This document shows positions 1 to 64,000 of a stretch of DNA of 64,000 nucleotides, piece by piece (the stretch's first letter is position 1; the number at the start of each line of letters is the position of its first letter). The notes under the pieces were generated by a model. The model had not been told where the DNA came from. It was given only the letters and a program-made list of their open reading frames with translations, and searched no databases. Position numbers and translations under genes: made by a program. This DNA is from Candidatus Nealsonbacteria bacterium (GTDB taxonomy: Bacteria > Patescibacteriota > Minisyncoccia > Minisyncoccales > UBA6532): NCBI GenBank assembly GCA_016186485.1, contig JACPLN010000002.1:1548-65547 (forward strand), read 5' to 3'.

Positions 1-1
1 C

Positions 2-451
2 GATACCCCAAAAGATATGTACGGCAAAATAATGAGCCTTAAAGACAATCTGATAATTCACTATTTTGAGCTTTGCACAGACGTGCCACAAAAAGAAGTT
101 AAGAAATTAAAACCCCTTAAAGCCAAGGCAAGGCTGGCAAGGGAGATAACGGCTTTTTATCACGGGCGGAAAGCCGCCCTATTAGCCGAAAAAGAATTTA
201 ATAGGGTTTTCAAAGAAAAGAAGCTGCCCTCAAATATCCCGGCATTTAAAGCCAAAGAGGAGGTACGTAATATTTTAGATTTTCTGACCCAAAGCCGGCT
301 GGCCCCCTCAAGATCGGAAGCAAAAAGACTGGTTTTACAAAAAGGAGTAAAGCTGGACGGGAAAATTATCGCAAACTGGAATGATGATTTGAAAATAAAA
401 AAAGGACAAGTTTTGCGCGTTGGAAAGAAAAAGTTTGTTAAAATAGTATAG
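2..451 (+). CDS. tyrS: Tyrosyl-tRNA synthetase, C-terminal fragment (5' end lies outside the window)
   Basis: The frame is open from the window edge. It contains the DMYGKIMS motif and a C-terminal S4-like RNA-binding segment, SRSEAKRLVLQKGVKLDG. Confidence 0.8.
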   Translation, partial: DTPKDMYGKIMSLKDNLIIHYFELCTDVPQKEVKKLKPLKAKARLAREITAFYHGRKAALLAEKEFNRVFKEKKLPSNIPAFKAKEEVRNILDFLTQSRLAPSRSEAKRLVLQKGVKLDGKIIANWNDDLKIKKGQVLRVGKKKFVKIV

Positions 452-472
452 CTTTCTATCGGATAAAAAATA

Positions 473-496
473 CTCCCCCGACTTAAATCGGGGGAG
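473..496 (-). terminator. Rho-independent terminator hairpin, probably bidirectional
   Basis: A 9-bp GC-rich stem CTCCCCCGA/TCGGGGGAG with a 6-nt loop. On the minus strand it is followed by TATTTTTTAT. On the plus strand it lies about 20 nt after the tyrS stop and is preceded by an A-run. Confidence 0.6.
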
Positions 497-502
497 GGTG
501 AT

Positions 503-640
503 TTACTCTATTTCTTCTTCTTCCTCGTCAGACTCTTCTTCGCTTTCTTTCTCGTCGCTTTCTTCGGTCTCTTCCTCATCCGCATCCCCTTCTTGACCAA
601 CGAGAGAAGTTGGTTCTTGGTTTTCTTTTTCGTAAATCAT
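503..640 (-). CDS. Hypothetical 45-aa extremely acidic micro-protein (MIYEKENQEPTSLVGQEGDADEEETEESDEKESEEESDEEEEEIE)
   Basis: ATG at 640 and TAA at 503-505, followed directly by the terminator hairpin. No clear SD. It is below the ORF-track size cutoff and was translated by hand. Confidence 0.3.
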   Translation of the reverse strand: MIYEKENQEPTSLVGQEGDADEEETEESDEKESEEESDEEEEEIE

Positions 641-715
641 AATTAAAGGTTATTTTTCAGCTTTACTCGACCTTTTCAGGTTACATGGCCTATTTTAATC
701 CCTTAAAAGAGTTTG

Positions 716-1198
716 TCAAGCCTCCTTTTTCCCCAAAGACAACGCACAGGATATTGCTGCCGCTAAAGCGTCTGCCGCGTCATCGGATTTGGGAATATCT
801 TTTAAATTCAGCGTTTTCTGAACCATTTTTTGCATTTGTTTTTTTTCCGCCCTTCCGTAGCCAGTCACGGCCATTTTTATTTGCGGGGGAGTGAATTCAT
901 ATGTCGGGATTTTCTTTTGCGCGGCGCAAAGCAGAACAACCCCTTTTGCTTGGCTTACCGGTATAGCTGTCTTCGCGTTCTTAAAGAAAAAAATATTCTC
1001 TACAGAAATTGCTTCGGGTTCGTGTTTCTCAATGATTTTATTTAATTGACTGCTTATAATTTTTAGTCTTTCTCCGGCAGGGAGGCCAGACTTTGTTTTT
1101 ATACAGCCGTAATCTAAGCATTTTAGGCTATTTTTAGACTTTTTTATGACCCCGTATCCGGTGATGGCTGTCCCGGGGTCTATGCCCAGTATGATCAT
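716..1198 (-). CDS. ruvC: Holliday junction resolvase RuvC
   Basis: The N-terminus MIILGIDPGTAITGYGVI and a C-terminal DAADALAAA-type motif; the 160-aa length is typical. Confidence 0.9.
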   Translation of the reverse strand: MIILGIDPGTAITGYGVIKKSKNSLKCLDYGCIKTKSGLPAGERLKIISSQLNKIIEKHEPEAISVENIFFFKNAKTAIPVSQAKGVVLLCAAQKKIPTYEFTPPQIKMAVTGYGRAEKKQMQKMVQKTLNLKDIPKSDDAADALAAAISCALSLGKKEA

Positions 1199-1206
1199 AA
1201 ATTATT

Positions 1207-1944
1207 CTAAGATGCTAAATTTGAGTATATTTCCTGCACGGCGTCATTTTCATCAAGGGCCTCAAACAGCTTTTCTAATAACGTTTTATCTTTTTCGTTT
1301 ACCGGGACTACTTCTTTTGCCAGCCAATCCAATGAAGCAGACTCCGTCTTTATATCCTTTTCTTCCAAGTATTTCTTTACTTTATATAAATCCTCGGGTT
1401 TGGTATAGACATCAATCAAATCGTTCTCCTGGTAAATATCTTCTGCGCCGGCTTCTATGGCCATAAGCTCAATTTCCTCTTTGCTTTTGGGATTTGGGAC
1501 CTGTGTTTTATGGTCTATCGTTATTACTCCTTTCCTTTCAAATAACCATTTAATAGATCCTTCGCCGGCTATCTTGCCGCCGTTTTCCTGAAGAATTTTT
1601 TTTATATCTCCCAGAGCGCGATTCTTGTTATCGGTAATTCCCTCAATAATAATGGCGACCCCGCCCGGGCCATAAGCTTCAAAAATCATTTCTTCTAATT
1701 TTGCCGATTCTTCAGTTGAGCCAGCCGCTTTTTTAACCGCTCTTTCAATGTTTTCTGAAGGCATATGCGCCCCCCTGGCTTTTTCAATGGCAACGCGAAG
1801 CTTGGGGTTGGTGGCAGGATCCGTCCCTCCCTCTTTTACGGCTATGGTTACCATCCTATTTATTTTAGAAAAAACCTGACCCCTTTTTTGGTCGGATATT
1901 TCCTTCTGATGCTTTATTTTTTTTGCATGCGAATGTCCAGACAT
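1207..1944 (-). CDS. yebC: YebC/PmpR family DNA-binding regulator
   Basis: MSGHSHAKKIKHQK...RGQVFSK...AIEKARGAHMPSENIERAVKKA, a classic YebC signature. The yebC-ruvC adjacency is widely conserved. Confidence 0.9.
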   Translation of the reverse strand: MSGHSHAKKIKHQKEISDQKRGQVFSKINRMVTIAVKEGGTDPATNPKLRVAIEKARGAHMPSENIERAVKKAAGSTEESAKLEEMIFEAYGPGGVAIIIEGITDNKNRALGDIKKILQENGGKIAGEGSIKWLFERKGVITIDHKTQVPNPKSKEEIELMAIEAGAEDIYQENDLIDVYTKPEDLYKVKKYLEEKDIKTESASLDWLAKEVVPVNEKDKTLLEKLFEALDENDAVQEIYSNLAS

Positions 1945-1953
1945 AATACTTTT

Positions 1954-2493
1954 CTATGATACCATTTTTCTTTTGATAGTCAAAGAAACAATTATAGAAA
2001 TAACAGATATTGCCAGGGCGGCAATAAAAATAATGGGTTTTGGGCTTTGTTGGCCCGCCAAAGCTAGATTTATTTCTTTAGTTTCCAATTTTTGTCCCTG
2101 GTTTTGCGTAACGACTTCGGGAGGGGAAATAATTGGCCCCGGTTTTTGATTAGATTCTTCCCCTTGCGGTTTATTGATTGCTTCTGGTTTTGGTTCCGTC
2201 TCTGGTTGAAATTCGGTCTGGGGCGAAGGAGCAATCCAGGCCAAACCCTGTTCCTTAATGTCTCTAAGCCTGGCCTCGCCTATGCCCTTTATTTTTACAA
2301 GCTCATCTAAGGAAGAAAACGGTCTCAGAGAAATTAATTCCGACGCCCTAACCTCTCCTATGTGAATAATTTTGACCAGGTCTTCTAAGGGAGCGCTGTT
2401 GATGTCTATTCTCCCATCAGCAAAAACAAAATTAATCCGCCCAAAAAAGAGACCCGAGAACAAAAAAATAAAAATAAGGCAATAAACTTTCAT
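1954..2493 (-). CDS. comEA: ComEA-like helix-hairpin-helix DNA-binding protein, membrane anchored
   Basis: An N-terminal hydrophobic anchor, HhH repeats INSAPLEDLVKI and IKGIGEARLRDI, a Pro/Glu-rich linker and a C-terminal TM segment. Confidence 0.75.
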   Translation of the reverse strand: MKVYCLIFIFLFSGLFFGRINFVFADGRIDINSAPLEDLVKIIHIGEVRASELISLRPFSSLDELVKIKGIGEARLRDIKEQGLAWIAPSPQTEFQPETEPKPEAINKPQGEESNQKPGPIISPPEVVTQNQGQKLETKEINLALAGQQSPKPIIFIAALAISVISIIVSLTIKRKMVS

Positions 2494-2496
2494 GGC

Positions 2497-3504
2497 CTAA
2501 AGCAGGTTTTGAGAAGCTTTGTATTTTATGCCCAGGTGCAGGTAGGCAAGCTTTGTGGCAAGCCTTCCCCGAGGAGTTCTTTCTATAAATCCAAGCTGCA
2601 TTAAATAGGGTTCGTAAATATCCAATATTGTATCTTGTTCTTGAGAGGCGGCGGCAGCTAAGGCCTGAAGACCAACCGGTCCTCCGCTGAACTTTTCAAT
2701 GATCGCTTCCAAAATTCTTTTATCGCCCTCTTCCAGCCCCTTCTCATCAATTTCAAGAAATTCAAACGCTTTCTTGGCTAGCGCCATGGTGATAATGTTC
2801 CCTCCCTCTACTTGAGCGAAGTCCCTGACTCTTTTTAAGAGGCGGTTTGCCACCCTGGGGGTGTATCGCGATCTCTCGGCGATTAGATTAACTGCTTCTG
2901 GTTCAGGATTTACGCCTAAAAGATTTGCCGATCTTTGCAGGATTTTTTTAATGTCCTCTTTTTCATAAAAGTTAATCTGGAATGATGCCCCGAATCTGCT
3001 TCTTAACGGAGAAGACAAAAGGGCAATTCTGGTTGTGGCCCCGATAAGCGTAAACCTTGGCAGTTTTAACTCCATTGTTCTTGCCATAGGGCCTTTGCCG
3101 ATAACCAGATTTAGTTTAAAGTCTTCCATTGCCGGGTACAAATATTCTTCGCAAACCCTATTCAATCTGTGGCATTCGTCTAAAAAAATGACATCGTTTT
3201 CGGATAGATTCGTCAGAATGGCAGCTAAATCCCCCGCTCTTTCAATTGCCGGCCCCGAGGTTATCTTAATATTGGTTTTGAGTTCTTTGGCCACTAAATA
3301 AGCGAGGCTTGATTTGCCAAGTCCGCTTCCTCCGTAGAATAACAGGTGTTCCGGAGGCTCTTTTCTCTGTTTCGCCGCGTCAATAATGACTTTAAGATTC
3401 TTTTTTATCCTTTCTTGTCCAATATATTCTTCCCATTTTCTGGGCCTGAGAGCCGAATCTAAAGTAACGTCTTCTTGAATTGTTTTTGGGGGTGGGGTTG
3501 ACAT
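2497..3504 (-). CDS. ruvB: Holliday junction branch migration helicase RuvB
   Basis: Walker A GGSGLGKSSLA and Walker B IFLDECHRL, with a RuvB-type C-terminal winged helix. The start is taken at ATG 3504 (MSTPPP). The ORF-track extension to 3573 runs into the inverted-repeat element. Confidence 0.9.
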   Translation of the reverse strand: MSTPPPKTIQEDVTLDSALRPRKWEEYIGQERIKKNLKVIIDAAKQRKEPPEHLLFYGGSGLGKSSLAYLVAKELKTNIKITSGPAIERAGDLAAILTNLSENDVIFLDECHRLNRVCEEYLYPAMEDFKLNLVIGKGPMARTMELKLPRFTLIGATTRIALLSSPLRSRFGASFQINFYEKEDIKKILQRSANLLGVNPEPEAVNLIAERSRYTPRVANRLLKRVRDFAQVEGGNIITMALAKKAFEFLEIDEKGLEEGDKRILEAIIEKFSGGPVGLQALAAAASQEQDTILDIYEPYLMQLGFIERTPRGRLATKLAYLHLGIKYKASQNLL

Positions 3505-3543
3505 TTTAAAAATATCCTGATATAATAGATGGGTTAAAGGAGG

Positions 3544-3667
3544 AACCGGGAGTTGAGGGCCAAGGAATTTCACTTAGCCGGATAGTCTGGCGCGAGCGAG
3601 ACTGCTCCTCGGTGAAGTTCTAAACTTTACGTTCTTACACTAAAGTGTCGGCCCTCAACTCCCGGTT
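3544..3667. repeat. 124-bp element bounded by perfect 18-bp inverted repeats (AACCGGGAGTTGAGGGCC / GGCCCTCAACTCCCGGTT)
   Basis: Left arm 3544-3561 and right arm 3650-3667, read directly. The interior carries sub-hairpins at 3584-3603 and 3637-3648. The element starts 1 nt from the stop codon of the upstream ATPase gene. Confidence 0.8.
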
Positions 3668-3668
3668 T

Positions 3669-4937
3669 CTATTCTCCTGTCACTTTTTCTATTTCTTCTA
3701 TTGTTGTTACGCCTTCTATTACTTTTATAAAACCATCTTGTCTTGCCGTTATCATCCCTTCTTCTATTGCTTCTTTTCTCAAATCGGCGATAGACTGGTT
3801 TGTCAAAATTAATTTTTCTATTTTATCGGTAGCCAAAAGGGCTTCAAATATTCCTATTCTTCCGCGGTATCCAGTATGATTGCAGTAACTACAGCCCTTT
3901 GCCGCGGCTATCCTAAGCGAGGAAGCTATTTTTATATTTTTCACCCCCCTTAATTCTTTTTTTATTTTTTCCAAGTCTTTCGCTGAAATTTTTGTAAAAA
4001 CTGCGCATTTTTTACACACTTTCCTTACCAGTCTTTGGGCAACAGCCATATTAAGGGCGGGGCCGACATTAGACGGTTTTGCTCCCAGGGTAACAAGTCT
4101 TGAAACCGTTCCAGCCGCGTCATTTGTATGCAGGGTTGTAAATACAAGGTGCCCCGTGAGCGCGGCTTGGATTGCGATGTCTGCTGTTTCAGAATCCCTT
4201 ATTTCTCCAACCAATATTACATCGGGGTCCTGCCTGACAATAGCTTTTAATCCCGTTGCAAAATCATAATTCTGGCCCGGATTAACTTGTGTTTGGGAAA
4301 TTCCCGGCAGATGGTATTCAATGGGGTCTTCAATGGTAATAATTTTTATTTCAGGGCGCTGGATTGATTTTAAAAAAGAATAAAGGGTAGTAGTTTTCCC
4401 GGATCCGGTTGGACCGGTAACTATAATCATTCCGTAGGGTTTTTTAACCTCTTTTTTAAAGATATTTAATAATTCTTTTCTCAAGCCCAGTTCCTCTATG
4501 CTTATCAGGCTTTTTGGGTTAAGAATCCTCAAAACTATTGTTTCTCCATATTCTGTAGGGAGGGTTGATGCCCTAATTTCAATCGGAGTTTTATCAAGAA
4601 CAACAGAAAATCTGCCGTCTTGAGGTTTGTCTGAAACATTGATTTTTATTCCCGATAAAAGCTTGAATCTTGAAAGAACCGTTTCATAAATATCGTTTGG
4701 TAAAATGATAAGATCTTCTAAAACCCCATCCAGCCTGATCCTTATTTTTGTTTCTTCTTTCTGGGGTTCTAGGTGCAGGTCGGACGCGTAAAGATTTATT
4801 GCTCCAGCCAAAAGCGCGTTTACAATCTCTGTTACTGGATGCCCGAGGGTTTCATCCAGGACTTTTTTAAACGAGGAAACGCTTGAAATCGTTTTCCCCG
4901 CTAAAATCTCAATGCCGCCGGCGATTTCCTGATTCAT
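3669..4937 (-). CDS. GspE/PilB-family type II/IV secretion ATPase (short form)
   Basis: Walker A GPTGSGKTTT, Walker B/Asp box ILVGEIRD, His box TGHLVFTTLHTN, and the C-terminal tetracysteine CKKC...CSYC typical of PilB/GspE. Confidence 0.85.
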   Translation of the reverse strand: MNQEIAGGIEILAGKTISSVSSFKKVLDETLGHPVTEIVNALLAGAINLYASDLHLEPQKEETKIRIRLDGVLEDLIILPNDIYETVLSRFKLLSGIKINVSDKPQDGRFSVVLDKTPIEIRASTLPTEYGETIVLRILNPKSLISIEELGLRKELLNIFKKEVKKPYGMIIVTGPTGSGKTTTLYSFLKSIQRPEIKIITIEDPIEYHLPGISQTQVNPGQNYDFATGLKAIVRQDPDVILVGEIRDSETADIAIQAALTGHLVFTTLHTNDAAGTVSRLVTLGAKPSNVGPALNMAVAQRLVRKVCKKCAVFTKISAKDLEKIKKELRGVKNIKIASSLRIAAAKGCSYCNHTGYRGRIGIFEALLATDKIEKLILTNQSIADLRKEAIEEGMITARQDGFIKVIEGVTTIEEIEKVTGE

Positions 4938-6070
4938 AAAAGATCAAATATTTTTTCTTTTGCAATATTTAAGTCTTTTTCCTTGATTAAGAATAAAACT
5001 CCTTCTCCGTTGGAAGCCAAGCCGAAGCTCTCTGTAATTTTTCGCGTCGTTTCCTGGTTTGGAGAATAAAAAACACCGCGCACAGCAGGAGGAGAAGCGT
5101 GGCTTTCCCAGAGCAACAACAGAGGGGATGACTGGCCCAGATTCATCCTTAGTTCTGTTATAACCTCAGCCAAATCTTTCGGTTCGCTTTTTGTTTCAAA
5201 GAAGTCGTTTCTGGAAACGGATGCTGTGTAAACATCTTTTTCTTCGTCAAAATTAATTTTTTCAAAAACTTTACCCAAAAGCTTTATCTGATTAATATTT
5301 TTTGATGCCCGGAGACCAATGGTCGTTTTTTGATAATCGCCCCCTTTTTCAATCAGCCAAGAAATGCTTTCAAATGTTTGAGAACGCATTTTTGGCGCCC
5401 TGAAGTTGGAGGTTGCCGAGATTATCCCCGCTAAAAGATAATTGGCAATATCTTTATCAACAAGTTCTTGGTAAAGACTTCTAGTTACTTTGGTTATTAT
5501 CTCTGAAATAGCCAAAGCCTTCTCTCCGATTAAATTAACCTGTCCAAAACCTTCGTTGACTGTTTGGTTATCAATATTGATTATTGGAATTGATCTTAAA
5601 ACATCTTCTAAATTTACCTGGGGCAGTTCTTCCAACGATTTTGCCCCCACGGCAATCAATAAGTCCGGTTTTTCTTTTAGTAAAAGTTGGGAATTTTCTT
5701 CCGAAACAAAAAGATCGTTTTTATCAATCGCCCCCCGGTTAAAAGAAAGAAGAATTTTCAGGGCTCCATCGCTTTTTTCGTATTTCATTTCAGATATCTC
5801 TTTATTCTCGGCGTTGATGGTTATAACTATGTTCTTGCAGCCATTATTTTCCAGCGATCCAAGGGATTGGAATTTTTGAGGAATTTCTTTGGTTAAAAGA
5901 TTAACCCCTTTCCCAATTTTCTTTAACAGCAAATAAAGCGCGGCGGCCGAACAGAAAATATCGCCGGCTTGATGGGATCTTAGGGAAGGCAGGCAGTAAT
6001 TCTCGGGAAGCAAAATAAGGACTCTTTTAGCCCTGTCTATTAACGCCTTTGTTTCTAATAAGGGATTCAT
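4934..6070 (-). CDS. DHH/NrnA-like protein with degenerate catalytic motifs
   Basis: It is collinear with NrnA-type proteins (ANYLLAGIISATSNF compared with AGIVGDTGRF). DHH is replaced by DNQ (INIDNQTVNEGFG), and the DxD and GGGH motifs are absent. A 4-nt overlap joins it to the downstream ATPase gene. Confidence 0.6.
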   Translation of the reverse strand: MNPLLETKALIDRAKRVLILLPENYCLPSLRSHQAGDIFCSAAALYLLLKKIGKGVNLLTKEIPQKFQSLGSLENNGCKNIVITINAENKEISEMKYEKSDGALKILLSFNRGAIDKNDLFVSEENSQLLLKEKPDLLIAVGAKSLEELPQVNLEDVLRSIPIINIDNQTVNEGFGQVNLIGEKALAISEIITKVTRSLYQELVDKDIANYLLAGIISATSNFRAPKMRSQTFESISWLIEKGGDYQKTTIGLRASKNINQIKLLGKVFEKINFDEEKDVYTASVSRNDFFETKSEPKDLAEVITELRMNLGQSSPLLLLWESHASPPAVRGVFYSPNQETTRKITESFGLASNGEGVLFLIKEKDLNIAKEKIFDLL

Positions 6071-6141
6071 ATAACCAATTTCTTTGAATTACTACAAACT
6101 AGCTTATTTATAATTTCTCGTCAATATGATAAAAAAACTTA

Positions 6142-6606
6142 ATGAAAAAGACGGCCGTAATAATAACCAAGAGCGCAAGAGCAACCAAAAAATTTGGGGA
6201 AATCTTTGCAAAGGAAATATTAGAAAAGAAAGCCGGCAGCCGATCCCTCGTTATTGCCCTAGTGGGGGATCTTGGCTGCGGGAAGACCACATTCCTTCAG
6301 GGGTTCGCTAGGGGACTAGGCATTAAAGAGAGGGTTTTAAGCCCGACTTTCATTCTCGTCAAGAGATTTCAATTAAACAGTCTAACAATGAAACAATTTA
6401 ACGATTTTTACCACATTGATTGTTATCGTTTGGGGAAGCCAAAAGAGTTATCGCAACTGGGATTTAAGGAGATTATTTTCAATCCCCGCAATATCGTTGC
6501 CATTGAATGGGCGGATAAAGTAAAGAAAACAATGCCGCCAAAAGCCATCTGGGTTAAGTTTCGGTTCGTAGATAAAAATAAAAGAAAGATAGTTGTGTTA
6601 AAATAG
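6142..6606 (+). CDS. tsaE: tRNA t6A37 biosynthesis ATPase TsaE
   Basis: The P-loop LVGDLGCGKTTFLQGFARGLG, SPTF, and HIDCYRL, which are TsaE/YjeE signatures. Confidence 0.85.
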   Translation: MKKTAVIITKSARATKKFGEIFAKEILEKKAGSRSLVIALVGDLGCGKTTFLQGFARGLGIKERVLSPTFILVKRFQLNSLTMKQFNDFYHIDCYRLGKPKELSQLGFKEIIFNPRNIVAIEWADKVKKTMPPKAIWVKFRFVDKNKRKIVVLK

Positions 6607-6610
6607 GTTT

Positions 6611-7531
6611 ATGACCCAAGACGGAAAGGAGCAACTAATTATTATAGACAGCAATGCGGTTATCCATAGGGCTTTTCATGCCTTGCCTCCGTTAACCGAC
6701 AAGAAAGGCGAAATGGTAAACGCGATTTACGGTTTCCTGCTCGTTCTTTTCAAAGCCATAAAAGAATTTCAGCCGGAATTTATTGCCGCTTGTTTTGATC
6801 TGCCCGCCCCAACCTTCCGTCACAAAAAGTTTAAAGAGTACAAGGCGAAAAGGCCGCCTGCCCCAAAAGAGCTTTATATGCAGATCCCTAAAGTAAAAGA
6901 AGTTTTGGCTGCTTTTAATATTCCGGTATTTGAAAAAGAAGGGTATGAAGCAGACGATCTGATTGGAACAATTGCAAAATTGGCCCCAAGACAGCAGGTT
7001 TTGCCCGAACTAGAAGCGGTAATCTTAACGGGAGACATGGATACCTTGCAGTTGGTTGACGACAAAACCAAGGTTTATGCCTTAAGCAGAGGGGTGAAAG
7101 AGGCAATTATTTACGATAGTGATAAAATTAGAGAGAGGTTCTCGGGCCTAAACCCGGATCAAATGCTTGATTTTAAAGCCTTAAAAGGAGATCCGTCTGA
7201 CAATATACCGGGAGTCCAGGGCATCGGAGAAAAGACCGCGATTAAAATAATAAAAGAAATCGGAAGCTTAGAAAGTTTTTACCAAAACCCCGAATCAAAA
7301 AGCTTGTTTCAAGAGAAGTTGCTGTCTTATAAAGACCAGATTTTATTCGCCAGGAATTTGAATCAGATCAAAAAAGACGTGCCGATAGACTTCAGGCTAG
7401 AGGATTGCCGTTTTAGCAAATTTGATAAAAACGAAGCAATTAAAATATTAGAAAAATTTGAGTTTTACAGTTTAATAAAGAGACTGCCGGAACTGCAGAA
7501 TAAAACATCCAGCCAGCAAAATTTACTTTAA
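6611..7531 (+). CDS. 5'-3' exonuclease / flap endonuclease (stand-alone Pol I N-terminal domain)
   Basis: A PIN-like N-terminus IIDSNAVIHRAFHA, acidic clusters YEADDLIGT and LTGDMDTLQL, and the H3TH motif GDPSDNIPGVQGIGEKTA. Confidence 0.85.
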   Translation: MTQDGKEQLIIIDSNAVIHRAFHALPPLTDKKGEMVNAIYGFLLVLFKAIKEFQPEFIAACFDLPAPTFRHKKFKEYKAKRPPAPKELYMQIPKVKEVLAAFNIPVFEKEGYEADDLIGTIAKLAPRQQVLPELEAVILTGDMDTLQLVDDKTKVYALSRGVKEAIIYDSDKIRERFSGLNPDQMLDFKALKGDPSDNIPGVQGIGEKTAIKIIKEIGSLESFYQNPESKSLFQEKLLSYKDQILFARNLNQIKKDVPIDFRLEDCRFSKFDKNEAIKILEKFEFYSLIKRLPELQNKTSSQQNLL

Positions 7532-8400
7532 TGCCAGAGCTGCCCGAGGTAGAAAACACAATAATGGGCTTAAGAAGAAATATTATCGGCAAAAAGTTTG
7601 CCGATGTTTGGACCGATTGGGCAAAAACAATAAAAAAACCAAAAGACTTTAAACAATTTAAGAAAGGAATTGCGGGCAAAAAGGTTTTGAAGATCAAGAG
7701 GAGGGGGAAAAACATTATTTTTGAGCTCTCTGGTAAAAAGACTCTTCTTATCCACCAAAAAATGACCGGCCATTTGCTTTTTGGCAAATGGAAGAAAAAA
7801 ATGGGCAAATGGATAGCGAGCAAGGGCCCCATGTCAGACCCAATGAACAGGTTTTTGCACCTGATTTTCATCTTTAGCGACGGCAAAATGATGGCCTTTT
7901 CCGATTTAAGGAAGTTTGGGAAAGTAGAGCTGTGGAAGCGAGAAGATTTCAAAAATAATTCAGATATTAATCAATTGGGACCCGAACCATTAGAGAAAAG
8001 TTTTAGCCTTTCAAGGTTTAAGAAAATCGCATACGGAAAAAAGGGGAAAATCAAGCAAGTTTTAATGGACCAGAAGGCTGTTTCCGGAATCGGGAACATT
8101 TATTCAGATGAAATTTTATGGCGGGCAAGGGTTCATCCCTTAAAGCCGGCAAATAAGCTGTCAGACAAAGAACTGAAAGATATTTACGGCGCAATGAAGG
8201 AAATTTTGCAAAAAGCGATAAAGTTAGGAGGAGAAAGCATTTCTGATTACAGAAAACCTGACGGAAAAAGAGGTAATTTCGATAAGATTAGAAAGATTTA
8301 TAGGAGAGAGGGCGAAAAGTGCTTTAGATGCTTGAATCCAATCAAAAGAATTAAGATTGGGGGAAGATCGGCGCATTATTGTCCTTTCTGCCAGAAATAG
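7531..8400 (+). CDS. mutM: Formamidopyrimidine-DNA glycosylase
   Basis: N-terminal MPELPEVE (catalytic Pro2/Glu3), the H2TH segment, and a C-terminal zinc finger CFRC...CPFC. Confidence 0.9.
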   Translation: MPELPEVENTIMGLRRNIIGKKFADVWTDWAKTIKKPKDFKQFKKGIAGKKVLKIKRRGKNIIFELSGKKTLLIHQKMTGHLLFGKWKKKMGKWIASKGPMSDPMNRFLHLIFIFSDGKMMAFSDLRKFGKVELWKREDFKNNSDINQLGPEPLEKSFSLSRFKKIAYGKKGKIKQVLMDQKAVSGIGNIYSDEILWRARVHPLKPANKLSDKELKDIYGAMKEILQKAIKLGGESISDYRKPDGKRGNFDKIRKIYRREGEKCFRCLNPIKRIKIGGRSAHYCPFCQK

Positions 8401-8426
8401 GGTAAAAAGGATTTAATTGGAGCAAT

Positions 8427-8831
8427 ATGTTAACCCAAAACGAAAAACAAAAAAGCCAAAACTACAATCAAAAACCAAAAACTGATTTGAAACAGAGAGC
8501 GTATTTGTATTCAATTAAATTGGTGAAATTCATTGATCAATTGTCCAAGGATTCTTCTTCGCAAATAATTGCAAAACAGCTTTTAAGATCGGGAACAAGC
8601 ATCGGAGCAAATATTGTTGAAGCCCACGGCTCATCAGGACGGAGAGATTTCGCTAATTTTTTCACACATGCTTTAAAATCGGCCAATGAAAGCAAGTACT
8701 GGTTGGGGCTATTAAGAGATACCCATAAAGCGCCAAAAGAAATCGTTGAAGTCTTGCTAAAAGAAACCATAGAATTATCCAATATTTTAGCCTCTAGCCT
8801 CATGACCATTAGAGGAAAAAAAACTTTTTGA
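8427..8831 (+). CDS. Four-helix-bundle protein (23S rRNA intervening-sequence protein family)
   Basis: QLLRSGTSIGANIVEAHGSSGRRDFANFFTHALKSANESKYWLGLL is the family signature. The N-terminal 20 aa are encoded by a heptad-periodic A-rich tract. Confidence 0.75.
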   Translation: MLTQNEKQKSQNYNQKPKTDLKQRAYLYSIKLVKFIDQLSKDSSSQIIAKQLLRSGTSIGANIVEAHGSSGRRDFANFFTHALKSANESKYWLGLLRDTHKAPKEIVEVLLKETIELSNILASSLMTIRGKKTF

Positions 8832-8882
8832 TTTTTATTTATACTTTTTTGTTTTGTGTTTTAATCTTTTGGTTTAATTACT

Positions 8883-9827
8883 ATGATTATTCTTTTTTAC
8901 GGCGAAGATACCTATAGGAGCAGACAGAAGTTCAATGAATTTATCGGCCACTATAAAAAAACCTACAAAAACGGGTTAAATTTGATATTTATAGACGGAG
9001 AGACAGCCAAATTTCAAGACCTGAATGAAATTTGCAGCACCCTAGCAATGTTTAAAGAGAAAAAGCTGATTGCAATAAACGGCCTTTTCTCCAGCAAAGA
9101 ATTAAAAGAAAGGTTTATTGAAGAAATTGAAAAATTTTTAAAATCTAAATACCTGTTTTTGCTTTACGAAAACAAAAATATTCTCCAAAAAGACAGCCTT
9201 TTGAAAGTTCTGAAAAAGAACGCAAAGATTCAAAAGTTTGATTTATTAGAGGGACTGAAACTTAAGAATTGGATAAAAAAAGAATTTGATAGATATAAAG
9301 CTATTGCAGAAAAAGGCGTTGTTGAGAAACTGATAGAGTGTTTGGGAAGCGATACTTGGCGCATCTCAAACGAGATAAATAAATTGGTCAGCTATAAGCT
9401 GGATTCAGAGCCAATTAAAATTTCTTTAGGCGATCTGAATATTTTTTTAAAACCGGATATTGATGCGGAAATTTTCAAAACGATTGATTTTTTGGGATCT
9501 AAAAACAAAAAATCCGCAATTGAACTCTTCCAGCGTCATTTGGAGACGGGGGAACGTCCGATTTATCTTTTTTCAATGATTAATTTTCAATTCAGGAACA
9601 TTCTGGAAGTGAAAGACGCGATTGAGAGGGGGTACGATTACTACAAGATTTTAGATAAAATAAAGCTTCACCCATTTCTGATTAAAAAAAGCTACTACTT
9701 GGCTCAGAAATTCACCATAGATGAACTGAAAAAAATATATCAAAGGCTGTTTGAGGCGGATTTGAATATAAAAACCGGTAAAGTGAATCCGGAAACGGCA
9801 TTGTATATGTTTATCGCTTCTATTTAA
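8883..9827 (+). CDS. holA: DNA polymerase III delta subunit
   Basis: MIILFYGEDTYRSRQK at the N-terminus, with length and helical C-terminal domains typical of HolA. The similarity is weak and judged by eye. Confidence 0.65.
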   Translation: MIILFYGEDTYRSRQKFNEFIGHYKKTYKNGLNLIFIDGETAKFQDLNEICSTLAMFKEKKLIAINGLFSSKELKERFIEEIEKFLKSKYLFLLYENKNILQKDSLLKVLKKNAKIQKFDLLEGLKLKNWIKKEFDRYKAIAEKGVVEKLIECLGSDTWRISNEINKLVSYKLDSEPIKISLGDLNIFLKPDIDAEIFKTIDFLGSKNKKSAIELFQRHLETGERPIYLFSMINFQFRNILEVKDAIERGYDYYKILDKIKLHPFLIKKSYYLAQKFTIDELKKIYQRLFEADLNIKTGKVNPETALYMFIASI

Positions 9828-9832
9828 GGAAG

Positions 9833-10102
9833 TCAAACTCCCCCAGTTTTGTTTATCATTTTGGTTATTCTGGACTTTCTCCTGGCCGAAGTGTTCTTTT
9901 TGATGACATTTTCTTTCGCAGCTTTATCCAAAATTTTGTAGAGGGCTGGCAAAAGCTTTTTTGCTTCATCGGTTTTCTTTCCCAAAACAAGTTTTCTCAC
10001 CTCTTTAATAAGGCGTTTTATTTTATTTTTATAAACAAGATTATGGGCCTTTCGCTTTAGGCTCTGGCGAATAGCTTTCTTCGCGGATTTTGTTATCGGC
10101 AT
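9833..10102 (-). CDS. rpsT: 30S ribosomal protein S20
   Basis: MPITKSAKKAIRQSLKRKAHN..., a basic 89-aa protein with the S20 N-terminal signature. Confidence 0.85.
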   Translation of the reverse strand: MPITKSAKKAIRQSLKRKAHNLVYKNKIKRLIKEVRKLVLGKKTDEAKKLLPALYKILDKAAKENVIKKNTSARRKSRITKMINKTGGV

Positions 10103-10107
10103 ATTAA

Positions 10108-12066
10108 TTATTGTTTAACATTTTTTAGTTTTCTTATCAAGTCGCGGAGTTGGGCCGCTCGTTCAAAGTCAAGCTCTTTCGCCGCCTTTTTCATCTCTTT
10201 TTCCAGTGTTTTTATATCCTCCAGCTCCATTAAAGATAAAAAGTCTTCTGGCTGGGGAGTTTTCCCGATCGTCCATTCTCTTATTTCTTTAATAATGGGT
10301 TTGGGGACAATATCGTGCTCTTTATTATATTCCTCTTGAATTTTTCTTCTTCTTTTGACTTCTTTCATCGCAGATTTAATTGAGCCGGTTATTTTATCTG
10401 CGTATAAAATTACTCGGCCCTTAGGGTGCCTTGCGGCTCTGCCCATTGTTTGGATTAGGGTGGTTTCGTTTCTTAAGAAACCTTCTTTATCCGCGTCTAA
10501 AATTGCCACTAAAGCTACTTCCGGCAGATCCAAACCCTCTCTTAAAAGATTTATGCCGACTATCACATCGTATTTGCCTTCTCGCAGAGCCTGCAAAATC
10601 GCCGGTCTCTCAAGGGTTTTAATTTCAGAATGCAGGTAATTAGTTTTAATTCCTTTTTCCAGCAAGTTTTCCGCAATATCTTCCGCCAGCCTTTTTGTTA
10701 TAGTTACAACCAACACTCTTTGTTTAAGCTTGATCGTTTTTTCTACTTCTTGAATGAGGTCTTTTATTTGGTTCTTGGCTGGCCTAATTTCTACCGATGG
10801 TTCCAAAAGGCCTGTCGGCCTGATCAATTGTTCTACTATCGCTGGGGCAGATTTATTTTTTTCGTAAGCCGATGGAGTGGCAGACGCATATATTATTTGA
10901 TTGACTTTCTTATTAAATTCTTCAAAGGTTAATGGACGGTTGTCTAGGGCCGAGGGCAGCCTGAATCCGTGCTCAATCAGAGTTTCTTTTCTGATCCTAT
11001 CTTGGATAGACATTGCCCTTAATTGGGGAACGGTGAGATGGGATTCGTCTATCACCGCTAAAAAATTATTTTTTCCAAAACTTGTTCTGAAGTAATCAAT
11101 AAGGGTAAAAGGGGGATCATTTGGTTTCCTGAATTCAAGATGCCTTGAATAATTTTCTATGCCGTGGCAATATCCCGATTCTTTCATCATTTCCAGGTCG
11201 TAATTAGTTCTTTGTTCCAGTCTTTGAGCCTCAAGCAACTTTTTGCCCTTTTTCAGTTCTTTTAGCCTTTCCTGAAGCTCCAGCTTTATATTTTCAATAG
11301 CAATATCCAGTTTTTGTTGCGAAGTTACCCAGAATTTAGCGGGATACAACGGGTATTTGGCGGTCAGCGGTTTGTAATCAGCGGAGGCTGCGGCCGAAGA
11401 GATCAGAATTTTATTTATTTTATCCCCGTCTAATTCTATCCGCAGAAGTTTTTTGCCGGTGACCAAGTATATGTCTATAATGCTGCCCCTGACCCTAAAG
11501 GCGCCTGGTTTGAAATCATAGTCGTTTCTCTGGTATTGAAGGGAAATCAAGCCAGAAAGAAGCTCTTTTCTTTTCATCCTTTTGCCCGGCTTTATTTCCA
11601 GACTCGTTTCCCGATAGCTTTCGGGACTGCCGATGTTGTAAATACAAGACACCGAGGCAATCACAATGACATCGTTTCTGGATAAGACGTCTTGGGTGCT
11701 TTCATGCCTCAACCTGTCCAGTTCTTCGTTGACCTTCGCATCCTTTTCTATATATGTATCCGTCTGGGGGATATAGGCTTCGGGCTGGTAATAGTCGTAA
11801 TAGGAAACAAAATAGTGAACAGCGTTATTGGGAAAGAATTCCCTGAATTCCTGGTAGAGCTGGGCGGCCAGGGTTTTGTTTGGGCTAATAACCAGAGCGG
11901 GCTTTTGAGTTTCTTCAATTACTTTGGCTATGCTGAATGTTTTGCCAGATCCGGTAACCCCCAAAAGCACCTGGTGACTCGCGCCCGCTTTTATATTTCC
12001 CGTTAACTGTTTGATTGCCAGAGGCTGGTCGCCTGTCGGTTTGAAGCTTGATATTATTTTAAACAT
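10108..12066 (-). CDS. uvrB: Excinuclease ABC subunit B
   Basis: FKPTGDQPLAIKQL, Walker A GVTGSGKTF, DESH box VIDESHLTVPQ, helicase motifs, and the C-terminal UVR domain AAKELDFERAAQLRD. The start is taken at ATG 12066 (MFKII). Confidence 0.92.
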   Translation of the reverse strand: MFKIISSFKPTGDQPLAIKQLTGNIKAGASHQVLLGVTGSGKTFSIAKVIEETQKPALVISPNKTLAAQLYQEFREFFPNNAVHYFVSYYDYYQPEAYIPQTDTYIEKDAKVNEELDRLRHESTQDVLSRNDVIVIASVSCIYNIGSPESYRETSLEIKPGKRMKRKELLSGLISLQYQRNDYDFKPGAFRVRGSIIDIYLVTGKKLLRIELDGDKINKILISSAAASADYKPLTAKYPLYPAKFWVTSQQKLDIAIENIKLELQERLKELKKGKKLLEAQRLEQRTNYDLEMMKESGYCHGIENYSRHLEFRKPNDPPFTLIDYFRTSFGKNNFLAVIDESHLTVPQLRAMSIQDRIRKETLIEHGFRLPSALDNRPLTFEEFNKKVNQIIYASATPSAYEKNKSAPAIVEQLIRPTGLLEPSVEIRPAKNQIKDLIQEVEKTIKLKQRVLVVTITKRLAEDIAENLLEKGIKTNYLHSEIKTLERPAILQALREGKYDVIVGINLLREGLDLPEVALVAILDADKEGFLRNETTLIQTMGRAARHPKGRVILYADKITGSIKSAMKEVKRRRKIQEEYNKEHDIVPKPIIKEIREWTIGKTPQPEDFLSLMELEDIKTLEKEMKKAAKELDFERAAQLRDLIRKLKNVKQ

Positions 12067-12104
12067 ATAGTAATAATTAGTTAGCACATTTAAAGGTGTG
12101 TTAA

Positions 12105-12800
12105 TTGATAAAAGCAATTTTGATAGATGCGATGTTCACCATTTGGGAACCGATTCACAAAGACAGATATTACCTTTACAGGAACTTTATTCAAGAAGCT
12201 TTGGGGAGAAGGGTGTCAATATCGCTTCTCAGGGAGGTTTACCAAAGAAAACGCAACGAGTTTTATCCTAACGATTACCCCAGCTATACGAAAAGATGGA
12301 TGACCATTAATTATCATGTATTAGAATCGCTTTTTCCGGACCTTAAAGAAGAAAAAATCCTGGAGATGGCAAGAGATCTGACAAGTCTGATTCTATCGCC
12401 AAAGCCGTTTAGGGTAAAGAGAGACACTAGAATATTTTTAAAGCAGGCCAAAGAGCGAGGACTAAAAGTAATAATTGCCTCTAACAATTCAGGCGGAAGA
12501 TTGAGGGCCTTGCTGGAAAACTTTTCCTTAAATAAATTGATTGATTCAGCCTACGCCTCTTCTGACATTGGCCTTGAAAAGCCCGATGTTGATTTCTTCA
12601 AACATATATTAAAAAAAGAGAGCCTTAAACCAGAAGATTGCGTGATGATTGGAGATAATCTAGACCACGACGTTAAGGCTCCGAAAAGCATGGGAATTAC
12701 GGGAGTTCTTTACAATCCAAACAGAGAACACAAAGACTATGCCGGATACACAGTTTCAAAATTAACAGATGTTTGGCAGCTTGACCCATTTAAGAGCTGA
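12105..12800 (+). CDS. HAD-superfamily hydrolase
   Basis: Motif I LIDAMFT, motif II IASNNS, and motif IV MIGDNLDHD. TTG start. The 3' end overlaps the convergent gene by 64 nt. Confidence 0.7.
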   Translation: MIKAILIDAMFTIWEPIHKDRYYLYRNFIQEALGRRVSISLLREVYQRKRNEFYPNDYPSYTKRWMTINYHVLESLFPDLKEEKILEMARDLTSLILSPKPFRVKRDTRIFLKQAKERGLKVIIASNNSGGRLRALLENFSLNKLIDSAYASSDIGLEKPDVDFFKHILKKESLKPEDCVMIGDNLDHDVKAPKSMGITGVLYNPNREHKDYAGYTVSKLTDVWQLDPFKS

Positions 12801-13837
12801 TATCGGCTCTTTTTTATTTTATCTGCGAATTCTAAAAATTCTTTCCAGGATTTGAGGCAAACCCATTTGCCAGAATGATTTTTTCCTTTGCGGCAGCCAA
12901 ACAAAGCCAGGTGGGGCACAATGGAAGCCATAGAACTTAAGACAATGCTTTTGTCGTCCAAGAAAATGTCTATCCCCAATTTTTTTGCCAGAACAGCTTT
13001 TTCTTTTTCTTCTTTGACGAAATACACCCTGTTTTCCGGAATTAGGCTAAAAATATTATGAATTTTCAGCCAATCTAAGGCTAATTTAGACTCTTTTCTT
13101 TTTGAGATAATATACAAATCCGTGTCCCAGCATTTTAATCCACTTATTGATTCTAAAGAAAACGGCATTGGCCCGGCTTTTAAAGATATTTTCCCATACA
13201 GCTCCTTTTTTAATGCTTTGTATTGTTCTTTAGGAATTAAAGTTTTAAGCTTTTCGGAGCCGACATCCTCTTTTTTAACGCTAAACCCAAGTTTTTTCGC
13301 CAGCATCATTTTATTTTCAGAGTGGTCTATAATAACTCCGTCTAAATCAAGGCCGATTTTAAATAAAGGCATTTTTTTATTTCCAAAAGACGTGTCAAAT
13401 ACCGAGTGGGGCTCGGTTATTTTTTGAAACCCTCTTTTTACAATTTGATAATGTTTAAAAAGGGCTTGGCTTGCGTCCCCCTTTCTTTTTAAGAGCCTGT
13501 CTTTGATTATGCATTCCTTGCAAACGGCTTCTATGATATAAAAATCAGCCCCTGCTTTTTTGGCAATTTTTTTAGCTGCGTTTCTGTGCATTTTTTTTGC
13601 AAAAGTAGCGTCAAGGACAACCGATTTCCCGGAAGCTAAAGCGGTTTTAGTTCTTCTAAGCATTTCTTCATATACTTTTCCCATGTCTTTTTGCGCGTAA
13701 GGAGGCTTTGGATTATTAAAAATCACCCTCCTAATCACATCCGTTCTTAAGAGCAGGGCGCCTTTCTTTTTTGAGATATATTTGGCTATTGTGGTTTTAC
13801 CGCTCCCTGGGAGACCGGCTGTTAAAATAAGCTCCAT
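12737..13837 (-). CDS. Fusion protein: N-terminal P-loop kinase (AAA_33/T4-Pnk-like) and C-terminal HAD/NT5C-like phosphatase
   Basis: Walker A GLPGSGKTT, LRTDVIRR, VVLDATF and GDASQALF in the N-terminal half. The C-terminal half has the DxDG motif IGLDLDGVIIDH and FLDDK. Confidence 0.7.
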   Translation of the reverse strand: MELILTAGLPGSGKTTIAKYISKKKGALLLRTDVIRRVIFNNPKPPYAQKDMGKVYEEMLRRTKTALASGKSVVLDATFAKKMHRNAAKKIAKKAGADFYIIEAVCKECIIKDRLLKRKGDASQALFKHYQIVKRGFQKITEPHSVFDTSFGNKKMPLFKIGLDLDGVIIDHSENKMMLAKKLGFSVKKEDVGSEKLKTLIPKEQYKALKKELYGKISLKAGPMPFSLESISGLKCWDTDLYIISKRKESKLALDWLKIHNIFSLIPENRVYFVKEEKEKAVLAKKLGIDIFLDDKSIVLSSMASIVPHLALFGCRKGKNHSGKWVCLKSWKEFLEFADKIKKSRYQLLNGSSCQTSVNFETVYPA

Positions 13838-13883
13838 AATTAAAATCTATCATTTATGGTGAGCTTGTCGAACCATTATCAAT

Positions 13884-13909
13884 TAAAAAACCCAGACGAT
13901 TTATCTGGA
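13884..13909 (-). terminator. Rho-independent terminator after the ParB-like gene
   Basis: Stem CCAGA/TCTGG (13892-13908) lies directly after the stop at 13911-13913. On the minus strand it is followed by TTTTTT (complement of 13885-13890). Confidence 0.55.
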
Positions 13910-13910
13910 T

Positions 13911-14612
13911 TTATCCATCTATCCCAAGGTGTTTTAGGTCGCGGAATAGGCCTGTCTTGAGCCCAAAGTAGCGTTCATTGATATCGCTCGGTTTTTCCTG
14001 CAGATCAATGACTTTAATTGAGGACCAGGGCATTAAATCGCACGGAAAAGGGTGTGATACCCCGCTTACAACTATTGAATTTATCATGGGCTTAATCTGT
14101 TTTGTTATGTAGTTTCGGTGAATACCGTCCATAACCACTAAATCTTTTCTGTGCCGTTCAACGATCGGAGGAAGATAGAGCGCCATAGAATCGATGCCGT
14201 TCAAGTTCTTGCCAAAAATAAAATAGGTCCCCAATTCGCTAAGGCCGCTGGCAACTGAAAAATGTTTGAAGAGAGAAGCCACGTTTTCCACTAGAGACTG
14301 ATAGTTCTGGCGGTATACGAACCTCTGTCCTATTTTGAGTTGGCGCGGATCAAGATTTATCATTTCAATTGTGGCTTTTTTAAACACCTTTTTTCCATCA
14401 ATAGTTTTTATTTCCCGCAGAATATCCAACAACACATCAAATGGCATGGGGATTAAGGCATCGATTATTTTAATGTCCCGCAGGGGAATGACCTGTTGAA
14501 CGAGGCGGGTATCGGGAAGGTGGATTTTCTTTGCGAAATCCTCGGGACCGTCAATGTTCAGCCGCTTCCAAAAGTCTTGTACTTGTATTATCCATTCTGG
14601 CACCATTCTCAC
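13911..14612 (-). CDS. ParB/sulfiredoxin-fold domain protein, function unknown
   Basis: LYLPPIVERHRKDLVVMDGIHRNYI matches the P-I-x-V...x-D-G-x-H-R core of ParB-like nuclease/Srx domains. No HTH or other domain was recognised. Confidence 0.6.
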   Translation of the reverse strand: MRMVPEWIIQVQDFWKRLNIDGPEDFAKKIHLPDTRLVQQVIPLRDIKIIDALIPMPFDVLLDILREIKTIDGKKVFKKATIEMINLDPRQLKIGQRFVYRQNYQSLVENVASLFKHFSVASGLSELGTYFIFGKNLNGIDSMALYLPPIVERHRKDLVVMDGIHRNYITKQIKPMINSIVVSGVSHPFPCDLMPWSSIKVIDLQEKPSDINERYFGLKTGLFRDLKHLGIDG

Positions 14613-14678
14613 CTTTTAAAGTTACTAATGTCAGTATATCCAAGAAATGGAAAAGCGCAAACATGTTATAATAATATA

Positions 14679-15239
14679 ATGATTTACTTTCTTGAAGGAA
14701 AACCGGTTTTAAAAGGAAATAACTTTATTGTTTTGGAGGTCAACGGGCTGGGGTATAAAGTTTTTTTGTCCGCAAATAACCTGCAAAGGGTTGAAGAAAG
14801 CGAAAAAGCCATTAAGCTCTTTACCTCTTTGCGCTTAAAAGAAGACGCCCTTGAGCTTTACGGGTTTTTAAACCAAAAAGAGCTTGGGCTTTTTGAAACC
14901 CTGAACGAGGTTCAAGGAATCGGGCCAAAAGCCGCCTTGGTTCTTTCTTCGGTTGGCTCTCCAGAAGATTTTAGAAAGGCCATAGAAGAAGGAGACGCAA
15001 AATTCTTTGCCGGAATCAAAGGAATAGGCGCAAAAAAAATCCAGAAAATCATTTTAGAGCTTACGGGCAGGTTTAAAGAGCTTAAAAAAGAAGACAACAA
15101 GGAAACGGATGATGCATTAGACGTTTTAATCTCTCTCGGTTTTTCTCGCCAAAAAGCAAAAGAAGCCCTAGATAAGGTTTCTCTGGAAACAAAAGAAGCA
15201 GACCAGAGAGTTAAAGAAGCCCTAAAGATTTTAAGGTAG
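14679..15239 (+). CDS. ruvA: Holliday junction DNA helicase subunit RuvA
   Basis: MIYFLEGKPV...VLEVNGLGYKVF (OB domain) and HhH motifs VQGIGPKAA and IKGIGAKKIQKI. The start is taken at ATG 14679. The ORF-track extension overlaps the convergent gene. Confidence 0.85.
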   Translation: MIYFLEGKPVLKGNNFIVLEVNGLGYKVFLSANNLQRVEESEKAIKLFTSLRLKEDALELYGFLNQKELGLFETLNEVQGIGPKAALVLSSVGSPEDFRKAIEEGDAKFFAGIKGIGAKKIQKIILELTGRFKELKKEDNKETDDALDVLISLGFSRQKAKEALDKVSLETKEADQRVKEALKILR

Positions 15240-15251
15240 GGCGGTATTTTT

Positions 15252-15280
15252 TTGACAGGGTCTGAGAGTTAGGCTATAAG
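15252..15280 (+). promoter_or_regulatory. Sigma70-like promoter TTGACA-17 nt-TATAAG
   Basis: TTGACA at 15252-15257, a 17-nt spacer, and TATAAG at 15275-15280, upstream of the 15299 gene. Confidence 0.5.
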
Positions 15281-15298
15281 GAAGCAGTGGGCTGAACT

Positions 15299-15787
15299 TT
15301 GACAAAAGAAGAAAAAGAGCTTAGGAAAAAAAGGCATAGCCGTTTAATAACGGTTATTGCATTGGCAGTGGTTTCTGTTTCTTTAATTAATGTTTCTTTG
15401 GTTAACGCCTCTTTAACCGTGCTGGCCGCAGTAAATACAAACCTAGAAATCAACATTTTTTATGATACGCAGTTTCTCAGTTATCAGGTCGCTACGTTAA
15501 GGTTGCCGAAAGCTGATTTGGGCCAGGCAGGGACCGAGAAGGCCGTAAAACTTTTAAAGGAAGGATTAAACCATCTTAGGGAAGCAGAAGCTCTTTCGGT
15601 AAAATCCGATAGCGTCTTATCAGAGATGATAGAACAGCAAAAAAAAATGCGTTCAATTGAGTTTCCAATTGCGGTCGTTGCAGTATTTCTGAAGATAGAA
15701 GAGTTCAAAAAAATAACTAAAGAGGTCCAAAAAGAACTGGATCAAAGCGAGTATTATCTTTCAGAAGCCAATAAGCTTCTTGGTTAG
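15299..15787 (+). CDS. Hypothetical membrane-anchored helical protein
   Basis: TTG start, an N-terminal TM segment (LITVIALAVVSVSLINVSLV), then predicted helices. No recognisable family. Confidence 0.55.
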   Translation: MTKEEKELRKKRHSRLITVIALAVVSVSLINVSLVNASLTVLAAVNTNLEINIFYDTQFLSYQVATLRLPKADLGQAGTEKAVKLLKEGLNHLREAEALSVKSDSVLSEMIEQQKKMRSIEFPIAVVAVFLKIEEFKKITKEVQKELDQSEYYLSEANKLLG

Positions 15788-15789
15788 CA

Positions 15790-15817
15790 CCCTATCTTAA
15801 CAAAGACAGGGTTTTTT
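15790..15817 (+). terminator. Rho-independent terminator (possibly leaky, internal to the operon)
   Basis: A 9-bp stem CCCTATCTT/AAGACAGGG with one mismatch, loop AACA, then TTTTTT. Confidence 0.55.
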
Positions 15818-15894
15818 AATATTTTGCGCTTGACGAGACTTTTATTTTTTGGTAGGGTGCACAAGGAAAGCGTTCCTTGAAAAGTGAATAGGCG

Positions 15895-17274
15895 ATGAAT
15901 AAATTGAGAGAAAATAACAGGAAAGGAAAAGTAATTCTAGCGCTGATAATAATAACGATTTCGTTCTCCATATTTGCAGGCAGGACCAATGCCGAATACC
16001 CGCAGTATAGGCCGGCGCTCAAGGCCGGAACCTGGATGGAATACGAGTTCAAGTTTTATCCTGACATTGAGAGGATGCGTTTGGAGGTGTTGGAGGTAAG
16101 AGATTACGATCTTTTGCTGAAAGTCACAACTTTCTATAGAGATGGTAAAACAACAATTGAAGAAAAGTTTTTCTCCGTCGGAGTTCAAACCGAAAGAGTG
16201 GGTACAGAAGTCATAATTCCTCTTAATTCCAGCGACAATTGGCAGTCAATAAAGGGAAAAAATGAAATAAAACCAAAATCAGATCATTTAAGTCTTTACT
16301 TAACTCCAGACAGCGAAACGGGGTACAGTGAGGTATTATATTCATTTAATACTCCCCAGGGCCTTAATAAAGATTTCCTTGTGTGGATAGAGTTGGAAAA
16401 TAAAACCAAGGGCGAAAAGTATTCAATGATCTACGAAGATAAAAACGGAGAGGTTAAGGTAAAAGATTTATTCTTTTCAGAACCAGCAGATCCGAGGATA
16501 AAAGTTTATGCATACAAAGACACATCCTCGCTTACTTCTGCGCCCGGATATTTAGATTACGGAGTTAGCTCTACTGGCGTAGCGGGCATAGACTCAAAAT
16601 CCATAAGCAAAGTCAGATTTGTTTATTCCGCCAATAAAACAACAGGGATTGAAGCCAGGGAATTTAAACTTAAAGCATTCGTTTTCTATCAGAGGATAAC
16701 CGCTGATGGCGAAGAATATGTCTTCGGGACAAAAACCCATAGAATTGGAGAATTGATCTTTCCGGTAATAGGCGGGGCGCTTAAAAACCAAGAACAAATT
16801 TACCCAGACCTCAAGACATCCATTGGCGGAGAATTTAACGATTTGGTTGGGCTCAAAGACTTCAGAACTTTCCGAGACCACTTTGGCTATTTGGAATACT
16901 CAGGGCCTGTTCCGGTCAAAGGGTGGTACTGGGACAAGCAAACAGGCATACTGATAGGCTACTTTGACGCCTCCGGCACGCCCAGGAAAATTAATTTGAA
17001 AGACACGAACGCCTGGGACGGGCCGGACTTTATGGGCTCCGTTTTCGTAGAGTACCGCATTGTTGTCGGCATAATATGGGCAAATATCGGTTGGCCGATC
17101 GGGGCCGCCATTGTTTTTCCTCTATCTTATCTAGGTTTCTTTATCTACGACAAAGCCACGCGGAAAGAATTATCAACCTGGAAGCAGTGGCTGCCATGGG
17201 TTCTGATAATGTTAATACCGACAGTTGTTATGATATTATTTTGGGTATATATTTTCCCAAATATCAACAGGTGA
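15895..17274 (+). CDS. Hypothetical exported protein with signal peptide and C-terminal multi-TM anchor
   Basis: An N-terminal signal-like segment ILALIIITISFSIFAGRTNA, a long beta-rich body, and C-terminal hydrophobic helices (IVVGIIWANIGWPIGAAIVFPL, WVLIMLIPTVVMILFWVYIF). Confidence 0.7.
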   Translation: MNKLRENNRKGKVILALIIITISFSIFAGRTNAEYPQYRPALKAGTWMEYEFKFYPDIERMRLEVLEVRDYDLLLKVTTFYRDGKTTIEEKFFSVGVQTERVGTEVIIPLNSSDNWQSIKGKNEIKPKSDHLSLYLTPDSETGYSEVLYSFNTPQGLNKDFLVWIELENKTKGEKYSMIYEDKNGEVKVKDLFFSEPADPRIKVYAYKDTSSLTSAPGYLDYGVSSTGVAGIDSKSISKVRFVYSANKTTGIEAREFKLKAFVFYQRITADGEEYVFGTKTHRIGELIFPVIGGALKNQEQIYPDLKTSIGGEFNDLVGLKDFRTFRDHFGYLEYSGPVPVKGWYWDKQTGILIGYFDASGTPRKINLKDTNAWDGPDFMGSVFVEYRIVVGIIWANIGWPIGAAIVFPLSYLGFFIYDKATRKELSTWKQWLPWVLIMLIPTVVMILFWVYIFPNINR

Positions 17275-17280
17275 GAGACA

Positions 17281-19974
17281 GTGAAATTACGGAAAGAAAA
17301 AGAAAATAAAGAAGAGAATGGTCCAGACGCCGGTTTTAAAACCTATTATTGGGGAAGGCATGGGTGGTTTAGGACCGTATACCATCCCCTATTGTTATTA
17401 ACAAGTAAGCACTACAGGTTTTACCGTTTCTCTCGCTTGTCGCCGGAGAAACGCAAGAAAAAAGCCGAAAAGATGGCAAAAGGATTCAGAGAAATGATTG
17501 ATTATCCTCCGGTCGGACCAGAAGACATCATAGGCCGGGAAAAGGAAATGAAAGAACTGCTTGAAGCGATACTATATCACGTTGTCAGAGACAAAGAAAC
17601 AATCAACCGCTATTCTAAAGTTCCACCGCCAAAGATATTTCTTGTAAAAGGAAGCACTGGCAGCGGGAAAACTTTTATGGTTCAGGCGGTAATGAGAGAA
17701 GCCTTTGAAAAGGGAATTGAAAACGGCGTTATAGTCAATCTAAAAACCGTAACCGTAAACGAAATCAAGACCGTATGGCAGGCAATGTCAGCCCAGCAGA
17801 TGGCCGGAATGATAGATACCGTATTGTCTTCGCCCACAATTCTCTTTTTTGACGAAGCCCAGCAATACCTGAAAGAAGACAAGATGTCTGTCGGAAACAA
17901 CCAGGATTACACAGACGCCAAAAACGTACTCTTGCAAAAACTGGACAGGCTGGAAAGAACCAATATGAGAGGCGTGGTGATATTCTCTACCGACGAGTTT
18001 GAAGCCATTTACAGCACGGCAAGAAGAAGATCAAGGACCATAGATTTGGACCAAGGAATAAAGGAAGAATACCTTGTTGAGTGCGCCAGACGCATGTGCA
18101 AAAAATACGGCATAACCAATCTTGAGCCCGAAGCCATTGTAAATGTCTTGGGGCAGAGTTTGAGAGCCGTTGGCCAATCTTCAATAACCTTTTTTGACGT
18201 TACCGACGCTTTCAGGCTGGTCTATCACGAAAAAATCCTTAACAGAAAGGTAAAAGAAGCTGTTCTGGACGATTTTGCCGATGTGGCAAAAAGAGTAAAG
18301 GCCTACAAAGAACAGGAGGTTCCCGATGTTGTAAGGGACGCTGTTCAGGCCACTTTGCCGACCGAGAGGTACAAAGATATCGGCGGACTTCACGGCGTAA
18401 AGGACGAAATCATCAGTTCAATAACCTATTGTCTTAACCCCGAACTGGCAAAACAAGTCGGCTATCAGCCGCCCAGAGGTTTCCTGTTTTATGGCCCCCC
18501 GGGCACCGGAAAAACCCTTTTAGCTAAAGCCATTGCCGGAGAATCCAAAGCCCACTTCATAACTCTAAGCGGGCCGGAAGTATTCTCCAAATGGGTTGGA
18601 GAATCGGAGAAAGTAATGAAGAGCCTGTTTGCCAGGGCAAAGATATATTCCCCAAGCATTATTTTCATTGACGAAATGGAATCAATAGCCATGGAAAGAG
18701 GGCGGAGATCAGGAGATGCAGGAGTTTCAGAAAACGTACTGGCTGTTTTGCTGAAAGAGCTTGACGGTTTCAATCCCTTGGGGCAAGTTGTCTTCATAGG
18801 AGCCACCAACAGAAAAGACATGCTTGACCCGGCTATAATAGAAAGGCTTTCAGAACAGTACGAGTTTACATATCCTAAGACATCCAAAGAAAAGAAAGAA
18901 ATTATTGAAGTCAATCTAAACAAACCGGCAGAGCTTTTGTCAAAGGAGGTAACAATAGACTCGGTATTCAAGATATTTTTGAAAAGAACCTTTTCGCCAC
19001 GGCTAGTTGCTCAAACAATCAGCCGGGCAGTGGCTAACAGAGGCAAGGAAATCTTAGCTTGCGCGGAGCTTGTCAGGGCAACAGAAGAAAAAGATTCTTC
19101 TAAAATTTCACAGATAAAAGAAGACTTTAGTCTTGCCTTTGAAAGGCTTGATAAGGTCTTTGGCAAAGAATCCAGCGAAGAAGCCAAAATAGAAAAATAC
19201 AGAGACATAGCTAAAGCCCTTAAAGACCCCCTGTATTATACCTTGACTCTAAGGCACATAGAAGAAGCGTTTGAACAAAAAGTCAGCAACGAAAACCTTA
19301 AAGAAACAAGAGAGTGGCAAAGGATTTATCGGTCAAAGGAGCCTGAAATCGGAAAAGCTTACGGACTGGCGACAGATGCTCTTGGCCAAGTAGGAAGCAT
19401 TAGCATAGTTGAGGCAAAAACCTATCCAAGATCAGACAGGCAAGAACGGATTTTAGTCTTGGGGACAGTTGATGACTCAATTAAAGATAGCGCCAAGGCA
19501 GCTGCTGAATTCCTAAGAGAGTTTTGTCCGATTGCAGACAAAGTTGACATTGATATCCACCTTATTTCAATATCCGAAGGCGTCAGCGAAGGACAGCAAA
19601 AACCATCAGGACCTTCGGCCGGAATGGCAATAACCGTGGCTTTAGCCTCAGCTTTGGGAAGGATTTCCTTGTCTCCCGATGTCTGCATGACAGGGAAGGT
19701 AGAATTGCTCAAAGCGGTAGCCGGCGCCATAGGGGGAATCCATCCAAAGTCGGGTTCCGGGAAAATAGACGTAGCGGCAGATGAAGGATTCAAGAAAGTG
19801 ATAATTCCTCAGCTTGGATACGAATACCTGAAAAGAGACTTCCCCGACTACCTGGAAGCGGTCAGAGAACGAGGCACGAAGGTAGTTGGCGCCAAAGACT
19901 TCTTTGGCTACATGGAAGCAGCCAGCTCAATAAAGGAAGAAGAGATCAAGGAGAGATTGAAAGAAGTAATTTAA
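17281..19974 (+). CDS. Chimeric AAA+ protease: P-loop module, classic-clade AAA module and Lon (S16) protease domain
   Basis: The GTG start lies 6 nt after the upstream stop, with an AGGTGA SD. Module 1 has GSTGSGKT / ILFFDEAQQY. Module 2 has GPPGTGKTLLAKAIAGES / IIFIDEMESI / ATNRKDMLDPAIIERL. The C-terminus has PSGPSAGMAITVA and GGIHPKSGSGK (Lon Ser-Lys dyad context). Confidence 0.85.
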   Translation: MKLRKEKENKEENGPDAGFKTYYWGRHGWFRTVYHPLLLLTSKHYRFYRFSRLSPEKRKKKAEKMAKGFREMIDYPPVGPEDIIGREKEMKELLEAILYHVVRDKETINRYSKVPPPKIFLVKGSTGSGKTFMVQAVMREAFEKGIENGVIVNLKTVTVNEIKTVWQAMSAQQMAGMIDTVLSSPTILFFDEAQQYLKEDKMSVGNNQDYTDAKNVLLQKLDRLERTNMRGVVIFSTDEFEAIYSTARRRSRTIDLDQGIKEEYLVECARRMCKKYGITNLEPEAIVNVLGQSLRAVGQSSITFFDVTDAFRLVYHEKILNRKVKEAVLDDFADVAKRVKAYKEQEVPDVVRDAVQATLPTERYKDIGGLHGVKDEIISSITYCLNPELAKQVGYQPPRGFLFYGPPGTGKTLLAKAIAGESKAHFITLSGPEVFSKWVGESEKVMKSLFARAKIYSPSIIFIDEMESIAMERGRRSGDAGVSENVLAVLLKELDGFNPLGQVVFIGATNRKDMLDPAIIERLSEQYEFTYPKTSKEKKEIIEVNLNKPAELLSKEVTIDSVFKIFLKRTFSPRLVAQTISRAVANRGKEILACAELVRATEEKDSSKISQIKEDFSLAFERLDKVFGKESSEEAKIEKYRDIAKALKDPLYYTLTLRHIEEAFEQKVSNENLKETREWQRIYRSKEPEIGKAYGLATDALGQVGSISIVEAKTYPRSDRQERILVLGTVDDSIKDSAKAAAEFLREFCPIADKVDIDIHLISISEGVSEGQQKPSGPSAGMAITVALASALGRISLSPDVCMTGKVELLKAVAGAIGGIHPKSGSGKIDVAADEGFKKVIIPQLGYEYLKRDFPDYLEAVRERGTKVVGAKDFFGYMEAASSIKEEEIKERLKEVI

Positions 19975-19986
19975 AATCGACCATTA

Positions 19987-20020
19987 GGACCCAGAGAAAA
20001 ACCCTGGGCCTTTTCTTTTT
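19987..20020 (+). terminator. Rho-independent terminator after the AAA-Lon gene
   Basis: Stem GGACCCAG/CTGGGCC (7 bp with one bulge) followed by TTTTCTTTTT. Confidence 0.6.
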
Positions 20021-20048
20021 GATAGAATTTATTTATAGTTTAATAATA

Positions 20049-21251
20049 ATGGAGAATTTAATTAAGAAACTTATTCCCCCTTTTTTGTTAGACTGGTATC
20101 ATTATTGCCTTGCACTACTGGGTGCAATTTTTTATAGATTTCCTTCCAGAGGCCTAAAAGTTATTGGTGTCACCGGTACCAACGGAAAGTCAACCGTTGT
20201 AGAAATGATATCTAAAATTCTGAGAGAAGCAGAATATAAAGTAGCTTCAATTTCTTCAATCCAATTTAAAATAGGAGATAGAGTTTGGCCCAATAATTTA
20301 AAAATGACTATGCCTGGCCGCTTTAAACTTCAAAAGTTTTTAAGGCAGGCAGTTAATTCAGGGTGCCAATACGCGGTTTTGGAAGTTACTTCCGAAGGCA
20401 TAAAACAGCACCGCCACAGATTTATTGATTTTGACACAGCGGTTTTTACAAACTTGACACCAGAGCACATTGAGAGGCACGGAGGATTTGAGGAATACAA
20501 AAGAGCCAAGGGAGAGCTTTTTCAAATTACTAAAGAAACGCATATTATTAACCTTGACGATAAAAACAGCGGCTATTTTTGGCAGTTTCCGGCGAAAAAT
20601 AAGATAGGCTACAGCATAAATGATTTTTCTAAATTCCAGCCCCTGAAATTAAGGCTGTTAGGAAAATTCAATGCCTATAACGCAATAGCAGCGATTAAAG
20701 CCGGCTTATCGCAAGGGGTAAGCCTGGAAATATGCAAGAGGGCCTTGGAAAAGATGGAAGTGGTGCCGGGGAGAATGGAAACAGTCATAAAAGAGCCCTT
20801 TGCGGTAATTGTTGATTATGCCCATACGCCCGATGCTTTGCGCAAAGTCTACGAAACCTTAACCGCAAATAATCAACTAATTTGCGTGTTAGGGGCGGCT
20901 GGAGGGGGGAGGGATAAATGGAAAAGGCCCGAGCTTGGCAGAATTGCAGCCCAATATTGTGATCAAATTATTCTAACCAACGAAGACCCATACGATGAAA
21001 TTCCAGAAAAGATTATAGAAGAAATTTTTTCTGGAATTTCAACCCCAAATCTTAAAGGTCAAATCTCAAAAGTCTATAAAATTTTGGATAGACGCGAAGC
21101 TATTAGAGAAGCCCTGAAATCGGCTCAATCCGGAGATATGGTTATAATTACCGGCAAGGGGTCTGAACCGTGGATGTGCTTAGCCCGAGATATAAAAATC
21201 CCCTGGGATGACAGGGAAATTGTCAGAGAAGAAATAAAAAAGCAACCATAG
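20049..21251 (+). CDS. murE: Mur ligase, MurE-like (UDP-MurNAc-L-Ala-D-Glu:diamino acid ligase), short N-terminus
   Basis: VIGVTGTNGKST, LEVTSEGIKQHR, FTNLTPEHIERHG and DYAHTPDAL. It lacks the usual ~90-aa N-terminal UDP-binding domain and is not in a dcw cluster here. Confidence 0.8.
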   Translation: MENLIKKLIPPFLLDWYHYCLALLGAIFYRFPSRGLKVIGVTGTNGKSTVVEMISKILREAEYKVASISSIQFKIGDRVWPNNLKMTMPGRFKLQKFLRQAVNSGCQYAVLEVTSEGIKQHRHRFIDFDTAVFTNLTPEHIERHGGFEEYKRAKGELFQITKETHIINLDDKNSGYFWQFPAKNKIGYSINDFSKFQPLKLRLLGKFNAYNAIAAIKAGLSQGVSLEICKRALEKMEVVPGRMETVIKEPFAVIVDYAHTPDALRKVYETLTANNQLICVLGAAGGGRDKWKRPELGRIAAQYCDQIILTNEDPYDEIPEKIIEEIFSGISTPNLKGQISKVYKILDRREAIREALKSAQSGDMVIITGKGSEPWMCLARDIKIPWDDREIVREEIKKQP

Positions 21252-21256
21252 GTTGC

Positions 21257-22915
21257 TTATTTCTCAAGATAGGCAGGCGCAAAATCCCCGGGTTTTTGAT
21301 GAGAAAGGCTTATTGTTCTCGGTATAACCCATCTGTACAGGTTTATTTTTGAACCGGCTTTGTCATCGGTGCCGGATTTCCTCGCGCCGCCGAACGGTTG
21401 CTGGCCGACAACGGCTCCGGTTGTTTTCCAGTCGTAAACATTGCCCGCTGCGTATCGGAGCGCATCTAATCCTTCGCATAGACTGAATACGTCTTTAGTG
21501 TTTATTGCGCCGGTCAACCCATACTCGCTTGCTCTGTCACATAGTTTGAGCGTTTCTTCAAATCCATTTTTATCAAGCAAGCAGACAGTAACCACCGGAC
21601 CGAAAATCTCTTTTTTCATTGTTCGGTAGCAAGGATTTTTAGTGACAATTACGGCGGGACCAATAAACCAGCCGACAGAATTAGCGCATTCGCCGCCCAA
21701 AACCTCAATCACTCTTTCGTTTACAAAGCGATCTGTTTTTGCTGTGTTAATATATTCTAAAATCTTAGAGTATTCGGCTTCGCTGATAATCGCTCCCATG
21801 AAGTTTTTGAAATCTTTAACATCGCCAACTTTTATTAACTCAATGAATTCCATCAGTTTCGGCCTTACTCTCCGCCACATTTCTTCAGAGATATAGACTC
21901 TGGAGGTTGCAGAACATTTTCTCCCTTGGTAGCCGAATCCCCCAACGACAATTGAAGCAGCCGCTACTTTAGGGTCTTCGTCGTCGCAAACAACCAAGAA
22001 GTCTTTTCCGCCTGTTTCTCCTACAGCTGACCTGTGAGGATAGCTTTTATATGTGTTGTTTCCAGTGTTCTCGCCGACCTTTTTCACTATCCAGTTGAAA
22101 ACATCGGTGCTGCCGGTAAAATGGATGCCGGCAAGATCCGGGCTGTCAAGCAGTATTTTTCCAATCATTTCGCTGTCTCCGTTAACCACCGAAAGAGTTT
22201 CCTTCGGCAGGCCTGCTTCATAAAGGATATTAAGAATAGGGTAGAAAGCGGCAACCGTATCGCGGGCTGGTTTGCAAACAACTACATTTCCCATCGTTAA
22301 AGGAGCTGTAGGCAGGTTGCCGGCAATGCTGATGAAGTTGTTGGGCGGCAAAGCGGCGACAAATCCTTCAAGGGGCCGCCAGTCGGTAAAATTGAAGTTG
22401 TAAGGGAGAGTGTCTGGCTGTTCTTTGTAGATTAGATAAGCGTAATAGGCGTTGAAATTCCAGAAATCAACCAATTCGCATACGTCAATCATCGCTTCGT
22501 AAGGATTCTTTGAGTAGTTTTCCATTGTAACCGCTGTTAATTCATAGAAATATTTTGTCTGCAAAAGGTAAGCCGCTTTTCTGAATATGTTAAGGCGCAT
22601 GAACCAATCTAGTTCCCGCCACTTTTTTCTGGCGCACAAAACTGATTTTATAGCGTCAAAAACATGGTCGCTGTTTGCCTTAGAATATTTAGCTAAAATT
22701 CTTTGATGGTTGTGGGGAACAACGCAATCCCCAAGGTCATCCGTAACAATTTCTTCCCCGCCTATTAAAAGCGGAAGGACTGTATTTTTGGATCTTGCGC
22801 ATTCTAATTTCCAAAGCGCTTCTTTCAAGAGCATTCTTTCTTTTGTTTCCGGGGCAAAAGACACCATAGGGGCGTTTTGAGGTTTTGGGATTTCAGGAAT
22901 ACCGTCAATTTTCAA
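21257..22915 (-). CDS. L-glutamate gamma-semialdehyde (1-pyrroline-5-carboxylate) dehydrogenase, ALDH4-type
   Basis: The ALDH superfamily with VGETGGKDF, the catalytic Cys context GYQGRKCSATSR, EIFGPV, and VCELVDFWNFNAYYA (compare ELIDFFRFN of ALDH4). TTG start with AAGGTGA upstream. Confidence 0.8.
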   Translation of the reverse strand: MKIDGIPEIPKPQNAPMVSFAPETKERMLLKEALWKLECARSKNTVLPLLIGGEEIVTDDLGDCVVPHNHQRILAKYSKANSDHVFDAIKSVLCARKKWRELDWFMRLNIFRKAAYLLQTKYFYELTAVTMENYSKNPYEAMIDVCELVDFWNFNAYYAYLIYKEQPDTLPYNFNFTDWRPLEGFVAALPPNNFISIAGNLPTAPLTMGNVVVCKPARDTVAAFYPILNILYEAGLPKETLSVVNGDSEMIGKILLDSPDLAGIHFTGSTDVFNWIVKKVGENTGNNTYKSYPHRSAVGETGGKDFLVVCDDEDPKVAAASIVVGGFGYQGRKCSATSRVYISEEMWRRVRPKLMEFIELIKVGDVKDFKNFMGAIISEAEYSKILEYINTAKTDRFVNERVIEVLGGECANSVGWFIGPAVIVTKNPCYRTMKKEIFGPVVTVCLLDKNGFEETLKLCDRASEYGLTGAINTKDVFSLCEGLDALRYAAGNVYDWKTTGAVVGQQPFGGARKSGTDDKAGSKINLYRWVIPRTISLSHQKPGDFAPAYLEK

Positions 22916-23146
22916 GGAACATTTTCACCTTGTCTATATTAAAAAAAAGCAAAGATAAGTCAAGCCGGCGCTTGATTTTCCCCTAATAATTTTTATAATA
23001 CATCAGTCCATTGAAAATCTTGAAACGTTTGGTTTTTCTGTTTTTGGAACATTATTTTTCTTTAGTCCATCTTTTGTGCAGAGAACAGCTTTTTAATTAG
23101 TGACAAAATAGTCACTTTTTTTGTTCTACTCTATAATATAAAGAGT

Positions 23147-23551
23147 ATGAAAAAATATGAGATTTTACCGCATGCGGCAGATTTACAGATTAAAGTTTTT
23201 GGCAAAACCAAAGAAGAACTTTTTTTAAACGCTCTTTTTGCAATGGGAGAGCAACAGCAGGCTCAGCCTGCAAAAGAAGCTGTTATAGAGCGCGATATTG
23301 AGATAAAATCTATTGATTCGGAAGCTCTTTTGGTGGATTTTTTAAGCGAGGCCCTATACTTGAGCCAGGTCAACAAGGAATCATATTTTGACGCAAAATT
23401 TGATAAATTTTCAGACACGGGTCTTTCCGGGAAAATATTCGGCAGAAAGGCAAAGAGTTTCGGCGAGGACATAAAGGCAGTGACTTTTCATCGGCTGAAA
23501 ATCGAGAAAAAGAGCGGTATTTTCGAAACACTAATTGTTTTTGATATTTAA
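23147..23551 (+). CDS. Archease (RtcB activator)
   Basis: MKKYEILPHAADLQIKVFGKTKEELF at the N-terminus and C-terminal IKAVTFHRL; 134 aa, a typical archease. Confidence 0.85.
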   Translation: MKKYEILPHAADLQIKVFGKTKEELFLNALFAMGEQQQAQPAKEAVIERDIEIKSIDSEALLVDFLSEALYLSQVNKESYFDAKFDKFSDTGLSGKIFGRKAKSFGEDIKAVTFHRLKIEKKSGIFETLIVFDI

Positions 23552-23589
23552 CTACGCATAATTATAGCGATGCTATCCAAAAAGAAAAA

Positions 23590-23619
23590 CCCTGTTATTG
23601 GTATAATCCAATAATAGGG
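23590..23619 (-). terminator. Terminator hairpin between archease and the opposite-strand micro-gene
   Basis: A 12-bp stem CCCTGTTATTGG/CCAATAATAGGG with one mismatch and loop TATAAT. The T-run (TTTTTCTTTTT) is on the minus strand only. Confidence 0.6.
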
Positions 23620-23649
23620 CTTCAAACATATTACGATAGCGACTTCCTG

Positions 23650-23838
23650 CTAAAAGTTAACTACTCTCTTTATTAAAGCCATGAGCCCAATCCAGAGCGC
23701 AACCCCAAGTCCAACCAAGATTCCAATTATGAGCATAGTTCCGAGTCCAGCCATGAGTCCAGTTGTAAGTCCAGCCACGAATCCAGCCTCGAGTCCAATC
23801 GCGATTCCAGTCACGAGTCCAATCGCGATTCCAGCCAC
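23650..23838 (-). CDS. Hypothetical glycine-zipper membrane micro-protein (62 aa from GTG; possibly 76 aa from an SD-proximal ATA at 23880)
   Basis: (G-[LIF]-x-x) is repeated about 9 times: AGIAIGLVTGIAIGLEAGFVAGLTTGLMAGLG. A minus-strand terminator lies downstream. The strong SD GAGGTG (23888-23893) is 7 nt before an in-frame ATA, not before the GTG. Confidence 0.45.
   Translation of the reverse strand: MAGIAIGLVTGIAIGLEAGFVAGLTTGLMAGLGTMLIIGILVGLGVALWIGLMALIKRVVNF
23790..23837. repeat. Tandem 2 x 24-nt repeat within a longer 12-nt periodic tract
   Basis: CGAGTCCAATCGCGATTCCAGTCA / CGAGTCCAATCGCGATTCCAGCCA differ by one position. The 12-nt periodicity extends from about 23700. Confidence 0.85.
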
Positions 23839-24052
23839 GATAATAATCGCGAGTACAAATCCAACAAATTCTTCGTTTATGTCATATCACCTCATTAACT
23901 TCTTTTTTTGTATTCATCCTACTCACACACATATTCAGTTTTCAACCCTCTAAAAAAGAGATTATCATTATCTACAAAATCTGTCAAGGGCACGATTTTG
24001 ATTATCAAACACTTTGAATTTCAGATCTTTTAAGTGTAAAATATATTGAAGT

Positions 24053-25495
24053 ATGGTTTCTAAAAAAGACTTCCGAAAAATTAATGATTACCTATGGGAG
24101 ATTCCCAAAACCTTTAGGCACGATATGCGAGTTCCCGTCCGCGCTTATGTTTCGGAAAAAATGCTTGAGGCCAGCTTTAAAGATAGGTCTCTTGAACAGC
24201 TGGTAAATATCGCCAGCTTGCCCGGGATAGAAAAATACGCATTGGCAATGCCCGATATGCACGAGGGATACGGTTTTCCCATAGGGGGAGTAGCGGCAAC
24301 TAGGGTTTCAGACGGAGTAATTTCGCCGGGAGGAATCGGTTATGACCAAAATTGCGGAGTCAGATTGTTGAAATCAGAGCAAACAGAAAAAGAAATAAGG
24401 CCCCAGTTGGATAGATTAGCTTCAGAAATTCAAAAGGAGGTGCCATCTGGGTTGGGACGGGGCAGGCAGATAAAGCTGAGCATAAAACAGATAGATGAAA
24501 TTCTTGAAGGAGGAGCGCCAAAGCTGGTGGAGTGGGGATACGGAGAAAAAGAGGATATTGAAAACTGCGAAGCAGGAGGGAAACTTGTTCTGGCAGATGC
24601 TAATTTGGTTTCAGGTCGCGCTAAAAACCGCGGCAGGGATCAGGTGGGAACCTTGGGTTCTGGCAATCATTTCGCCGAGATCCAGAAAGTTGAAACGATT
24701 TTTAACGAAGAGGCCGCCAAAACTTTTGGGCTATTCAAAGATCAGGCGGTGGTAATGGTTCATACCGGATCTCGCGGGCTCGGCCACCAGAATTGTACTG
24801 ATTATTTAAGGACAATAGACAGAGCTATTGAAAAATATAAGATCAGGATTCCCGATAGAGAATTAGCCTGCGTTCCTTTTAATTCCCCGGAGGGCCAGAA
24901 TTTTTTTAAAGCAATGTGCGCCGGAGCTAATTTTGCCTGGGCCAACCGCCACATGATAACTTTCTATATCAGAATGGCCTGGCAGTCTGTTCTGGGAGGA
25001 AAAACAGGCCTTAAGCTTCTTTACGATGTTGCTCACAACATTGCCAAGGTTGAAAGCTATGAAGTTGATGGAAAGGAAATCGAGCTTTGCGTGCATAGAA
25101 AAGGGGCTACAAGAGCTTTGCCGCCAGGGCATCCTGAAATTCCGGAAAAATATAGAGAAACTGGCCAGCCGGTTTTGATCCCGGGTTCCATGGGAACAGC
25201 CTCTTATGTTTTGGCCGGCACGAAAAAATCCGAAGAAGCTTGGCATACTGTTTGCCATGGGGCAGGGAGAACGATGTCCCGCCACCAGGCGCTGAGGATG
25301 GTTACCGGCCAGGAGGTGATCAGAAGTTTGGCAAAAAAAGGAATTATTGTTAAGTGTCAGAGCCAGAGAGGCGTTGCTGAGGAGGCTCCATTGGCTTACA
25401 AAGACGTTGATTCTGTTGTTAATGTAGTTCATAATGCAAGATTGGCAGATAGAGTAGCAAGATTAGTTCCCCTTGCTGTAATAAAGGGTGAATAG
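24053..25495 (+). CDS. rtcB: RNA-splicing/repair ligase RtcB
   Basis: PDMHEGYGFPIGGVAA, GGIGYDQNCGVR, GSGNHFAE, HTGSRGLGHQ and CHGAGR, the complete RtcB metal/GTP-binding signature. Confidence 0.92.
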   Translation: MVSKKDFRKINDYLWEIPKTFRHDMRVPVRAYVSEKMLEASFKDRSLEQLVNIASLPGIEKYALAMPDMHEGYGFPIGGVAATRVSDGVISPGGIGYDQNCGVRLLKSEQTEKEIRPQLDRLASEIQKEVPSGLGRGRQIKLSIKQIDEILEGGAPKLVEWGYGEKEDIENCEAGGKLVLADANLVSGRAKNRGRDQVGTLGSGNHFAEIQKVETIFNEEAAKTFGLFKDQAVVMVHTGSRGLGHQNCTDYLRTIDRAIEKYKIRIPDRELACVPFNSPEGQNFFKAMCAGANFAWANRHMITFYIRMAWQSVLGGKTGLKLLYDVAHNIAKVESYEVDGKEIELCVHRKGATRALPPGHPEIPEKYRETGQPVLIPGSMGTASYVLAGTKKSEEAWHTVCHGAGRTMSRHQALRMVTGQEVIRSLAKKGIIVKCQSQRGVAEEAPLAYKDVDSVVNVVHNARLADRVARLVPLAVIKGE

Positions 25496-25500
25496 GATGC

Positions 25501-25644
25501 ATGATGAAAAAAATTCCAAAATCAACAAGAAAATTTATCAGAAAAGAAAAAGCCCGGATTCGCCGGGAAGTTTTAGATTTGAAAGAACAGAAAAAATCAA
25601 TTAACGAGCTCTATCAAAAATTTAAAAAAGATGTTCAAGGTTAA
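25501..25644 (+). CDS. Hypothetical 47-aa lysine/arginine-rich micro-protein ([47 protein letters not shown])
   Basis: Hand-translated. It starts 6 nt after the rtcB stop, with GGTGAATAGGA upstream, and its 3' end overlaps the ahcY start by 14 nt. It is below the ORF-track cutoff. Confidence 0.3.
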
Positions 25645-26878
25645 AAATATCAATTTAGCGCAAAAGGGGAAACTAGAAGTAGAATGGGCTGAGGAAAATA
25701 TGCCCGTGGTGACGAATATCAGAAAGAGGTTTTTAAAAGAAAAGCCGCTGAAGAATGTTAAAATTGCTTGTTGTCTTCATGTTACTAAAGAAACAGCGGT
25801 TCTGGTAAAGACCCTAAAAAGCGGGGGAGCTAAAGTTTCTCTGGCAGGCTCCAATCCTCTTTCAACGAAAGACAGCGTAGCCGCCGCCCTAGCCAAAGAA
25901 GGAATTTCAATATTTGCCTGGAGGGGGGTTGGAAACAAAGATTATTACTGGGCCCTGAATAAGGCTTTGGATATAAAGCCCCAGATCACCATGGATGACG
26001 GTGGAGATTTGGTGAGTCTGATTCACTCCAAAAGAAAAGAACTCATTAAAAAAGCGATTGGCGGCACAGAAGAAACAACTACGGGAGTGATAAGATTTAG
26101 GGCGATGGAAAAAGAAGGGGCCCTAAAATATCCCGTTGTCGCCGTAAACGACGCTTATTCAAAATACTTGTTTGACAACAGATATGGTACGGGCCAGTCA
26201 ACGATTGACGGAATTTTAAGAGCTACTTCAGTTTTGATCGCAGGAAAGGATTTTGTCGTAGCTGGGTACGGTTGGTGCGGCAGGGGAATAGCCTTGAGGG
26301 CAAAATGCATGGGGGCAAGGGTTGTAATCACCGAAGTAAATCCAATAAAAGCCCTGGAGGCAAACATGGACGGATTTTCGGTTTTGCCGATGACAGAAGC
26401 CGCCAAAGTTGGCAATATTTTTGTTACCGCCACGGGAGATAAAAACGTTATAAATAAAAGACACTTTTTATTAATGAAAAACGGAGCGATTTTAGCAAAC
26501 TCCGGCCATTTTAACGTGGAGATAAATATTAAGGATTTAGAGAAACTGGCAAAAGCAAAAAAGAAAATCAGGGAAAACGTAGAAGAATACCAGCTTAAAA
26601 AAAAGAAACTTTATCTGCTATCCCAAGGCCGGCTCGTCAATCTGGCCGCAGCCGAAGGGCATCCTTCGGAAGTAATGGATATGAGTTTTGCCGTTCAGGC
26701 ACTGACCATAGAATGGTTAGCGGGTTTAAAGAAGAAACTGTCTCCAAAAGTTCATAACGTTCCTAAAGAAATAGACGAGAAGGTCGCCAAACTAAAACTG
26801 GAGGCTTTAGAGATAAAGATAGACAAATTAACTAAAGAACAAAAAAAGTACTTAGAAAGCTGGAAAGAGGGAACTTAA
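25631..26878 (+). CDS. ahcY: Adenosylhomocysteinase
   Basis: [25 protein letters not shown] and the NAD motif [10 protein letters not shown]; the short (archaeal-type) 415-aa form. Confidence 0.9.
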
Positions 26879-26880
26879 AT

Positions 26881-26997
26881 ATGAAAAACTACTCATCTAA
26901 GAGAGCAAAAAGAGGAAAATTAGCTTATAGGACTCCGGACCGTTTTATTTACCGAAAATGGCAAAGAACAACAAAGGATAAGGCCAGAGCTAAATAA
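26881..26997 (+). CDS. Hypothetical 38-aa basic micro-protein (MKNYSSKRAKRGKLAYRTPDRFIYRKWQRTTKDKARAK)
   Basis: Hand-translated. The ATG lies 2 nt after the ahcY stop, with a GAGGGA SD about 9 nt upstream. It overlaps the convergent elp3 stop by 8 nt. Confidence 0.3.
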   Translation: MKNYSSKRAKRGKLAYRTPDRFIYRKWQRTTKDKARAK

Positions 26998-28612
26998 TGC
27001 GCTTTACCATATAAGTATCTTTGAGTTGGTACCCCAGTTTTCTGAAGTAGGGACGAGCGCCCACGCCCGCAATAACGGCAATTTTTTTTAGGCCAGACTC
27101 TTGTTTAGCTATTTTTTCCGCCTCTTTCATTAGTTTTTTCCCCAGGCCCTTGTGCTGGGGGGATTTTGACAGGGCCGGGCCTTGGCCAATAGGATGGACT
27201 TGGCCATAGGTTTGGATTTCCCTGATAATGGCGCTATCCTTTAACGTCTGGAAAGATAGCGGAGGTTGAACCTCCGCTGGAACTCTTAATCGCAAGAGAG
27301 AAAACAGTTTAGTTCGGCTTTTGTTCTCAAAGCTTAAGAATATTTCTCTTCCGCCGGAGGCTTCGTAGTTCTCTCTAAAAAGATATATTTTTTCTTTTGG
27401 ATTGTAATCGCCCTTAACTTCTCGGCACCTGATGCATTTACAGCGCCAGCCTTCTTTAATTTGATCTTTGGCTAAATCTTGCCTAAGACTGACCGCTTTA
27501 GCGCCCCCCTCTGTTATTTTTGTGGACGGTATGTCTCTTATAACCCTTTGGATTCTGCAGTAATAAGGAATTTTCTTTTTTGCTTCTTTCAACAGTTCTC
27601 TCAATTCGTCAACATTGTATGGCTTGTACCCGATTTTATCTTTGACCCAATACAAAGGAGCTTCTTTCAACAAGGCGCAGGGGTAAATTTTCAACTGGTC
27701 CGGCTGGAAATTGAGGTTTTGAAACAATTCTTCAAACATCTTTTCATCTTTTTCCAAATTAGAACCAGGGAGATTGGGCATCATTTGGTAGCAGATTTTA
27801 AAGCCGGCATCCTTTAGCAGCTTTGTAGCTTTAATGGTTGCATCAATTTTATGGCCCCTGTTATTCAAATCAAGAACGTTATCATATGTGCTTTGCACCC
27901 CAAGTTCTACTCTGGTTACTCCCAACTTTCTTAATCTCTTAATTTCTTTAATGTCTATATAGTCGGGTCTTGTTTCTACGTTTACCCCGATTATTCTGCA
28001 TTTTGCGTTTTCATTAGCTTTTTGAAGTTTTTCTAAGTTTTCAGTTTTTAGTTGTAGTTTTTTGTTTTTTGTTTTTTGTTTTTTGTCGTAATCGTTGCAC
28101 GCCTCAAAGCACCTTTTAATAAACCAGGTTTGATATTTCTTGGGGTTGTAAGACCAGGTTCCTCCAATTATTCTTAAATCAATCTTGTCTATTGGGTGCC
28201 CGGTGTTTTCTAGCGCTTTTAATCTGTTTTGAACCTGGAGGTAAGGATCAAATTTATTTGCTAAAGCCCGCATTACGGCCGGCTCCCCATCCAAATAGCT
28301 TTTAGGAACGCCCTTCTGGGTTGGGCAGAATAGGCACTTCCCTCCGCAAGGATAAGGTCTTGTTAGGACAGATACGACTATTATGCCGGAAAGAGAACGT
28401 ATTCCCCTTGTTTTTAAAAGGTTTTCCAATTTAGCACTGGGCCCCATCATTCCTTTTTCAACTAAATTGTGATATTCTTTTAGAAGTTCGGTATTTGTCA
28501 GCAAAGGAATCCCATATTTTGCGGAAACCTTTCTTTTGAACGATTCCAAAGATTCCCTGGTTTTAAAACCGGCCTTTGCCAATTCTTTAATTGCCGCGTA
28601 TTTTATATCCAT
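26990..28612 (-). CDS. elp3: Elp3-type radical-SAM / GNAT acetyltransferase (tRNA U34 cm5 modification enzyme homolog)
   Basis: The radical-SAM cluster motif YPCGGKCLFCP, a TIM-barrel core (VELGVQS), and C-terminal GNAT HKGLGKKLMKEAE...GARPYFRKLGY. The start is taken at ATG 28612 (MDIKY); the ORF track extends to 28651. Confidence 0.85.
   Translation of the reverse strand: MDIKYAAIKELAKAGFKTRESLESFKRKVSAKYGIPLLTNTELLKEYHNLVEKGMMGPSAKLENLLKTRGIRSLSGIIVVSVLTRPYPCGGKCLFCPTQKGVPKSYLDGEPAVMRALANKFDPYLQVQNRLKALENTGHPIDKIDLRIIGGTWSYNPKKYQTWFIKRCFEACNDYDKKQKTKNKKLQLKTENLEKLQKANENAKCRIIGVNVETRPDYIDIKEIKRLRKLGVTRVELGVQSTYDNVLDLNNRGHKIDATIKATKLLKDAGFKICYQMMPNLPGSNLEKDEKMFEELFQNLNFQPDQLKIYPCALLKEAPLYWVKDKIGYKPYNVDELRELLKEAKKKIPYYCRIQRVIRDIPSTKITEGGAKAVSLRQDLAKDQIKEGWRCKCIRCREVKGDYNPKEKIYLFRENYEASGGREIFLSFENKSRTKLFSLLRLRVPAEVQPPLSFQTLKDSAIIREIQTYGQVHPIGQGPALSKSPQHKGLGKKLMKEAEKIAKQESGLKKIAVIAGVGARPYFRKLGYQLKDTYMVKRII
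28056..28087. repeat. Heptanucleotide tandem repeat (GTTTTTT)x4 on the plus strand, (CAAAAAA)-type on the elp3 coding strand
   Basis: Read directly as AGTTTTTTGTTTTTTGTTTTTTGTTTTTTGTCG. It encodes the KKQKTKNKK segment of Elp3. Confidence 0.85.
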
Positions 28613-29303
28613 GAACAAAGAATACGCCGAATATCTTTTAAATAAGACCACTCAAGATTATAACCTGATTGCCGAGGATTTTTCAAGCAAGAGAAAAGAG
28701 CCGTGGCCAGAAATCAAATTCTTATTTGATAATTATATAATACCCGGAGAAAAAGTTCTGGATTTAGGATGCGGCAACGGAAGATTTTCCGCATTTGTTA
28801 AAGATAAAAAGGCTGATTATTTCGGCACAGACGCTTCCGAAAGATTAATTGCAATTGCGAAAAGAAACTATCCGGGGGTCAGTTTCCAGGCAGCCGATGC
28901 TTTTAATCTTCCTTTCCCAAGTAATTTTTTTAATAAAGTTTACATTATCGCAGTTCTTCACCATATTCCCTCAAAAGACAAAAGGCTCCGGTTCTTGGAC
29001 GAAGCTAAGCGGGTGTTAAAGCCAGGAGGCCTGTTGGTTCTGGCGGTTTGGGAACCGCACGGATTGAATGAGTCGTTACTGCTGTTAAAATACGCGATTT
29101 TTAAGCTATTGGGCCTGTCCAAACTGGATTTTGGCGATGTTTTTGAACCTTGGGGGAAAAAAACAAATCGTTATTACCATCTTTTTTCAAAAAAGGAGTT
29201 AATATCTTTGCTCAAAGAAGCGGGATTTAGGGTTTTAGAAAACGGAATAGTAAAAAACGAAAGGGGAAACCGCCGAAACATTTATTTGGTTGTTCAAAAA
29301 TAA
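28611..29303 (+). CDS. Class I SAM-dependent methyltransferase, Trm9/ALKBH8-like
   Basis: YNLIAEDFSSKRKEPWPEI, VLDLGCGNGRFS, IIAVLHHIP, LKPGGLLVLAVWE and DVFEPW. By eye these are collinear with yeast Trm9 (recalled from memory). Confidence 0.8.
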   Translation: MNKEYAEYLLNKTTQDYNLIAEDFSSKRKEPWPEIKFLFDNYIIPGEKVLDLGCGNGRFSAFVKDKKADYFGTDASERLIAIAKRNYPGVSFQAADAFNLPFPSNFFNKVYIIAVLHHIPSKDKRLRFLDEAKRVLKPGGLLVLAVWEPHGLNESLLLLKYAIFKLLGLSKLDFGDVFEPWGKKTNRYYHLFSKKELISLLKEAGFRVLENGIVKNERGNRRNIYLVVQK

Positions 29304-29378
29304 GCCCCCATAGTTTAATGGATATAACGTGGCCCTCCGGAGGCCAAGATCTCCGTTCGAATCGGAGTGGGGGCACCA
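29304..29378 (+). tRNA. tRNA-Arg (anticodon CCG), CCA encoded
   Basis: Acceptor GCCCCCA/TGGGGGC, anticodon arm TGGCC-CTCCGGA-GGCCA, T arm CTCCG-TTCGAAT-CGGAG, discriminator A, then CCA. It starts on the nucleotide after the upstream TAA. Confidence 0.9.
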
Positions 29379-29426
29379 TACTTCGCTAAAACCTCAAAGG
29401 GCGAAGCAATAAAAAACCACCTTTGT

Positions 29427-31664
29427 TTATTGGGTGGTTTTAAAGACATCGTCTTTGGTGATTCCTTTTACGGATATTCTTTCGATTATTTCAGGGGTTA
29501 TTTCCAGGGTTTCCTTTTCCCTTATTTCTTTTGCCAAAAAATCAAGATCTTCCTTATGCTTTTGAATTATTTTCTTTGCCGTATTGTAGGCAAGGTCAAG
29601 TTTTTCTTTAATAACCGCATCCATCTCTTTAAGGGTTTCCGGTGAAAGATCTTTTATTTTAATCGATTGTCCGAGGTAGCCGGGACCAATCTGGTCGACA
29701 AAAATCCTCTGACCCAATCTATCTGTTTCCATCCCAAGGACCATTACCATTTGTTCGGCTAACGAAGAGGCCTTCGCGTAATCATCATGAGCGCCGCTGC
29801 TAATTTCTCCGGTCATTATTTCTTCGCCGATTCTACCGCCGAATAACACGCAGAGCAGGGCATTATATTCTTCTTTCGTCTGAATGAATCTCTCTTCTTT
29901 ATCTAAGAATTGATTATACCCGCCAACACCTTTGGTGGTGGGAATAATGGAAATTTTTTTAAGTAAGGGGACATCAATACCTAGCTTTTGTAAAATTATA
30001 GCTACCATAGCATGGCCTCCCTCATGAACAGAAAGCCGCAATTTTTCTTTTTCATTAAGCATAAGACTTTTTCTTTCAGAGCCTACAAGCAATTCTTCAA
30101 TTGCCTTTTCAAAATCTTCCATTTCTATCTCCTTTTTTCTTACCATGCCCGCTCTTACTGCGGCCTCATTGGCAATATACATTAGGTCAGCCCCCGTGGT
30201 TCCAGTTCTCGTTAGGCGAGCTACTTTCTCCAAATTTACAGATGGCGCCAGTTTCTTTGATTTTGTATGGATTTTTAATATTTCAACCCTGCCCTTAATG
30301 TCTGGAGTGGGCAATACAATCTTTTTGCTGAATCTGCCCGGCCTCAGAAGAGCAATATCAATGTTCTCTGGCTTATTAGTAGCGCCCAAAATTATAATTC
30401 TAAGATCAGAACCAACCCCGTCAATTTCTTTTAATAACTCATTAATGGTGTTGTTGTATTCGTTTTTAGCCCCTCCCATATCAGCATCTAAATTACCCCT
30501 TTTGCCGATAGCATCGATTTCATCAATAAACAATATCACTCTGCCGTTTGTTTTGTTTGCAACCCTCCTTGCTTTAGTAAATAATTCTCTGACTTTTTTC
30601 GGTCCAGTTCCAACAAATATTTCTACAAATCCCGATCCAGAAGAATCTATAAACGGCAGATTGCTTTCCCCGGCAATGGCTTTAGCAAGAAGAGTTTTAC
30701 CAACGCCAGGAGGACCTTCAAGAAGAATGCCTTTTGGCAATGCCGCTCCCAGAGATTTGTAATGTTCGGGTGATCTTATAAAATCAAGAACTTTTTCTAT
30801 TTCCGCCTTGGCTTCGTCTATGCCAGCCACATCGGTAAGGCCAATAGCGGGTATTTCAAATTCTATCTTATCTTCTTTTGACTCAAGATGACGATTAAAG
30901 GAAACTAGGCTAATCAGAAAGCATGCCCATGTCCCTGCGGCTGATATAAGAAAGAACCATCTATTCCAAAAATTGCTTTCGTTAACCTCTTGGGAGGTTA
31001 TCTGCCAGAAGGCAACATTGTTGTCTGTCAGGTCTTTAAATATACCATCGGAAGAAAGGAGGTCTGGTGAAACCGGGGCAACAAAATAGCCGCCGTCTGT
31101 CAATTTTCCAAATACAAATACTGGCAATAAACTATTTTCTGCCATCCCCGAACCCCTTACCGTAATTGTTTCTTTTGCCAAGATAATATTTTCTGTTTTG
31201 TTGGCTCTAATTATTTTTAATAATTCGGGATAACCGAGAAAAGCGTGTTGAATCGGTTTTGTGGCCAACATTTCCTTGTTTGTTTTCACCAAAATTTTCG
31301 CTTTAGACAAAAATCCTACAGCATCATTATTGGTTGACGGCTTATTATCTTCGGCTAGGGGCTTGAGGCTTATGTATTCTATATTTCCCCTTGAAGCCAA
31401 CCGCACTACATCGTTATAAGAGATTTCCGGGAAAACCATATTATCGGGCTCCGAAATAACCCTCCAGGATCCTATTGCCGTGAGGGCAGTAGCTAAAATG
31501 ATTAGAATAATCAGGACCCATCGGAACTTTCTTTTAGACCGAAGGGCGCTTAGTTTTAGATAGTTGGTAATTTCTTTTCTTGGTCTTAATCTCGATGTCA
31601 CTTTATACACCTTTTCAATGTACTTATTTCTTATAGCACAACTATTTATTTTGAAAAATAGCAA
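29427..31664 (-). CDS. ftsH: ATP-dependent zinc metalloprotease FtsH with an enlarged extracytoplasmic domain
   Basis: Two TM helices about 170 aa apart, AAA GPPGVGKTLLAKAIAGES / ILFIDEIDAIG / ATNKPENIDIALLRPGRF, and the zinc motif HEGGHA. TTG start, or an internal GTG. Confidence 0.9.
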   Translation of the reverse strand: MLFFKINSCAIRNKYIEKVYKVTSRLRPRKEITNYLKLSALRSKRKFRWVLIILIILATALTAIGSWRVISEPDNMVFPEISYNDVVRLASRGNIEYISLKPLAEDNKPSTNNDAVGFLSKAKILVKTNKEMLATKPIQHAFLGYPELLKIIRANKTENIILAKETITVRGSGMAENSLLPVFVFGKLTDGGYFVAPVSPDLLSSDGIFKDLTDNNVAFWQITSQEVNESNFWNRWFFLISAAGTWACFLISLVSFNRHLESKEDKIEFEIPAIGLTDVAGIDEAKAEIEKVLDFIRSPEHYKSLGAALPKGILLEGPPGVGKTLLAKAIAGESNLPFIDSSGSGFVEIFVGTGPKKVRELFTKARRVANKTNGRVILFIDEIDAIGKRGNLDADMGGAKNEYNNTINELLKEIDGVGSDLRIIILGATNKPENIDIALLRPGRFSKKIVLPTPDIKGRVEILKIHTKSKKLAPSVNLEKVARLTRTGTTGADLMYIANEAAVRAGMVRKKEIEMEDFEKAIEELLVGSERKSLMLNEKEKLRLSVHEGGHAMVAIILQKLGIDVPLLKKISIIPTTKGVGGYNQFLDKEERFIQTKEEYNALLCVLFGGRIGEEIMTGEISSGAHDDYAKASSLAEQMVMVLGMETDRLGQRIFVDQIGPGYLGQSIKIKDLSPETLKEMDAVIKEKLDLAYNTAKKIIQKHKEDLDFLAKEIREKETLEITPEIIERISVKGITKDDVFKTTQ

Positions 31665-31771
31665 AAAAAATGTTGTTATTCATTTTTAACCCGACCTGCC
31701 TTGTTGAGGCAGATTTTTATTTTGCTATAATAAATTAGTAAAAGGTCGTTCGATGAAATTTTAATAATAAA

Positions 31772-32041
31772 ATGGCAGAAGATATTAAACCAAAAGAAGG
31801 AAAGTTAATAGGCAAGGTATCTCACTATTTTGGCAATATTGGGGTGGCCGTTCTTGAACTGACAGACAAGCTAAAAGAAGGGGATACTATTAGAATTGCG
31901 GGCGGAGAAACCGATTTTAACCAAATCGTTGACTCAATGGAGGTTGAGCACAAAAAGGTGAAAGAGGCCAAGCCCGGTGATTCTGTTGGCATGAAGGCGA
32001 GCCAGAAGGTTAGGGAGGGATACAGGGTATACAAACTATAA
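31772..32041 (+). CDS. Small beta-barrel protein resembling translation-factor domain II (elongation factor-like protein)
   Basis: IGKVSHYFGNIGVAVLELTDKLKEGDTIRI...GDSVGMKA has an EF-Tu domain-2-like pattern. The assignment is tentative. Confidence 0.55.
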   Translation: MAEDIKPKEGKLIGKVSHYFGNIGVAVLELTDKLKEGDTIRIAGGETDFNQIVDSMEVEHKKVKEAKPGDSVGMKASQKVREGYRVYKL

Positions 32042-32065
32042 ACTTCTAATTTCAAATTTCTAATT

Positions 32066-32524
32066 ATGGGGGAGTTTTTTGCTAACCCGGAAATTAAAAT
32101 TTTTTTGCAGATTCTTTTAGCCGCGCTCTTGGGCGGAATTGTTGGGATTGAGAGAGAGCATAAAGGTAAAGAGGCCGGATTAAGAACGTGTATTTTGGTT
32201 GCAGTAGGGGCAACCCTATTTACGACTATTTCTTTAAGCGCATTTAATTCCTATATTGGCATGTCCGGCGTCAGTTTTGACCCTTCAAGGATAGTCGGCC
32301 AAGTTGTCTTGGGGATTGGTTTTATTGGAGCAGGATTGATTATTCACAGGGAGCATCGCGTTGAAGGGTTGACTACCGCCGCCGGCATTTGGACCGTGGC
32401 TGCAATTGGGGCCGCAGTCGGCGTTAAGCTTTATATCCTAGCTATTCTTTCCACGTTTTTAATAGTAGCAATTCTAACCGGTTTGCATCTGATAGAAGAA
32501 AAAGTTTTTAAGACCAAATCCTGA
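32066..32524 (+). CDS. mgtC: MgtC/SapB family membrane protein
   Basis: LLAALLGGIVGIEREHKGKEAGLRT plus 4-5 TM helices. Confidence 0.8.
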   Translation: MGEFFANPEIKIFLQILLAALLGGIVGIEREHKGKEAGLRTCILVAVGATLFTTISLSAFNSYIGMSGVSFDPSRIVGQVVLGIGFIGAGLIIHREHRVEGLTTAAGIWTVAAIGAAVGVKLYILAILSTFLIVAILTGLHLIEEKVFKTKS

Positions 32525-32526
32525 AA

Positions 32527-32811
32527 ATGAAAGCTAGGGTTCATATATTTGTTTCGGGCAGGGTGCAGGGAGTTCTTTTTCGCTACACCGCAAACATAAG
32601 AGCAAACAAGCTTTTGATTAAAGGCTGGATAAGGAATCTGAAAGACGGCAGAGTAGAAGCTGTTTTTGAGGGAGAAAAAGAAAACATTGAAAAGATGCTG
32701 GAATGGGCTCGCATAGGCCCGTTTTTTGCAAAGGTAGAAAAGATTGACATAGAATGGCAAGAGCATAAAGGAGAGTTTAATAATTTTAAAACCGAAAGAG
32801 GGTCTCAATAA
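32527..32811 (+). CDS. acyP: Acylphosphatase
   Basis: VSGRVQGVLFRYT and GWIRNLKDGRVEAVFEG, the two acylphosphatase signatures. Confidence 0.85.
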   Translation: MKARVHIFVSGRVQGVLFRYTANIRANKLLIKGWIRNLKDGRVEAVFEGEKENIEKMLEWARIGPFFAKVEKIDIEWQEHKGEFNNFKTERGSQ

Positions 32812-32812
32812 A

Positions 32813-33931
32813 ATGTTAAAGTTCATAAAAACTTTTTCCGTCTTCGTTGGCACGATAATTGGAGTTGGGATTTTCGGATTGCCGTACGTGGCATTAAAAG
32901 CCGGTTTTCCGACAACTCTGATTTATTTGCTGTTTTTGTTTCTGATTGCGGTTTTTTTGCATATCATATATGGAAAGGTTGCCGTGGGAACAAAAGAGCT
33001 TCATCGTCTCCCGGGATACGTAGGAGAATATTTGGGACCCGCCTGGAAAAACCTTTCTTTTTTTATTATCGGCCTGGGTCTGGTTGGGGCCCTATTGGCG
33101 TATTTAATAATCGGCGGAGGATTTCTAAATTCTATTTTCAGCTCTTATTTTGGAGGGAATTTTTTAATTTATACCCTTTTTTTCTTTATATCGGGCAGCT
33201 ACCTTATTTTTCGGGGAATAAAAGCCATCTCCTTGATTGAGCTTCCCATACTGGCCGCTTTTTACACCATTCTCGCTCTGTTTTTTTGGAAGGCCCGGCC
33301 TTTTATTGACCCGAGTTATTTTAAGGGCGTAAACTTGAAGTTTTCCTTCCTTCCTTACGGCCCCATTCTTTTTTCTCTTTGGGGGTTGTCGGTTATTCCC
33401 GAATTGAAAGAAATGCTGGAGGGCAGAATGGAAAGTCTTAAAAAGGTAATAATCGCAGGGATTTTGGTGTCAGCCGTTACGTATCTCGCATTTATCTTTG
33501 TTGTTTTTGGATCTTCCGGCCCCCTTACTTCCGAAGACGCAATTTCCGGCTTGGGAAATATTTTTGGGAGCAACACGATAAAGCTGGGATTTCTTTTCGG
33601 CGTCTTCACCGCTTTTGACTCTTTTGTTATTCTGGGCCTAACGCTTAAAAAGATTTTCCAGTATGACTTTGGCGTTTCCCATAAGACCGCTTTTTTGCTT
33701 ACTATTTTAATGCCGCTGGCCTTGTTTTTAGCCGGCATCCGAAGGTTTATTGACGTTATCGGTTTTACCGGAGCCGTAGCAATCGGAAGCGAAGCTATAA
33801 TAGTAGTATTTCTTTACAGGGAGTTTTTAAGAAAAAAGTTTTCCCGAGAAATGAGCATTTTTTATTATTTTTTGCCTATTTTCTTCGTTTTCGGAATTAT
33901 TATTGAGTCCTTTTATTTTTTCTCAAGGTAA
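32813..33931 (+). CDS. Amino-acid permease-like polytopic membrane transporter
   Basis: About 11 hydrophobic segments and the N-terminal GTIIGVGIFGLPY motif typical of aromatic/amino-acid permeases. Confidence 0.7.
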   Translation: MLKFIKTFSVFVGTIIGVGIFGLPYVALKAGFPTTLIYLLFLFLIAVFLHIIYGKVAVGTKELHRLPGYVGEYLGPAWKNLSFFIIGLGLVGALLAYLIIGGGFLNSIFSSYFGGNFLIYTLFFFISGSYLIFRGIKAISLIELPILAAFYTILALFFWKARPFIDPSYFKGVNLKFSFLPYGPILFSLWGLSVIPELKEMLEGRMESLKKVIIAGILVSAVTYLAFIFVVFGSSGPLTSEDAISGLGNIFGSNTIKLGFLFGVFTAFDSFVILGLTLKKIFQYDFGVSHKTAFLLTILMPLALFLAGIRRFIDVIGFTGAVAIGSEAIIVVFLYREFLRKKFSREMSIFYYFLPIFFVFGIIIESFYFFSR

Positions 33932-33947
33932 CTTATACTAGAAAGCG

Positions 33948-35189
33948 ATGAAATTTGTTGCCGATTTTCATATCCATTCAAGGTTTGCCAGGGCCACATC
34001 AAAAGACCTTAACCTTGAGAATTTGGATAAATGGGCGAAAATCAAGGGAATAAAGGTTTTAGGCACGGGAGACTTTACCCATCCTTTGTGGTTTCAAGAA
34101 CTGAAAGAAAACCTAAGGCCCGCAGAACCCGGACTTTACTCTTTTAACGGCGGCGAGGCCAGATTTGTTCTGACATCGGAAATAAGCTGCATTTATTCAA
34201 AAAATAACAGGGTAAGGAAGATCCATGTGCTTTTGTTTGCCCCGAGTCTGGAGACGGCAGATAAAATAAACGCAAAGCTTGGCTGGATCGGAAACTTAAA
34301 ATCAGACGGCAGGCCCATTCTGGGGCTGGACGCAAAAGAGCTGGCAAAAATCGTTTTTAATATTTCTGAAGATTGCCTTGTTGTACCGGCTCACGCCTGG
34401 ACTCCTTGGTTTTCCATTTTCGGCTCAAAATCCGGATTTGATTCAATTGAAGAGTGTTTTGAAGAGTATTCAAAATATATTTATGCCATTGAGACCGGTC
34501 TTTCGTCGGATCCTGCAATGAATTGGCGGCTTTCGGCGCTTGATAAAATAACCCTCATATCAAACAGCGATTGCCACTCCGGTCCGAAGATGGGCAGAGA
34601 AGCCAATGTTTTTGACACAGAGCTTTCCTATTCGGGAATCAGGAACGCAATAAAAGAAAAAGATCCTCAAAAATTCTTATATACCATTGAGTTTTTCCCT
34701 GAGGAGGGGAAATATCATTACGACGGCCACCGCCTTTGTAATATAAGCTTAAAGCCGGAAGATTCAAAAAAGTACAATAATCTTTGCCCGGTTTGCGGAA
34801 AACACTTGACTATAGGGGTTTTGAACAGGGTAGAGGAGCTGGCTGACAGGCCAGACGGCTTTAAACCGGAAGGGGCCATTCCTCAAAAGAGCTTGATTCC
34901 TCTCTCAGAAATTATTGCGGATGTTTTGGGCGTGACTCCGGGGACAAAACAGGTAGATAAAGAATATAAAAATCTTATTGAGAAACTTGGTACCGAACTG
35001 AATATTCTTTTAGACATCACGGAAGGAGACCTAGCTTCTGCCACTTTGCCAGAAATTGCCGAAGGTATTTTGAGGGTGAGGAAAAGAGAGGTATTTATTG
35101 AGCCTGGCTACGACGGCGTTTACGGTAAAATTAAGATTTTCTCCAAAGAAGAACAAAAAAAGCCCATTCGCCAAAAGACCCTTCTCTAA
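33948..35189 (+). CDS. Endonuclease Q family protein (PHP domain plus zinc finger)
   Basis: ADFHIHSRFARATSK...VLGTGDFTHPLW, PAHAWTPW, SNSDCHS, the zinc finger CPVCG, and C-terminal PGYDGVYGKIKIF. By eye it is collinear with archaeal EndoQ (recalled from memory). Confidence 0.7.
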   Translation: MKFVADFHIHSRFARATSKDLNLENLDKWAKIKGIKVLGTGDFTHPLWFQELKENLRPAEPGLYSFNGGEARFVLTSEISCIYSKNNRVRKIHVLLFAPSLETADKINAKLGWIGNLKSDGRPILGLDAKELAKIVFNISEDCLVVPAHAWTPWFSIFGSKSGFDSIEECFEEYSKYIYAIETGLSSDPAMNWRLSALDKITLISNSDCHSGPKMGREANVFDTELSYSGIRNAIKEKDPQKFLYTIEFFPEEGKYHYDGHRLCNISLKPEDSKKYNNLCPVCGKHLTIGVLNRVEELADRPDGFKPEGAIPQKSLIPLSEIIADVLGVTPGTKQVDKEYKNLIEKLGTELNILLDITEGDLASATLPEIAEGILRVRKREVFIEPGYDGVYGKIKIFSKEEQKKPIRQKTLL

Positions 35190-35230
35190 AGAGCCGTTGC
35201 TTGGCCGGGGCAAGCAATAGCCCTACCAAA

Positions 35231-35262
35231 GAAAAAAGCCCTTAGGGGCTTTGTTTTGTTTT
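35231..35262. terminator. Bidirectional terminator hairpin
   Basis: Stem AGCCC/GGGCT, loop TTAG, flanked by AAAAAA upstream and TTTGTTTTGTTTTT downstream. It overlaps the stop of the convergent 35242 gene. Confidence 0.6.
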
Positions 35263-35655
35263 TATGTTTATTTTTTGACGGCGGTCCAGCGGTATTATTC
35301 CTGGGATCCACTCGCCCAAATGGTCGAATTCTGGATAAGCATATTCACTTATTTTCGTTCCGTATATTATCTTATATGCGGCAACACGATAGACGTCGTA
35401 TATTACCGCATCGCGTTCCACTACGCCGTTATTTTCAAGGAAGTTTAATAGCTTTCCCAGTTCGTTTTTTTGGGGTTTTTCTTTTATCTTTTCTTCCAGT
35501 ATCTTTTCTTCCAGCTCCATCCAGGTGACAAACCTGTCTTTGTTAATCCATAAATACTCTACAACTTCCTGCTGCCATATCTCGTGGATATCAGTCGGCG
35601 GCTGCGGCGGAGGAGACAGCATCAAAAACCTATTCTTTCTTACTTCGCTTGTCAT
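35242..35655 (-). CDS. Hypothetical protein
   Basis: A 137-aa ORF with no recognisable motif and coding-like composition. Confidence 0.55.
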   Translation of the reverse strand: MTSEVRKNRFLMLSPPPQPPTDIHEIWQQEVVEYLWINKDRFVTWMELEEKILEEKIKEKPQKNELGKLLNFLENNGVVERDAVIYDVYRVAAYKIIYGTKISEYAYPEFDHLGEWIPGIIPLDRRQKINIKTKQSP

Positions 35656-35703
35656 TCGTTCATCAATCCCATGAAATAAGGTTATCGCAAGAAACCAACA
35701 CCG

Positions 35704-36720
35704 TCAAGCCTTCCAGGATACCTTGTTTTCCTCAATTAAAAATTTTCCATTGATAAATTTTTCAATGACCCATATATTCGTTTGACAGTGCTTTGTAATT
35801 TCAGAAACCGTAATCTGGCTTTTGCCCTTGACCAAGGCCAGGTAGGGTAAGATTTGGTCAGCTAAATTTTTATCCAAACAGGCGCCGCTTTTTTGTTCTT
35901 TTAGAAGCGCCAAAGCGGCTTCTTTTCCGATATCTTCGGCTCTTTTTCCTAATTTTCCCAGATTGTCTGTGCCGATTACGGTGTTCCCAAACTCGGCTAT
36001 TAGGCAAATTTGGCTGCCGGGATTTTGGGCTTGGTAATACTCAACTTTTTCTTCAAGGGGCAGTTTCAGTTTCCCCAATATTTCTCTTACCCCAGCCAGC
36101 TGCCTTTCAGCAATATTTTTATTTTTAAGGACTTCTGACGCACCGGAAAGGGCTAGGATTTTTTTAAGGTCTCCTCGGGCAGTAAGATTAATTTTCTTCA
36201 GTTGGGAAGGGAAAATTTTTACTTCCATTTTAGCTCCCCCCTCGGGATAGCAGCCTCTCTTTATAATATTAATTTCTATTTTTGCCCCCATCTTCTCTAA
36301 GACCTTTAGAAATACATACTTAAAATAGTTTATAGTTGGAGAAAAGAAGGTGTCTGTCGCTCCTCCATCAAAACTGATTTCCGCCGCTTTTGGCGAAAAA
36401 AGAGCGGGGGGAATTAATGTTTGCAAAATCAGGGTTATGCTTGCCGCCGTTAGAATTTTGACGGAGGTCTGTCCTCCGTAATCTTGGCCGGGGTAGAATT
36501 TAATATCTTGAGAGCCGAGTTCGTCGCCTTCCAGACGCCCAGAGCATAGCTGCGACAGAGCTTTAATTCCTAGAAGATGCTGATTTGCAAGGCCAGGATT
36601 CGGTCTGTTTTTCCTGATATTAAAAACCCGGCAAGGTTTTTTTGTAATTGCCGAAAGCGCCAAGGCTGTTCTCAAAATCTGCCCGCCCCCTTCAAGATAT
36701 GAGCCGTCAATTTCTATCAT
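35704..36720 (-). CDS. rtcA: RNA 3'-terminal phosphate cyclase RtcA
   Basis: MIEIDGSYLEGGGQILRTALALSAITKKPCRVFNIR and NPGLANQHL. The start is taken at ATG 36720; the ORF-track N-terminal extension is hydrophobic junk. Confidence 0.88.
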   Translation of the reverse strand: MIEIDGSYLEGGGQILRTALALSAITKKPCRVFNIRKNRPNPGLANQHLLGIKALSQLCSGRLEGDELGSQDIKFYPGQDYGGQTSVKILTAASITLILQTLIPPALFSPKAAEISFDGGATDTFFSPTINYFKYVFLKVLEKMGAKIEINIIKRGCYPEGGAKMEVKIFPSQLKKINLTARGDLKKILALSGASEVLKNKNIAERQLAGVREILGKLKLPLEEKVEYYQAQNPGSQICLIAEFGNTVIGTDNLGKLGKRAEDIGKEAALALLKEQKSGACLDKNLADQILPYLALVKGKSQITVSEITKHCQTNIWVIEKFINGKFLIEENKVSWKA

Positions 36721-36780
36721 ATTTATTAAATATAATACAAAAGGATTGACACTCATAGGGATAGATATAAAGTAAATAAG

Positions 36781-37197
36781 GTGAGTCAGATGGGAAATCC
36801 CGATAGAAATGAAGGTTTGTCCCTGGGAGACTATGTAAATCTTACCATAGGCGCATCTTGCTGGAATTGCGAGAATCATGATGGCGGTTGGGAGGTTAAG
36901 GGATTTGATAAGAAACAATGGCTGTATTATCAATGCAAGAAATGCGGATATCAAACCTCATTTGATAAGTTGGGAGTTCCGAGGAATAAGCCGCCATGCT
37001 ACGGACACTACTGGGAAGTCGCTCCTAATTTGAGAAATTTGAAGACAAGAGGCTGCGTAGGAATAGACGGTCTAATAAATTGTCCTTATTGGACATTAAG
37101 CAAAGGCGGTTGCCCGATGGCTGGGAAATTACCGAAAATAGTAAATATCCCGGAGGAAAGAACCGTTAATCAAAGGCACCAAGTGTTCCAACAATAA
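36781..37197 (+). CDS. Hypothetical cysteine-rich protein (zinc-ribbon-like CWNC...CKKC)
   Basis: A GTG at 36781 or ATG at 36790, with ten Cys including CxxC pairs. It is divergent from rtcA and followed by a good terminator. Confidence 0.5.
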   Translation: MSQMGNPDRNEGLSLGDYVNLTIGASCWNCENHDGGWEVKGFDKKQWLYYQCKKCGYQTSFDKLGVPRNKPPCYGHYWEVAPNLRNLKTRGCVGIDGLINCPYWTLSKGGCPMAGKLPKIVNIPEERTVNQRHQVFQQ

Positions 37198-37205
37198 AAA
37201 TAAAA

Positions 37206-37242
37206 GGAAGAAAACTAAAATTTCTTCCCCCTTTTATTTTTT
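37206..37242 (+). terminator. Rho-independent terminator
   Basis: An 8-bp stem GGAAGAAA/TTTCTTCC with a 7-nt loop, then CCCTTTTATTTTTT. Confidence 0.65.
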
Positions 37243-37258
37243 AATTAGGGCTGTGGAT

Positions 37259-37287
37259 TTGTTGATATTTCTTGCCGATGTTATTAT
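37259..37287 (+). promoter_or_regulatory. Candidate promoter of the RNR operon (TTGTTG-17 nt-TATTAT)
   Basis: Hexamers at 37259-37264 and 37282-37287, about 37 nt upstream of the nrdJ ATG. Confidence 0.35.
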
Positions 37288-37323
37288 AAGATAACATCTA
37301 TTGAAAAAGAGATTTTTTATTTT

Positions 37324-39639
37324 ATGATCCAAAAAATTCCTTTTAAAAACGTAACCAAAAGGGACGGAAGATTAGTTCCTTTTGACCAGGCCAGAATTAC
37401 CGAGGCCATTAAAAAAGCGATACAAGCAAGCCAGGAGGGAAATTTAGAAAAAGACCCAGAAAGAATTTCCGACAAAGTAGTGCAGGTTTTGATAAAGAAA
37501 TATCCTTCCACCCACAGTCCGCACATTGAAGAAATCCAGGATATGGTTGAGGAAACGCTCATTCTTTTGGATTTTCCAAAAACCGCCAAGTCCTATATTC
37601 TTTACAGAAACCAAAGGGCCCAGCTGAGAGAAAAAGGAAAAATAGTTCCTGGAAGAGTTAAGGAATTAGTTCAAAAAAGCAAAAGTTATTTTAGAAACAA
37701 ACTCGCCGAGTTTATTTATTACAGATCTTATTCCAGGTGGATAGAAAGCGAAGGCAGGCGCGAAACCTGGATTGAGACCGTTGATAGATTCGTTGATTTC
37801 ATGAAAGAAAGGCTGGAGAAAAAGTTTAGCGAAGCAGAATATGAGAATATTCGTCAGGCAATTTTGAATCAGGAAGTAATGCCGTCAATGAGATTGGTTT
37901 GGTCGGCCGGAAAAGCGGCCAAGGCCACAAACGTTTCAGCATACAATTGCAGTTTTATTGCTCCCAGCCAAATAAGGGATTTTGCCGAAATAATGTATCT
38001 TTCAATGTGCGGGGCCGGAGTAGGATTTTCCGTAGAATCTCAGACTATTCAGCTGCTTCCAATAATCAAGCGCCAGACCGGCGCTGTTTTGCCGACCCAC
38101 GTTATTGAAGACAACAAAGAGGGCTGGGGAAATGCTTTGATTGCCGGGATGACGGCCTGGTATCAGGGCAAAGACATAAATTTCGATTTTTCAAGGTTGA
38201 GACCGGCTGGCGCGAGATTGAATACTATGGGCGGAAGAAGCTCGGGGCCAGAACCATTGCGTTCTTTGCTTGATTTTACCAGAGCAAAAGTTTTAAGCAG
38301 GCAGGGAAAAAGGATTTCTAATTTGGACGCCCACGATATAATTTGCAAAATAGGGGAATTGGTTGTGATGGGAGGAGTAAGAAGAACGGCCCTTATTTCT
38401 CTTTCCGATCTTGATGATCTTGAAATGAGAGACGCTAAAAGAGGGCAGTTTTACATAGAGTATCCATATCGGTCAATGGCAAACAACTCCGCAGTTTATA
38501 TGGAGAAGCCAAACTCAATTCAATTTTTAGACGAGTGGCTGGCTTTATCCAAGAGCGGAAGCGGAGAGCGGGGAATTTTTAACAGAGGCGGATTAAAGGC
38601 TCAGCTTCCGGAACGGCGCTGGAAAAACTTTGAAAAATACTGGCAGAGGGCGGGCACAAATCCGTGCGGAGAGATAATATTGAGGTCAAAAGAGTTCTGC
38701 AATCTAACAGAAGTTGTTGCCAGGCAGGAAGATACGGAGGAAACCTTATTGAAAAAAATAGAGATTGCCTCAATCTTGGGAACTTATCAATCAACCCTTA
38801 CAGACTTCCCTTATATTTCCAAAGATTGGAAGAAAAATTGCGAAGAAGAAAGGCTTCTTGGTATTTCAATCACCGGCCAGTGGGATTGCAAAGCAGTGAG
38901 GAACAGAGCTACTTTGAGAAAGCTAAAAGAAAGGGCGCTTGAGGTCAACAGAATTTATGCCAGGCGTTTTGGCATTAATGCATCGGCCGCAGTAACTTGC
39001 GTGAAGCCAAGCGGCACAGTATCTAATCTCGTAGACTCAGCTTCCGGAATGCATCAAAGATATTCTCCTTATTACATAAGGAGAATAAGGATATCTGCCA
39101 CGGATCCGCTTTTTCACATGCTAAAAGATCAAAAATTTCCTTTCATTTATCCTGAAGTTGGCCAAACCGCAGATTCAGCGACCACTTTTGTATTGGAGTT
39201 TCCGGTAGCCTCGCCAAAGAATTCCATTTTCCGCAATGATTTAACAGCAATTGAACAATTGGAGCACTGGAGGATGGTTAAAGAGAATTACACAGAGCAC
39301 AATCCTTCGGTTACTATTTCTGTTGGTGAGGACGAATGGATTAAAACCGCCCACTGGCTTTATGAAAATTGGGATATTTTGGGAGGACTGTCTTTCTTGC
39401 CCAGATCAAAGCATGTTTACAGATTGGCCCCATACGAAGAAATAAATGAAGATCGTTATAAGGAAATGGTTTCTCAAATGCCGGACATCGATTTTTCGCA
39501 AATTATTATTTACGAGAAAGAAGACGAAACTACGGGAGCCAAAGAGTTAGCATGCGTTGGGGGATTATGCGAGATTGATCTTGAAGAAGGAAGTCTCCCT
39601 TCGGCAATCCCTTCGTCCTCGTCTTCATCAGAAGAATGA
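37324..39639 (+). CDS. nrdJ: Class II (adenosylcobalamin-dependent) ribonucleotide reductase with N-terminal ATP-cone
   Basis: ATP-cone VTKRDGRLVPFDQARITEAIKKA, YRSYSRW...GRRETW, active-site loop GTNPCGEI, and the C-terminal redox tail ACVGGLCE. Confidence 0.88.
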   Translation: MIQKIPFKNVTKRDGRLVPFDQARITEAIKKAIQASQEGNLEKDPERISDKVVQVLIKKYPSTHSPHIEEIQDMVEETLILLDFPKTAKSYILYRNQRAQLREKGKIVPGRVKELVQKSKSYFRNKLAEFIYYRSYSRWIESEGRRETWIETVDRFVDFMKERLEKKFSEAEYENIRQAILNQEVMPSMRLVWSAGKAAKATNVSAYNCSFIAPSQIRDFAEIMYLSMCGAGVGFSVESQTIQLLPIIKRQTGAVLPTHVIEDNKEGWGNALIAGMTAWYQGKDINFDFSRLRPAGARLNTMGGRSSGPEPLRSLLDFTRAKVLSRQGKRISNLDAHDIICKIGELVVMGGVRRTALISLSDLDDLEMRDAKRGQFYIEYPYRSMANNSAVYMEKPNSIQFLDEWLALSKSGSGERGIFNRGGLKAQLPERRWKNFEKYWQRAGTNPCGEIILRSKEFCNLTEVVARQEDTEETLLKKIEIASILGTYQSTLTDFPYISKDWKKNCEEERLLGISITGQWDCKAVRNRATLRKLKERALEVNRIYARRFGINASAAVTCVKPSGTVSNLVDSASGMHQRYSPYYIRRIRISATDPLFHMLKDQKFPFIYPEVGQTADSATTFVLEFPVASPKNSIFRNDLTAIEQLEHWRMVKENYTEHNPSVTISVGEDEWIKTAHWLYENWDILGGLSFLPRSKHVYRLAPYEEINEDRYKEMVSQMPDIDFSQIIIYEKEDETTGAKELACVGGLCEIDLEEGSLPSAIPSSSSSSEE

Positions 39640-40157
39640 TATTTATATTTACCGGAAACGGCAAGGGGAAAACCACCTCGGCCATAGGACAGGCGGTAAG
39701 GGTTATTGGCCAGGGCGAGAGAGCGGCAATAATCCAATTTATCAAAAGCAGGAAATGGGCCGCTGGCGAAGATATTGCCCTTAAAGTTTTTGGTAAAAAC
39801 TTAAAATTTATAAAAGGAGGCAAGGGTTTTGTCGGCATTATGGGAGATAGGCTGCCAAAATCTCTTCACAAAAAGGCAGCCGAAAAAACCTTGAGAAAAG
39901 CGAAGAAGGAGATTTTCTCAAAAAAATACGGCCTTGTTGTTTTAGACGAAATTAATGTTGCCCTTTCTTTAAAACTTGTTAAACTAAATGAGGTATTGAA
40001 AATTATAAAGATGGCACCGAAGGAAACAGATCTTATTTTAACCGGTCGGGACTCGCCCAAAACTTTAATAAAAGAGGCGGATTTAGTAACCGAATTTAAG
40101 GAGATAAGACACCCATTTAAGAAAGGGGTGTGGGGAAAAAAAGGAAGAGAATATTAA
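39636..40157 (+). CDS. cobA: ATP:cob(I)alamin adenosyltransferase (CobA/CobO/BtuR family)
   Basis: MIFIFTGNGKGKTTSAIGQAVR, IIQFIKS and VLDEINVAL. A 4-nt ATGA overlap joins it to nrdJ. Confidence 0.85.
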   Translation: MIFIFTGNGKGKTTSAIGQAVRVIGQGERAAIIQFIKSRKWAAGEDIALKVFGKNLKFIKGGKGFVGIMGDRLPKSLHKKAAEKTLRKAKKEIFSKKYGLVVLDEINVALSLKLVKLNEVLKIIKMAPKETDLILTGRDSPKTLIKEADLVTEFKEIRHPFKKGVWGKKGREY

Positions 40158-40161
40158 TTAT

Positions 40162-40428
40162 ATGGCAGAAAAAATATACAAAGTGAAAGTCATAAGGGAT
40201 CTTTGTATTGGAGCCGGGTCTTGCGAGGTTATTTCCCCGAAGGTTTTTAAGGTTGACGAAGAGGCAAAGGCAATAATTTTGGGCCAGGGGACGAACCCTG
40301 ATGAAAACGGTTTTGTTATGGCAGCCAAAGATACCGCAGAGAATGTTATTGCCGCAGCTAAATCTTGCCCGACTTTTGCCATCATTGTTTTAGATGAGAC
40401 CGGGAAACAAATTTGGCCGGAACTATGA
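40162..40428 (+). CDS. Small ferredoxin with three cysteines (CxxAxxC...CP; 3Fe-4S-type pattern)
   Basis: VIRDLCIGAGSCEVISPKVF...AAKSCPTFAI. The protein contains only 3 Cys. Confidence 0.75.
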   Translation: MAEKIYKVKVIRDLCIGAGSCEVISPKVFKVDEEAKAIILGQGTNPDENGFVMAAKDTAENVIAAAKSCPTFAIIVLDETGKQIWPEL

Positions 40429-42152
40429 TTGATTTAACTTGGAAAATCGGAGGGGAAGCCGGGTATGGAATTATGTCTTCCGGATTGATTTTTGCCAAAG
40501 CCGCCTTGAGGTCGGGCTATTTTATTTATGATTTGAACGAATACCCGTCTCTGATAAGAGGAGGGCACAATACCTATACTGTTAGGATTTCTGATGGAGA
40601 AATTTATTCCCAAGTAAAACCAGTTAATTTATTAGTTGCCCTAAATCAAAACGCCATTGATTTTCATAAGGACGAATTATCTCAAGGCGCAGCCTTGATA
40701 GTAAACACCGATAAGGTAGACCAAGAAAAAATAAAGATTTCTAAAGGCGTTAATCTTTTCCCTGTTCCTTTAATTAAGCTGGCAAAAGAAGTCGATGGGA
40801 AAGAAATAATGATGAATACCGTAGCCATCGGAGCCTCAATGGCATTATTAAAAGGAGATTTTGAGGTGTTGACCGAAGTCATAAAGGATTTTTTTAAGGG
40901 AAAAGAAAAAATAGAGGAACTAAATATTAAAGCGGCAAAACTGGGTTTTGACTTCATAAAAAACAACTTTAACAAAATTGAGTTTAGTTTTTCCCTGCCA
41001 AAGAAAAACAGGGATAATGGGATGCTGTTGACTGGCAACGATGCTATTGCCTTAGGAGCGGTGAAAGCAGGCCTCAAGTTTTTTGCCTGCTATCCGATGA
41101 CGCCGATAAATTCTCTGCTTGCCTATTTTGCAAAACAGGGGCCTGAACTGAAAATAGTTTACATTCAGCCGGAAGACGAGATCTCCGGAATTAATATGGC
41201 GATTGGAGCGTCTTTTGCCGGGGCAAGGTCAATGGTTGCAACTTCCGGCGGAGGTTTTTCTTTAATGACAGAAGCTTTTGGATTAGCCGGGATAACAGAA
41301 ACACCATTAGTTATTATTGAAGGGCAAAGGCCGGGGCCCGCCACCGGTCTTCCGACCTGGGGGGCCCAGGGAGACCTGAGATTTGTTTTACATGCCGCTC
41401 AGGATGATTTTCCGAGAATCGTTTTAGCCCCCGGGGACCCGGAGGAATGTTTTTGGCTTACAATAGAGGCTTTCAATTTGGCTGAAATCTATCAAGCACC
41501 GGCAGTTATTTTGACAGATAAGCATTTGGGAGAAAGTCACCAGAGCGTTGCCGATTTTGAAGATTCTAAAGCAAAAATAGACAGAGGGTTCATGCTTTCA
41601 AAAGACGATCAGCTTAAAGAATATAAGAGATACCAGTTTACTGAAAACGGTATTTCTCCAAGGGGGATTCCCGGCAGAAAAGGATTTACATTCAGAGCCA
41701 ATAGCGACGAACACAATGAATACGGTTTTTCCAATGAGGAAGCCGAGGTCAGGAAAAATCAGGTTGAAAAAAGAATGAGAAAGATGGAAACGCTTGCTAA
41801 AAAAATTCCAAACCCAAATATTTATGGCCCGGATAAAGCAGAATTTACTCTTATCGGCTGGGGTTCTGCAAAGGGGCCAATTCTTGAAGCCCAAAAAGCG
41901 CTAGAAACAGAAAATGTAAAGACAAACTTTTTGCATTTAACATATATGAATCCGTTCCCGTCGCAATTCGTAGCTGATTTTTTGAAAGGCAAAAAGAATG
42001 TTTTAATGGTTGAACAAAACTCAACCGCTCAGTGCGCAGGCCTGATTAGAGAAAGAACAGGAATTACAATTAAGAACCATCTTTTGAAATACGATGGCAG
42101 GCCTTTCTTTCCGGAAGAAATTGCCGAAAAAGTTAAGGAACTATGGAAATAG
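40425..42152 (+). CDS. korA: 2-oxoacid:ferredoxin oxidoreductase alpha subunit (gamma-alpha fusion)
   Basis: An N-terminal gamma-like domain (GGEAGYGIMSSG...YPSLIRGGHN) followed by an alpha domain (GNDAIALGA...CYPMTPIN...GRPGPATGLPT). ATGA overlap with the ferredoxin gene. Confidence 0.85.
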   Translation: MIDLTWKIGGEAGYGIMSSGLIFAKAALRSGYFIYDLNEYPSLIRGGHNTYTVRISDGEIYSQVKPVNLLVALNQNAIDFHKDELSQGAALIVNTDKVDQEKIKISKGVNLFPVPLIKLAKEVDGKEIMMNTVAIGASMALLKGDFEVLTEVIKDFFKGKEKIEELNIKAAKLGFDFIKNNFNKIEFSFSLPKKNRDNGMLLTGNDAIALGAVKAGLKFFACYPMTPINSLLAYFAKQGPELKIVYIQPEDEISGINMAIGASFAGARSMVATSGGGFSLMTEAFGLAGITETPLVIIEGQRPGPATGLPTWGAQGDLRFVLHAAQDDFPRIVLAPGDPEECFWLTIEAFNLAEIYQAPAVILTDKHLGESHQSVADFEDSKAKIDRGFMLSKDDQLKEYKRYQFTENGISPRGIPGRKGFTFRANSDEHNEYGFSNEEAEVRKNQVEKRMRKMETLAKKIPNPNIYGPDKAEFTLIGWGSAKGPILEAQKALETENVKTNFLHLTYMNPFPSQFVADFLKGKKNVLMVEQNSTAQCAGLIRERTGITIKNHLLKYDGRPFFPEEIAEKVKELWK

Positions 42153-43003
42153 ATAAATTTAAAACCGAAGAAAAAGTTACTTGGTGCCAAGGGTGCGGAA
42201 ATTTTGGCATTTGGGTTGCTTTAAGACAGGCATTTTTAGAGCTTGGCTGGGGGCCGGAAGATGTTTTGTTGGTTTACGGGATTGGCTGCCATGGCCATAT
42301 GATTAATTATTTGAATAATTATGGTTTTGACGCTCTCCATGGCAGAGGGCTCCCTTTGGCTCAAGGAGCAAAGCTTGCTAATAAAAATCTTAATGTAATA
42401 GTGATAGCGGGTGACGGCGACCAGTTTGGAGAAGGAGGGAACCACTTTATCCATGCGGCTAGGCGCAACCTAGACATAACTTGCATTATCCACGACAACC
42501 AAATTTACGGTTTAACCGTTGGCCAAACTTCCCCGACCTCTGAAAAAGGGTTTGTTACCAAGTCAACTCCTCATGGCGCGCCAGATCAGCCCGTTAACCC
42601 AATTTCCCTTTCTTTGGCGTCAGAGGCAAGCTTTGTTGCCAGAGGGTTTTCCGGCGATGTCAAACACCTGACTAAGCTTTTTGTGGACGGATTAAAGCAT
42701 AAGGGTTTTTCCGTAATTGATGTTTTGCAGCCCTGCGTAACGCTTAATCATTTAAATACTTTCCAGTATTTTTTCCAAAGAGTTTATAAGCTGGATGAGG
42801 CCGGCCATAATCATAATGACAAGATTTCCGCTTTCACAAAATCTTTTGAGTGGGGAGACAAAATACCAATAGGCCTTTTCTATAAAGAAGAAAGGCCGAT
42901 TCTTGAAGAGTTGCTGCCTCAGTTAAAACCCGAGGAGAAGTCGCTTGTTGATCAGGATATATACAATATAGAAATAAAAAGTCTTTTTGAAGAATTTAAA
43001 TGA
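42143..43003 (+). CDS. korB: 2-oxoacid:ferredoxin oxidoreductase beta subunit (TPP-binding)
   Basis: WCQGCGNFG cluster ligands and the TPP motif AGDGDQFGEGGNH; it overlaps both neighbours. Confidence 0.85.
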   Translation: MEIDKFKTEEKVTWCQGCGNFGIWVALRQAFLELGWGPEDVLLVYGIGCHGHMINYLNNYGFDALHGRGLPLAQGAKLANKNLNVIVIAGDGDQFGEGGNHFIHAARRNLDITCIIHDNQIYGLTVGQTSPTSEKGFVTKSTPHGAPDQPVNPISLSLASEASFVARGFSGDVKHLTKLFVDGLKHKGFSVIDVLQPCVTLNHLNTFQYFFQRVYKLDEAGHNHNDKISAFTKSFEWGDKIPIGLFYKEERPILEELLPQLKPEEKSLVDQDIYNIEIKSLFEEFK

Positions 43004-43929
43004 TATACGATTTGATAATTGTGGGCGGCGGGCCGGGGGGAGCCGCAGCCGGAGTTTATGCCGCTAGAAAAAGAATAAAAAGCCTTTTGATTACCAAAGA
43101 TTGGGGGGGCCAATCCAACGTTTCTGTTGAAATTCAAAACTGGATTGGCGTTGTTTCAATGTCGGGCCATGAAATGATGAAAAAAATAGAGGAGCATGTT
43201 AAGGCGTACGCAGACAATATTCTGGCGTTTGACGAGGGATCGCTGGTTGCAAAAATTTCTCAAAAAAACCCCATTTTTGATTTAGAAACCGATAAGGGCA
43301 AAAAATACCAAGCTAAATCCATTATTGTTGTTTCGGGATCACGCCGCAGGAAGTTAGATGCGCCGGGTTCAAAAGAATTTGAGGGCAAAGGCGTAGTTTA
43401 CTGCGCCTCTTGCGACGCCCCATTGTTTAAAGATAAAGAGGTTGCGGTAGTTGGCGGGGGAAACGCCGGTTTTGAATCTGCCCAGCAATTGCTGGCTTAC
43501 GCCGCTAAAATATATATTTTAGAATACGGCGAAGATTTTAAAGCAGATGAGGTAACCAGGGAAAACGTTATGAAAGACAAAAGAGTGGTGCCCATAACTA
43601 TGGCAGAAATCACGGAGATTAAGGGAAATAAGCTTGTCAACGCTTTGTCTTATAAAAACAGGAAAACAGGAGAAAATAAGGAATTATCTGTTCAGGGAGT
43701 TTTTGTTGAGATAGGATCAATTCCAAACAGCGATTTTGTAAAAGGTTTAGTGGAACTTAATAAGCATGGAGAGATAGCCATTGACCACAAAACCTGCCGA
43801 ACTTCAGTTGAAGGAATTTGGGCAGCCGGAGATGTTACTGACAGCCCCTATAAGCAAAATAATATTTCAATGGGAGATGCAGTAAAAGCCCTTGAAGATT
43901 TATACGTCTGGCTACAAAAGAATAAATAA
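43000..43929 (+). CDS. Thioredoxin-reductase-like flavoprotein, AhpF C-terminal-module type, lacking the NADPH HRR motif
   Basis: FAD motif VGGGPGGAAAG, redox CASC, second dinucleotide fold VVGGGNAGFE followed by ILEYGEDFKAD instead of HRRxxxR, and AAGDVTDSPYKQ. Confidence 0.85.
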   Translation: MIYDLIIVGGGPGGAAAGVYAARKRIKSLLITKDWGGQSNVSVEIQNWIGVVSMSGHEMMKKIEEHVKAYADNILAFDEGSLVAKISQKNPIFDLETDKGKKYQAKSIIVVSGSRRRKLDAPGSKEFEGKGVVYCASCDAPLFKDKEVAVVGGGNAGFESAQQLLAYAAKIYILEYGEDFKADEVTRENVMKDKRVVPITMAEITEIKGNKLVNALSYKNRKTGENKELSVQGVFVEIGSIPNSDFVKGLVELNKHGEIAIDHKTCRTSVEGIWAAGDVTDSPYKQNNISMGDAVKALEDLYVWLQKNK

Positions 43930-43940
43930 AATCCTTCTCG

Positions 43941-43949
43941 TGGTATAAT
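43941..43949 (+). promoter_or_regulatory. Extended -10 promoter element TGgTATAAT with no gene directly downstream
   Basis: TG at 43941-43942 and TATAAT at 43944-43949, 12 nt after the stop of the preceding gene. Confidence 0.45.
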
Positions 43950-43955
43950 AGATTT

Positions 43956-44075
43956 AGGTTATCCATTGCTTTTAGTTGGGTGATGCCTATTGGTTTATCG
44001 CCTCCTAACAAAGCAGTGGGAGGGAAAGGGGAGGGGAAACAAAAACCCCGTACTTAGTGCGAGGTTTTTGTTTTT
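43956..44075 (+). ncRNA. Candidate ~120-nt structured small RNA (unclassified)
   Basis: It lies between the orphan extended -10 and a weak terminator (AACCCCG...CGAGGTT plus TTTTTGTTTTT). It has a 10-bp helix CCATTGCTTT/AAAGCAGTGG (43963-43972 / 44010-44019) enclosing GGTGAT/ATCGCC, then a G-rich tract. No match to any RNA family I can recognise. Confidence 0.3.
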
Positions 44076-44078
44076 GTG

Positions 44079-44154
44079 CCCCTTAGTAGATTTTTGACAA
44101 GGTTTTCTGAAGAAAACCTAATATCGCGAAGCGGGTCAAAAATTCACTACGGGG
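44079..44154. repeat. Long-stem hairpin repeat, copy A (76 nt)
   Basis: Outer 20-nt arms CCCCTTAGTAGATTTTTGAC / GTCAAAAATTCACTACGGGG, inner hairpin AGGTTTTC-TGAA-GAAAACCT, and unpaired AATATCGCGAAGCGG. Confidence 0.85.
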
Positions 44155-44164
44155 TGGGGAGAAA

Positions 44165-44251
44165 ATGTGCAAAATCTGGGCAAAATTTCAGTGGTTTTAC
44201 AAAGATGCTCTTAATTTGACGCATAACTTAAAAAATGCCATAGTTAAATAA
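44165..44251 (+). CDS. Possible 28-aa micro-ORF (MCKIWAKFQWFYKDALNLTHNLKNAIVK)
   Basis: A GGGGAG SD 3-4 nt upstream that abuts the 3' arm of repeat copy A, followed by a 9-bp hairpin. Very speculative. Confidence 0.2.
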   Translation: MCKIWAKFQWFYKDALNLTHNLKNAIVK

Positions 44252-44253
44252 GA

Positions 44254-44296
44254 AAGGGCATCTTAAAGGCGATAAAAAGCCTAGTGATGCCCTTTT
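44254..44296 (+). terminator. Hairpin with a short T-run (possible terminator)
   Basis: A perfect 9-bp stem AAGGGCATC/GATGCCCTT with a 23-nt loop that has its own AGGC/GCCT stem, then TTTTG. Confidence 0.4.
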
Positions 44297-44304
44297 GCGT
44301 TAAA

Positions 44305-44366
44305 CCCCGTAGTAGAAATTGGACTTGCTAACGCAAAATGTAATTTGTCCAATTTTCACTACAGGG
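44305..44366. repeat. Long-stem hairpin repeat, copy B (62 nt, variant with compensated stem)
   Basis: Arms CCCCGTAGTAGAAATTGGAC / GTCCAATTTTCACTACAGGG, with the inner hairpin TTGC-TAAC-GCAA. Confidence 0.8.
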
Positions 44367-44396
44367 TAAAGGTCGAAAAATGAATAAAAAAACAAA

Positions 44397-44675
44397 ATGA
44401 TTGCCCGAAACCAACAAAATTTAATCAATAAAGCAATGAGCTGGTTTTGGGTGCTGCTCTTTGGGACAGCATTGCTGTATATGAGATTTTTAGTGCAGGA
44501 AATGGAAGGCGAAACTAAGAGGCTTGCTGACGAGAGAGAAAGGGCAGAAAGCGGGTTCGTGAAAACCCAAAAAGAGATAGAACGTTTTCAGTCCGATTTT
44601 CAGGCTCAAATAGACGGCGCTCTTAACGATTTTATGCGAGCCTTCCGAAGCAAAGATGTCTACCCCTACCGATAA
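44397..44675 (+). CDS. Hypothetical membrane-anchored coiled-coil protein
   Basis: An N-terminal TM segment (WFWVLLFGTALLY) followed by a charged helical region. Confidence 0.5.
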   Translation: MIARNQQNLINKAMSWFWVLLFGTALLYMRFLVQEMEGETKRLADERERAESGFVKTQKEIERFQSDFQAQIDGALNDFMRAFRSKDVYPYR

Positions 44676-44781
44676 CTTAACTAGGGCACCCATTGAATAA
44701 TATAAAAGCGAAATAACTCACCATGGTGAACCATGTTGGGTTGTCTTAAACGCTTTTTTTATTTCTGCTAGAATAACAGGT

Positions 44782-45498
44782 ATGGATCTCTACAGCGTAA
44801 GAATTAAAGATAAAAAAGAAATCGCCGACAACACCCTCCTTTTTGTATTAGAAAAGCCGGAAAACTTTAAGTTTCGGCCCGGGCAGTTTTTAATGTTAAT
44901 TCTGCCCCAACTTGAAGAAAGCGTTGAAAGGGGCAACTCAAGGCCAATGTCCATTGCTTCCCCGCCATACCAAGAAGAAATTTATATCGCCATAAGAAGA
45001 GGCATAACTCCATTCAAAAAAAAGCTGGAGTCGCTGAATCCCGGCGAAGAAGTAAAAATAAGGGGGCCATACGGCGTATTCGTCCTGTATGACGATCTCA
45101 TAAACACAATAGTTTTTTTAGCCGGCGGGATTGGAATTACTCCGGTAAGAAGCATAATTTTGCAGTCACAATTTGAGAATAAATCCGGCCGATTTTTCCT
45201 TTTTTATTCCAACAACCTTCCAAAAGACGCAGCTTTTTTAGAAGAATTGGGATCCATAAAAGGCATTGATTATAAGCTTGTTTCTACTATGACAAAACCG
45301 GAAGGATTGCCCCAGGATTGGGAAGGAGAAAAAGGTTTTATTGATTTTGAAATGATTAAGAAATATGTTTCCGACGTCAAAGAACCGATTTACTATGTTG
45401 TCGGCCCGCCGGGGTTTGTTGAGGCAATGAAAACAGCGCTGGTTTTAGCGGGGATAGATAAGGCCAAAATAAAGGTTGAAGAATTTAAGGGTTTTTGA
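44782..45498 (+). CDS. Ferredoxin-NADP reductase-like FAD/NAD(P)-binding oxidoreductase
   Basis: RPGQFLML, the FAD motif RPMSIAS, and the NAD motif LAGGIGITPVRS; 238 aa with no fused iron-sulfur or heme domain. Confidence 0.8.
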   Translation: MDLYSVRIKDKKEIADNTLLFVLEKPENFKFRPGQFLMLILPQLEESVERGNSRPMSIASPPYQEEIYIAIRRGITPFKKKLESLNPGEEVKIRGPYGVFVLYDDLINTIVFLAGGIGITPVRSIILQSQFENKSGRFFLFYSNNLPKDAAFLEELGSIKGIDYKLVSTMTKPEGLPQDWEGEKGFIDFEMIKKYVSDVKEPIYYVVGPPGFVEAMKTALVLAGIDKAKIKVEEFKGF

Positions 45499-45510
45499 TA
45501 AAATAATTAA

Positions 45511-45915
45511 ATGAGTTATCATCCTCTGTTGTTTACTTTAGCCGCAATAGGGATCTCAGAAAGCGTTTATTTGATCAGGACAAGAATGGCTGGCCAGAGA
45601 CCGGTTTGCGTTATTGGAAAAGACTGCCATAAGGTTTTGGAATCTGAATACAGAAAGATTTTCGGCATTGATAACGATACTCTCGCCTTGATTTTTTATA
45701 TAATTGTTTCTCTAACCACCGCAATTTTAGTTTTAGAAGCGGGTCCGGTTGTTTTTATCCAAAGATTGGCCAAGATTCTTATTCTAACTGGCGCAGGTTT
45801 TTCTGTTTTAACCATTTTTGTTCAATGGCGGCTAATTAAAGCTTGGTGTTTCTGGTGTTTAATGGCTTCCGCAACGGTATTTTTGATGGCAATAACAATT
45901 TTAATGATGAGCTGA
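45511..45915 (+). CDS. Vitamin K epoxide reductase (VKOR) family membrane protein
   Basis: Four TM helices, the loop cysteines CVIGKDC, and active-site CFWC in the last helix. Confidence 0.8.
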   Translation: MSYHPLLFTLAAIGISESVYLIRTRMAGQRPVCVIGKDCHKVLESEYRKIFGIDNDTLALIFYIIVSLTTAILVLEAGPVVFIQRLAKILILTGAGFSVLTIFVQWRLIKAWCFWCLMASATVFLMAITILMMS

Positions 45916-45922
45916 CATTATT

Positions 45923-46282
45923 ATGAAAACAGCGTCTTTCCATATTTTAAGAGTAGGTACGGCAATTACCTTTTTATGGATAGGCATTTTAATTTTGAAA
46001 GATCCCCAGCTCTGGGGCGGATTTATACAATCCTGGGTTTCCGATCTTTTGCCAATTAGTACTGGTAACATCGCGCTGGGAGCCGCATTTTTTGATATTT
46101 TTGTCGGGGTTTTGCTTTTGGTAGATTACTTTGCCTGGCTAGCCGCTCTTTTGGGGGCAATTCATATCTTTTTGGTTCTTTTTGTTTCCGGCATCAACGC
46201 TATAACCATTAGAGATATCGGGCTTTTAGCCGCAGCCGTTGCTTTATTTATTGATAGCTATAAACAAAAAACAAATGGCTAA
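45923..46282 (+). CDS. Small integral membrane protein (possibly DoxX-like)
   Basis: Four hydrophobic helices; the family assignment is tentative. Confidence 0.6.
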   Translation: MKTASFHILRVGTAITFLWIGILILKDPQLWGGFIQSWVSDLLPISTGNIALGAAFFDIFVGVLLLVDYFAWLAALLGAIHIFLVLFVSGINAITIRDIGLLAAAVALFIDSYKQKTNG

Positions 46283-46967
46283 ATTTACTTTTACCCTAGA
46301 TACGAAATATTTTATTCCATTAGCCGTTGTTGCCGCAGGCGCAATGATTGCTATTGCAATTTTGTATACGGGAGGAGTCAAAATTGCTGCTGTAAAACCA
46401 GAAGTTGGAATAGCGGAATTAAAGACAGGCGGCGAACCTTACCTGGGAAACCCCGATGCAAAAGTAAAAATTGTTTATTATGGGGACTTCCAGTGCCCAT
46501 TTTGCAAGCGCTTTGAAAGCGTTGCCCTGCCGGAGATTAAATCTAGGTATCTTGATAGCGGCAAAGCCGTGTTTTATTTCAAGAATTTTCAATTTTTGGG
46601 CCAAGATTCCGTTACAGCCGGCATAGCCGGAGAGTGTGCTATAAAGCAGTCAAAAGGAAACCTTGATTCTTACTGGAAATTACACAATGCCATGTTTGAA
46701 AAGCAGGACGCTGAAAATGCCGGTTTTGGTTCTGCAGATGACATAAAGAATCTGGTTAGAGAACTTAATTTAGGAATAAATTTGGCTGAATTTGACAAAT
46801 GCCTTGATTCAAGAGAAACGGAAGAAGAGGTTTTAGCGGATACTACCGAAGGCAGGAACGATGGCGTGACGGGCACTCCTGCTAACTTTATTAATGGAAA
46901 GCTTATTCCCGGCGCCCAGGCGGCTTCCGTATTCGTAGCTGAAATTGAAAAATCTTTTAGCCAATAG
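46275..46967 (+). CDS. DsbA-family thiol:disulfide oxidoreductase, membrane anchored
   Basis: An N-terminal anchor followed by the thioredoxin-fold active site YYGDFQCPFCKRF. The start is taken at ATG 46275. Confidence 0.8.
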   Translation: MAKFTFTLDTKYFIPLAVVAAGAMIAIAILYTGGVKIAAVKPEVGIAELKTGGEPYLGNPDAKVKIVYYGDFQCPFCKRFESVALPEIKSRYLDSGKAVFYFKNFQFLGQDSVTAGIAGECAIKQSKGNLDSYWKLHNAMFEKQDAENAGFGSADDIKNLVRELNLGINLAEFDKCLDSRETEEEVLADTTEGRNDGVTGTPANFINGKLIPGAQAASVFVAEIEKSFSQ

Positions 46968-47032
46968 CTCGGTGACAGGTTTTTTAAATACCTTAAAACC
47001 TAATCACTCGCTTATTATGAAGAAGAAAACAC

Positions 47033-47494
47033 ATGATTTTACTAAAAATGCTTAAAAATAGAAAATACTTGGTTTTAAGCGCTTCCCTTGCTGGTTTAAT
47101 TTTGTTTTTATACCCGTTTTTGCAGGTTTTGCCCCAGGGTTTGCATAATTTCGGGTTCTGGTTTTCTCTTTTGACCCCATTAAGATGGTTTTTGTACCTT
47201 TCTTATGGAGTTTTATTTGGTTTAGCAGCTTCTTTTACTGTTTTTTCAAGAAGAGAGAAAGTTTGTCCGGTTCCCGGTAACGGTTCAGGGGCTTTCGGAG
47301 GGTTGGGCGTGCTTTTGGGAATTATTTTGCCCCAATGCCAAGCTTGTTTTTCCCTAGCAGCAATATTTCTGCCATTTAGCGCCATCGCTTTTTTAGCTAC
47401 CCATCTTGTTGAATTTATGGCAATAAGCATAATTTTATTATTATTATCTCTATGGATACAGGGAGCATTTCAAAAAAAGAACTCTACGATTTAA
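47033..47494 (+). CDS. Hypothetical 4-TM membrane protein with CP...CxxC cysteines
   Basis: KVCPVPG and LPQCQACF lie at helix ends. No family was recognised. Confidence 0.6.
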   Translation: MILLKMLKNRKYLVLSASLAGLILFLYPFLQVLPQGLHNFGFWFSLLTPLRWFLYLSYGVLFGLAASFTVFSRREKVCPVPGNGSGAFGGLGVLLGIILPQCQACFSLAAIFLPFSAIAFLATHLVEFMAISIILLLLSLWIQGAFQKKNSTI

Positions 47495-48012
47495 AAAAAG
47501 AGCGTAAAGAAAATGAGAGAACGGGGCCTCGCCAGAAGAATAAAGCCAAGAAATGGTTTTTGGTTGGGGTAGTAATTCTGGTTTCGGTCGGAGGGGTTTT
47601 TGCCGTAAGCAAATATCTGGCAGGTTTCCCCTCGGCCTCAAAAGAAAATCCGGAAAATAGGGTTATTGCTAGGGCAGGAATTCATTGGCATCCTCACCTT
47701 TCAATTAAAATTCTTAGCCAAGAACAGGGCATTCCTGCCGGCATTGGTCTGGGAATAGTTGAGCAGTCAATCCATACGCACGAGTCGGACGGAATTATTC
47801 ACCTAGAACATACGGGTTTAACAAGAGAAAAAGATATTAAACTAGGGAATTTCTTTAAAGTCTGGGGCAAAAGGTTTAATGGGGAATGTATTTTTGATAA
47901 ATGTTCGGGGCCCGAGGGCGAACTTAAAATGTTTGTTAACGGCAAACCCAACTTTGAATTTGAAAATTATTTAATGCGCGACGAAGACAAAATAGAAATT
48001 TTGTTTGAATAA
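47452..48012 (+). CDS. Hypothetical membrane-anchored extracytoplasmic His-rich protein
   Basis: A TM anchor followed by GIHWHPHLSI...SIHTHESDGIIHLEH (a possible metal site). It overlaps the upstream gene by 43 nt. Confidence 0.6.
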   Translation: MDTGSISKKELYDLKKERKENERTGPRQKNKAKKWFLVGVVILVSVGGVFAVSKYLAGFPSASKENPENRVIARAGIHWHPHLSIKILSQEQGIPAGIGLGIVEQSIHTHESDGIIHLEHTGLTREKDIKLGNFFKVWGKRFNGECIFDKCSGPEGELKMFVNGKPNFEFENYLMRDEDKIEILFE

Positions 48013-48025
48013 AAAAGCCAAGTTT

Positions 48026-48304
48026 TCAGCCCGGCTTTTTATTTCGATTTTCCAGCATCCTATTATTCTTCAACATTGCGACGGATATACTAAGAAACAT
48101 TATTCCATACACGATGCCTATTGTAAAGAACAGAACGGAAAACGGATACCCGGCAGAATTAGACGTTTTGTGCAGCAAAAGATTTTCCGATGGGAAAAGG
48201 TCTTCAACAAAAAGGGGAAAGGCCAAAACAGCCAGAGCCGAAAACAGAATACCCAAAAGGAATGTAATCCTAACCGCCTTTTTAGAGTGTTTTTTATTTG
48301 ACAA
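48026..48304 (-). CDS. Hypothetical small membrane protein
   Basis: The best of four mutually overlapping ORFs here; it has two or three clear hydrophobic helices. Confidence 0.4.
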   Translation of the reverse strand: MSNKKHSKKAVRITFLLGILFSALAVLAFPLFVEDLFPSENLLLHKTSNSAGYPFSVLFFTIGIVYGIMFLSISVAMLKNNRMLENRNKKPG

Positions 48305-48359
48305 GGCGCACCTGGTTCAATCATACCAGGGAAAAGCAAAAAGTCAATTTCAGTGCGCA

Positions 48360-48387
48360 TTGACAGCGCAGCTAAAAATAGTATTAT
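48360..48387 (+). promoter_or_regulatory. Sigma70-like promoter TTGACA-16 nt-TATTAT
   Basis: Hexamers at 48360-48365 and 48382-48387. The SD AAAGGTGA lies 6 nt before the thiolase TTG start. Confidence 0.5.
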
Positions 48388-48416
48388 TACACAGTCCTTT
48401 GTAAAGGTGAAAATGG

Positions 48417-49571
48417 TTGGAAGATGTTGTGGTTGTTGATGCCTTAAGGACGCCGATTGGAAAATTCGGCGGAATGTTTAAGGATATCTCGGCCCCAAAT
48501 CTTGGGGCAATAGTAATAAAAGAACTGTTGGGCAGACTTTCTTTGACGGTAACGCCAAAAGATATAGATTTAGTAATCATGGGCCAGGTTTTACAGGCAG
48601 GCCAAGGCCAGGCCCCATCCAGGCAGGCAGCGCTGTATGGCGGCCTCCCTTATTCTTGCAGAGCTTTGACCATAAGAGAGGAGTGCGGTTCTTCTTTAGC
48701 AGCTATCTCTATGGGGGATTCCATGATAAAGGCGGGGAAAGCCGATGTCTTAATTGCCGGCGGAATGGAAAATATGAGCCAGGCTCCGCATCTTTTGAAG
48801 CGCTCTTTCGGGAAGAATTTTGGTCACCAAGAATTGTTAGACAGCATGATCTATGATGGCCTCAAAAACGCCTATAATAAATATTTAATGGGCCGCATTA
48901 CGGAAATAGTCGCTAAGAGATACGGCGTCACCAGAAAAGAACAAGACGAATTTGCCCTATTGAGTTTCAAAAGGGCAATGAAAGCCGCAAGCGAAGGAAT
49001 ATTTAGGGCAGAAATGATTCCAATGCAGGGAAGCGATCAGGGGATTCGCAATACTTCTTTGGAGGAATTAGGAAAATTAAAGCCGGTATTTTTAGACAAG
49101 GGCACAATAACGGCAGGCAACGCCTCGCAGATTTCAGACGGGGCAGCCGCTCTTGTTTTAATGTCTGGGAAAAAAGCGCAAGATCGCGGCATAAAACCGC
49201 TGGTAAGGGTGGTCGGTGAAGCAACCAATGCTTTGTCGCCCCAACATTTCCCGCTTGCTCCCATTGGCGCAATAAGAAAATTGCTGAAGAAGTCAGGCTT
49301 AACGATAAAAGACATAGACCTTTTTGAGGTTAATGAAGCTTTCGCGGCCGTCCCAATTATAATAATGAGGGAAATCGGTATTCCCCAAAACAAGCTTAAT
49401 ATCTATGGCGGAGCGATTGGGGGATTGGGTCATCCCCTAGGAGCGTCAGGAGCCAGGATTTCAACTACCCTTATTAATGCTCTTGTTTCCAATAATTATC
49501 GCTATGGAGTATGCGCGATATGCATAGGCGGCGGCCAGGCGATTGCTATTTTGTACGAAAACATTTTCTAG
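48417..49571 (+). CDS. Acetyl-CoA C-acetyltransferase (thiolase)
   Basis: DALRTPIGKFGG, the active-site Cys context REECGSSLAA, NEAFAAV, GGAIGGLGHPLGASGARI and CIGGGQAIA. TTG start. Confidence 0.88.
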   Translation: MEDVVVVDALRTPIGKFGGMFKDISAPNLGAIVIKELLGRLSLTVTPKDIDLVIMGQVLQAGQGQAPSRQAALYGGLPYSCRALTIREECGSSLAAISMGDSMIKAGKADVLIAGGMENMSQAPHLLKRSFGKNFGHQELLDSMIYDGLKNAYNKYLMGRITEIVAKRYGVTRKEQDEFALLSFKRAMKAASEGIFRAEMIPMQGSDQGIRNTSLEELGKLKPVFLDKGTITAGNASQISDGAAALVLMSGKKAQDRGIKPLVRVVGEATNALSPQHFPLAPIGAIRKLLKKSGLTIKDIDLFEVNEAFAAVPIIIMREIGIPQNKLNIYGGAIGGLGHPLGASGARISTTLINALVSNNYRYGVCAICIGGGQAIAILYENIF

Positions 49572-49631
49572 CCAGCGGCGCATTTGCCGCTTTTTTATTT
49601 GGGTGTTATCATTGGACATGGTTCGTTAAAA

Positions 49632-50363
49632 ATGAATAATAGCAGCCAGAAAACAAAAGATTTGTTAAATAGGGCTGTTTCGGGCAATTCAGCCGCCGGA
49701 GCAAGATTGATGACAATGGCGGAGAACAATAATCGCGCCCTATTGAAGCTGTTAAAAGAGTTGAACATGCCAGCAGCTCTTGTACTAGGGATTACCGGGG
49801 CCGGGGGTTCTGGCAAAAGCACTTTGGTTAACAAAATAGTTGGTTTGCTGAGAAAAAAAGGAAAGCGTGTCGGCGTTATATTATGCGATCCCACCAGCAG
49901 TCAAAGCGGAGGAGCAATTTTGGCAGATAGAATACAGCTCGTTGACCATCTTCCTGATAATCATGTTTTTATCAGAAGCATGGCCACCAGAGAATCTTTG
50001 GGCGGAATACCGGAAACATTACCTTGGATCATTAAGATAATGAAGCTGATGGGGTTTGACATAATTTTGGTTGAGACGATTGGCGTTGGTCAGGATCAAA
50101 CTTTGATTGAAAGAATGGTTGATTTGGTGATTGTAGTAGTGGGCTATGGCTACGGCGACGATATACAGCTTATCAAGAGCAGCGTTTTGGAATCGGGAGA
50201 TATAATCGTCGTGAATCAGAGGGCAAGCTGGACGGGAGACAAGGCTATCAGCGATCTTAAATTCCTTTTTAATAATGCCGATGAAAAGAAGAAAATCCTG
50301 GCATTAGATGCCGCAAACGGAAAAGGAGTAGATGAGCTCATAGAAGAAATAATGCCGAAATAA
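49632..50363 (+). CDS. MeaB/ArgK-like G3E-family P-loop GTPase, short form with an altered NKxD motif
   Basis: GITGAGGSGKST, DPTSSQSGGAILADR, FIRSMATRESLGG and ETIGVGQDQ. NKxD is replaced by VNQRA and the C-terminal extension is missing. The start is taken at ATG 49632. Confidence 0.75.
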   Translation: MNNSSQKTKDLLNRAVSGNSAAGARLMTMAENNNRALLKLLKELNMPAALVLGITGAGGSGKSTLVNKIVGLLRKKGKRVGVILCDPTSSQSGGAILADRIQLVDHLPDNHVFIRSMATRESLGGIPETLPWIIKIMKLMGFDIILVETIGVGQDQTLIERMVDLVIVVVGYGYGDDIQLIKSSVLESGDIIVVNQRASWTGDKAISDLKFLFNNADEKKKILALDAANGKGVDELIEEIMPK

Positions 50364-50377
50364 TAAAATTTAAAAAA

Positions 50378-51367
50378 TCAGGCGTTGGTTGCACCAACGC
50401 CTTTTTTTTCTCTTGATATGACCACCTCAAGTATTAATTTTGAAAGCAGGTCTTTTTCTTTTCCGTCAAAAACAAATGCGGCAGCCCCTGTGTGTCCTCC
50501 TCCGCCAAATTTAGCGGCAAGTTCAGCTAGGTCAATATCGTTTTTGGGACATCGCCTCATTGAACAGCGCCATTTGCCCTCATTGTCTTCCGTTATCAGG
50601 GCGAAAACCTCTAAATCTTCCGCATTCTTTATTAGGCCCATTATTTTTCCAAGATCTCTTTGCTGAGCGTTTAACTTTTCGAACTCTTTCCGAGAGAACG
50701 TTAGGTAGGCAAGATTAGAAAAAATCACTAATTTCTGGTAAGCGTATTTGAGAACGCGGATTTGGCGTTTGTCTATTCTTACTCCCGAGGCATAGATCTT
50801 TATTTTCTCTATGTCAGCCCCAAGAGCCAAGAGTTCGCCTGCAATGCTGAATCCCTCCGGATTTATCAGTGCGTTTGTAAATCCTCCAGTGTCTGTATAT
50901 AGGCCCACCATCAAGTAGGTTGCAACTTCGCGATCAACTTTGTAGCCAGCAGCCTGGAAAAACCTAAGCAGCAAAGCCGTAGTAGAGCTCTTTTTTTCGT
51001 CAACAATAGAAACCCCGGGGTAATTTCCAACGGTGCTTTGACGGTGATGGTCAAATCCTAACATTTTTTTAACGTACGCTTTCGGCAATTTGGTGCGTTC
51101 TGCGTTTCCGTAATCAAAAATAACCGTTAAATCAGGGGCGTCTTGGGGCAACTCATTGAAGGACGTTTCTACTTTAGGAAATATCCCAAAGATTGCATTT
51201 TCCTCCGGTATCTTATCAGGGGAAAATAAAGAAACGTTTTTGCCCTTATCTTTAAGAAACCTTAAAAAAGCCCAAACCGATCCTACCGAATCTCCGTCTG
51301 GTCCCTCGGGAATTGCCAGCAACACGTTATTTGCCTCTTCAATCATTTGGAGTTCTGTTTCCCACAA
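50378..51367 (-). CDS. nrnA: DHH-family phosphoesterase (NrnA-like oligoribonuclease/pAp phosphatase)
   Basis: Intact motifs DGDSVGS, FDYGN, GFDHHRQS, DTGGF and GGGGHTGAAAF. Confidence 0.85.
   Translation of the reverse strand: MWETELQMIEEANNVLLAIPEGPDGDSVGSVWAFLRFLKDKGKNVSLFSPDKIPEENAIFGIFPKVETSFNELPQDAPDLTVIFDYGNAERTKLPKAYVKKMLGFDHHRQSTVGNYPGVSIVDEKKSSTTALLLRFFQAAGYKVDREVATYLMVGLYTDTGGFTNALINPEGFSIAGELLALGADIEKIKIYASGVRIDKRQIRVLKYAYQKLVIFSNLAYLTFSRKEFEKLNAQQRDLGKIMGLIKNAEDLEVFALITEDNEGKWRCSMRRCPKNDIDLAELAAKFGGGGHTGAAAFVFDGKEKDLLSKLILEVVISREKKGVGATNA
50381..50409 (+). terminator. Rho-independent terminator
   Basis: A perfect 9-bp stem GGCGTTGGT/ACCAACGCC with loop TGC, then TTTTTTTT. It lies inside the 3' end of the convergent nrnA-like gene. 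Confidence 0.7.
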
Positions 51368-51416
51368 CCTTTTCCACTAACAATAAGATTATACACCAAA
51401 CATTAATTTATGTCAA

Positions 51417-51493
51417 CCCCGTAGTTAATTTTTGACAAGATTTTCTTTCAGAAAACCTAATATCGCGAAGCGAGTCAAAAATTCACTACGGGG
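51417..51493. repeat. Long-stem hairpin repeat, copy C (77 nt)
   Basis: CCCCGTAGTTAATTTTTGAC...GTCAAAAATTCACTACGGGG. It differs from copy A at roughly eight positions, including one indel. Confidence 0.85.
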
Positions 51494-51775
51494 TCAAATA
51501 AAACAGCAGTTTAGTATATTACCAAACTGCTTTGAGAAAAATGTGCTATGAAAGGAAGTAGCGGTGGGGGCTTTTGGTGCGTATCCAACACGGGCCACGA
51601 CGCCTGATGTGTTAGATTTTTCGCGAAGAGGTCGTACTCTTATCGGGTTTTATCCCCACCTTTTCAGCCCGACAATCTTATTATACCTTTAGCCAAAAAA
51701 CTGTGTCAAGTATTTTGGGCCCTATTTTTCTGCTTTTATCTCGACATAAAGACTATCAGGGCATAAAATAAAGTA

Positions 51776-52414
51776 ATGATTCGCAGGGTTATTAATCGTC
51801 TCATTCCTCTCAACAGAGTGATAAAAGTTTTAATTATGTCTGACTTTGCAGTTTTGTTTGCCTGGGGCCTATACGCTCCAATTTTGGCTATTTTTGTTGT
51901 GCAAAACGTAAAAGGCGGAGATGTTGAGGTCGCGGGCATAGCGGTAGGAATTTATTGGCTGGTGAAGTCAATAGCCCAGATTCCCATAGCAAAATATCTT
52001 GATAGAAATCACGGGGAAAAAGACGATTATAAGTCAATGGTTATAGGATCTTTTTTAGCCAGCATAGTCCCCATAGGGTTTATATTCGTAAAATTGCCTT
52101 GGCATCTTTATTTATTGCAAATATTCCAGGCAATAGTTTGGGCAATGGTTGTTCCGGCCTGGGGAGGAATATTCACCCGCCATATTGATAAGGAAAAAGA
52201 GGCTTTCAGCTGGAGCATAGAAAGTTCCGCCATTGGAATCGGAGGGGGAGCCGCCGGGATTATCGGAGGAGTGACGGCTAAGATATTAGGGTTTCTCCCT
52301 ATTTTTATCGGAGCAAGCCTTTTGCAATTAGTTTCTGCGCTTTTACTGCTTTTAATATCAAAAGACCTTCTCCCAAAAGGAAAAGTAATACCAATTTCAA
52401 AACCACATCCATGA
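51776..52414 (+). CDS. Half-size (6-TM) MFS-like membrane protein
   Basis: Six hydrophobic helices and a motif-A-like loop KYLDRNHGEKDD between TM2 and TM3. The 3' end overlaps the polX start (ATGA), so truncation by assembly is unlikely. Confidence 0.6.
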   Translation: MIRRVINRLIPLNRVIKVLIMSDFAVLFAWGLYAPILAIFVVQNVKGGDVEVAGIAVGIYWLVKSIAQIPIAKYLDRNHGEKDDYKSMVIGSFLASIVPIGFIFVKLPWHLYLLQIFQAIVWAMVVPAWGGIFTRHIDKEKEAFSWSIESSAIGIGGGAAGIIGGVTAKILGFLPIFIGASLLQLVSALLLLLISKDLLPKGKVIPISKPHP

Positions 52415-54156
52415 AAAATCAAGAACTGGCAAAGATTTTTTATGAGATATCCGACTATTTAAAAACAGAAGATATACCCTTTAAGCCCTATGCTTGGCGC
52501 AGGGCAGCGATTGGCATTGAAACGCTGAAAGAGAATATAAGCGATATTTATACAAAGGGAGGCCTAAAATCCCTTGAAGGTATTCCTGGGGTTGGCAAAA
52601 GCATTGCTGAAAAAATTGAAGAATACCTGAAAACCGGAAAAATTAAGTATTACGAGCAGTTTAAAAGAAGGCTGCCATTTAATTTAGAAGAGATAATTTC
52701 GGTTGAAGGAATGGGCCCCAAAAGGGCGAAAGCGCTTTATCAAAGGCTTGGGATAAAAAACTTAAAAGATTTAGAGAGGGCGGCAAAAACCCATAAAATT
52801 GGAAAGATTACTGGTTTTGGCGAGGCTTCGGAGAAAAACATTCTTCAGGGAATAGCGTTTTTAAAAAGAAGCAAAGGCAGGTTTTTATTGGGCGAGATAT
52901 TGCCGGCAGTAAAAGAAATTGAAACCAAATTAAGAAAGTTAAAAGAAGTAAAGCGATTAAGCGTTGCTGGTTCCGTAAGAAGAATGAAAGAAACCATTGG
53001 GGACGTTGATATTTTGATTATCGCAGACAATCCAAAAAAAGTGATGGATTTTTTTGTTTCTTTGCCCGGGGTGGTTAAGATATGGGCAAAGGGTTCAACC
53101 AAAAGCTCGGTTAGGATGGAGGAGGGTTTTGATGTTGATCTGAGGGTTTTGCGGGAAAGAAGCTACGGAGCCGGCCTCCAGTATTTTACCGGTTCAAAGG
53201 AGCACAATATAGCCACAAGGCGCATAGCAATAGAAAAGGGTTTGAAGCTGAGCGAATACGGAGTTTTCAGGGGAAACAAAACGATAGCCGCGAAGACCGA
53301 AGAAGATGTTTATAAAGCCCTTGGGATGTTGTATATTGAGCCGGAATTAAGAGAGGACAATGGGGAAATTGAGGCGGCCCTTCGGCAGGCTCAGGGTAAA
53401 CTTCCTGGTTTGCCCAAAATAATAGAGTACGGAGAAATTAGAGGAGACCTTCATGTTCATTCAAGCTGGGATGGGGGAACCGATTCTATTGAAGAGTTGG
53501 CAAGGACAACTAAAGAAATGGGTTATGAGTATGTTGGTATTTCCGACCACACCAAATTTTTGAGAATAGAGCACGGCCTAAATGAAAAACAATTAGAAAG
53601 AAGAAATAAAGAAATAGACAAGTTAAATTGGAAATTGAAAATTGAAAATTGGAAATTCCGCATATTGAAGGGTTGCGAAGCTAACATTATGAATGACGGT
53701 TCAATTGACATTAAAGATGAAGCCTTGGCTAAACTGGATTATGTTATTGCCGGCGTTCATTCTAATTTGAAAATGGAAAAAGCCCGGATGACGGAAAGAA
53801 TAATTAGGGCGATGAAAAACCCTCATTTGGATATTCTTGCGCATCCTACCGGAAGAATTTTGAAGAGAAGAGACGAATACCAAATTGATTTTGATAAAAT
53901 TTTAAGGGTAGCCAAGGAAACGGGAACCATACTTGAAATTGACGCTTTCCCGGAAAGATTAGACTTAGCGGATCAAAACATAAGGAGAGCGAAAGAATTG
54001 GGGGTAAAAATGGTCATAGACACAGATACACACCAAAAAGACCAGCTTCGTTTTATGGAACTGGGCATTGCCCAGGCTAGACGCGGCTGGGCGGAAAAGA
54101 AAGACATAATCAACGCCTGGCCCCTGGAAAAGCTTTTAAGTTTTTTGAAGAAATAA
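52411..54156 (+). CDS. polX: DNA polymerase X family protein with C-terminal PHP phosphoesterase domain
   Basis: N-terminal HhH (IPGVGKSIAEKI), the nucleotidyltransferase motif GSVRRMKETIGDVDIL, and the PHP domain GDLHVHSSWDGG...HPTGR...DTDTH. Confidence 0.9.
   Translation: MKNQELAKIFYEISDYLKTEDIPFKPYAWRRAAIGIETLKENISDIYTKGGLKSLEGIPGVGKSIAEKIEEYLKTGKIKYYEQFKRRLPFNLEEIISVEGMGPKRAKALYQRLGIKNLKDLERAAKTHKIGKITGFGEASEKNILQGIAFLKRSKGRFLLGEILPAVKEIETKLRKLKEVKRLSVAGSVRRMKETIGDVDILIIADNPKKVMDFFVSLPGVVKIWAKGSTKSSVRMEEGFDVDLRVLRERSYGAGLQYFTGSKEHNIATRRIAIEKGLKLSEYGVFRGNKTIAAKTEEDVYKALGMLYIEPELREDNGEIEAALRQAQGKLPGLPKIIEYGEIRGDLHVHSSWDGGTDSIEELARTTKEMGYEYVGISDHTKFLRIEHGLNEKQLERRNKEIDKLNWKLKIENWKFRILKGCEANIMNDGSIDIKDEALAKLDYVIAGVHSNLKMEKARMTERIIRAMKNPHLDILAHPTGRILKRRDEYQIDFDKILRVAKETGTILEIDAFPERLDLADQNIRRAKELGVKMVIDTDTHQKDQLRFMELGIAQARRGWAEKKDIINAWPLEKLLSFLKK
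53625..53657. repeat. Heptanucleotide tandem repeat (AAATTGR)x4.5 inside polX
   Basis: AAATTGGAAATTGAAAATTGAAAATTGGAAATT, read directly. It encodes NWKLKIENWKF. Confidence 0.85.
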
Positions 54157-54184
54157 GACTTAGTTGCCTCGCTCTTTTATCTAT

Positions 54185-54625
54185 ATGCCATTAGAAAAAT
54201 CAGCCGGAGCCGTAGTTTTTAGGAAAGAAAATAGTAAGATTTATTTTCTGCTTTTGCATTATCAGTCGGGTTCCCGGCGCCCCCGCCCTTACTGGGATTT
54301 TCCCAAGGGCCATATTGAAAAAGGGGAGGGGCCCGACGATGCGGCTAGAAGAGAAATAAAGGAAGAAACCGGGCTGGAAGACATAGAATTTATCCCTGGT
54401 TTTAAAGAAATCATAAAGTATTTTTTTAGGTTTAAGGGCAAAACAATTTTCAAGACAGTTATTTTTTATTTGGCTAAAACAAGAGAAAAAAAAGTAGAGA
54501 TATCTTTTGAACACAAAGGTTTCAAATGGCTGGCTTGCGAGGAAGCCAAAAGCCAAGTAACTTTTAAAAATGCCAAAGAAATCCTCCAAAAAGCAAATGA
54601 GTTCATTCTCTCAAAAAGTATATGA
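54185..54625 (+). CDS. NUDIX hydrolase
   Basis: The Nudix box GHIEKGEGPDDAARREIKEETGL. The start is taken at ATG 54185. Confidence 0.8.
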   Translation: MPLEKSAGAVVFRKENSKIYFLLLHYQSGSRRPRPYWDFPKGHIEKGEGPDDAARREIKEETGLEDIEFIPGFKEIIKYFFRFKGKTIFKTVIFYLAKTREKKVEISFEHKGFKWLACEEAKSQVTFKNAKEILQKANEFILSKSI

Positions 54626-54848
54626 AGTAGTGAGGAAAATTCCCAAGGGAGGGGTTTTAACCTATAAAAAAGTAGCGAGGCTGGCGGGCTACCCTCTAGC
54701 CTGGCGTGCCGTAGGGAACGCCTTAAACAAAAACAAAAACCCCATGATTCCTTGCCATAGGGTCATAAGATCGGACGGAAAGTCGGGCGGTTATAACAGG
54801 GGAGGAAAAAAGAAACGAGCCTTGCTGGAAAAAGAGGGATATTTTTAA
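54597..54848 (+). CDS. MGMT-family protein (stand-alone O6-alkylguanine-DNA alkyltransferase DNA-binding/active-site domain)
   Basis: VYEVVRKIPKGGVLTYKKVA...IPCHRVIRSDG retains the PCHR active-site cysteine. The start is uncertain (54570 or 54597) and the gene overlaps the NUDIX gene. Confidence 0.75.
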   Translation: MSSFSQKVYEVVRKIPKGGVLTYKKVARLAGYPLAWRAVGNALNKNKNPMIPCHRVIRSDGKSGGYNRGGKKKRALLEKEGYF

Positions 54849-54851
54849 CCC

Positions 54852-55211
54852 TCAGGAGGTTTGACTTCCTTTAACTTTTTCTACGATTTTCTTAAATATT
54901 TCAGGGTATTTTTGGGCAAGACCGGCTAATATTTTTCTATCAAGCTCAACCTTGTTTTTTTTCAGCAGGTATATGAATTTGCTGAAAGAAATATCGTATT
55001 GCTTCAAGGCAGAATTGATTTGCGTTTGCCAAAGCTGCCTGAATTCCCTTTTTTTTCTTTTTCTGTCCTTAAAAGAATGAGTCCAAGCATGCAATAGAGC
55101 TTCTTTGGCAGCCCTAAATTTTGATTTTCTTCCCCAGCGAAAACCTTTGGTGTATCTTAACAGATGTTTTCTGTGTTTTTTTGCGGCTTTCCCCCGTTTG
55201 ACTCTAACCAT
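54852..55211 (-). CDS. rplT: 50S ribosomal protein L20
   Basis: MVRVKRGKAAKKHRKHLLRYTKGFRWGR, the L20 signature. Confidence 0.9.
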   Translation of the reverse strand: MVRVKRGKAAKKHRKHLLRYTKGFRWGRKSKFRAAKEALLHAWTHSFKDRKRKKREFRQLWQTQINSALKQYDISFSKFIYLLKKNKVELDRKILAGLAQKYPEIFKKIVEKVKGSQTS

Positions 55212-55389
55212 AAATTAATTTTTTAATTCTTTTAACTTCGTTTTTTGAAACCATAACCCATTTTCTTGTTGCCCTTATTCTCTTCCCGGATTTTTTTGCT
55301 CTAAAGTGGTTTTGACCGGTATGCCTTCTAAGGATTTTACCGGTTTTTGTTATTTTGAATCTTTTTAGAAACGATTTTCTTGTTTTCAT
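55204..55389 (-). CDS. rpmI: 50S ribosomal protein L35
   Basis: MKTRKSFLKRFKITKTGKILRRHTGQNH, the L35 signature. Confidence 0.88.
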   Translation of the reverse strand: MKTRKSFLKRFKITKTGKILRRHTGQNHFRAKKSGKRIRATRKWVMVSKNEVKRIKKLIYG

Positions 55390-55391
55390 AG

Positions 55392-55895
55392 TTATGCCTT
55401 TGAAATAATCATATTGAATCCTCTTGGTTCTCTTTTTAAATCTTTCTCAATCTTATAGGGAATTATTTTATTAAGATTTTCCAGGAATTGGTTTATTTTC
55501 CCTTTGGCAAATTCCCCAAGCGCTTTTTCTCTGCCAAAAAGGCGCAATTCAATCCTCACTTTATTTTTTTCTTTAAGAAATTTTTCCGCTTGTTTTACCC
55601 TTATTTCAAGATCGTGTTGGGATATGTTGAAACCCAGCCTTATGTTTTTTAATTCCCCGCCCTTTTGCGGTTTTTTCTGCTTTTTCCTTTCTTGGTAAAG
55701 GTATTTTCCATAATCCATTATTTTGCACACAGGCGGCTCAACCTTCTCTGTTACCTGGATTAAATCCAAACCGCGCCCCTTGGCTTCATTTATCGCTTGG
55801 TCTAACTGCATTAAGCCGAGCTGTTTGCCGGTTTCGTCAATAACCCTTATTTCCTTTGCCCTTATTTGATAATTGATTAATGGTTGGGTATTCAA
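55392..55895 (-). CDS. infC: Translation initiation factor IF-3
   Basis: INYQIRAKEIRVIDETGKQLG and the C-terminal domain KEIRLGFNISQHDL. The start codon is non-ATG (TTG at 55895, or a nearby ATC/ATT, as is typical for infC). Confidence 0.88.
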   Translation of the reverse strand: MNTQPLINYQIRAKEIRVIDETGKQLGLMQLDQAINEAKGRGLDLIQVTEKVEPPVCKIMDYGKYLYQERKKQKKPQKGGELKNIRLGFNISQHDLEIRVKQAEKFLKEKNKVRIELRLFGREKALGEFAKGKINQFLENLNKIIPYKIEKDLKREPRGFNMIISKA

Positions 55896-55923
55896 ATTTG
55901 TTTTAACCGAGCTTGTTTGGGTG

Positions 55924-56321
55924 TGGAGGCGAGGGGATTTGAACCCCTGTCCAAAAATTCTAACAAAATATATCTACAAGCTTATTCTGTTTTTAATTCT
56001 CGGAATGCCGGATATAAAACAGATAAAATTCCAGCATTCCCAGTCTCTTATTTTTGAGGAATTACCGAGACTTGTAAGTTCTCTATCTCGATTTATGGCA
56101 CCCAGCTCTACTATCGAGATTCATAGAGCAAGATGGCTTACGCTATTTGGTAAGCAGGAACTAAACCGCCTCCGCCACCACCGCCAAAGGCAGCTGCGAA
56201 AACTGATTTAGCTTTTGAAAATAAGTTGGCACTTATTTTGTTTATAGGCAGTTTTACGAGATGACTATAATTCTCGGCTTGCATATTTTAGTACGATATT
56301 TCTGTCGAACATTTCGCCCCC
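55924..56321 (-). ncRNA. ssrA: tmRNA (SsrA), one-piece
   Basis: The 5' GGGGGCG pairs with the 3' CGCCTCC, including a G3:U pair. The T arm is GGACAGGGGTTCAAATCCCCT, with discriminator A; CCA is not encoded. PK1-like GCCGAGAA...CTCGTAAAA is followed by a tag ORF starting at GCC. Confidence 0.85.
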
Positions 56322-56324
56322 AGG

Positions 56325-56774
56325 TCAGATTTTTCCCCTCAGAGCCCTTTCAATTTCTCTTTCCGCAACCCTTTTTTTCAGCACCTCTCTTTTGTCAGAT
56401 TTTTTCCTGCCCTTGGCTATAGCAAACTCTAACTTTATTTTACCCTGCTTAGTATACATCCGCAACGGGATTTGAGTCAAGCCCCTTTGTTTGGATTTTC
56501 CTATTAAATAATTAATTTCCGACTTTTTTAAAAGAAGTTTTCTTGGCCTTTGAGGCTCATAATCTCTCGGAGTATTTTTAGGCTGGTATGGAGGAACCGT
56601 TGCCCCGATTAAGTAAAATTCCCCTTCTTTTGAAACAACATAAGAGCCGCGGATATTAATCCTGCCTAGCTTAATTGACTTTACCTCCTGGCCGGTTAAA
56701 ACAATCCCTGCCTCAATTTTTTCCAGGACCTCGTAGTCAAAATAAGCCTTTTTATTTTCAGCTAGAGACGCCAT
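56325..56774 (-). CDS. smpB: SsrA-binding protein SmpB
   Basis: ENKKAYFDYEVLEKIEAGIVLTGQEVKSIK and the basic C-terminal tail. The start is taken at ATG 56774. Confidence 0.9.
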   Translation of the reverse strand: MASLAENKKAYFDYEVLEKIEAGIVLTGQEVKSIKLGRINIRGSYVVSKEGEFYLIGATVPPYQPKNTPRDYEPQRPRKLLLKKSEINYLIGKSKQRGLTQIPLRMYTKQGKIKLEFAIAKGRKKSDKREVLKKRVAEREIERALRGKI

Positions 56775-56892
56775 ACATTTTAAAGCTATCACAGATTGAC
56801 CGGTCAGACAAAACTAGAAAAATATCCAATGGTTCGCCACTAAGATAGTTGAAGAAGAGATTTTAAAGATATCAAAAGAAAAAGTTTAATTC

Positions 56893-56926
56893 AGCGGGCG
56901 AAACCCAAACCCGCTTTTATTTTTGT
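56893..56926 (+). terminator. Orphan plus-strand terminator hairpin with no annotated upstream plus-strand gene
   Basis: Stem AGCGGG/CCCGCT with an 11-nt loop, then TTTTATTTTT. On the minus strand there is no T-run. Confidence 0.45.
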
Positions 56927-56932
56927 TCCAAA

Positions 56933-56941
56933 TGTTATAAT
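56933..56941 (+). promoter_or_regulatory. Extended -10 promoter TGtTATAAT, implying a leaderless or near-leaderless guaD mRNA
   Basis: TATAAT at 56936-56941 with TG at 56933-56934. The ATG is at 56950 and there is no SD between them. Confidence 0.5.
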
Positions 56942-56949
56942 GTATAAAC

Positions 56950-58188
56950 ATGAAAATAGTTTACGGAACAATACTTAATCCGCTTTCTCCTCTTGATTTA
57001 TGGTATTGCGAAGACGGGGCATTGGTTTTTGATGAAAAGACAGGAAAGATTCTTTTCGTTGGCGAAGCAAAAGAAGCGAGGGAAGATTTTCCTCAGGCCG
57101 AAAAAGTTGATACACCGGATAATATCTTGATAACCCCTTCATTTGTTGATGCCCATCTTCATGCTGTACAGTATAAAATTATTGGCACTTTTGAAGGAGT
57201 AGAGCTTCTGCCATGGCTTCAGAAGTTCACCTGGCCTGAAGAAAGCAAGTTTGCCAAAAGTGATTATGCTGAAAAAGTATTCCAAGAGTTTCTGCACGAT
57301 CTATTAAGAAACGGTACCACCACCGCAGCGGTTTATTCTTCAATCCATGAAAACGCTGTTCACGCCCTTTATGATATATCTCAAGACAAGGCACGACTTT
57401 TTATAGGAAATGTGCTAATGGATCAGAACAGCCCCGATTATTTGCTGCAGAAAACAGATGATGCCATTAATGTTGTTGAAAGATTGGCAAAGAAATATAA
57501 AGATCGCTACGTCGTTACTCCACGCTTTGCCATTACCTGTAGTATGAAACTTATGAAGAGCGTTGCTGCCATTGCCAGAAAATATAATTGTTTTATTCAG
57601 ACGCACCTGTCAGAAAACAAGGAAGAGGTTGAATTTGTGCGCAAACTTTTTCCTGACTGCAAAAATTATACCGATGTCTATTACCAGGCAGGACTTCTGG
57701 GACCCAAATCTATTATGGGTCACGCGATATATTTATCAAATCAGGAACTTGAGCTTTTGCGCAACACTAATACGAAAATCGCTCATTGTCCCATTTCTAA
57801 TTACGAACTTTTAAGCGGAAGAATGACCGTAGAAAGATTTTTGCTCATGGGAGTTAATTTTACTCTCGGCACAGATATTGCCGGCGGCCACGAAATTTCA
57901 ATGCTCGGGGTCATGCGCAGATTTCTAGACGAACATAGGTACTTTGCGCCCATACGCCCCAGCCAAGCATTGTATTGGGGCACCCTGGACGGCGCAGAAG
58001 CGCTGGGTTTGCAAAATGTTGCTGGAAATTTGGCATACGGAAAATACGCCGACTTCCTAGTTTTGCATAAGCCCAAAGGAGCCGTTAATCCCGATGAATA
58101 CATGGAAGGTCTTATGGCGGGCGATTACGACAACATAGTGGCAAAGACATTTTTTGAAGGAAGAGAGGTATACTCAAAACAAAACTAG
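56950..58188 (+). CDS. guaD: Guanine deaminase-like amidohydrolase
   Basis: PSFVDAHLHAVQ, LLPWLQKFTWPEE, QTHLSENKEEV, AHCPISN and LGTDIAGG. Confidence 0.75.
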   Translation: MKIVYGTILNPLSPLDLWYCEDGALVFDEKTGKILFVGEAKEAREDFPQAEKVDTPDNILITPSFVDAHLHAVQYKIIGTFEGVELLPWLQKFTWPEESKFAKSDYAEKVFQEFLHDLLRNGTTTAAVYSSIHENAVHALYDISQDKARLFIGNVLMDQNSPDYLLQKTDDAINVVERLAKKYKDRYVVTPRFAITCSMKLMKSVAAIARKYNCFIQTHLSENKEEVEFVRKLFPDCKNYTDVYYQAGLLGPKSIMGHAIYLSNQELELLRNTNTKIAHCPISNYELLSGRMTVERFLLMGVNFTLGTDIAGGHEISMLGVMRRFLDEHRYFAPIRPSQALYWGTLDGAEALGLQNVAGNLAYGKYADFLVLHKPKGAVNPDEYMEGLMAGDYDNIVAKTFFEGREVYSKQN

Positions 58189-58268
58189 CCATAATGAAAA
58201 TACGATTGACACAATATTGCAAATACTCCAGTATCACAATAGAGGCTCTTTAAAAAGAAGGGAAACTT

Positions 58269-58820
58269 ATGAAAGAAATTATTGATATTTTATGGTTCAC
58301 CGATCCAGCCGCTATTGTATGGAATGTTTTTGCCTATCTTGGAATGGTCCTGATAATAACCGGGATTGTTTCTTCAAGGTTTAGAAACAGATTTTTCTTT
58401 CTGGGACCTTTTATTCTTTTTCTTTACGCCCTGCTTTATTTAAAAGACCCTATTCTTACCGGATTGCAGCTTCTAATATCTTTGTCAGGCGGATTAAATC
58501 TTTTTAATGTCAGAAAAAAGCTTTTTCTCCCGGTGCTTCATGTATCAACCGTTGCGGTTTACGGCATTCTTTTATTCGCGGGGCAAATTTCAGGAGCTTG
58601 GCAGCTTATTGGATCTTTGGGTCTGTTGGGCATAGCCTTTTCTTATACCCAGCTGCCCAACAAAAGAGGGTTTTTGTTCATGGGGTTTAGCGGCTTGCTG
58701 ATCGTTGCTTATTCATTTGTATCCCAAGTCTGGATCTGGTTTGTCCTAAATATAGTTTTCTTTTTCACCAGCATCATTGAATTCAAAAGAAAAGATGCTA
58801 AAAATGAGGGACAAAAGTAA
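58269..58820 (+). CDS. Hypothetical polytopic membrane protein
   Basis: Six or seven hydrophobic helices; no family was recognised. Confidence 0.6.
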   Translation: MKEIIDILWFTDPAAIVWNVFAYLGMVLIITGIVSSRFRNRFFFLGPFILFLYALLYLKDPILTGLQLLISLSGGLNLFNVRKKLFLPVLHVSTVAVYGILLFAGQISGAWQLIGSLGLLGIAFSYTQLPNKRGFLFMGFSGLLIVAYSFVSQVWIWFVLNIVFFFTSIIEFKRKDAKNEGQK

Positions 58821-58821
58821 T

Positions 58822-58848
58822 GCGGGCGAATAACCCGTTTTTGTTTTT
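58822..58848 (+). terminator. Weak rho-independent terminator
   Basis: A 4-5 bp stem CGGG/CCCG (an extra G:T wobble gives the fifth pair) followed by TTTTTGTTTTTG, directly after the stop codon. Confidence 0.45.
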
Positions 58849-58876
58849 GTATAAATAAGATACACTAAAAGTAGTT

Positions 58877-60487
58877 ATGCGCAAGATAATAAGAAATTTA
58901 ATTGAAAAAGCGGTTAAAGAAATTCAAAAATCAGGGGAATTTCCAAAATTTGAGACCCCGTCGATTTTAGTAGAACGCTCGGAATTAAAAGTTCACGGCG
59001 ACTATACCAGCAATATTGCAATGAAAATAAGCGGGTTTTGCAAAAAAAACCCAATGGAAATCGCTAATTTGCTGGTTTCAGAGCTGGATTCGGAAATAGG
59101 GGCCATTTTTGAGAAAATTGAGATAGCGGAACCCGGGTTCATCAATTTTTTTCTTTCAGAGAAGTGCTTGCAGGCGAAAATAAAAGAAATACTTTCCCAA
59201 AAAGATAAATTTGGCAGATTAAATTTGGGTAGGGGCAAAAAAGTTCAGGTTGAATTTATCTCGGCAAATCCAACCGGTCCTTTAACGGTTGCCAACGCCA
59301 GAGGCGGGCCTTTGGGCGACACCTTAGCCAACGTTTTAGAAATGGCCGGCTTTAAAACAGAAAAAGCATACTATATAAATGACGAGGGGAATCAAGTTTT
59401 AATTTTGGGGCACTCTGTTTTAAAAGATGAAAACGCCCAGTACAAAGGAAGTTATATAGATGAACTTAATAAAAGAATAAAAGAAAAGGATGCAGAAAAG
59501 GCGGGCAAAAAAGCGGCTAAAATTATTATTGAAGAGATGATAAAAAAAACCGTAAAGAACCTGGGCATAAATTACGATGAATGGATGTCAGAAGAATGGC
59601 TGCGCAAGAAAAGCTTTGTTGAAAAATCTTTAAATCTTTTAAATAAAAAACGGTTTTTATATCAAAAAGAAGGAGCTCTTTATTTTAAATCTTCCCAATT
59701 TGGCGACGAAAGAGACAGGGTGGTGGTAAAGTCCGACGGTTCTAAAACCTATCTTGCCGGCGATATTGCTTATCATAAGTATAAGTTTGATTCGCCGCCT
59801 GGCGGAAGAAAATTCAGCAAAGTAATTGATATTTTCGGGGCAGACCACCACGGAGACGTGCCGGGGCTGAAAGCCGCAGTTGAGGCTTTGGGGCACAAAG
59901 GCAAGCTGGATGTTATAATATTGCAATTCGTCACTGTTTTAGAGAAGGGAGAGAAGTTAAGAATGTCAAAAAGAAAAGGCTTTTTCGTAACCATGGATGA
60001 ACTTTTAAACGAAGTTGGTTCAGATGCGGTGAGATTTTTCTTTTTGGAAAAATCGGCAGATACCCATTTGAATTTTGATTTGTCTCTGGCAAAAGAGCAT
60101 TCGGAGAAAAATCCGGTGTACTATGTCCAGTATTCCCACGCTAGGATATGCAGCATCCTAAGAAAATCCAAAACCCAAAACCCAAAACCCAAAATTAAAA
60201 TCCAAAATTTAAAATTATTAAACCATCCGAGCGAATCGGGGCTTATTAAGCGGTTAATAATATTTACCGAGGTTATTGAGGATACGGCAAAAGATTATCA
60301 GGTCCAGCGCCTTCCCGGTTATGCCAGGGATCTAGCCGCTGCTTTCAACCAATTTTACAGGGACTGCCGGGTTATTTCAGAAGACAAAGAATTAACAAGA
60401 GCCCGTTTGGCTTTGGTTGCATCAGCTAAATTTGTTCTTAAAAACACCCTCAATCTTATGGGTATTTCAGCCCCGGAAAGAATGTAG
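58877..60487 (+). CDS. argS: Arginyl-tRNA synthetase
   Basis: The class I HIGH-region equivalent SANPTGPLTVANARG, FGADHHGD, KMSKS-like MSKRKG, and the C-terminal anticodon-binding domain. Confidence 0.92.
   Translation: MRKIIRNLIEKAVKEIQKSGEFPKFETPSILVERSELKVHGDYTSNIAMKISGFCKKNPMEIANLLVSELDSEIGAIFEKIEIAEPGFINFFLSEKCLQAKIKEILSQKDKFGRLNLGRGKKVQVEFISANPTGPLTVANARGGPLGDTLANVLEMAGFKTEKAYYINDEGNQVLILGHSVLKDENAQYKGSYIDELNKRIKEKDAEKAGKKAAKIIIEEMIKKTVKNLGINYDEWMSEEWLRKKSFVEKSLNLLNKKRFLYQKEGALYFKSSQFGDERDRVVVKSDGSKTYLAGDIAYHKYKFDSPPGGRKFSKVIDIFGADHHGDVPGLKAAVEALGHKGKLDVIILQFVTVLEKGEKLRMSKRKGFFVTMDELLNEVGSDAVRFFFLEKSADTHLNFDLSLAKEHSEKNPVYYVQYSHARICSILRKSKTQNPKPKIKIQNLKLLNHPSESGLIKRLIIFTEVIEDTAKDYQVQRLPGYARDLAAAFNQFYRDCRVISEDKELTRARLALVASAKFVLKNTLNLMGISAPERM
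60164..60220. repeat. Heptad-periodic A-rich tract inside argS
   Basis: AAAATCC AAAACCC AAAACCC AAAACCC AAAATTA AAATCCA AAATTTA..., read directly. It encodes KTQNPKPKIKIQNLKLL in a variable linker of ArgS. Confidence 0.85.
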
Positions 60488-60588
60488 CGCCCTTGCGGTA
60501 TTGACCAAGTCTGACTTGGTATTGACATTATCGGCCCATACCTTAATTTGAATTAGTGCACCTTGATAACTGAAAATGGTGATATGTT

Positions 60589-61827
60589 GTGAAATTGCTA
60601 TTAGTATTGGGCATGGTATTATTTTCGGCTTTGTTTCTGTTTTCCATCACAAGAACGGCTGGAAGCGAAACCCTGATAACTGTTTCTACAGACAGGAAAT
60701 CTTACCACTTTACCCATCTTATAAAAATAAACGGTACGGTATCTCCGTTGGTTGCCGGAAAAGATACGGTGCAGGTTAAGATTTACAACGGCGTTGACGG
60801 AAAACTGCTTTGGGATTTCCCAAAAACTCCTCTTAGGTTAAGCTCTAATGGCACTTTTTCCGGTTCTCTTAGTTTCAGCAAACTTCCGCCAAAAGCCGGT
60901 CAGGAAACCTATATCTTAGAAATCATATACCTCGGTTCTATTGGCCGCACAAACTTTGATGTTTACAATAGAACACTGGCTTTTACGGTGCGTTCTGACA
61001 AAGAAAAATATACCGCAAAAATTATCAATGGCACTTTGGCCGGGTACACTGTTTATGACGGCCCGGATAAAGAAGCGAACTTAGATTTTTCTAACGGGGT
61101 GGTAAGAACTAAAATGATTACTAAAGGAACCCTCTTTGATAAAAATGGCAATGTTGTTTTTGCAAGAACGCCATCGGGAGAAAATATTCCCACGACAAAA
61201 AGTAAGGTTAAGGACCTTCGGATAGGCAACTCAATTCTTAAGGGCAATTATTCTGTTCAGGATTTTACGATTGCAAACGGGACGCTTTGGCTTACTATGG
61301 GCGAGCACGTTTATGTTTACGGCACCGTTAAGGATATTACCGAAGACAAAGAAGTTTCAATTATAATCTTTAAAGCCGGTGTTTCTGTAGACACTCCCTT
61401 GGCTATTGAAAGCGCGTCAATTCTTTATTCTGTCTGGGCGCTTGCTAACGCAAAAATTGACCCCAATACCTTAAGCTATTTAACAGAAGAGAGCGTTAAT
61501 GCTATTGATCCTGGCGATCCCAGGACTAACGAGGGTGTTTATGCGATAGTGGCAAGTTATAACAAAGAAAGAGTAACCGCTCAGTTCAGAGTTTCTTTTA
61601 AAGGAGAAGATACTGTTTTGAAACCAGAAGATTTAGAGAAAATTGAAAATAACGTTCAAGAAACGGGTACCCCCAAAACAGATGTTCCCGAAAAAGATGT
61701 TATGGTGGAACCTCCAGTCCAAATAAAGAGGCCGCCTCCCTATGAAATCTGGGCTATTGTTTTATTGGTGACAGTTGCCGTGATAATCTTGGCGACAATC
61801 GTTTACGCTGAAATAAGGAGTAGATAA
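60589..61827 (+). CDS. Hypothetical exported beta-rich protein with signal peptide and single C-terminal TM anchor
   Basis: GTG start, the signal LLLVLGMVLFSALFLFSITRTAG, a Pro-rich stalk, and the C-terminal helix IWAIVLLVTVAVIILATIVYA. Confidence 0.7.
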   Translation: MKLLLVLGMVLFSALFLFSITRTAGSETLITVSTDRKSYHFTHLIKINGTVSPLVAGKDTVQVKIYNGVDGKLLWDFPKTPLRLSSNGTFSGSLSFSKLPPKAGQETYILEIIYLGSIGRTNFDVYNRTLAFTVRSDKEKYTAKIINGTLAGYTVYDGPDKEANLDFSNGVVRTKMITKGTLFDKNGNVVFARTPSGENIPTTKSKVKDLRIGNSILKGNYSVQDFTIANGTLWLTMGEHVYVYGTVKDITEDKEVSIIIFKAGVSVDTPLAIESASILYSVWALANAKIDPNTLSYLTEESVNAIDPGDPRTNEGVYAIVASYNKERVTAQFRVSFKGEDTVLKPEDLEKIENNVQETGTPKTDVPEKDVMVEPPVQIKRPPPYEIWAIVLLVTVAVIILATIVYAEIRSR

Positions 61828-61829
61828 AC

Positions 61830-64000
61830 TTGACCGAGAAATTAGAAGAAGGGTATGTTTCAAGAGTAAGGCAAGTCGGAATTTCTTCGCTTTTGCTTAT
61901 GGCCACAATAGTGATTTTTTCCGCAATTATTGCAATACCATTTCTGATTTCGGCAACTCCGCTTGCCAGCAACAAAGAAATCATGGCTTGGTATGGGTTG
62001 GCTGTATCGGGCGGAGGAATAATTTCTGTTTTTGTATGGTCGGGCATAGTTTGGCAGGGAATAGAAGCCAGGTTCGGTGTTTTATTAAGCCGCCTGGCAG
62101 CATTTTTTGAAAAGCCGCCAAAAAGGACGCCAGAAAACGATTTAAGCCCCGAAGAGGCAATAAAGCAAATCAGGGCGCAGAAAAAAAAGTGGGATTTAAG
62201 AGACGTTGATTCTTGGCCGGATGAAAAGGTTGCGCGTTTCTGGGCGGAGTTCAAGAGCACGGAAGAAATCAATGTTCCAAACAAATTAATGGATTGGGTT
62301 ATTTTTCAGGACGAAGTGATAAGAAAGATTCGTATTTTTCTTTTGGATTTCATTGATACAATGAAGCACATAAAATCCGAGGTTAAAAGCGGTAAAAATA
62401 TTTCTGATGTTGTTTCAAAAAGGCCTGCGCCAAAGGTCTTAATGGTCGGGGAGCCGGGCACAGGAAAGACAGTAATCGGCAAAGCAACAAGGGAAACCCT
62501 AGACGACATTTATAAACAAGAAGGGGCAACAGATATTCTTGACGACGTCCTGTGCGTACGAATAAAACACTTTACCAATAGGCCGGAAATCTATATTTGT
62601 CCCGCAGGTACCGCAAAACCATATCTTAGGCAGAGGGAAAAACTGCTTAAAAGAAGAGACAGATCATTCATTATGCCGGTAAAAATGATTTTCGGTTTTG
62701 TGGCGACGCTAGGAGTGGTCCTTACGCTGTTTTTCATTTCAAGGATGGTTATAGATATATCCTCAAATCCAATAGATAATTTGTTCGGCATCATGTCTTC
62801 TTATACGCTTTCAATGAATCTTAGCATGAGCATGACTCTTTCCGCCAGCTTCGCCTACTATATTTTCAGGTCTCTTATCGGCGGCGCTCTTTTCAGCTCT
62901 GTCAGCAGGGATGAGATTGCCGAATTGCCAAATCTTTTAGTGGATAACTCAAAGAAAAGAGTGCCTTTTGTTGATGTTACCGGAGCCACTACCGCAAACT
63001 TGTTTGGCGAAGTAGAATGGAATCCTGTTGGTGCACTAGGCGCTCCTCCGCATAAACGAATGAAGGCAGGCGCTGTTCATATAGCTCACGGCGGGATATT
63101 GTACAATGACGAGATAAAGAATCTTCAACAAGAAGACGCGGTAACGCTGTTGTCAGTTATGCAAAACGGCGAGCTTTCTATCGAGAGCAGAGGTACTAGA
63201 ATCAGTTCTGGCGGAGGGCTTGATGCAAAATCAGGTCCAATAAGGGCGGTATTCTTTATGCTTGCCGCAGGAAATATGGATATATCTTCAGATCCAAACT
63301 CAATCATTAACCGGCTGACGGCATTTAAAGACAGGTTTGACAGCCACGGAGCAATAATCCCCATGAATAACAGCGTCCCAATCACTATGCGCAATAAAGC
63401 AAAGGTTGCCCAGTTTGTCGCTCAGGAGGTTTTCCGGCTTGGTCTTCTGCCTATGGATAACAGCGGCGTTCAAAGGATTATTTCTTACCTTATAAGGCTT
63501 AGCGGCAAAAATGAAATTTCCACAAGGTTGCGGTTGGGCATGGGCCAGGTTAAGAAAGCAGGCCTTTTAGCCAGGGAAGAAAAAGCTAAAATAATTACCG
63601 CTGAACATGTTGATAAGGCAGAAGAAATGTTTGCCCCATCTCAGCAGAAGGCCGTAAAAGATCAAGTAGAGGAAAGGCGCCAAGGGAAGATTATTTTAAG
63701 CAAGGGAGGCGAAGTCGGCAGGGTAAACGGACTTGTGGCCATAAAAGACCCAATTACGGGAGCAATGGTCGGAGACGTCGTGGTAGTTACGGCATTCATG
63801 AAAAAAGTAACAGAAATAAAGCACGCAGACTTTCTGGTTACGGGAATAAAAGAAGCGAACCCGGAGTGGATTGCCGATAGCATAAAAACAGTGAGAACCA
63901 CTATTCTTAGAAGATACCACGTAGATATCGCAAGAGAGTGCTATACCCATATATCATTTGTGCAAAGCAACGGCATAGATGGGCCGTCGGCTGGCATAAC
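61830..64000 (+). CDS. lonB: Archaeal-type LonB membrane protease (3' end outside the window)
   Basis: Absent from the ORF track because there is no in-window stop; translated by hand. The TTG start lies 3 nt after the upstream stop, with an AGGAG SD 9 nt upstream. It has N-terminal TM helices, Walker A GEPGTGKTV, a TM insert between Walker A and B, Walker B GILYNDEI, and the Lon domain GRVNGLVA...GIDGPSAGI. Confidence 0.85.
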   Translation, partial: MTEKLEEGYVSRVRQVGISSLLLMATIVIFSAIIAIPFLISATPLASNKEIMAWYGLAVSGGGIISVFVWSGIVWQGIEARFGVLLSRLAAFFEKPPKRTPENDLSPEEAIKQIRAQKKKWDLRDVDSWPDEKVARFWAEFKSTEEINVPNKLMDWVIFQDEVIRKIRIFLLDFIDTMKHIKSEVKSGKNISDVVSKRPAPKVLMVGEPGTGKTVIGKATRETLDDIYKQEGATDILDDVLCVRIKHFTNRPEIYICPAGTAKPYLRQREKLLKRRDRSFIMPVKMIFGFVATLGVVLTLFFISRMVIDISSNPIDNLFGIMSSYTLSMNLSMSMTLSASFAYYIFRSLIGGALFSSVSRDEIAELPNLLVDNSKKRVPFVDVTGATTANLFGEVEWNPVGALGAPPHKRMKAGAVHIAHGGILYNDEIKNLQQEDAVTLLSVMQNGELSIESRGTRISSGGGLDAKSGPIRAVFFMLAAGNMDISSDPNSIINRLTAFKDRFDSHGAIIPMNNSVPITMRNKAKVAQFVAQEVFRLGLLPMDNSGVQRIISYLIRLSGKNEISTRLRLGMGQVKKAGLLAREEKAKIITAEHVDKAEEMFAPSQQKAVKDQVEERRQGKIILSKGGEVGRVNGLVAIKDPITGAMVGDVVVVTAFMKKVTEIKHADFLVTGIKEANPEWIADSIKTVRTTILRRYHVDIARECYTHISFVQSNGIDGPSAGI

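Follow-up and report, generated by a model that had tools for sequence, protein, structure and literature searches.

Hairpin repeats of a Candidatus Nealsonbacteria genome as MITE-like members of a family of small elements associated with a GIY-YIG nuclease in Patescibacteria

Three long-stem hairpin repeats, found in a 64,000-nucleotide (64-kb) stretch of a Candidatus Nealsonbacteria contig (hereafter the window), are non-autonomous, MITE-like derivatives of a gene-bearing element. The gene-bearing form occurs in other genomes and carries one gene, which encodes a small GIY-YIG nuclease. The repeats are probably best understood as MITE-like copies of very small transposable elements of Patescibacteria, which we infer to be mobilized by this nuclease. 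Elements of this family move, as confirmed by an empty site and a nested insertion.

Copies A and B were found with the positions and sequences given in the first-pass annotation of the window, which had been made from the sequence alone (Table 1). The arms of copy A, CCCCTTAGTAGATTTTTGAC and GTCAAAAATTCACTACGGGG, form a terminal stem of 20 bp in which G5 is mutated to T. Its inner hairpin is AGGTTTTC-TGAA-GAAAACCT, and its interior forms two mini-hairpins, one of which (CGC-GAA-GCG) lies in a stretch that the annotation had taken to be unpaired. Copy B differs from copy A at stem positions 13, 14 and 17 on both arms with pairing preserved, in agreement with the three compensated positions that had been described. 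Copies A and C are nearly identical and yet located at unrelated sites. Exact 4-bp target-site duplications flank copy B (TAAA, 44301-44304 and 44367-44370) and copy C (TCAA, 51413-51416 and 51494-51497), and an imperfect repeat matching at three of four bases flanks copy A (TGTG, 44075-44078, and TGGG, 44155-44158). The copies are short (62-77 nt) and non-coding, as the definition of MITEs (less than about 500 bp) requires, and the sole ORF overlapping them (44076-44219, 47 aa) had no Pfam match. Their folding z-scores ranged from -5.8 to -8.6 as RNA and from -5.4 to -10.2 as DNA relative to shuffled sequences, with none of 200 shuffles equaling them in either case. The half-copy that had been annotated at 44046 is a palindrome resembling the 24-37-nt ends-only mini versions of the element found in other loci. 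It is degenerate and embedded in a terminator-like hairpin, and its membership in the family is therefore uncertain and tentative.

Table 1 Hairpin elements and an associated promoter in the window
Feature	Position	Strand	Remark
Copy A, 76-nt non-autonomous hairpin element	44079-44154	+	Matches the family pattern
Copy B, 62-nt hairpin element	44305-44366	+	12-nt termini identical to copy A
Copy C, 77-nt element	51417-51493	+	About 90% identity to copy A
Possible degenerate ends-only mini copy, CCCCGTACT-T-AGTGCGAGG	44046-44064	+	19-nt palindrome, 7/9 Watson-Crick pairs
Perfect sigma-70-type promoter, TTGACA-17 nt-TATAAT	51388-51416	-	12/12 matches; serves DHH-family gene 50378-51367(-)

Across the family, the terminal stem is exactly 20 bp long and its arms are complementary except at positions 10-11. 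The outermost 9 bp of the stem are conserved (CCCCGTAGT ... ACTACGGGG); covarying versions, for example CCAGGTAGT, also occur. Positions 10-11 form a conserved tandem non-Watson-Crick step (A.C at position 10 and G.T at position 11), which arises because one arm carries AG and the other GA. The internal mismatch that the annotation had noticed in the window is therefore real and general: AG/GA is present in 96 of about 106 short copies and in 44 of 48 gene-bearing copies, and copy C has TA in place of AG. Positions 12-20 add about nine base pairs, of which 13-20 are unconstrained in sequence yet paired, with Watson-Crick pairs in 85-95% of copies against an expectation of 33-56%. Because pairing is kept at these freely varying positions, the compensatory changes seen in the window are a general property of the family. 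The covariation score was 0.31, compared with 0.075 in shuffles and at most 0.08 when the partners were slid, and 230 cells were changed on both sides, compared with 81 in shuffles. Selection on stem pairing, as had been proposed from copies A and B, is thus strongly supported. The interior is far more variable, ranging from nearly nothing (the 24-37-nt minis) through two small hairpins (60-85 nt) and 125-150 nt of other sequence to one gene for an 85-100-aa GIY-YIG nuclease, which gives an element of about 290-350 bp (typically about 310 bp).

A pattern scan recovered the element termini from 119 or more genome stretches, almost exclusively of the ultra-small Patescibacteria, and the repeats are numerous and intergenic. 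There was no match to the termini in 2.9 million viral contigs. About three pattern matches were located outside Patescibacteria. Two of these (L031 and L039) have poor stems and are probably due to chance; a third (L037), labeled Bdellovibrionales, looks like a real copy, possibly on a mis-binned contig. An exact flanking direct repeat of at least 4 bp was found in 90 of 126 copies (72 of 4 bp and 18 of 5 bp), compared with none of 126 when the flanks were shifted, and more than 30 different sequences occurred among these repeats. The look at the flanks that the annotation had recommended thus uncovered target-site duplications not only at copies B and C but family-wide; neither these nor the promoter association and the nuclease described below had been noticed in the annotation. 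The empty site was seen in the comparison of L112 with L116 and the insertion of one copy inside another in that of L066 with L102; tandem re-insertions at a regenerated TATG were also seen. Exact-protein look-ups for strain variants without the window copies returned identical contigs only, or nothing, which is why the evidence for an empty site is drawn from other genomes. Larger elements with these ends in the fetched loci were limited to 125-150-nt forms, the GIY-YIG form of about 310 nt, and nested or tandem composites. The 84-aa ORF of one 688-nt element (L089) had no Pfam match.

The insertion creates a 4-bp target-site duplication in a loosely palindromic target, g-YNNR-c, whose logo has Y and R as the first and last duplicated bases (positions 0 and 3), bordered by G (-1) and C (+4). 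It is conceivable that the repeats instead spread by template switching during replication (copy-choice) at 4-nt microhomologies, in which case the apparent duplication would be a microhomology between donor and target. Such a process would fit the dominance of a few tetranucleotides in the flanks, as TTGA/TCAA accounts for 35 of the 90 duplications and TATG flanks 21 of 31 gene-bearing copies, and hairpins are known to promote replication slippage. However, close relatives differ in their flanks, as do copies A (TGTG/TGGG) and C (TCAA), the ATTTTGGCA subfamily alone is flanked by TTGA, TCAA, TGCTA, TGGA and CTTG, and the palindromic target logo (G, YNNR, C) is what a symmetric cutter would produce. 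We therefore regard template switching as very unlikely.

Insertion sites are strongly associated with promoters. A stringent promoter with its -35 hexamer starting at position 0 or +1 of the duplication was present at 36 of 99 sites, compared with 28 of 2400 random positions. About 36% of the insertion sites thus lie exactly in a sigma-70 -35 hexamer, with a large share of the surviving short copies located precisely in its TTGA. Copy C is among them: it is inserted in TTGA, the first four bases of the -35 hexamer of the perfect promoter in Table 1, and its duplication leaves the hexamer intact. Gene-bearing copies occupy the start codon (ATG) of a codirectional downstream gene, in many cases immediately past a -10 box. 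The duplication restores the -35 hexamer for short copies and the start codon for gene-bearing ones. Selection, through the survival of insertions that do no harm, may account for much of the promoter bias in place of targeting.

The strong predicted folds and stem covariation, together with the location of the window copies in the gap separating a terminator from the next promoter, where read-through might be stopped by a hairpin, would also be expected of a structured non-coding or cis-regulatory RNA (an sRNA, terminator, insulator or mRNA stabilizer), the covariation then reflecting RNA folding. No Rfam family was found, neither in a scan of the window at gathering thresholds nor in E-value scans of both loci, which gave only chance miRNA-like hits far below threshold. 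There is no T-run after the stem, and the copies sit directly upstream of -35 boxes in both orientations relative to the adjoining promoter (24 versus 21), so that many of them lie outside the promoter's transcript. The small interior loops are of a DNA type: C-GAA-G was observed 21 times against 0.2 expected and C-AAA-G 14 times against 0.23, GNRA loops of the RNA type were absent among them, and UUCG was likewise not the loop type. C-GAA-G is the loop of the very stable DNA mini-hairpin d(GCGAAGC), and on the strength of this stability the triloops are suggestive of folded single-stranded DNA rather than RNA. In addition, the related Ssn enzyme does not bind RNA (PMC11893778), and an RNA function would leave the duplications and the gene-bearing parent unexplained. 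An RNA identity therefore appears extremely unlikely. Among the options left by the first-pass annotation, namely an RNA, a protein-bound cruciform or the TIR of a MITE, the latter two fit as a MITE-like DNA hairpin recognized by a protein, whereas the first is disfavored.

Several other identities were considered and rejected. The tRNA/tmRNA hits were unrelated to the copies. No terminator was called on copy A, B or C, and their flanks (tgggga, taaagg and tcaaat) have no T-run; the window copies do not form a periodic repeat-spacer array as in CRISPR. As for integron attC sites, the element ends CCCCGTAGT/ACTACGGGG have no RYYYAAC/GTTRRRY cores, and no integrase adjoined among the Pfam-scanned genes. 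REP/RAYT systems were dismissed because the framed gene is a GIY-YIG rather than a Y1 (HUH) gene and a 4-bp duplication is present. The published SRM motif (HGTCWY..YYVSBRH..WNVSBRG..RNCYNB) matched none of 126 elements; its single match in the window, against 0.3 expected, was unrelated to the copies.

The gene-bearing form relates these repeats to a nuclease. At L083 (7665-7969) and L036, a GIY-YIG ORF is enclosed by ends of the same kind, and about 70 of 80 metagenome loci encoding the 85-aa GIY-YIG nuclease are framed by ends of the same design, with duplications of TATG, ATGA, TGAA or TGGA. On either side of the gene lies one half of a single split hairpin rather than a self-contained hairpin. 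Some gene calls start with 'MPRSETSKAI', which is the translated element end. Between lineages, the sequence of the nuclease is 70-88% identical, with no or almost no variation at the catalytic Tyr, Arg, His and Glu. Its nearest solved structures are UPF0213 (1zg2, E 2.4e-6) and Slx1 (probability 1.0, TM 0.6-0.68). Alignment with bona fide Ssn proteins by hhalign gave 98.7% probability, an E-value of 1.6e-16 and 41% identity, and the nuclease is about as close to UPF0213 as to Ssn. YazA of Bacillus subtilis is 38% identical to it, and the sole plasmid match was yazA. Homology is clear to proteins encoded by genes that have NTS-like SRMs on their flanks, and we take the nuclease to be a homologue of the Ssn nucleases, which are specific to single-stranded DNA hairpins, and of UPF0213/SLX1.

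We infer that the nuclease drives transposition. Acting on DNA that is single-stranded or extruded, it would recognize the folded end-to-end stem, in which the tip and the tandem mismatch are conserved, would cut the element free and open the insertion site, and may also serve the gene-less copies in trans; the 4-nt stagger would be filled and sealed by host enzymes. No strand-transfer activity is known for GIY-YIG enzymes. SsnA is reported to cut once only, upstream of its own hairpin.

The lack of a known strand-transfer activity would be accommodated if the copies were ordinary MITEs of a conventional IS, with a DDE-type or other transposase encoded elsewhere acting in trans on the 12-bp ends with a 4-bp stagger, and the GIY-YIG gene being a passenger or a homing-type hitch-hiker. 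The combination of TIRs and a 4-bp duplication is classically a mark of DDE transposition, and within the 64-kb window no GIY-YIG nuclease or transposase gene was found. However, no transposase was enclosed by a pair of these ends in about 1 Mb of fetched Patescibacteria sequence (8-kb loci), the ends frame most genes of this nuclease clade (about 70 of 80), with the protein and the ends conserved together, and the free sequence but maintained pairing of positions 13-20, even within one genome, is unlike the sequence-specific binding of double-stranded TIRs. A conventional IS is therefore quite improbable. The absence of a transposase, noted in the annotation, thus holds for the window, but in other genomes the same ends frame the nuclease gene. 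The annotation had also held that copies always sitting at IS ends would speak against its reading. In part the copies do share their ends with a mobile element, as the same ends bound the gene-bearing form; this explains the family rather than dismissing it.

The closest described system is Ssn/NTS (Chenal et al., Nat Commun 2025, PMC11893778). As here, Ssn consists of one GIY-YIG domain (about 85-95 aa, catalytic residues identically spaced), and its gene is framed by hairpin repeats that are multiplied genome-wide and mostly intergenic. Ssn enzymes cut single-stranded DNA only, beside the cognate hairpin repeat that flanks their own gene, and the authors themselves remarked on the IS-like architecture (PMC11893778). 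However, the Ssn repeats are unrelated in sequence to the elements here, the C-terminal third of the nuclease differs, and Ssn genes lie between separate 28-nt hairpins, whereas both ends of the elements here pair with each other, so that a gene or any other cargo becomes the loop of one large hairpin. The 4-bp duplications, the empty and nested sites and the targeting of -35 hexamers and ATG codons are features of the present elements; the word 'duplication' is absent from the Ssn main text, and the host range here is Patescibacteria, a group unmentioned in that text (PMC11893778).

This likeness raises the alternative that the repeats are host-serving recognition sites, like the NTS of Neisseria, which mark DNA for the nuclease and modulate natural transformation or recombination through the cutting of incoming or exposed single-stranded DNA, mobility being secondary or past. 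It draws on the homology of the protein to Ssn and the published Ssn/NTS biology (PMC11893778), on the high conservation of the protein across deep lineages and on the intergenic location and large number of the repeats. It must be set against clear signs of insertion (duplications, a nested copy, and the presence of copies A and C, nearly alike, in unrelated places) and the lack of a match to the SRM motif. We consider it rather unlikely as the primary explanation, and it is compatible with the nuclease-mobilized elements proposed here: an Ssn/NTS-like role, as in Neisseria, where hairpin-bearing single-stranded DNA is cut in natural transformation, may coexist with mobility.

The elements also share features with more distant systems. 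Bacterial MITEs such as Correia/NEMIS of Neisseria, RUP, ERIC and Nezha are likewise short, non-coding, multi-copy and intergenic, have TIRs and duplications, fold into hairpins and sometimes affect promoters. The known ones descend from DDE-transposase IS elements and have TIRs of conserved sequence. In the present family, by contrast, the parent encodes a GIY-YIG nuclease only, the TIR has a conserved tandem mismatch, and half of its length is constrained in pairing but not in sequence. In REP/BIME with RAYT and in IS200/IS605, hairpin repeats flanking the gene of a small nuclease are read by it as folded single-stranded DNA. REPs feature a conserved GTAG, and the present elements have GTAG at positions 5-8. 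However, REP and IS200/IS605 use an HUH/Y1 enzyme and have neither target duplication nor TIRs, in contrast to the 4-bp duplication and complementary ends seen here. The attC sites resemble the elements in being imperfect hairpins with conserved ends, a variable covarying stem and conserved unpaired bases that recombine as folded single-stranded DNA, but differ by the RYYYAAC/GTTRRRY cores, a tyrosine integrase acting at attI and the lack of duplication. Finally, UPF0213 (YazA/YhbQ) and SLX1 are nearest in fold and sequence, and SLX1 cuts branched and stem-loop DNA. However, YazA of B. subtilis is encoded by an ordinary operon gene without flanking repeats, and SLX1 has extra domains and a partner, SLX4.

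Our search of the full-text literature found no description of these elements or of bacterial GIY-YIG elements with TIRs and target-site duplications, the nearest being the Ssn paper (PMC11893778). Taken jointly, and only tentatively, the elements may thus represent an unrecognized class of prokaryotic transposon mobilized by an Ssn-type GIY-YIG single-strand nuclease in place of a DDE, HUH, serine or tyrosine transposase. Such a class would include, at about 310 bp, the smallest autonomous transposable element known, have ends that form a single hairpin, make a 4-bp duplication and land at -35 hexamers or start codons in a way that restores host signals or, in the gene-bearing form, borrows them. 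By extension, an active transposon family would then count among its relatives the Ssn/NTS repeats of Neisseria, Wolbachia and Rickettsia.

If the nuclease does mobilize these elements, it would represent a fifth catalytic solution to prokaryotic transposition and lower the minimum size known for autonomous elements. Their mobility would explain how Ssn-type hairpin repeats multiply, a question left open by the 2025 Ssn paper (PMC11893778). Ssn enzymes are under development as tools for single-stranded DNA, and the clade described here adds a new and well-defined pair of enzyme and hairpin whose loop tolerates more than 250 nt of cargo. The elements also create gene-calling artefacts, such as the ORFs starting with 'MPRSETSKAI'. 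Their insertions at -35 hexamers and ATG codons map sigma-70-type promoters in uncultivated bacteria, as well as genes whose start codon lies a few bases past the -10 box. With these elements, the genomes of Patescibacteria, usually called streamlined and poor in mobile DNA, gain a pervasive mobile component.

The two hairpin copies of the first-pass annotation, A and B, have exactly the sequences described there, and a repeat finder returned the same arms of 20-21 nt. A window-wide search for the termini added one more full copy, C, which shares about 90% identity with A. Each of the three folds into two small hairpins closed by a long outer stem, both as RNA (-24 to -35 kcal/mol, z -5.8 to -8.6) and as DNA (z -5.4 to -10.2); in either case 0 of 200 shuffled sequences folded as well. 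The three compensated changes between the stems of A and B lie at positions 13, 14 and 17 on both arms, with pairing retained. The hairpins are real and not chance palindromes. The half-copy proposed upstream of A does exist as a 19-nt degenerate palindrome, but it sits within a terminator-like hairpin and its membership of the family is uncertain; it may be a decayed version of which only the ends are left. Genes that the window has in common with two Nealsonbacteria contigs are 65-73% identical to them at the nucleotide level.

Features of the window and of the fetched loci (L numbers) discussed in the text
Feature	Location	Strand	Remarks
Copy A	44079-44154		flanks TGTG/TGGG
Copy B	44305-44366		flanks TAAA/TAAA
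Copy C	51417-51493		flanks TCAA/TCAA
Degenerate palindrome	44046-44064
Promoter-plus-hairpin unit	44216-44295	+	enclosed by copies A and B
12-of-12 promoter adjoining copy C	51416-51388	-	serves DHH-family gene 50378-51367
Perfect promoter	3499-3527	+	TTGACA-17-TATAAT
Strongly folded element	3540-3670	+	130 nt
Terminator-like hairpin with T-run	51531-51505	-
Perfect promoter	51709-51680	-	TTGACA-18-TATAAT
Region of candidate small RNA	51505-51709	-	just upstream of copy C
tmRNA gene	55921-56321	-	Rfam 146 bits
Copy at site empty in a relative	L112:1330-1406		unoccupied in L116
Copy nested in another copy	L066:1766-1831		duplication CCCCG
Gene-bearing element	L083:7665-7969		305 nt; single 85-aa ORF, GIY-YIG domain (PF01541, E 8.6e-18)
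Gene-bearing element, decayed	L036		variant ends; TAAA duplication
Elements of 125-150 nt	L027:1571-1702 and 2663-2795; L064, L075, L105, L140, L144, L154, L178, L195
688-nt element	L089:98-785		variant ends; 84-aa ORF without Pfam match

Other structured features were seen in the window. The element at 3540-3670, which follows a perfect promoter, is closed by a 21-bp stem and branches at a three-way junction; as RNA it folds at -73 kcal/mol (z -8.8), has no Rfam match above noise and is probably an unannotated structured RNA gene. It was rejected as a member of the hairpin family, as it has neither the GTAG core nor the mismatch. The roughly 145 nt between the second perfect promoter and the terminator-like hairpin near copy C neither contain an ORF nor match Rfam, and are a candidate small RNA of unexceptional fold (z -1.6). 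The unit between copies A and B pairs a promoter-like site (TTGACG-17-CATAGT, upstream TG present) with a 10-bp hairpin (AAAGGGCATC ... GATGCCCTTT, then TTG) no more than 10 nt behind it. The tag peptide predicted by ARAGORN for the tmRNA is unusually long and contains a glycine run (ANLFSKAKSVFAAAFGGGGGGGLVPAYQIA).

The elements are mobile. One genome per prokaryotic species was scanned with the pattern CCCCKTAGT-N35-65-TTCACTACRGGG, and at least 119 genome stretches matched, almost all from Patescibacteria of many classes; hosts among the matches listed include Nomura-, Nealson-, Yanofsky-, Wolfe- and Zambryskibacteria, Paceibacterota and Saccharibacteria. The end pattern had 0 matches among 2.9 million viral contigs. 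Target-site duplications, for which the first-pass annotation had proposed inspecting the flanks, are present: among the matches listed, 90 of 126 copies lie between exact direct repeats of 4 bp (72 copies) or 5 bp (18 copies), versus 0 of 126 reaching 4 bp in a control with the right flank shifted by 10 nt. More than 30 different repeat sequences occur in these 126 matches. Empty sites were reconstructed and compared with all fetched loci, and one was found in a relative. Elsewhere one copy has entered the inner loop of a second, whose homologue in L102 is uninterrupted, and tandem insertions at regenerated TATG are also present.

The 126 copies were aligned by their ends and pairing was counted position by position. 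Stem positions 1-9 are fixed by the search pattern and are therefore uninformative. Position 10 is A.C in 120 and position 11 G.T in 116 of the 126 copies, and position 12 is A-T. At positions 13-20, 85-95% of copies have a Watson-Crick pair where column compositions predict 33-56%, with several pair types per position (GC 54, CG 30, TA 27 and AT 4 at position 17); past the stem, pairing collapses to 48% at position 21 and 16% at position 22. Among 91 distinct arm pairs, 230 cells were changed on both sides versus 81 ± 6 in shuffles, and the covariation score was 0.31 versus 0.075, falling to 0.08 or less when partners were slid by 1-3 columns. Of about 106 short copies, 96 show the AG/GA asymmetry, as do 44 of the 48 copies of gene size; these counts take in sub-families with differing tips (CCAGGTAGT, CCCAGTAGT, TCCCGTAGT and CCCCGTAGA), and there the tips themselves covary. 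The hairpin structure is under selection, as the first-pass annotation had argued.

The logo of the reconstructed targets is loosely palindromic, with T (74%) or C (25%) at position 0, A (65%) or G (29%) at position 3, G (52%) at position -1 and C (47%) at position +4. Canonical promoters are frequent targets: in 45 of 72 cases the duplicated bases are TTGA or CTTG (or complements) from a TTGACA box with TATAAT behind it, and the elements lie there in both directions (24 versus 21). Under a stringent definition (-35 at least 5/6, spacer 16-18, -10 at least 4/6), promoters were present at 36 of 99 insertion sites versus 28 of 2400 random positions, and the -35 hexamer begins at duplication position 0 or +1 in 35 of the 36. 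In the window, copy C illustrates this, abutting the 12-of-12 minus-strand promoter of the DHH-family gene. The duplication rebuilds the hexamer or the start codon, so insertions into promoters and ATG codons should be nearly harmless; the promoter bias may reflect targeting, survival or both. A G-rich run often lies immediately upstream of the target in the logo; its resemblance to the GGGG tip of the element would fit one active site for both cuts.

Pairs of the same ends spaced further apart are also present in the fetched loci, and some of them enclose a GIY-YIG nuclease gene. A protein search returned 612 close relatives of this nuclease (70-88% identity, 85-100 aa), whose named sources are all Patescibacteria or unclassified MAGs; in their alignment the catalytic-type residues Y5, Y16, H30, N31 and E62 are invariant and R26 nearly so. 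At least 593 loci encoding the nuclease were found in a metagenome scan. In about 70 of the 80 fetched for end analysis, ends of the same design lie directly around the ORF, and an automated end-finder detected a strong inverted repeat in 61 non-redundant cases of these (elements of 290-350 bp). Duplications in the 80 loci are mostly TATG, ATGA, TGAA or TGGA and overlap the ATG of a same-orientation downstream gene, often a few bases 3' of a -10 box. No nuclease gene occurs within the 64-kb window, and the window copies are therefore non-autonomous.

Several further observations concern these loci. At gene-bearing elements of the metagenome loci (L122-L201, e.g. L123, L128, L173 and L187), start codons 6-9 nt after the -10 box suggest that the host genes behind them are leaderless. 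In some sub-families (L083 and the proteins P0008 and P0013), the duplicated host ATG reads through the translated end ('MPRSETSKAI...') into the nuclease ORF in the same frame, as if the ORF borrowed the host's start. In different lineages the element recurs at the start of secA (L083:7500-7972, L130, L143 and L197), which is a repeated neighbour; this may be one old insertion passed down or a preferred site. The secA of L041 is without the element. Elements of 125-150 nt form a separate class: ends and duplications are the same, but the interior is different, non-coding and free of any remnant of the nuclease ORF.

A PDB sequence search with the nuclease found UPF0213 proteins (1zg2, E 2.4e-6; 1ywl) and SLX1, and these were also the best fold matches of its AlphaFold model (pLDDT 89.5), ahead of I-TevI. 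Among published systems the Ssn family comes closest. Its members, about 94 aa long with a single GIY-YIG domain, are nucleases that cleave only ssDNA, adjacent to a cognate hairpin repeat (NTS/SRM) that flanks the Ssn gene and reaches hundreds of copies in some genomes; the authors remarked on the IS-like layout of the loci and did not report duplications (PMC11893778). Compared profile to profile with Ssn-type proteins confirmed by NTS-like repeats around their genes (e.g. TGTCATTCCCGCGCAAGCGGGAATCCAG in L205 and L206), the Patescibacteria clade matched at a probability of 98.7% (E 1.6e-16; 41% identity across 73 columns), with divergence in its C-terminal third. The published SRM motif matches 0 of 126 elements. 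Ssn genes lie between separate hairpins, whereas the Patescibacteria gene lies within one split hairpin. The only plasmid-database match, B. subtilis YazA (38% identity), is encoded in an ordinary operon and its gene lacks repeats. L205 and L206, from a Melioribacteraceae genome (GCA_041538185.1), carry two identical Ssn-type genes 6 kb apart, each in an array where two types of NTS-like hairpin (TGTCATTCCCGCGCAAGCGGGAATCCAG and TGTCATACCCGCGAAAGCGGGTATCCAT) alternate, with 5-9 hairpins per array. Both types are almost the same as the NTS consensus of Neisseria, even though this host is of a distant phylum.

The small interior hairpins are enriched in C-GAA-G loops (21 observed versus 0.2 expected) and C-AAA-G loops (14 versus 0.23), and contain no GNRA tetraloops. 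The d(GCGAAGC) sequence is a classic, extremely stable DNA mini-hairpin. The copies lie outside transcripts and in both orientations, and Ssn enzymes act on ssDNA only; taken with this, the triloops favour folding of single-stranded or extruded DNA rather than an RNA role. Among the options left by the first-pass annotation, a DNA hairpin or MITE terminal inverted repeat fits the duplications and the gene-bearing parent; the RNA option is disfavoured, no Rfam family matching the copies.

The comparisons establish the end design, the duplication, mobility, the sharing of ends with the nuclease gene, the homology of that nuclease and the range of targets. From these we propose that the nuclease would recognise the folded stem by its conserved tip and tandem mismatch; of the inner stem only the helix would be needed, and the loop would accept cargo of 0 to >250 nt. 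Its cuts, staggered by 4 nt, would fall where element meets flank and at gYNNRc targets, and host enzymes would finish the insertion. Alternatively, an unseen transposase may move the elements, or copy-choice at microhomologies may spread them.

No description of these elements was found in the searchable literature. They are of a known kind, in which hairpin repeats accompany a single-domain GIY-YIG nuclease, and they behave like MITEs. Within that kind they stand apart as a variant by their new cognate hairpin, true terminal inverted repeat architecture, clear target duplications and new host clade, and by their precise insertion into promoters and start codons.
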